DNA of 61,882 nucleotides, filler included, from Collodictyon triciliatum (lineage: Eukaryota): NCBI GenBank assembly GCA_043381765.1. It is 24 parts of 24 records of this genome, joined end to end, with 100 filler letters (N's around TTAATTAATTAA, not from the genome) between each part and the next. Parts side by side here need not be neighbours in the genome. Positions count along the whole stretch, not along the records: positions 18,072 to 20,552 come from JBHJMP010008804.1; 23 more parts are not named here. One strand, given 5' to 3'. Each line of letters begins with the position of its first letter. Within the stretch, counting starts at the first letter, position 1. Shown here piece after piece: positions 1 through 61,882 of the stretch. The notes below the pieces were generated by a model, which saw only the letters and a list, made by a program, of their open reading frames with translations, made no database searches and was not told the DNA's origin. A program made the translations under genes and the position numbers.

Positions 1-15049: not shown

Positions 15050-15390
15050 ATGATTGTTGATGTTAGAAAACAAGCCAGGGGTGTCGGTCGCTTTCTCACG
15101 CGACACACTGACAACGCATTAAACAAACTGCAACGATTAGATAGAGCCTACTCGGATTTGAATCGGGCAAGCGGTGGGCTGGTTGAGTTGGGGCTGCAGG
15201 GAACAGGAATCAAACCTGCATTCCAGACAATTGCCAACCCGCTGGTGAGCACAATCACCGCCGCAAATTTCCTGGGAAAAGGGCTGACAACCCTGGGAAA
15301 TACCGACTGGAAACTTAAAAACGCATCGGCCATCGGCTCAGGAATTCAGGACCTCGGCCAGGCCTACGTGCTCGCTTCAACAGGACGCGG
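15050..15390 (+). CDS. Intronless Gly/Ala-rich amphipathic hypothetical protein, 3' partial; virus-like context
   Basis: Open from ATG 15050 to the contig end (MIVDVRKQARGVGRFLTR...AANFLGKGLTTLG...). Divergent from the neighbouring gene, with only 33 bp between start codons. Confidence 0.65.
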
Positions 15391-15699
15391 NNNNNNNNNN
15401 NNNNNNNNNNNNNNNNNNNNNNNNNNNNNNNNNNTTAATTAATTAANNNNNNNNNNNNNNNNNNNNNNNNNNNNNNNNNNNNNNNNNNNNACACCAGCCC
15501 GATATTTCAACTAAGCCAGGTTTCCTCTCCTTTCTCATTTTTAAATGCTATCATACCTTCTTACTTCGTTTTAACAAATGATATTTCCGCTATGCTGCTT
15601 ATTCCTGTGCGTCCATTTCTCCTAATTATCAGGGCTTTTATAATTTGCTGACTTATTTCGACCCCTATGTGTTGGCTCATCTCATCCCAATCAACTAAA

Positions 15700-16852
15700 G
15701 GCAAGACTCAGTACCGCATCCCCGACTCCGCCGATAGCAAAATATGTCCCAGTTCTTCCAATATCAACGATCCGCCCTCTAACGAACGGTATTGGTTATT
15801 ACGTAGCATCTATCCCTGCGAATATGATTTCGTTTAGTTTTCAGAACGGCAGTTCTCTTGAGAAAATATTTCCGTGTAACCCCCCTTCAAAACGCGAGCA
15901 AGACCAAATATCAGATGCAATATCTCGTTACCAACACGGATTCAAGAACATCATTATTCTTGAGTTATTAAAGATTTACCATTTAGTTGGTGTTGCTCCT
16001 GTAACGTTTAGAAAATCTGTCGAGCTTCCTCCAGTCACAGAAAGGTCGTTTCCTGTTTTCCTTTTCCTTTTTTCCTTTTCCTTTTCCTTTTCCTTTTCCT
16101 TTTCTTTTTCTTCATTTTTCTTTTTCTTCATTTTTCTTTTTCTTCATTTTTCTTTTTCATCTCACCACCCTGTGTGTTTTTCAATTGGAAGCCCATCCCT
16201 ATGTATTGGTTGTATTTCGATATATATATATATTTAATTCACTTCAATTCACGACGTGTATCGGTGACTGAATTTTCTTGATAATTCAATACGTGATAGG
16301 TCATCCCGCGTCCAAAAACCAAGCAGAATAGGATTGAATCAATTCATCGTATCTGAGCGTGATTATAGTGATTTACAAGACACTGCTAGGAAGGTAGTCT
16401 TCATTCGAACCAAAATTATCACACATCGTTCCACATTATTTGACTTTTCTCTCTGTCATTTCGATTTTGTTTTTGGAAATATAAAATTGCCCGATATACT
16501 GTATCTATGAAAGTTCACTTTTTTTTTTTTTTATGATTTACTTTCCGATAAATTCACTAGGCCACCCGGTCTAGTAGATATCGGAGAGAAATTGAATCGC
16601 AAATCCAGAGTCGCTCCCCATCTCCACCCCTGACTCGTTCATTTCGCCCTAATTCAAAGTCTGCTGTGAACCAATCTGGATATAGTGAGGATGTATGTGC
16701 ACTCATGAATATATACACCATCTATCTAAATAGCCTTATGCACCTTTTTGTTCCATATTACTTCTTTTTTTTTTTACATAAAATAAACAAAATAAATCAT
16801 TCGAAAGCCAAGTATTCTGACTACCCTTTTTTCTAACAATAATAACAATAAC

Positions 16853-16914
<62 letters not shown>

Positions 16915-17694
16915 TAAAAATAAAAATAAAATCAGAATGCCCAAGAGGATGAGCAAACAGAAATAGTCGATCTCGTCAATATTCGATTTAATGCATGTTG
17001 GAGTCTCCTAACCCAACGACAAGTGCGTTTCAGATATATTTTGTTATTTCCCTATATATGCACTTTTTTTAAAACGTTTTTACAATTCCTTTTATGACCG
17101 TCTAGAGCTATTCTATCACATTTATTATTATACGTTCGCCAGTCACCTCATACGTTGCTAGACTCCCGAAAACTCTCCTTGAATAAACGAAGAGTAAATC
17201 CATTTGCCAGGGCCCATAATATTTATGTTGTTATCAATGTAATTCTATCGTAGGGAAACTCATCATCAAAAGATGATAAAGCCGCGAGAGAGGAATCCGA
17301 GAAGGCAAAACATGAATCTGCTCGAAATTTTGACAAGAATTTTAATGAGACAGTACAACTCTTGAGTAAACATTACACCTATTTGATATAGTTCTGCAAT
17401 TAATCACCACCAAGAAATAGATACGATATATATATTTATAAACTACGAAGCATAGCGCATACAACAAATCAACTACCAAAAAACCCAATACAATACAATA
17501 CAATACAATACAATATACAAAAAAATGACATGAAGTTCCTCTCTATTTCAGACACAATACGTGGCCAGCGAACCTCTGACTTTTCAGGTCATGATTCTCG
17601 ACCCCCAAAAGATGCAGCTCCTTTGAAAGATGCAGCTCCTTTGAAAGATACAGCTCCTTTGAAAGATACCTCGAGAAAAAAAGTGTTGAAAAAG
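15700..17694 (+). CDS. Hypothetical protein, internal spliced fragment
   Basis: A run of short stop-free GT-AG exons (e.g. NGSSLEKIFPCNPPSKREQ, SSRVQKPSRIGLNQF) and an 18-bp coding repeat KDAAPL at about 17608-17670. No family recognised. Confidence 0.45.
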
Positions 17695-17877
17695 GTTACT
17701 TTTTTTTTTTTTTACTTTAGTATACGAATATTATTACAAATACATACTCCCGAATAGTAACTGTACATGTAGTTGCACTTGAAGCAAGTCACCAAAAGCT
17801 AGAGCTATTATAAATTTCATTCTTTTTCTTTTTTCTTCTTGTTTGTAAAACGAGTGGTGACAAAATTAGCTTTCACC

Positions 17878-17960
<83 letters not shown>

Positions 17961-18071
17961 GACACAATCTANNNNNNNNNNNNNNNNNNNNNNNNNNNNN
18001 NNNNNNNNNNNNNNNTTAATTAATTAANNNNNNNNNNNNNNNNNNNNNNNNNNNNNNNNNNNNNNNNNNNN

Positions 18072-18158
<87 letters not shown>

Positions 18159-18189
18159 TTGTTCAAACAGAATAGTTAGATGATTATTA

Positions 18190-20415
18190 TAAATAAGTTC
18201 CTCGCGAGATGTAAATTTTGCCTCTAGCAGATTTCTTGCAAACACAGAAGAAAAGTCTTGTAAAATAAATTATCTCAAGAGGAAAAACAGGAGAGAAAAA
18301 CCTCTCTTGGTCGTGAATAAACTGGATTTGAATCCCCCCGCATGAAGCTCTCATAGTGCTTACCTATTAATTGAATAAAAGAACTTAATATGACCACCAC
18401 AGACATATATGCTGATGTTAGCTGAATATATTTGAACATAATGAAAATGAAAACGAAAATACTATTTCGTTCAACTTTTCCTCCAAAGGCGTGCCATTTA
18501 ATTTATCAAGACATATAATGGTGTCATTTTCTAGATTTGCAATTAAACAGAAGGTTGTTTCGGATTCAAAATTTTCAGAATATGGGATAAACATAACGAC
18601 GAATAGTTCACTTTTTTTCAAGCAAATGATAAGAATTTACCCTCATTAACCGGCTTGTAGTATTCCTGTCCCCAAGATGCTTTTAACGATTTCCCCGAAA
18701 TTTGCAAGAGGTTTAGGCTATGTAAGTGTGATGGTGATGATTGGTCGGGTGAATGGAATTTATAATATATGAAACATATATCATCCTTTATTTGATTCAA
18801 AGTAACCTAGATGAATTATCAAAAATACCATAGAATAGCGTTTTTTGCACAGATGTGGTGTTCAAATATTACAAATCCGAATCCACGACATTTTTTCGAG
18901 ATTGGATCAATCATTGCATTAATCTAAGTTTTTGTAAACAATAAAAATAGAAATGGAAAAATGAAGGGAATAGGGGAGGGAAAATGTGGACCCGAAGTTC
19001 ATTTCAGTGTCATTTAACCTCTTGGTACATTTCTTTGAATCGAATAAAGGGGGAAAAAACCTCTTGGTACATTTATCTAATAACTTGTATCAAAACTTTC
19101 ATTCTATAAGACGGACAATTTTTCATGGTTCATAACTTGCGATTAAGAAGTAAATATTGGATTAAAAATCAGACTGGTACATATTGTCACCTTCACAATA
19201 TCTCCAAAAGGTTTTGCTATCAACTCCAAAATATCTTGGCTCATTTTGGTTGGGAGATTTCTTAAAAATACGTTGCAGTTTCCTGGTGATTGATTCGCTG
19301 TATCCAGTTCTTCCCTACTAACTAAAGGGAGCCAATACAGATATGGGATTTGTTATAATGGTGCATTTATTCAGAGGATAATTTAGTAATAAAGCCATTT
19401 ACTAACATTTAATCTGGTTCCATCTTCCGATTAATTTATTGCTAGTTTGATTATTTGCATTTGATTCGCTCAAGGAAGGAAATGGTGGAGGGGGTATGGT
19501 ATTCTCCTTCGGGTATTTCTGATATATCTCGATCATTTTATCTAACTGTCATATTAATTTTAAATTTGAAGCAAAAGATTGAAGGGAAAAAGGCTTTATG
19601 GAAATTGATTTTAAATTAAACTTGATCATGAAAGAAAAAATATATACTTGGTTTTGTTGCTCCTCCTCTGTCATTAACTGCGCCGATACCCTGGGTATCA
19701 TCATAATGGAAAGCGGACTCATTATAGAATCATCTATTAAAAAAAAAAAACAGTGGTATATTGGAGAGAATTATGCTTAACAAACAACCTCGCATATAAT
19801 TCGGTATAATTCTTTGTAGCAATTAATAGGAAGCGCTGTGTGAATAATCATCATGTACTGGAAGGGGGAAACGACACAGAGCAAATGTAATGGTAAGTAT
19901 ATAACACTATATATTGCAGTATAGATACAAGAAAATCGAAGCATTGAGTAGGATTCGTTTGTAGAAAAGCAATCTCATGAGAATACCTAGATGACTTTGG
20001 TCCCGACTCATGCTGTCGTCATCTTTCATATCGGCTGCCTCTGTATAACTTGAAATTGGTCGTATCACGAGCTTAGGGATGTTTGATACCTCTGTAGATA
20101 AGATTTTAGGGGGAATAACAAAAAAAAAAAAAATTAATGTACGTAACCACACAGATATGGCTGATTGCGATAATATCATATTGTGTAAATGTAAATATAT
20201 ACGTTTATTGAAGAGGAAAAATATGTAGAGAATTGGGTAATAAATGTGGTTACTGGAATGAACTTGCTTTTGTATTGGTTTGTTTTTGTTAGGGCGGCAA
20301 CTGAAGTCTTTTTTGTGTTTGCTTGATGGTGCTGGCCATGCAGGCTCTTAGTGGGGAATAAGTCGAGGAACTGTACGGCTTTGTAGAAAATGTCACGAGC
20401 TTTCTCTGGGTTCAT
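18190..20415 (-). CDS. RRM-containing RNA-binding protein; spliced
   Basis: ATG at 20415. Exon NCNVFLRNLPTKMSQDILELIAKPFGDIVKVTI gives RNP2 and helix 1; the next exon has ICFIYYKF...LNLLQISGKSLKASWG, an RRM C-terminal half. The 3' boundary is approximate. Confidence 0.6.
19016..19074 (+). mobile_element. Ultra-short retroposed insertion (family 1) in an RRM-gene intron
   Basis: Insert 19033-19057, CTTTGAATCGAATAAAGGGGGAAAA, is flanked by the perfect 17-bp direct repeat AACCTCTTGGTACATTT (19016-19032 and 19058-19074). Confidence 0.9.
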
Positions 20416-20490
20416 CGGTTTGGAGCCTATTTGTCATTATTGTTTCGTTTTCATTTTTTGTTTTTTGTTTTTTTTTGTTTTTTGTTTTTT

Positions 20491-20552
<62 letters not shown>

Positions 20553-21879
20553 NNNNNNNNNNNNNNNNNNNNNNNNNNNNNNNNNNNNNNNNNNNNTTAA
20601 TTAATTAANNNNNNNNNNNNNNNNNNNNNNNNNNNNNNNNNNNNNNNNNNNNATTATTTTTATTTCTGGATTATGTTTCTTTGTCAGATATAATGTAAGG
20701 TATGACAGTTTAGTGTATTATGAATGTGACTGTTGATGGCTGGTGTTTTCATGTCCACTTCTTTTTCTTTCTCTTTTGATGAAAGGATGGATATATATAT
20801 ATATAAGCGGTTTTTCCTCCCTCATTGTTGTGCTTCCAAACGGGTCGAGTCATTTTCCGCCGTTTTGCCACGTGTCCGCCAGGTCACTGGGCAAGAATTG
20901 TGTGGAAAAGCTCGGGGGAAGTAGACAAAAGCGGAATATATAGAATATAATCAGTATGAGGGTATAAGGAATCGAAAACCACACATAAGTGACAAATTCA
21001 GACAGGATACATGCACAGTACAAGATAAATATAAATGAGAAGCAATATTCCTCTTTGTACCCCAGTTCCTCTGCGCCCCCAGCTGCCTTATCCTGGTGAG
21101 GATTGTTCTTCCAGACGCACGCAGATGATATGTCCCTTGATTTCCAACGCATAGCACCTTTGCAGTCCCTTTCTTAGGACAAGGCCGAGTTCCAGGTGAT
21201 GTCGTTGAAATGAGAAGTGGGTGTTGGCTGTGACCTGTCAAGTGTTAGAAATGCTATAAACCCGTTGTGCAACTCCGGATACGCTGCCACAATAGCTCTG
21301 GTTTCCTCTGTGCGTGTCATGTCTGTCATATCCCATATCTTTTCCCAGTGCCCTCCCTGGCAGTATCTGTGAGACCAGAGGCAACACATGCCAGTTCCCT
21401 TTCGGCCATCTACGAGACTCTATTTTTCTGTCTAATTACACTTGCAAGACCAGTGTCATGAATCCAAAATCCTATGGATGCACAGGGAGAGATTGCAAGG
21501 ATGTGTGACTTTTTTTGTCATAGGTTTCGTGAACACGAGCGAGGAACCCATTACGCGACAAACCTGGTGCAGAGACCGATATATGGTATGTGAGAAAGCG
21601 TGTCAACTTCGCAGGAAGACTATCGTTGTATACGGCTCTGCTGATTCGACAACCTCCGATTTCTCGTTTCTACGCATTACACCACCGATGTAGCATTCCC
21701 TATTCGACTCAATCTCGACCCTTTATCTTTCTCTGACTTTGGAGATTCTCGTGTGCCTATTTCGAAAGAAACTCCGGTGTATCATGCAAGGCTATGAGCT
21801 TTCTGCCCGCGCAGCTGATTGATTTTATATTATAATTTTCTCTATCGGGTCGGTCGGGTGCTGTCTGCTTTCTAATGCA

Positions 21880-22133
21880 GAATGGTGTTTAACGCCACCT
21901 CCACGGCCTTCATTACCTGGGCCCTGTGAGAAGAGATGTGTGGTTATAGGCGGAGAAAGAGATTAAGCCTAGCCATGCTTCTTTCATGCAAGCTCAAGAC
22001 CCAGGCCACAAGCCAAACCCAGATGCATTCCTGATAACTAACTTTTCAGTCACCAGGTCTCGAGTGGCGTCTATTCAAGAAACCCAGCGAATCAAAGCCA
22101 AAACCTCTTCATCCTGGGCACATGCTGAAAGAA

Positions 22134-22204
<71 letters not shown>
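21880..22204 (+). mobile_element. Probable degenerate non-LTR retroelement 3' end with (ATAA)n tail
   Basis: GC-richer segment with a broken frame (FITWAL*EEMC). It ends in AAGCCAAAACCTCTTCATCCTGGGCACATGCTGAAAGAATAA plus (ATAA)n, similar to the family 2 end. The 5' boundary is uncertain. Confidence 0.45.
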
Positions 22205-22205
<1 letters not shown>

Positions 22206-22225
22206 GAAAAATAAATAAATAATGA

Positions 22226-22315
22226 AAAAACATGCTGTTAAGCCAACATCTTCACCATCCTGCACAAAATTGAAAGGAAGAATAATATAAATAATAATAA
22301 TAAAAACATGCTGTT
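22226..22315 (+). mobile_element. Short retroposed insertion (family 2)
   Basis: Insert 22240-22301 with a TAA-rich tail lies between 14-bp direct repeats AAAAACATGCTGTT. The 35-bp core at 22251-22285 is identical to 25305-25339 on another contig. Confidence 0.8.
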
Positions 22316-23250
22316 GGATGAAGAATATTTATTTTTATGCTGATGTTAAAATATATCATCACAAAAAAAGGAAGAAAAAGGGACATATATAGATATATGC
22401 CACGGAATTGTGATGCAGACTATAGTGCAATTGTTTTTATTGCCCATCTCCTATCTGCCCAGTATAAATTTCAATTTCCATACTATCAATTATTATTAAA
22501 CTATTCAAATGTAATCCCTTTTTGTCTTGTTCTTTTGTCCATGTCTTTAGCTCTAGGGTACGTGGCACAGAATGTTGATATTACTTACCCATGAAAATTG
22601 CATTCAAAAAAAGTTATTTAACCAAATACATGAGGTTGGCAAATAGAAGTGTATTAGGCGCCACACCTTCGCGGTCTTCATTGTGGTATCTGAAGACAAC
22701 ATTTTATAACCGTCTCTTGGGCTTCAGAATACGCCTACTTACAGTTTGTACGATTTCGTAGCATCGCTCTTTTACAGTGCAAATACCTGACCCTAGATGG
22801 AGGGAGCAGTGGTTGGAAAACCAAGGCCATCAGATAAAGATAGGGTATGTGAGGAAATAGGAAAACAATAGTCAAATATGCGCTATCTTTTGACGGTGTT
22901 ACTGAAAACTTTGCATTTAAAATGACTATGCGTTCTTATTCTGCACCAAACATATGGTTCTGCTTCGCATGGCATTTTTTTTAAGGACGTTTGCTCATGA
23001 AAAAGTGAAAGCAAGACTTTTTTTTTAATAAATAAGAGAAAGAGAAAGAGAAAGAGAAAGAGAAAGAGAAAGAGAAAGAGAAAGAGAAAGAGAAAGAGAA
23101 AGAGAAAGAGAAAGAGAAAGAGAAAGAGAAANNNNNNNNNNNNNNNNNNNNNNNNNNNNNNNNNNNNNNNNNNNNTTAATTAATTAANNNNNNNNNNNNN
23201 NNNNNNNNNNNNNNNNNNNNNNNNNNNNNNNATACAATAATATAAGATAC

Positions 23251-25710
23251 TTTTCAAGGTCATCGTAAACGGCTCCAATATTTCCATATGAAGTGGCAAC
23301 ATCAGGGTGGACTTCTCCAAACACTTTCAGTGTAATATCAAGGTCTTTTTGGTAGTAATCCAGAGCTTTGTCATATCTATTCAATAATAAGTTAATGAAA
23401 TGATAAACATAAATATACAATAATATAAGATACTTTTCAAGGTCATCGTAAACGGCTCCAATATTTCCATATGAAGTGGCAACATCAGGGTGGACTTCTC
23501 CAAACACTTTCAGCTTAATTTCCAGTGATTTATGATAGTACTCGAGTGCTTTATGATGTCTATTAAGTAATAAGCCAATTAAATGATAAACATAAAAAAT
23601 ATGTAATTAAATGGAACATACTTTCCGAGGTTATTGTAAACCAGCCCAATATTATTATATGACCCAGCAATATCAGGGTGGACTTCTCCAAACACTTTCA
23701 GTCGGATTTCCAATGATTTGTGGTGGTAATCCAGTGCTTTGTCATGTCTATTAAATAATAAGTTAACGAGAGGATAAACATAAATATACAATAATAAAAA
23801 AAAATACTTTCCGAGGCTATTGTAAACGGCTCCAATATTATTATATGAAGTGGCAACATCAGGGTGGACTTCTCCAAACACTTTCAGTCGGATTTCCAAT
23901 GATTTGTGGTAGTATTCCAGAGCTTTGTCATATCTATTAAATAATAAGTTAATGAAAAGATAAACATAAATATACAATAATAAAAGATACTTTCCAATTT
24001 TCTTGTATACGGCTCCGATGTTATTATATGAAGCGGCAACATCAGGGTGGACTTCTCCAAACACTTTCAGTCGGATTTCCAATGATTTGTGGTAGTAATC
24101 CAGTGCTTTGTCATATCTATTAAATAATAAGTTAACGAGAGGATAAACATAAATATACAATAGTAAAAAAAAATACTTTCCGAGGTTATTGTAAACCAGC
24201 CCAATATTATTATATGAAGTGGCAACATCAGTGTGCACTTCTCCAAACACTTTCAGTCGGATTTCCAATGACTTGTGAAAGTATTCCAGAGCTTCGTCAT
24301 GTCTATTAAATGATAAGTTAATGAAATGATAAACATAAATATACAATAATAAAAGATACTTTCCAAGGTCTTCGTAAACGGCTCCAATATTATTATATAA
24401 AGCGGCAACATCAGTGTGCACTTCTCCAAACACCTTCAGTTGAATTTCCAATGATTTGTGGTAGTATTCCAGGGCTTCGTCATGTCTATTAAATAATAAG
24501 TTAATGAAAGAATAAACATTAAAAAGACGTAATTAATAGAATATACTTTCCGAGGTTATTGTAAACCAGCCCAATATTATTATATGAAGCGGCAACATAA
24601 GTATGCACTTCTCCAAACACTTTCAGTCGGATTTCCAATGATTTGTGGTGGTAATCCAGTGCTTTATCATGTCTATTAAATAATAAGTTAATGAAAGAAT
24701 AAACATTAAAAACACGTAATTAATAGAATATACTTTCCGAGGTTATTGTAAACCATCCCAATATTATTATATGAAGTGGCAACATCAGGGTGGACTTCTC
24801 CAAACACCTTCAGTTGAATTTCCAATGATTTGTGGTAGTACTCCAGTGCTTCGTCATGTCTATTAAATAATAAGTTAATGAAAGAATAAACATTAAAAAC
24901 ACGTAATTAATAGAATATACTTTCCGAGGTTATTGTAAACCAGCCCAATATTATTATATGAAGTGGCTACATCAGTGTGCACTTCTCCAAACACTTTCAG
25001 TTGAATTTCCAATGATTTGTGATAGTACTCCAGTGCTTTGTCATGTCTATTAAATGATAAGTTAATGAAAGAATAAACATTAAAAACACGTAATTAATAA
25101 AATATACTTTCCGAGGTTATTGTAAACCAGCCCAATATTATTATATGAAGCGGCAACATCAGTGTGCACTTCTCCAAACACTTTCAGTCGAATATCCAAT
25201 GATTTGTGGTAGTATTCCAGGGCTTCGTCATTTCTATTAAACGATAAGTCAAATAAATGATAAATAAACATGTATATAATCAAATAAAACAAGTTCGTGT
25301 TCTTTTCACCATCCTGCACAAAATTGAAAGGAAGAATAAAAAAAAAATAATCAAATAAAACATACTTTCCAAGGTCACTGTAAACCAACCCTAGAAAATT
25401 CAGATTTCTACCATCCAAACCTAATAAAAATGAACAAAGTCAGCAACACTCACAACAATCAAAAACAAACTGGCCATACTCTCATCCGTCTCAACAGAAA
25501 TGCGGTGCTCAAGAATCGGAATCAAAAAGGCATTCTCTTGAATTTGCTGAAAATATTCAACCAACGCAGAGCCAGCAGAATTCAGTTGCTGTTGTACATA
25601 CCATTAAAATAAATTCAATATTGACACATGTAATTGAGTTTTATCACCTTGGCCAACTCACCATAGACAACTTTGTGGTCATAACCGTTCTTATTCAGCG
25701 CTCTCCAGCA
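23251..25710 (-). CDS. 42-aa TPR-repeat protein (TPR_12, nephrocystin-3/kinesin-light-chain-like repeats); partial at both ends
   Basis: Eleven near-identical 126-nt exons (KHDEALEYYHKSLEIRLKVFGEVHPDVATSYNNIGLVYNNLG) separated by homologous GT-AG introns of about 56-62 nt. Non-repeat exons lie upstream. Confidence 0.93.
25276..25362 (+). mobile_element. Short retroposed insertion (family 2) in a TPR-gene intron
   Basis: Insert 25292-25346 ends in an A tail and is flanked by the perfect 16-bp repeat ATAATCAAATAAAACA (25276-25291 and 25347-25362). Confidence 0.85.
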
Positions 25711-26433
25711 NNNNNNNNNNNNNNNNNNNNNNNNNNNNNNNNNNNNNNNNNNNNTTAATTAATTAANNNNNNNNNNNNNNNNNNNNNNNNNNNNNNNNNN
25801 NNNNNNNNNNCAAAAAACAAAAAACAAAAAACAAAAAACAAAAAACAAAAAACAAAAAACAAAAAACAAAAAACAAAAAACAAAAACAAAAACAAAAAAC
25901 AAAAACAAAAAACAAAAAACAAAAAACAAAAAGATTGTCTGTCTATCATCTCCTTCATTAGCACGCCTATTAAACATCGTGTGTGAATTTCTTACTTGAC
26001 TTTTGATGTTCTTTTTCAATTTTCTTCCTCCATGATTAACTTTATTTGAGATTTTTCATCAAAACTTGTAATACGGGAAACACGTGATGACCTAAAAAAA
26101 AAAAAAGAGAGAAAAGGATAGATGAATTAAGTAATCATGAGCATAATAGACAAGCTCTTCTGAAATCACATGCGGAGCAACTTCAACAGCTACAGGAACG
26201 ATGGAAGAAGAAAGTAGATGAACTAGAGTTATCACACCAGAATGAGGCATTATATCATTTTCATTATCATTAAAAACAAAAAAATATATTATTCCATCTC
26301 CCATATGTAAAACTTTTTTCTTTTGTGAAAGGTTCATCCACTATTTAATTGTTCGGTTTCTTGGCAACCCCTGTTATATCTTTGTGTGATATGCTTGGCT
26401 GAATCGAGTTTATTTTTCATAATTGAACATTAG

Positions 26434-27364
26434 CTGAGCACATTGAGAGATTCTATACACAATCAGCTTGCTATGAAGGAAAATGACATGAGCCGAGTTT
26501 GTTTCATATGATTTATGATATACAACAAAACATTATTTGTAACCACGTAGTTGTGATCATTTTTATACATACCTTACTCTGATTGATGCAAAATTATTTC
26601 GAGTAGATACTAGATGAAGAAAGAAAAAAATTTCAACAATCCCTACAAGAAATCAACTCTATCAAAGATAAATCTATTACGAGACTTCAGCAGGCTTTGG
26701 AGGAGGAAAAACAAAAGAATAAAGTAATTCTTCATTCATCTCAGATTGTTATGACTTATGGTATGTTCTGTTCACTAGATTATAACCCGAAAATGGATTC
26801 ATAGACCATAGCCTCTTCACAAAGTCAGTCCGTCGTGCGAATGGAAAAAGAAAATATCATGCTTAAAAAAGGGCTAACAGGTAAATATGATATTCCATTT
26901 ATCTAAGTAGTAATGTAAAATAAAATAAAATACGTATCCAATCCTTTTTCAAAAACTGTACACCACCATTCACGAAACTTATCGCTTACATATAATACTT
27001 GTCGGGTTTGTCAACTGAGTAAATGTGTATTAGGTATGAAAAGAATCATTTCTTTATGCCGAGCCGAACTTAAAGACTTGAGAATGAGTGTCGACTTAAA
27101 GTACTTTTCTAATCAATCCATTCATCAAATAATCAAAATTAAAGTTACATTATAAATAAATGAATTGTGAATCATGAAGTAACCATTTCCAAACGAACAG
27201 GCTTAAAGACACTGAGCTTGTAAGCGTATCCTCGCTGACAAAGATAGGCCAGTTCGCTACGGACTATGCAACCAGTTCGAAAGGGCTGTTGGAATCCAAA
27301 TCAATAATAAGCGACCTTAATAATCGTTTGCAAGACATGAAAAAGGATTTTGAAGGTAAAACAA

Positions 27365-27425
<61 letters not shown>

Positions 27426-39759: not shown

Positions 39760-41010
39760 TCATCGACCCAACAACTTTATCCGCTCTTCTGTCAGTCTCG
39801 AACACAACCAGAAATCGCGTTGGAGCTTAGCCACTTCAAGTAGAATAGTCTGTGTGTGAAAATACTTTCTCCTGTTTTTTTCTTTTCTTCCCCTTGCAAA
39901 ACACAAAACTCCAACCACACAATCTGAGGTTTTCCACTGTCTCATAAACAGCTCATTTTTTGTCCTAGAGTCGAGGGCGGTTTCCTCGGCTTTGTTTTCT
40001 CTCACTAAACTGTTGAAATAATTAATACAACATCGTGATTAAAAAAAATGGAGGCATGTTTAAAATCAGATGTATCGTTTCAGAGAAATAAGGAGTAATT
40101 TATGCGGACGGGCATTTGGCTTACAGTGCACGCAACAAAGAAAAAAAGCCATCTTAAACTTTTTTAAAAGAGGTATTTTTCCTATGACGTTTCTTTTCCT
40201 TCGAGATGCATTCATAGTGACATTCAATGACATTATATTTTTCTTATTAAAATCCATCAGACATTTCAGATATTACATTAATAAGTCCTTTCCAGGTTAC
40301 TTGACGAAGCCAGTCCGTGTCCACGTCTCGAATTACTCTGAGCCGGATTGATACGTGCCTCTTTGTTTCCACCTTTCTGACCTATTTTTTATTCTGATTT
40401 CTATATGTTTGATAATAACCTTATACAAATTTCGTTTAATCATTTTCTGAATACTGGAGAGATGGTGTGCAAGTATGCCATATCATTATCCTGTCCCGCT
40501 CCAGTATGAGCTCTACTTTTACCATTGAACTGCACTGTAGGCTTTGCGGCAGCAAATACCTAACCTTGACCTCGACGAACTCGAATACCGCATCGCAAAC
40601 CTGATTGCATAAAAGTCCATCCTTGACTGCATCGACGCTGGGCATAATGTGATGGCTCCGTATGATATTTTTTGCTTTTTTTTTTTTCATGCTTGTTTTT
40701 GTTTTTGTTTTATGTTTCTTTTGTCCCTAAAAAGAAACCGAAGGTGTTTGCGCGCTGCGGCTTTGAGAGGCTTCAATCGTCCGGCGTTGCTTTTATGTTC
40801 GCAGATGCTTGCGTTGGGACCGACGAATCCGCTTCCTGCGTCGAAGCAGCCAACGGAGAGCGCGTTGAAGTCGAAGAACTGAGAGATAAAAGCAAAAATA
40901 GAATGTTGGTGAATAGAATAAAATATGATAAAGTCCAACCGCGCAGAATGAAGGCACATCGCATGCCACTGTATTCAACTCTGTGGTGATGGAAGTGATT
41001 CGGGTTGTGA
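39760..41010 (-). CDS. Hypothetical spliced gene fragment
   Basis: Alternating GC-richer exon-like blocks and AT-rich intron-like blocks with GT-AG borders. The frame could not be assembled with confidence. Confidence 0.3.
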
Positions 41011-41163
41011 GCGTGGCTCTTATTGGCAAACAAAACCTTTTTTTTTCTTTCACAAGACCATGTCTTGAATAGTTAATTTTGTTTTTGTTTTTGTGGCTTT
41101 TGATCGTACAGAACGATACTTTTTTTTTTGTTTTTACTCTTTTTTTTTTTGTTTTTTACTTAA

Positions 41164-41281
<118 letters not shown>

Positions 41282-41479
41282 NNNNNNNNNNNNNNNNNNN
41301 NNNNNNNNNNNNNNNNNNNNNNNNNTTAATTAATTAANNNNNNNNNNNNNNNNNNNNNNNNNNNNNNNNNNNNNNNNNNNNTGTTTTTTGTTTTTTGTTT
41401 TTTGTTTTTTGTTTTTTGTTTTTTGTTTTTTGTTTTTTGTTTTTTGTTTTTTGTTTTTTGTTTTTTGTTTTTTGTTTTT

Positions 41480-42620
41480 TTGTCCGAGCCTGTTACTGGG
41501 CAAAAAAATTCGCGCAACATGGCCAAAAAATGTTCATAGAATTCCATAATGAATATCTATTTCTGGACAGTAAAGAGATTCTTCTACCTTTTTTGGTGCT
41601 GATGCGCGATTGATTGCAGGAGCCTTTGGGAATTCGAAAAAACATATAAAAATTGATGTGTGCCCCACCAAGTTCGCTTTTTCCCTTCCTGTTGTGAGTC
41701 TAATTCTGAGGAGGGATTGGGCTCTATTCTTTTGACAACTTGAGTTTCGTCGGGATGACCGCAAACACATTTTACTGGCTTGGGTTCGGAGCAGGCCAGC
41801 CGAAAAACGTATTGATAATGGTCATAAAATCGTACGAGATGGCTGAGAAAGGATGCAATCCCATTAGCATTTCTAGCGCGCTTGGCTATCTAAAGGAAGC
41901 TTCATTTCACTACAAATGGAATCACAATCAGGTGGTGGGATGCCGCGTAGTGTTTGAGTAGCGTTTTATTCTCCTCTATGATTAGTCACCTATCGAAGGT
42001 TTCCGTTTGCAAATAATTTCTCTGGGATTTAGAATTCATATCACAAACATAACCTGTATATTTTTATTGCTAGTTTTATAACAGCCGAAGAATGCAGATT
42101 CATCACCTGCATGTTATTTCGAAGCATATATTCATGTGTTGGTAATTGCGTTGCAACCCCTGAAGTACTTTTCCTTGTCCATCGCTCTTCACCTCGGAAT
42201 GCCTTGTTTATTTTGGCAGTCATTTCTGAGGAATGTTTTCAGGGGAAGATAAATACATTGAGACAGAAGTTATGACAACCACATGAGCAACACAGATGTA
42301 ATAAATAATTCTGTCATTCCGCTGTCTTAGAATATTACCTTGGCTGAAGTTATCCAAGCAAACTTGTTAGAGGACATTGCTGGCATACTTGTTGAAGGTA
42401 AATTTGTATGTGAGAGACTGCACGCCAAAGGTTTTGATTACTCACTTCTGCAAGACTTCCCACAAAAGCGATCCAATCTTTTAACTTGTGATGCAAGGGA
42501 GAGCTCAACAGAAACAACTGCGGGTTTCGTGGCACTTGACATGCAGTTGTCCCATGTGTTGTTATCGAAAAGGAAAAAAATATCTAAACAAAGACATAAC
42601 CAGAGATGATGATTCTGCAT
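41480..42620 (-). CDS. Hypothetical spliced gene, divergent from AIP1
   Basis: Several exon-like blocks (KMTAKINKAFRGEERW..., IAKRARNANGIASFLSHLVRFYDHYQYVF) with GT-AG borders. No family recognised. Confidence 0.35.
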
Positions 42621-42773
42621 CTTCGAGATATTTCAAGCCTGGACGTACAACTAAAAAAGAATGGGGGACATTTAAAATTGTTTTGTGCTTCGCCCAAATA
42701 CAAAATCTAGAAGAATCAGAATATTTGGTCGATGAATCTCCTCTTATGCCTGCTGCAAAAGCCTTTCAAGAAC

Positions 42774-42866
<93 letters not shown>

Positions 42867-42925
42867 TTGAAAAACAAAAAACAAAAGGAAAGCCACAGTA
42901 ATACTTTCTCAAGACGCACGCTAGG

Positions 42926-43542
42926 ATGCCGATCACCCAGAACCGTATTCTTGCGGCCACGCCAACCACCACCCGCGGAGAGCATACGCAAATCACCGGA
43001 GATGGGAACGACCTTATCCTGTACGCCACCGGAAACAGCATTGTTATGCGCTCGCTCTCCAACCCAGAAAACGTGACTCTCTACGACCAGCACAGCCAAA
43101 AGACCAGCGTCGCAAAGTAACAATCTTCATTCTTCATCTGAGTGAAAACAAAAACAAAAAACAAAAAAAAAAGAAAAAAAAAGAGCAACTGTTGCAAAAA
43201 GTAGAGAACCAGCAAAGATCAGAAGCGCCAAAGTAAAGCCCTCTTTATGTACGCCCTAGATTCTCTCACAACAGCAAGTTTGTTGCTTCGGGCGACTCGA
43301 ATGGACGCGTGCGCATTTGGAATCCGCTGCGCCCGAGCGATCCGCCTGCGCATGAGTACACCGTCCTCGGCGGCAAAATCCTCGACATTGCGTGGGACTC
43401 CACAGACACCCGTTTGGTTGCTGTGGGCCAAGGAATGGGCCGGTTTGCCTCGTGCATCCGTGTTGACAACGGCAGCTCTGCTGGTGAAGTCCTCGGCCAC
43501 ACAAAGGCCATCAATAGTGTCGACATCCAGCCAGTCTCTGGA
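42926..43542 (+). CDS. WDR1: Actin-interacting protein 1 (AIP1/WDR1); 3' partial
   Basis: MPITQNRILAATPTTTRG...ILYATGNSIVMR...YDQH...TSVAK|FSHNSKFVASGDSNGRVRIW...LGGKILDIAWDSTDTRLVAVGQG...DNGSSAGEVLGHTKAINSVDI is the AIP1 N-terminus. Confidence 0.92.
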
Positions 43543-44100
43543 GGTGAATAGATACCTTCTTTTTCCTTTTGTTTTCCTTTTTTTCTTTTTTTCTTTATTT
43601 TTCTTTATTTTTCTTTATTTTTCTTTATTTTTCTTTATTTTTCTTTATTTTTCTTTATTTTTCTTTATTTTTTATTCTTTTTATTCTTTTTTCTTCTTTT
43701 TATTCTTTTATTCTTTTTATTCTTTTTATTCTTTTTTATACTTTTTTATTCTTTTTTGTTCTTTTTTTGTTCTTTTTTTGTTCTTTTTTTGTTCTTTTTT
43801 TGTTCTTTTTTTGTTCTTTTTTGTTCTTTTTTTTTTTTCTTTTTTGTTCTTTATTTTTNNNNNNNNNNNNNNNNNNNNNNNNNNNNNNNNNNNNNNNNNN
43901 NNTTAATTAATTAANNNNNNNNNNNNNNNNNNNNNNNNNNNNNNNNNNNNNNNNNNNNTTTTCTCTTTTTCTCTTTTTCTCTTTTTCTCTTTTTCTCTTT
44001 TTCTCTTTTTCTCTTTTTCTCTTTTTCTCTTTTTCCCTTTTCCCTTTTCCCCTTTTTTTCTTCCTTTTTTTCCTTTTTCCTTTTATATATATATATTCAG

Positions 44101-45570
44101 AACAACACATAAGATTTCAGTATCATTTATCATTTTTCTCGTCAATACTGCAACGACCAAGGATAACTTTGTCTTTATTGATTATCGATGGGTTTAAAAG
44201 AATTATGAACAAATCTTCAGAGGCTAACAATGCATCATATCTTATCCCACGTAGGGGCCCTTATCCAATATTTTAGCTTGAGTACATTTTTATGGACATT
44301 TGTAATTTCTCTGTCGATTTTTAACACAATCATTTCGAATGGATTCTACGAGGTTTTCACTTCATTTCAATATAATGTTTGGATCATTTTCTACCCATTA
44401 CGCCACCCCTCGAATTTCTCTAAAATATTTTTTAGTTTTCGGAGGGCCTTGTAGTGTGTCATATTATTTGTTGGGGCATCCCTGCTATTTGCTCCATGGT
44501 TCTCTTAGTAGAGGATAAGATTGGGCCGGCTGGGATATGGTTTTTATTTAAATTTCATGGAATTTTTATTTTCTGATTTAAATAAATTATCGTTAAACAT
44601 ATACTTCGAAGTTACTTTTTGTGCATTATGATGTCTTGTGAAGCTTTCGGATGGCTTTTACTTCACCTTCTTTTTTTACCCCTTGTTACAATATCCTGCT
44701 CTCTCCCTTTTGATAATCACCATATGGAAATATTACCATCGACTCATCGCGTTTGATTTTACTATTTTAAGGTGTTGGATAGAAGACCCCAAAGATCCTC
44801 TTCGTTTTGTCTTTTTTTACGGCCCAGCCACTTTTATTATTATTCTAAGTATCATCCTCTATGCCACTGCACAGAAAACATTTTTTCGACATTCCACTAA
44901 CGTAATAATTAACTATATTGAAATTACAACATTATACCTTAATATTTTAAAAAAATCCTTCGAGCCATAGTCATGCATTAAAGATCATTCAACCATATTC
45001 TAAAATCATGCTCCAAATAGATGAGTTCGGTGATGATTAATGTTTCAAGTCAAGACAGGAATGAAATCATCAACAAAAAAATATCAAAGAGGCTCCTTTA
45101 TGTCATCTTATCTTTTGCATGTTGTTGGATATGGGGAATAGCCAATCGAGTTCAAAATCATCTGAGTCCAAATCATCCTCAGGTGAGACGATATCTAATA
45201 TCTGATATCTTTTCGTATAAACCAGAATCACTTTCACATCTGAATTTGAATTTGAATATATTTCTAAGAAATTGTATAAAAAAATCGACACAATAGTTTT
45301 GGTTGTATTGCGTACACTCGTTTTGTACTCCATTATTTGGTTTTTGTAATTTTATAGTATATGGATTTAGCAAGAAACTTCAAAACCAGTTCATGTAAGA
45401 AAAAAAACCCTTTATCTCAATCATGCATAAATTGTTTTTATTCCACAACACACAACATATTTCACCAAGACACCACTACCTATAATGAGATACTCTAACT
45501 CATATAAACATTCATTAGGATTAGATTATGTCCTAATTACACGGATACATATGAAAAGATGAGTAATTGA
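44101..45570 (+). CDS. 7TM GPCR, cAMP-receptor/GCR1 (Dicty_CAR)-like; 5' partial
   Basis: Spliced peptide GALIQYFSLSTFLWT...HIICWGIP...GPAGIW|CWI...RFVFFYGP...KRLLYVILSFACCWIWGIANRV...PLFGFCNFIVYG, ending in TGA at 45570. Confidence 0.9.
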
Positions 45571-46691
45571 AATATCAACGGACACTTCCTATTATTCAAT
45601 ATCAAGCAAATGAGATATCAGCTAATCGATAAAGCTTCGTTAGAGCTATATTTTCATATTGCCAAGCTCAGGGTTTCAGTAGTAGATAGTTCCAGTGTAT
45701 CTAATTGCTGATTTGGTGGTGTCTTGTTGATTACCTTCTTGTCGATAATATCTCATGTATTTATTAAAAATGAATATTTTCTGGCCAGCGGTTGTATTTC
45801 TCTTCCATTATTCATATCAGATCTAGTTGTGTTGCTGTTCTATTTCACTTTTTGTGGCGACGTTTTTTTTTCTTTTAAGAAAATAGTAAAAGAAATTGTC
45901 GTTTATTCCATCACATATATACTATCCTTTGACGGTGAATACTCTTGATTTTTCATAGTCATATTTTATCTATTTTTTTCATTCGAATTAAAGCTTTTTT
46001 TTTTTTTTTGCTATGTGCGGACAGACGTGCCCGATGAGTTTATCATAATGTGTTTTCTTTTTGTTGAAGGCGGGCAGTCTGTATTAGCTATACATCGCGC
46101 AGCACCTAGTCACGAAGTCTTTTTTTTTTTTTTTTCAAGACTACGAGCATAATCATGGCTTTATCAGCTTGAGTTCATCACAGCGACCCTTTTAGAAGGT
46201 TTGAAGAGTATTGTTCGGTTTGAACTATTGAATCCAATCAATTTATATGGTTCTTGTCTTCCTTTATTCAATTATATAACGCGAGGGGTACATTGACGGT
46301 TACTTCACCAAGATATCTCATGACCACGCGTTTGCATGTTAAGCGGTAATCGCCTCTACTTCCATTTAATTGTTAAATCCAGAGTATGTTGATAAAATAC
46401 CATTGTTTTTTCATGCCACCCGCCATTATTCAAANNNNNNNNNNNNNNNNNNNNNNNNNNNNNNNNNNNNNNNNNNNNTTAATTAATTAANNNNNNNNNN
46501 NNNNNNNNNNNNNNNNNNNNNNNNNNNNNNNNNNCTTTTCTTTCTCTTTTCTTTCTCTTTTCTTTCTCTTTTCTTTCTCTTTTCTTTCTCTTTTCTTTCT
46601 CTTTTCTTTCTCTTTTCTTTCTCTTTTCTTTTTATTTCTTTCTCTTTCTTGGTCTCTTGATGTCCTAATGTAGGGATATATTTGATGTAGG

Positions 46692-48862
<2,171 letters not shown>

Positions 48863-48948
48863 GTTAATAGTGGTTCTTTATTTTATTTTAGTTTTTATTA
48901 AATGCCCCGTTAAAAAATAATCGCATGAAAATCTTGGCTCATGTGAAT

Positions 48949-49009
<61 letters not shown>

Positions 49010-49320
49010 NNNNNNNNNNNNNNNNNNNNNNNNNNNNNNNNNNNNNNNNNNNNTTAATTAATTAANNNNNNNNNNNNNNNNNNNNNNNNNNNNNNNNNNN
49101 NNNNNNNNNACATACATACATACATACATACATACATACATACATACATACATACATACATACATACATACATACATACATACATACATACATACATACA
49201 TTCATACATACCAAGAGAAAAGAAGGCATGTTATATGAACAAGCGAACCGTCTCAAGTATAAAGACAATCATCATGGATTATCGGCTGTAAGTAAACTCC
49301 ATTTATTGTTTTAGGCACGA

Positions 49321-51437
49321 CTAGTCGCTTTCGCTGAACTCACAATTCTTGTATTTCAGCCAGCAGGCCTCTCCATTTTGAAGCATTCTATACTCAGTTA
49401 GAAGTGCATCGTTAAAACTAGTCTGACAGGTATAGGGCCAACATATAACGTGATGTTCCACAAGACCATTCAAAGAGTTATCTACTTCATATGTCAACAT
49501 CGAATAAAATTATTACAAACCACTGAGTGATATTTTCCGTACTCCGAGGAAACTTGGTGGGCACAGGCTATCAAGTCACGCTCTTTTTGCACGTAGAATA
49601 GCTCTAAGTCAGCTTCGAGAGAATTCTGGGCTTGGGTAAATACCTCATAACTGGAATTCCTTTGCTTAGTGATCTGCATTTTTGGAAGAGTAAGAGTTAT
49701 TTTATGCACATAGAACATTAGCAGATATGATAACAAAGACTGTAAATGCAGATATAGATATATAGATAGGCAGGTTGGTAGGTTGGTAGGTAGGTAGGTA
49801 GGTAGGTAGGTAGGTAGGTAGGTAGGTAGGTAGGTAGGTAGGTAGGTAGGTAGGTAGGTAGGCAGAGTAAAAAGGACATATACATATTATAAATGTGAAT
49901 GAGATAATATGAAGGAAAATGAAAAAAAAATGCTACGTCATCAACTTCCTGAGTCAATTTATGAATCAATTGAGTCTTTCCCTCTGCTTTAGCCTGTATG
50001 TGCCGGTTCGATGAAATGTATATATATTCATATAATTAAAAAAATTATCCTTCAATGCATTATTTTCTTTCCTTTATTCGATTCAAAGATCCTTCAATGC
50101 ATTATAATTAAACATATATTTTTAAAAATAAACAGGTTGACCTGCTCCAGTTTTTGATTTTTTTCTTCTAACGATTTTTCCAGGTCATAGAAACGTACGA
50201 GATGAGCAAATCTAGACTTCATCGCTTCCTAAAAAAAACCATATTGGTTGAAAGGAAATTATATGTGTGGATTTATCAGGCAAAAGAAAAAGGGACTTTT
50301 CAACATATTTATTATGGAGAGTTTACCGCGACGGACGCAGCCATTTTTTCATAAAATCCAAAAGGCTGACTACACTTCAACAAGGAGGAAGACTGATTTG
50401 GTGCATAGTTGACAGCAAAATTTTAAGTCATGAAAAAATCAAAAGTATATAGCGAGAAGTAGAAAAGAGAAAACGAGGAAGATCAAAAAAAATGTCAATT
50501 GGAATTAACGGCCAAACAAATAAATCTCTTACAAAGTCTTCAGTCCCGTTCAAAATATCTCTTTGAGCTCGATGAAGTTTCTGATAACTCAGAGAAATCT
50601 CTAGTGATTCCTCTCGATGGTTTTCAATGCTAGAGGTTAATTCAGATGTAGCATTCGAAACTTCACCATGAATCGTTAGAAGTTTTTCAAATGATGAGCG
50701 GATATGCCCAGATGATTGCGATAGAGCTAAAAGATTCCTCTTGAGTTGATCGTATCGTTCGTTCGTCTCTTCGAAGTTATCCAGAAGCGTGTCTTGAATA
50801 GCATCCTCTATGTTCTTTGAAATATCTTCGAGAGTAGATCTCTTGTTCGAAGATAGAAACGAAACGAAATTCTATGTGACAAAAAAAATTCAAGTTAAAG
50901 ACAAAGAGGTACTAGGATGGACAGTCATGCTGTGATGAAAAGCTTCTAAATAGGCAAATATATTATTATGAGATATGACGAATACATACAATTCTATTTA
51001 GCTTGATGAACTTCTGAAAATTCAAATTTTCTGCAAGTATTTGATTCTTTGAGACCGAATCCATAAATTTCTTCAGTCCAATCATGCGCTCATCAATGAC
51101 TTTCTTTCCAATACGCTGAAACACGGTTTTTTCAGGGAGCGGAGGGACAATGCATCCAGGATGGTCAGCGGTTAGCCGATCTCGAATCCAATCAAATTCA
51201 CTGTATCTTCGTTGGACGTTGTACAACTCAATTTTCCCTGATGCATTGGTAACCTGCAACCATAAGAGAAAGTATAGATTTCTCACTAAGGAAATGATAA
51301 GAATCGTGTTGATAAATTTTTCTGAGGAAGTTTATCAAATATGAAGATACTTTCACGAAGATGGTGTATATAATATATGGCGATCTTTTCTCCATTAAGA
51401 CTTCGGGATTAGCAACATCAAAATCATAAGAGCATCC
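49321..51437 (-). CDS. Sorting nexin (PX-BAR); 5' partial
   Basis: PX motifs VANPE...YIIYTI, VQRRYSEFDWIR, HPGCIVPPLPEK and IDERMIGLKKFM, followed by helical BAR-like exons and TAG at 49321. Confidence 0.9.
50047..50105 (-). mobile_element. Ultra-short retroposed insertion (family 1) in a sorting-nexin intron
   Basis: Insert 50064-50088 (reverse complement CTTTGAATCGAATAAAGGAAAGAAA) is flanked by the perfect 17-bp repeat ATCCTTCAATGCATTAT (50047-50063 and 50089-50105). Confidence 0.9.
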
Positions 51438-52137
51438 CTAAGAAAATAATATTAAAAGAATAAAACCACTGTATGTATGTATGTATGTATGTATGTATGT
51501 ATGTATGTATGTATGTATGTATGTATGTATGTATGTATGTATGTATGTATGTATGTATGTATGTATGTATGTATGTATGTATGTNNNNNNNNNNNNNNNN
51601 NNNNNNNNNNNNNNNNNNNNNNNNNNNNTTAATTAATTAANNNNNNNNNNNNNNNNNNNNNNNNNNNNNNNNNNNNNNNNNNNNCAACCATGCAGATAAG
51701 TCCTCTTTGCACTCGACCTAGTGCTTATCAAACGAACCTCACTTCTCTTTTCACCATCCTTATTGACAGCTTGCGCCATCAAAGCAGTATTCCCCCTCCT
51801 CCACCCAATCAATATCACCCGTCCCTTTTTTCTCATGCTCGTGGGACACTATCACGTGTTCCCAAAAGAAATCCATGCGTCTCTTATCAAGCCTCATGGA
51901 CCTCTCTTTTCCCTTTTTTCTTTTATCTTTATCCCTGTTTTTCTTTTCTATCTCCCACACATCACCACCTACTTTGGAACTCCTTGCCTGATGGTTGAAT
52001 GAAAGATTGTTGAGACGGGCTCAACAGCTAAGAAATTTGAAAGAGAAAAAAAGAGGAAGTCCTTGCTGCGTAGCCCGAAGTTGAAGAGTGTCAAGATATT
52101 CGGGAGTTGCAGTTCGAGTGTCATGTTGTCCCGCTTC

Positions 52138-52955
52138 TCAAAGTCCGTGATAAGCAGGTTTGCATATTTGCCACTGGTCAGACGTCTGGTTGGGGCGGCT
52201 TAGATGCCCGACTGGACGTTGGCATCGGCCGCGGCCTGTGTTGGTGGAGTAAGTGTGTCAGAAAAATGGCATGTGAAAAGCGGTGGTGTTAGGTAATGGC
52301 GAGTGGCTATCTACTTACAGGGTCGTACATCTGCAGGTTTCGGAGGGCATCGGAAATAGACAAGCCGTTATAGTCCCCGTGCTATTCCAGCATGGAAGGT
52401 TGGAGATGCCACGCGGTGCCCTCTTAATGTTTATATTCTTGCCATTCCCCGTAATAGCCAGGAATGTCAGATTTGTGAGTGCTGTGACTTGTGGTGGAAG
52501 CTCCTCCATCTGCTTGACTCGTTGTTAGTCACTTTCTCTTACAATATAAATAAATAAATAAATGTCAAAAACATACCGGGTTGGTGTGTACATCGAGATA
52601 TGTGAGACCAGTCAAACATGATATTTGTGCAGGCAGCGATGACAGTTGATTGATACCAACATCAAAAACACTGAGACCAGCCAAATACGATATTTGTGAT
52701 GGCAATAATGACAGCTGATTGACACATACATCAAGACGAGTGAGACCTGTCAAGCACGATATTTGTGCAGGCAATAATGACAGCTCGTTGCTGTGGAGAC
52801 GCAGTTCTTTCAAGCCACTCAATAAAAAGACACCAGGCGGCACAGATGTCAGATTCCTTGAGCTGAGATTTAGACTCTTGGAGCTAATTAAAGCGGCGAT
52901 GTCGCGATGCCCCGTGATTTTCCGAAGCTCTTCTAAAAGCGCATTCCCATCGGCC
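52138..52955 (-). CDS. Leucine-rich-repeat protein; 5' end in gap
   Basis: 23-aa repeats LTGLTRLDVCVNQLSLLPSQISY (LxxLxxLxLxxNxLxxLP). Two introns and a short Cys/His-containing tail. Confidence 0.85.
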
Positions 52956-54260
52956 NNNNNNNNNNNNNNNNNNNNNNNNNNNNNNNNNNNNNNNNNNNNN
53001 NNNNNNNNNNNNNNNNNNNNNNNNNNNNNNNNNNNNNNNNNNNNNNNNNNNNNNNNNNNNNNNNNNNNNNNNNNNNNNNNNNNNNNNNNNNNNNNNNNNN
53101 NNNNNNNNNNNNNNNNNNNNNNNNNNNNNNNNNNNNNNNNNNNNNNNNNNNNTGTTTGTTTGTTTGTTTGTTTGTTTGTTTGTTTGTCTGTTCTGTGACT
53201 GCACTTGACAAATAGCATAGGATAAGCGTTGTTCGAGCGAGAGATGCAGTCGTGAACACAAAGAATAGAACGCGCATTTTGAATGAATGGCATGATAAGG
53301 TAGCAAGAGGGAGAGAGAGCTAGACAGCAGGATTTCGACGGGGTGTAGCCTTATAATCCCGCAAAACCATTGAATTATCCAAGAAAAACGATATGGCCTC
53401 TCAACATATAGATAGACAGATTGGGTTGTGTGTCACTCGTGTGGGTTGTGTGGTTCGTGTGGTGGTTGGGAGCAGAACATTTTCGAAGGCCACAGGTGCA
53501 GTATCTTACCGTGACGCTCGATCTGTATTCCTGCTGCAAATATGCGGTATATGTCCGGCATAGTATCGGACATGCACCATAATTTAGTAAATGCTTTAAA
53601 TTCCAGATTAAAAAATTTGATGACAATGGTACGGAATTAATGTCAACTCTTTTCCTTTTGTTGTTAGTTTTGCTTCTTCATGCTATTAATGTCCATGTCC
53701 ATTCCTGGCTTTTTTTTCTTTGCTGTGAGGGTGTTACCCTTCTGTGCGAGTGAGTGAACCTTTCATAGTTGCCGCAGTGAGTTTGTAATCTTCCGTGTGC
53801 TCGCGTGTGTGAAGCAGACTTCGGCTTTTTCCGGCATAATGGAGAGCCTTTGAGATATTCGAGTTCTGTGGGCGCGGGTGCGCTCGTGAGTCCACGTTGC
53901 ATTGCATTACTTGTGCCAGTGTTTGCGTGTTGCAGACGGCATTTGTTGGTCGACTCGACTCGACTCGACTCGACTCGACTCGACTAGTTGGTGACCGACC
54001 GGCTGCTGTAAAAAAAGGTATGAAACTCTAAACGGATAACCCTGAGCGCACAGGCTTCGCGTTACCGAGCTTTACATACAGCTCTATCTCGACTCTTTAT
54101 GTACAAAGGCGTTGCCTGAATGGGGAGCAGTTTATTTGTGAGTTTATCAATGGTGGCGTNNNNNNNNNNNNNNNNNNNNNNNNNNNNNNNNNNNNNNNNN
54201 NNNTTAATTAATTAANNNNNNNNNNNNNNNNNNNNNNNNNNNNNNNNNNNNNNNNNNNNA

Positions 54261-55890
54261 TCATGCTATGCTTGCTCAGAAGGCACATTCAACTCAAACT
54301 CCGGCTCATATGGCAATAAATCATGTATTGAATGTCCACAAGGCACTTGGAATGATAGAGAGGGTCAAGCATCATGCACATCATGTCCAGCTGGTACATT
54401 CAACTATAAAACTGGCACATTTAATCAATCATCATGTATTTCATGTCCAAATGGAAGCTACAGCTCAGAGAGAAGCGCATCATGCAGTTTATGCTCATCA
54501 GGACTCTATCAAAAAGAGCATATCATAAAAGACTCGCAATCATGCTATGCTTGCTCAGAAGGCACATTCAACTCAAACTCCGGCTCATATGGCAATAAAT
54601 CATGTATTGAATGTCCACAAGGTACTTGGAACGATAAAAACGGCCAAGCATCATGCACATCGTGTCCATCTGGTACATTCAATAACAAAACTGGCACATC
54701 ATATCAATCATCATGTATTTCATGTCCAAATGGAAGCTACAGCTCAGAAAGAAGCGCATCATGCAGTTTATGCTCATCAGGATTCTATCAAAAAGAGCAT
54801 ATCATAAAAGACTCGCAATCATGCTATGCTTGCTCAAAAGGCACATTCAACTCAAACTCCGGCTCATATGGCAATAAATCATGTATTGAATGTCCACAAG
54901 GTACTTGGAACGATAAAGACGGTCAAGCATCATGTACATCGTGTCCAGCCGGTACTTTCAACAATCAAACTGGCACATTTGATGAATCATCATGTGATTT
55001 ATGTCCAAATGGAACCTACAGCTCAGAAAGAAGTTCATCATGCAGTCCTTGTTTATCAGGATTCTATCAAAAAGAAGACATTATAAAAGACTCAAGCTCA
55101 TGCTATGCTTGTCCAAAAGGCACATTCAACTCAAACTCCGGCTCTCATGGATACATATCATGTACTGAATGTCCACAAGGTACTTGGAATGACAAGGATG
55201 GCCAAGCATCATGTATAGCATGTTCAGCTGGTACATTTAACAATCAAACTGGCACATTTAATCGATCATCATGCATTTCATGTCCAAACGGAAGTTACAG
55301 CTCAGAAAGAAGCGCATCGTGTATCTCATGCTCATCAGGATTCTATCAAAAAGGGGACATCACAAAAGACTCTAAATCATGCTTTGCTTGTCCAAAAGGC
55401 ACATTTAACTCAAACTCCGGCTCTCATGGATACATATCATGTACTGAATGTCCACAAGGTACTTGGAATGATAGAGATGGTCAAGCATCATGCACATCGT
55501 GTCCAACCGGTACTTTCAACAATAAGGCTGGGTCATTCAACCAATCATCATGCATTTCATGTCCAAATGGAAGCTACAGCTCAGAGAGAAGCGCATCATG
55601 CAGTTTATGCTCATCAGGATTCTATCAAAAAGAAGGAATAACAAAAGACTCACAATCCTGCTATGCTTGTCCAAAAGGCTCATTCAACTCAAACTTCGGT
55701 TCGTATACAAACACATCATGTATTGAATGTCCACAAGGTACTTGGAGTGATAGAGATGGTCAAGCATCATGCACATCGTGTCCATCTGGTACATTCAATA
55801 ACAAAACTGGCACATCATATCAATCATCATGTATTTCATGTCCAAATGGAAGCTACAGCTCAGAGAGAAGCACATCATGCAGTTTATGTC
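54261..55890 (+). repeat. 279-bp (93-aa) coding tandem repeat, about 5.8 units
   Basis: Units start at 54261, 54540, 54819, 55098, 55377 and 55656, with high nucleotide similarity. Confidence 0.93.
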
Positions 55891-56734
55891 CCACACGCTC
55901 AACTACAACATCAAAAGGTTCTAAATCAATCGATGATTGCAAATGCATATATTCTTATGTATCATTCAATGGTGCTTGCACATGTCCTCCGGGACAGTTT
56001 GAGGACGAAAATAAATGTGTTCCATGCAGAATAGGTTCATACAAATCAACAAACGGCACGAATTTCTGCCTTTCATGTGGTGATAAGTTTACGACAATAA
56101 ATAATGGCTCGATGAACTCGACGGATTGTATTTGTAGTACAGGATTTGAACTCAGAAATTCTACTTGCGAATGCAAACCTGGATGGTATGAAAAGCAAAA
56201 GAACTGCTATGAATGCCCACCAAGCACATACAGTGAATATTTTGGGCAAACCTTTTGCGAAAAATGCCCAATAAATTCATTTACAAATATGACTGCATCA
56301 ATATCAATTGTAGAGTGTAAATGCCTTCCATCTACATATATTGATTCAAAGACCAAGCAATGCAAAGATTGTCCAACAGGATTTGTCTGCGACGGTAGTA
56401 GTAAGCTCGACGTTGCACCTGGATATTGGCAAGCACCGACATCAAACGGGGAATACATAGCTTATAAATGTCTGAATGAAGATGCTTGCAATGGAGGGAA
56501 TAATACATGTGCTGAAGGGTATACAGGAGCTTTATGCAGTGTTTGTGATGAAGGTTATGGAAGAGCGGGTTCTTTTTGCATTAAATGCTCGTCCCAAGGA
56601 ACAAATGGATTTTTAATTTTTCTCAGTATCGCTATCCCGCTGGCGTTTGTTTTCTTTATGATTGAACAATCAAGAGAGCCACAAACAGATGATATCTTAA
56701 TACTGAAAAATCTGTCCACACATTTTCAGATTTT
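54261..56734 (+). CDS. Cys-rich (GCC2_GCC3/ephrin-receptor-like repeat) membrane protein; partial at both ends
   Basis: The frame starting at 54261 encodes C..CP.GT.N repeats and continues into the 56112 ORF (CAEGYTGALCSVCDEGY...CIKC and a transmembrane segment). The His-rich ORFs in the track are off-frame shadows. Confidence 0.9.
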
Positions 56735-57319
56735 NNNNNNNNNNNNNNNNNNNNNNNNNNNNNNNNNNNNNNNNNNNNTTAATTAATTAANNNNNNNNNN
56801 NNNNNNNNNNNNNNNNNNNNNNNNNNNNNNNNNNTATTTCTTTTTTATTTCTTTTTTATTTCTTTTTTATTTCTTTTTTATTTCTTTTTTATTTCTTTTT
56901 TATTTCTTTTTTATTTCTTTTTTATTTCTTTTTTATTTCTTTTTTATTTCTTTTTATTTCTTTTTATTTCTTTTTATTTCTTTTTATTTCTTTTTATTTC
57001 TTTTTATTTCAAAATAAAAAGGTGGTTTGCAACGAGCTAACTCTTGTCCAAGCGAACCAGATCTTACACCGCACCCACTTGTTTATTTGGGAAAAGAAAA
57101 AAGAGCCGACGGTCCCTGTAGTGAATCATCGTCACTCTTTTGCAGCCTGCCTTTCATTCCTTTTTCTAAATCTCTTTCATTTTCATTATTTTATTTTATT
57201 TTATTTTATTTTATTTTATTTTATTTTATTTTATTTTATTTTATTTTATTTTATTTTATTTTATTTTATTTTATTTTTGTTCAGTCACCACCACGGATCG
57301 GAGACGCAGGAGATTCACT

Positions 57320-59120
57320 ATGCTGGACTCGGGCCCGTCTGGGTTTGGTATGTTCACAGCCAAATCTTTATATGTGTTTCCTGCGTCTCTGTGCCTTCAT
57401 TTCTCATAGTTGAAAATAAATGTTATTTTATAATTATCGTGTCGCTCTGAAAATCACATTACAAAGTCCTGATTGTCTGTTCATGTAATAGGAAATGCAC
57501 CTGTAACCAAATCCATCATGCTCACAAGTGCATTCTTTTCCTTCTTCACTACACTAATCCATGCACAGGTTCTATAGACTGATTTATTGCCTTTTTTAAA
57601 CTCTTTATGTATGTATGTATGTATGTATGTATGTATGTATGTATGTATGTATGTATGTATGTATGTATGTATGTATGTATGTATGTATGTATGTATGTAT
57701 GTGCATATTTGTAGAAAACGTTGAATATAGACAATGAGATATTTAATCGTGCATCCTTGAAATCCAAATCACATTCAGATAGCTAATTTGTTTTGTTTTT
57801 GCCTCAGAAATCGGTCGGTTTTCAGCTTGAGGATGGGATACTCAGCTCATACCCAGAGCTTTGGCGGCTTTTTACTGCGCAAGTTGTATTCACTTCATCC
57901 AGCGAAGTATTATTTGGATTTGTTTTGCTGTACTACTTCCGCATCTTTGAAAGGCAGATGGGCTCTAGAAAATTTGCCGTGAGTTGGCTATTATATTCAC
58001 ATCAATTTTAATCGGCTGTATTGAATCATAGTGTTTTAATCATCAGACTGCTTTTACTTTCAGTTTGAAAAGAGCAATATAATCATATCTAATCTTAATT
58101 TTTTCTCCCGAAGTTCTTTGCAGTTTTTATGATAATATCATCTACGCTGGCTTATACAGCAATATTGGTTTTGTTTCCAAGGATAGAATACATCGTTTCA
58201 GGACCGTATCCTACGCCTTTCAATTGTGCTATTACTGGAATTATCAAAAAAATATTTGGCGAAAAATATATAAATATTATGTGTGTAAATCCACGACGAG
58301 TTTTCCGTAACCGATTTTTTAAAATAATAATGTGCAGATATCCTCTCATATTTGGTTGCTTTGTTTTGTTTTTTGCCGATATTCCTGTTGCTCATAATTA
58401 CTTGGTATACAATATCACATTCACTGATAAGTCCTTTATATATCTGCTTGGATTTCAGGTTTGATATTGTGTTGTCTGTTTCTTTGTTTCTTTGTTTCTT
58501 TGTTTCTTTGTTTCTTTGTTTCTTTGTTTCTTTGTTTCTTTGTTTCTTTGTTTCTTTGTTTCTTTGTTTCTTTGTTTCATTGTTTCATTTCAGAAAAACT
58601 CCCCAGTCAATACTCTTATCATGTTTTACGGGTGTTGATATTAATAAAGATGCTTCTGGCCTCACCCTCCTCATCGATATTTGCTGGCTTTCTTGGGACA
58701 ATATGGTTATTTCGTTTTCCGTTTAAAATTTTATGTTTCTTTTGATTCTATTTATTTAAAAAAAAAGGTTATTTTTATGCTTTGTGCTTTATGTGCCATA
58801 TTGGCTATGAGGCGGGTATTTAAAATATATTATACATGTCAATATATTCCCAGTGGCTATTGTTACAGGGCAGAAGCCATGAGATTCAGACGCTTTGAGG
58901 TTCCAGACAGAATTGCCTCATTCTTCAGAGTACATATTCTCCCATATATCGACCCGGAGACGGACCAACCATATGCTTTACGCAACTACGTATGAATTTG
59001 TTTCTCAATCTTTATAGTAATAATATAACATATCAACTATCAAGCTTCATTTTTACCAACACTGTCAACTACTAGTCCAACAGGCAAGTAAATGACGGGA
59101 ATCGACCTGAAGATATCGAA
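57320..59120 (+). CDS. Rhomboid-like pseudoprotease, UBAC2/Dsc2-like; 3' partial
   Basis: MLDSGPSGF|GNAPVTKS...ELWRLFTAQVVF...LLYYFRIFERQMGSRKFA...SGP|YPLIFG...DIP...TDKSFIYLLGFQ. Confidence 0.88.
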
Positions 59121-59408
59121 GTATGTATAAATATTTGTATTCTGTTTTATTCTGTTTTATTCTGTTTTATTCTGTTTTATTCTGTTTTATTCTGTTTTAT
59201 TCTGTTTTATTCTGTTTTATTCTGTTTTATTCTGTTTTATTCTGTTTTATTCTGTTTTATTCTGTTTTATTCTGTTTTATTCTGTTTTATTCTGTTTTAT
59301 TCTGTTTTNNNNNNNNNNNNNNNNNNNNNNNNNNNNNNNNNNNNNNNNNNNNTTAATTAATTAANNNNNNNNNNNNNNNNNNNNNNNNNNNNNNNNNNNN
59401 NNNNNNNN

Positions 59409-59541
<133 letters not shown>

Positions 59542-59603
59542 TGTACAGGCCCTCGACACACATAGGTTCCTGTTGCTGACCTGATTGTACCCACGCCTAA
59601 TAG

Positions 59604-59749
59604 ATGCCCGAATATGACCCAGATCGCTACGATGACAGGCCACCACACCCGAGTCCTGTACTTGGCAACATCTCCAGATGGCTGCTCTATTGTGACAGGA
59701 GCTGGTGATGAAACTCTTCGGTTCTGGTCTGTGTTCCCAGAGAGCAAAG
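59604..59749 (+). CDS. APC/C activator Cdh1/Cdc20 (Fizzy family), last WD40 blade exon
   Basis: [43 protein letters not shown]. The terminal exon probably lies near 60020-60070 but is not resolved. Confidence 0.9.
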
Positions 59750-60766
59750 GTTGGTTCATTTTAAGTCCTTCCTTGGATGTCTTTCTTTTTGTCTTCCTGT
59801 GGTACAGATAGCACAACTGGATACACCTCTTGTCTCTTTCCATGGTCTAGGCGAGGAAAAAAGATAAAAAATAAGACAAAAAAAAAAGACAAAAAAAGAC
59901 AAAAAAAGACAAAAAAAGACAAAAAACGACAAGAATAGAAAATAACAACCCTTGTTTGAATCATTATCATCACGGTTTATTATTCTCATTTATGTACATT
60001 TAATTATTTTTTTAAAGCGGCGCTCTGTTCCTCAGGCCCGAACTCAGCTGATGGCGCTCTTTTTCGGTGAATCGCCCCATCTCTTTTTCTACCCTCCTTT
60101 CCATCTCACCGAGCCGAGGATAGATGGAGATTTAAACAGGATGATTGGTTTTCTGTTATGTGCATTTTTTCGGCGCCCACAGTATCCTGTTCCCTTCCTT
60201 CCTTGTTCACAGGTAGCGATGGTAAACGTTTGTGCCCATGTACCTGAAAAACACTTAGACACAGACCACGTCCTCGCCTTATACCGTATCGCATCACCAT
60301 GAAATAAACCTACAAATAATCACGTAAAACAGGGCAAAGACGCATGCGACGCTTTTCCTGAATGGAGTAAAGCAAGAAAAACAGAAAGAAAAAAAAAAGT
60401 AAAGTCACACCCGGCAGAAGCATTTTCGAATCGATGGGATTTATTTTTGCTCCTTGCTTTGTTCTGGGATATGTCTTTTAAATCTTGACGAAAAAATAAG
60501 CCGCCAAGCAGCATCAGAAAAGAGGCACGAGCTCGGCCTCGTGAAAAAAATAAAAGAATATAAGCGAAAAAAAAACACAAAAAAAAGACAGGGTTGCGTA
60601 TGGGCTGCACCCGACCAAAAAAGCGAGTCAAAGGCAATTGGAAAAAAGAAAAGGACTATTTCAATGTCAGTTTTTTTTTTTTTTTTGGTTCTCTTGAAGT
60701 AAAATAATGTGCTGCAGCTGACGACAATTTTGTTACCGCACAGGGCATGTCTCCCATGCAAGAGAC

Positions 60767-61720
60767 CTAAGTGGCAGCAGCCTTTTCCTTCTCTTTTTTC
60801 TCCTTCTCCTCCTTCTTCTTGCGCTCCTTCTCCTCTTTCTTGCGCTGGTCGGAGTCCTTCTCGGCCTTCCGCCGCTCGTCCGACGGGAACTTGTCGTAGC
60901 ACTTGGAGCAGTATGGCTTCGCAAAATAGTCGCGGAACGAACCGCCCGTGAGCTTCTTCTCGCACCCGAAGCAAACGAAGCAGTCTTCATGCCAGTACTG
61001 CGGTGTAGATGGGGTTTTTATTTTATTTTTTTTTTAAAAAAAATTACACCATTTTTCATCGAAGAAAAAAAAAACAATCAAAAACAAAAGAATGAGGATA
61101 AGAATAAGAATAAGAAAACATCATGATAATATGAGTGGATTACATGTCCCAGAGTGGACAGAGATTTTGTTAAGATGGGTTTGGAGCAGCGCATGCAAAT
61201 TTGACCGAAGCGGGTGTGGTAGTGCAGTGCACAGTAGGCCTGCGATGATTTGAAAGAGTAGCCATTAGCAACAAAAGACAACCACATGGATTGAAATTGG
61301 AATTCGACAAGAATTCTGTGCAGACGAGAGGCCATTTCTAGAGAGGGTTTCTCTTGTGAGTGTCTCACCTTGTCTTCTTTTTCGTAATGCTTTGCTCCCT
61401 CAAAAGGTTTCTCACAGTCTGTGCAGACAAAATGTTCTGGGTGCCATTGTCTGTCGAAGTTATAATTTAAATTATTACTTTTTTTTTTAAAAAACAAACA
61501 AACAAACAAAATAGAACGCAATAATGACATGAAAATAGAAGAAAAAAAAAAGAAAGTATTTGGGTAGTTCATAACCCAAAAGTGTGCTACTAACCGGTTG
61601 AGAGCGGAGATGGCTCGTCCCTCGATGGGCTGCTTGCATCCAGCGCAGGTAGTATGTACCAGGAAATTGTAGTCCTTCTCGCAATAGAGTGTCCCATCCA
61701 ATTCGAAGGAACTACCACCC
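60767..61720 (-). CDS. Tandem LIM-domain protein, PINCH/paxillin-like; 5' partial
   Basis: YCEKDY...CAGCKQPIEGRAISALN|RQWHPEHFVCTDC...|AYCALHY...CMRCSKPI...|YWHEDCFVCFGC...KPYCSKCYDKFP, then a charged tail and TAG at 60767. Confidence 0.9.
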
Positions 61721-61882
61721 TTCAGAGGAATCTGTACAATTTTTTTTAAAAAAAATGATAAGAATGAAAGGAAAGCACAACATAAATAAAAATAATTACT
61801 ATATTAAAGCGCGGTACTTAGACTTCATGCGTTCGATGAATAAATAAGAAGATAAAGAAAAAAAGAAAAAAAGAAAAAAAGA

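What the first reader, a model, noticed from the sequence alone, without database searches (positions are those of the whole stretch)
19016..19074. Minimal ~25-bp retroposon: the LINE's last 18 nt inserted alone, with a fixed 5' end and 17-bp TSDs
Seen: CTTTGAATCGAATAAAGG occurs on four unlinked contigs. At 32591 it is the extreme 3' end of an L1/Tx1-like LINE. At 8412, 19033 and 50088 (minus strand) it stands alone with a short, variable A/G-rich tail, each time in an intron and each time between 17-bp direct repeats. All three start at the same C. Each target has a T-tract|A junction (TTTT|AAAAA, TTT|AAC, TT|ATAA). Known: TSD, A tail and T|A nick are hallmarks of target-primed reverse transcription, but 5' truncation points are usually scattered. 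Inference: this is either a discrete tiny RNA mobilised in trans (a micro-SINE) or a strong fixed RT stop at the base of a terminal hairpin (CTTTG-AATCGAA-TAAAG, which overlaps AATAAA). Three copies in about 59 kb suggests a high copy number.
Basis: partly seen in the sequence, partly recalled or inferred. Interest (0 to 1): 0.85.

Follow-up and report, generated by a model that had tools for sequence, protein, structure and literature searches.

The report
Tiny fixed-length LINE-tail retro-insertions
The last 18 bases of a jumping gene (an L1-type LINE) plus a short A-rich tail have been pasted alone into several places of this unidentified eukaryote's genome, always starting at the same base, which is real and unusual but rests on only four copies.

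Summary
The 18-mer occurs 5 times in the window against 0 expected. One copy is the 3' end of an L1-type LINE (zf-RVT domain). Four stand alone.

Three solos carry a 5-7 nt A/G-rich tail and 17-bp target-site duplications, two perfect and one 15/17, at T|A sites. All four start at the same C.

One metagenome contig, L002, shows a second LINE copy ending in the same 18-mer plus A10.

The proposed hairpin is not stable (dG 0). No strong structure, ribozyme or tRNA-like element lies upstream.

The constant duplication length and the clean junctions resemble insertions that reached the template's 5' end. I therefore favour a discrete, uncapped 3' fragment of LINE RNA copied to its end. These would be dead-on-arrival by-products, not a self-propagating SINE.

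A second micro-insertion family (46-48 nt plus tail, duplications of 14 and 16 bp) also turned up. No whole genome was available, so copy number and the genome-wide 5'-end distribution remain untested.

The parts
8395..8411 (+). Solo 1: upstream target-site duplication AAAAATGGAACTGTCCA, preceded by a T run
   Evidence: 15/17 identical to 8435-8451
8412..8434 (+). Solo 1: 18-mer (8412-8429) plus A5 tail (8430-8434)
8435..8451 (+). Solo 1: downstream target-site duplication AAAAATGGAAGCGTCCA
19016..19032 (+). Solo 2: upstream TSD AACCTCTTGGTACATTT
   Evidence: perfect 17/17
19033..19057 (+). Solo 2: 18-mer (19033-19050) plus tail GGGAAAA (19051-19057)
19058..19074 (+). Solo 2: downstream TSD
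50047..50105 (-). Solo 3 (minus strand): TSD 50089-50105, 18-mer 50071-50088, tail AAAGAAA 50064-50070, TSD 50047-50063 (ATAATGCATTGAAGGAT, 17/17)
18785..18802 (-). Solo 4: 18-mer with one change (G>A at the CpG), no A tail and no detectable TSD; same 5' boundary
31498..32615 (+). Direct 3' segment of the L1-type LINE. The ORF2 C-terminus with zf-RVT ends at 32321. The 3' UTR follows. The terminal 18-mer is at 32591-32608 and the A7 tail at 32609-32615.
31074..31497 (-). Inverted upstream ORF2 piece of the same LINE copy, running off the contig. The junction at 31497/31498 has the geometry of twin priming.
   Evidence: loose ends on both sides of 31497/31498 in 4 of 4 runs
22226..22315 (+). 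Family B micro-insertion 1: TSD AAAAACATGCTGTT (14 bp) at both ends; 62-nt insert 22240-22301 ending in a TAA-like tail
25276..25362 (+). Family B micro-insertion 2: TSD ATAATCAAATAAAACA (16 bp) at both ends; 55-nt insert 25292-25346 ending in an A run; sits in an intron of a tandem TPR_12 gene

Best explanation
The solos are genuine insertions made by the endonuclease and reverse transcriptase of an L1-type LINE.

**Steps shown by the sequence.**
1. The enzyme nicks a T|A site.
2. It primes on a short A-rich tail.
3. It copies only the last 18 nt of the LINE RNA.
4. The second strand is cut 17 bp away, which gives the 17-bp duplication.

**Inferred step.** The invariant 5' end arises because the template itself ends there. 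I propose a discrete, uncapped 3'-terminal fragment of LINE RNA: 18 nt plus about 5-10 A. It would be produced by cleavage at A32590|C32591, or by 5'-to-3' decay halting at that point. The enzyme copies it to its very end. The copies are therefore 'full-length' copies of a mini-template and dead on arrival. They are by-products of the LINE, not a lineage that breeds from its own copies. What cuts or protects the RNA at that position is unknown.
For: **TPRT hallmarks.** 3 of 4 solos have 17-bp TSDs (17/17, 17/17, 15/17), each with at most 1 of 2000 shuffles scoring as well. They also have A/G-rich tails of 5-7 nt and T|A targets.

**The 18-mer is the LINE's true end.** Two independent LINE copies with different flanks end in 18-mer + A7 and 18-mer + A10. 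In one search, 15 contigs from 3 runs (X1 5, X3 3, X6 7) go on into diverse flanks just behind 32615.

**Carrier is L1-type.** It has zf-RVT at 31.8 bits against a cut-off of 27.5. Relatives have an APE endonuclease + RT + zf-RVT and no RNase H hit. The copy carries an inversion with twin-priming geometry.

**The 5' end is fixed.** 4 of 4 solos start at one base. No other fragment of the 1.5-kb LINE piece occurs anywhere in the 59 kb.

**The junctions look like a template end.**
- The TSD length is constant at 17 bp in 3 of 3.
- Microhomology is 2, 0 and 0 nt.
- There is no filler and no extra G.
- In human L1 assays, full-length copies show consistent TSDs and little microhomology. Truncated copies show variable TSDs and microhomology of 2 bp or more (passages of PMC11702581).

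**Structural-stop models lack support**.

**Conservation hints at a longer recognition element.** The last 38 nt are identical between the two LINE copies, which are 93% identical overall. If recognition needs more than 18 nt, the solos could not be mobilised again.
Against: - Only 4 solos and 2 LINE ends could be examined.
- No RNA species of this size was observed. No known ribozyme, tRNA-like element or cleavage motif lies at the junction.
- The junction argument rests on 3 cases and on an analogy with human L1.
- For this family a ruler model fits equally well, with a cDNA of about 25 nt measured from the primer: 23-28, 25 and 25 nt.
- Five contigs in two RNA-like runs have loose ends just before 32581 with differing flanks. 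A 28-nt class may therefore exist, and the C may not be the only preferred end. 175 loose-end rows were not shown.
- Solo 4 has neither tail nor TSD.
Confidence: 0.5

Rival explanations
1. A sequence-specific stop of the reverse transcriptase on intact LINE RNA. The stop could come from a protein-bound 3' recognition element that the enzyme fails to clear, from a modified base at A32590, or from the weak terminal hairpin. The 25-nt cDNA is then joined to the upstream end.
For: The stop is precise to the base in 4 of 4 solos. The last 38 nt of the LINE are invariant between copies, as expected for a protein-binding element. A 5-bp helix CTTTG/TAAAG can be drawn and appears in the 46-nt fold.
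Against: The hairpin has no predicted stability: dG is 0 for the 25-mer and -2.9 kcal/mol with z 0.08 for the 46-mer. No strong structure ends at 32590 (z -0.13). Aborted cDNAs in human L1 are joined with variable TSDs and microhomology (PMC11702581 passages). Here the TSDs are a constant 17 bp and the junctions are clean.
Confidence: 0.22
2. A true micro-SINE: a discrete tiny RNA made from dedicated source loci, or from solos co-transcribed in host introns. The LINE protein recognises it through the shared 18-nt tail, so the family amplifies on its own.
For: The 5' end is discrete. The tail is shared with a partner LINE, as in stringent LINE/SINE pairs. Solos outnumber LINE ends 4 to 1 in the window. 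At least 2 of 4 solos lie in the sense orientation of the neighbouring gene: Raptor on + and the PX gene on -.
Against: 18 nt cannot carry a pol III promoter, and no tRNA, 7SL or 5S head was found. A solo inside a longer transcript would still need something to define its 5' end. No substitution is shared among the solos that is absent from the LINE (3 of 4 are identical to it). LINE conservation extends over 38 nt, beyond the solo.
Confidence: 0.13
3. A ruler-type abortive initiation. The enzyme makes a cDNA of about 25 nt, measured from the priming site, before an initiation-to-elongation transition fails. The constant end is a matter of distance, not of sequence.
For: Insert lengths are 23-28, 25 and 25 nt. 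The A tails of this LINE are short and similar: A7, A10, and A7-A14 in the loose-end consensus sequences.
Against: Single-base precision would need a fixed priming position. Solo 4 has the same 5' end but no tail. The two family B inserts total 62 and 55 nt, yet their non-tail parts are 46 and 48 nt. That points to a sequence-defined end, not a distance-defined one.
Confidence: 0.1
4. Chance similarity or an assembly artefact.
For: The contigs are short (about 2.5 kb) and come from a fragmented assembly.
Against: None of 100 shuffles reached 5 hits. The aged TSD (15/17) and the different tails argue for real, independent events. The same LINE end is present in an independent metagenome contig and in four public runs.
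Confidence: 0.02

Closest known systems
5'-truncated ('dead-on-arrival') L1 insertions made by target-primed reverse transcription (background as given in PMC2912911 and PMC11702581, passages read)
   Same: It is the LINE's 3' end, with an A-rich tail, a T|A endonuclease target and a TSD of L1-like length. A twin-priming-like inversion in the parent copy shows the same machinery at work.
   Different: Truncation points of L1 are scattered, and truncated copies show variable TSDs and microhomology. Here 4 of 4 share one 5' base only 18 nt from the end, with constant 17-bp TSDs and clean junctions. These mini-copies are also the commonest interspersed repeat in the sample.
SINEs that share the 3' tail of a partner LINE (stringent recognition, e.g. 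eel UnaL2/UnaSINE1; recalled, not read here)
   Same: A discrete non-coding unit that ends in the partner LINE's own tail and is inserted by the LINE's protein.
   Different: There is no promoter-bearing head. The body is 18 nt, far below any described SINE. Platy-1, at about 100 bp, is called the shortest primate SINE (abstract of PMC4864456).
Drosophila 'suffix', a short retroelement identical to the 3' end of the F element (abstracts of PMC1868783 and PMC3136478)
   Same: Separate short copies of a sequence that also forms the 3' end of a non-LTR element.
   Different: Suffix is a few hundred bases long (length recalled), includes coding sequence of the RT's last domain, and is itself transcribed. 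The unit here is 18 nt of 3' UTR.
Fixed-start 285-bp LINE-tail form noted in a red alga by an earlier report of this scan (e1-554291, an unchecked AI note)
   Same: A LINE tail with a recurrent, fixed 5' start beside ordinary truncated copies.
   Different: It is more than ten times longer, comes from a different organism and LINE, and was not examined here.

Membership tests
L1-type (L1/Tx1-like) non-LTR retrotransposon (the parent element) | C-terminal Cys/His zinc-binding motif of ORF2 (Pfam zf-RVT) | tested here: met
   PF13966, E 2.3e-07, 31.8 bits against a cut-off of 27.5. Atlas neighbours are zf-RVT clusters.
L1-type (L1/Tx1-like) non-LTR retrotransposon (the parent element) | APE-type endonuclease and RT domains in ORF2 | tested here: inconclusive
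   These domains lie outside the contig. Of the 18 hits, the 3 longest (1226-1275 aa, E 6.6e-07 to 2.2e-04) all have Exo_endo_phos + RVT_1, and 2 of the 3 also have zf-RVT. This is inference from relatives only.
L1-type (L1/Tx1-like) non-LTR retrotransposon (the parent element) | A-rich 3' tail, T|A target and variable-site TSD of about 7-20 bp | tested here: met
   Tails are A7 and A10 on the two LINE ends. The solos have 17-bp TSDs at T|A sites. The LINE copy's own 5' end and TSD lie off the contig.
L1-type (L1/Tx1-like) non-LTR retrotransposon (the parent element) | ORF1 and a phylogenetic position within the L1 or Tx1 clade | not testable with these tools
   No full-length copy is available, because no genome is held.
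SINE | Internal pol III promoter or a tRNA/7SL/5S-derived head | tested here: not met
   The unit is 18 nt. ARAGORN found 0 genes and Rfam gave 0 matches at gathering score in the window.
SINE | 3' tail shared with a partner LINE, and a discrete 5' end | tested here: met
   The sequence is identical to the LINE's last 18 nt, and all 4 solos start at the same base.
SINE | Amplification from its own source copies (a lineage with diagnostic changes) | not testable with these tools
   There are only 4 copies. 3 are identical to the LINE and 1 has a private CpG change.
Self-cleaving ribozyme-processed retroelement RNA (hammerhead or HDV-like, as in PLEs, R2 and retrozymes) | A recognisable ribozyme next to the cleavage point | tested here: not met
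   No ribozyme family matched at E up to 10 on contig 13 or on L002.

The most novel reading that the evidence does not exclude
An L1-type LINE in this organism regularly releases a defined 18-nt polyadenylated 3' fragment of its own RNA, by slicing, nuclease cleavage or a protected footprint. Its reverse transcriptase inserts this fragment genome-wide. That would create the smallest known family of retroposed repeats, about 25 bp. It would also show that 18 nt plus a short A run is enough for an L1-like enzyme to engage a template. With family B, it would mean that micro-retroposition, not full or ordinary truncated insertion, is the main output of LINEs in this lineage. It would also seed thousands of AATAAA-bearing mini-inserts in and near genes.
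Probability: 0.3. Interest if true: 0.8.

Novelty: new variant of a known kind. Interest (0 to 1): 0.55.

Why it matters
**Mechanism.** If the fixed end reflects a discrete RNA fragment, these inserts are a natural readout of two things. One is the minimal template an L1-like reverse transcriptase will accept. The other is a processing or decay step acting on LINE RNA at a single phosphodiester bond. Both are hard to see in standard systems, because repeat annotation ignores inserts below about 50 bp.

**Annotation.** Inserts of 25 bp escape RepeatMasker-type pipelines. LINE activity could therefore be badly underestimated in small, gene-dense genomes.

**Host genes.** Each insert carries an AATAAA and an A run, so sense-strand copies inside genes could affect 3'-end formation.

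**Limits.** The evidence is four copies from 59 kb of an unidentified, poorly sampled freshwater eukaryote. The claim needs a genome-wide census before it carries weight.

Tried and rejected
**Searches for more copies.**
- Whole-genome census: no genome is held.
- JGI metagenome contigs, 18-mer+RRR: 3 loci, of which only L002 is a real LINE end. L001 and L003 are chance hits in bacterial coding sequence.
- GTDB genome contigs: 4 loci, all chance hits in bacterial MAGs.
- Viral contigs: 0 hits for either family.
- Family B core in genome contigs: 0 hits.

**Public runs.**
- No run held more than 0.18 of the words of contig 8.
I then laid contig 13 alone.
Empty-site alleles of the solos were not examined.
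- In one search the last ~400 nt of the LINE had 5.5x (X1) and 6.7x (X6) the summed depth of the upstream 1.16 kb. The figures for X2 and X3 were 1.1x and 1.25x. X1 and X6 are shown to be RNA by spliced 70- and 83-nt introns in the flank. The tool warns that depth is a poor measure, so I draw no conclusion from this.

**Identity of the organism and relatives.**
- Three word-index protein searches found nothing useful: the LINE ORF had no hits, a host ORF had 2 weak hits, and another host ORF had none.
- Two Atlas look-ups gave no taxon. The organism stays unidentified.

**Structure and RNA families.**
- Rfam on contig 13, on L002 and on the whole window, and ARAGORN, found no ribozyme, tRNA-like or other family near the junction.
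- Folding gave no stable hairpin and no stable upstream structure.

**Other hits and scans.**
- A 12-mer hit at 46261-46272 (1 mismatch) has no TSD and is within chance expectation.
- A mismatch-tolerant TSD scan found no further family. It also missed known cases, so it is not exhaustive.

**Literature.**
- The 18-mer is in no paper of the library.
- Searches for extremely short or abortive LINE insertions and for the shortest SINE found no description of a fixed ~25-bp LINE-tail family. This is no proof that none exists, and Repbase and Dfam could not be consulted.

**Earlier notes of this scan.** There are none for this genome or this sequence.
Full report
**What the window is.**
The 61,882 bases are 24 separate contigs of about 2.48 kb, joined by N44-TTAATTAATTAA-N44 spacers. 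That leaves 59,385 real bases. It is a gene-dense, AT-rich eukaryote. Recognisable exons include Raptor_N, PX, RRM and TPR_12. No whole genome is held.

Protein searches found almost no close relatives, so the organism stays unidentified. Public runs that hold parts of it are mostly freshwater metagenomes, all with small shares.

**The observation.**
The 18-mer occurs five times at up to 3 mismatches, where shuffles give a mean of 0.20 and never 5. At 32591-32608 it is followed by A7 and closes a LINE. The preceding reading frame carries the zf-RVT domain.

The four other copies stand alone. Three have the full signature, re-read letter by letter:

| Solo | 18-mer | Strand | Tail | TSD (17 bp) |
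|---|---|---|---|---|
| 1 | 8412-8429 | + | A5 | 15 of 17 identical |
| 2 | 19033-19050 | + | GGGAAAA | 17 of 17 |
| 3 | 50071-50088 | - | AAAGAAA | 17 of 17 |

The flank alignments beat 1999, 2000 and 2000 of 2000 shuffles. The targets read TTTT|AAAAA, TTT|AAC and TT|ATAA.

It has one CpG change, no tail and no significant duplication: 572 of 2000 shuffles scored as well. All four begin at the same C. In solo 1 the boundary is ambiguous by two bases, because CA is shared by the target and the LINE.

**Is the 18-mer really the LINE's end?**
Yes. A scan of JGI metagenome contigs returned three loci. Two are chance hits in bacterial genes. The third, L002, is a second LINE copy. It is 93% identical over about 530 nt, its last 38 nt are identical, and it ends in the same 18-mer plus A10 next to a different flank.

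Laying four public runs on contig 13 showed the LINE to be multi-copy there. Fifteen contigs (X1 5, X3 3, X6 7) leave into diverse flanks just behind 32615.

The same call showed loose ends on both sides of 31497/31498. Left of that point the contig carries an upstream ORF2 piece on the opposite strand. This is the geometry of a twin-primed L1 insertion.

Of the 18 hits in the representative library, the three longest (1226-1275 aa, distant: E 6.6e-07 to 2.2e-04) all have an APE-type endonuclease and an RT. Two of the three also have zf-RVT, and none has an RNase H hit. 'L1/Tx1-like' is therefore reasonable, although only the C-terminus is in the window.

**How unusual is the fixed end?**
A self-comparison found no other fragment of the 1.5-kb LINE piece anywhere in the 59 kb. 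In this sample the LINE has therefore left one ordinary 3' end and four 18-nt ends, and nothing in between. That is not what scattered truncation gives.

The density is 4 per 59,385 bases, or 67 per Mb with a 95% CI of 18-172. Short contigs of a fragmented assembly are not a random sample of a genome.

Five contigs in two RNA-like runs start matching at 32581 with differing upstream sequence.

**A second family.**
A scan for short inserts between exact direct repeats found the two perfect solos and two inserts of another sequence.

| Insert | Coordinates | Length | TSD |
|---|---|---|---|
| B1 | 22240-22301 | 62 nt | 14 bp |
| B2 | 25292-25346 | 55 nt | 16 bp |

They share a 35-nt core at 100% identity, followed by a TAA-like tail or an A tail. 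Their first 11-13 nt differ. B2 lies in an intron of a tandem TPR_12 gene. In the eight paralogous repeat units, the intron end at the homologous position runs straight into the exon, with no insert and no duplicated segment. The intron sequence itself has diverged, so these are not exact empty sites.

The 18-mer family and family B are the only repeats shared between contigs in the window. Micro-insertions of retroelement tails therefore seem to be a general habit of this genome.

**Mechanism.**
*Shown.* The solos are TPRT products of the LINE's extreme 3' end.

*Structure and ribozymes.* The hairpin idea fails on energy:
- The 25-mer folds with dG 0.
- The 46-mer reaches -2.9 kcal/mol (z 0.08).
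- The 294-nt 3' UTR folds no better than shuffles (z -0.13).

No ribozyme or tRNA-like family matches near the junction, even at E up to 10.

*Junctions.* The junctions themselves are informative:
- The duplications are a constant 17 bp.
- Microhomology is 2, 0 and 0 nt.
- There is no filler and no extra G.

In human L1 assays, consistent duplications and little microhomology mark copies that reached the template's 5' end. Truncated copies show variable duplications and microhomology (passages of PMC11702581; background in PMC2912911).

*Inference.* By that analogy the template here probably ends at C32591. It would be a discrete, uncapped 3' fragment of LINE RNA, copied to its end. The nuclease or the protection that defines it is unknown.

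*Why by-products.* The two LINE copies are invariant over 38 nt, beyond the 18 nt of the solos. That hints that the solos lack part of the recognition element, which makes them dead-on-arrival by-products.

*Rivals.* Three alternatives remain open:
- A sequence-specific RT block.
- A ~25-nt ruler, which the insert lengths of 23-28, 25 and 25 nt allow. Family B's totals of 62 and 55 nt, and the tail-less solo 4, speak against it.
- A self-propagating micro-SINE. It has no room for a promoter and no diagnostic lineage.

**Comparison with what is known.**
The process is ordinary L1-type retroposition. The product is not ordinary. I found no description of a ~25-bp LINE-tail family with a fixed start. 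Repbase and Dfam could not be consulted, and paper supplements were closed.

The nearest analogues are:
- LINE-tail SINEs, which have a promoter head and are at least about 100 bp (Platy-1, abstract of PMC4864456).
- Drosophila suffix, the F-element's 3' domain found as separate copies (abstracts of PMC1868783 and PMC3136478).
- A 285-bp fixed-start LINE tail noted by an earlier, unchecked report of this scan (e1-554291).

**Verdict.**
The TPRT reading is supported, the hairpin-stop reading is not, and the micro-SINE reading is untested and unlikely in the strict sense. It is a new variant of a known kind and moderately interesting. It rests on few copies, so a genome-wide census is the obvious next test.

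Noticed in passing
window 22226-22315 and 25276-25362: A second family of TSD-flanked micro-insertions. The inserts are 62 and 55 nt with TSDs of 14 and 16 bp. They share a 35-nt core and end in A-rich or TAA-like tails. No parent element is in the window. At the homologous position, eight paralogous TPR introns run straight into the exon with no insert and no duplicated segment.
   Followed up: partly
window 31074-31497 (-) joined to 31498-32615 (+): The LINE copy on contig 13 has its upstream ORF2 piece inverted, with a junction at 31497/31498. This is the geometry of twin priming. All four public runs laid show loose ends at that junction.
   Followed up: partly
window 32581 (loose ends): Five contigs in two RNA-like runs begin to match the LINE at 32581 with differing upstream sequence. 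They may be a 28-nt insertion class or another element that shares only the last 28 nt. The hidden rows prevented a count.
   Followed up: no
window 32236-32650 versus 31074-32235: In the two runs that behave as RNA, the last ~400 nt of the LINE have 5.5x and 6.7x the summed depth of the upstream part. In the two DNA-labelled metagenomes the ratios are 1.1x and 1.25x. This could reflect 3'-biased LINE RNA fragments or library bias.
   Followed up: no
window 33086-33170 and 33289-33360: Contigs of runs X1 and X6 skip 83 and 70 nt with CT..AC or CC..AC ends on the + strand, which read as GT..AG-type introns on the minus strand. A spliced minus-strand gene therefore lies just downstream of the LINE.
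   Followed up: no
window 23232-25270: A tandem array of TPR_12 repeat units of about 186 nt, each an exon plus a ~50-nt intron, 84-88% identical to one another.
   Followed up: partly
window 54260-56734: An 856-aa open frame of Cys-rich repeats (CxxC...GTFN...C motifs, unit about 93 aa, 85-89% identical at the DNA level) ending in a hydrophobic segment. It looks like a surface protein typical of protists. It was not classified.
   Followed up: no
contig ends throughout (e.g. 4705-5065, 10150-10228, 20480-20552, 49110-49200, 59409-59520): Many contigs end in microsatellites, such as (GT)n, (AAG)n-like, poly-T and (CATA)n-like runs. These are probably where the short-read assembly broke. Contig 21 holds an internal gap of 197 N (52956-53152).
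   Followed up: no
window 46261-46272 (-): TTGAATAAAGG followed by an A/G-rich stretch resembles the last 11 nt of the LINE plus a tail. It has no TSD and is within chance expectation.
   Followed up: yes
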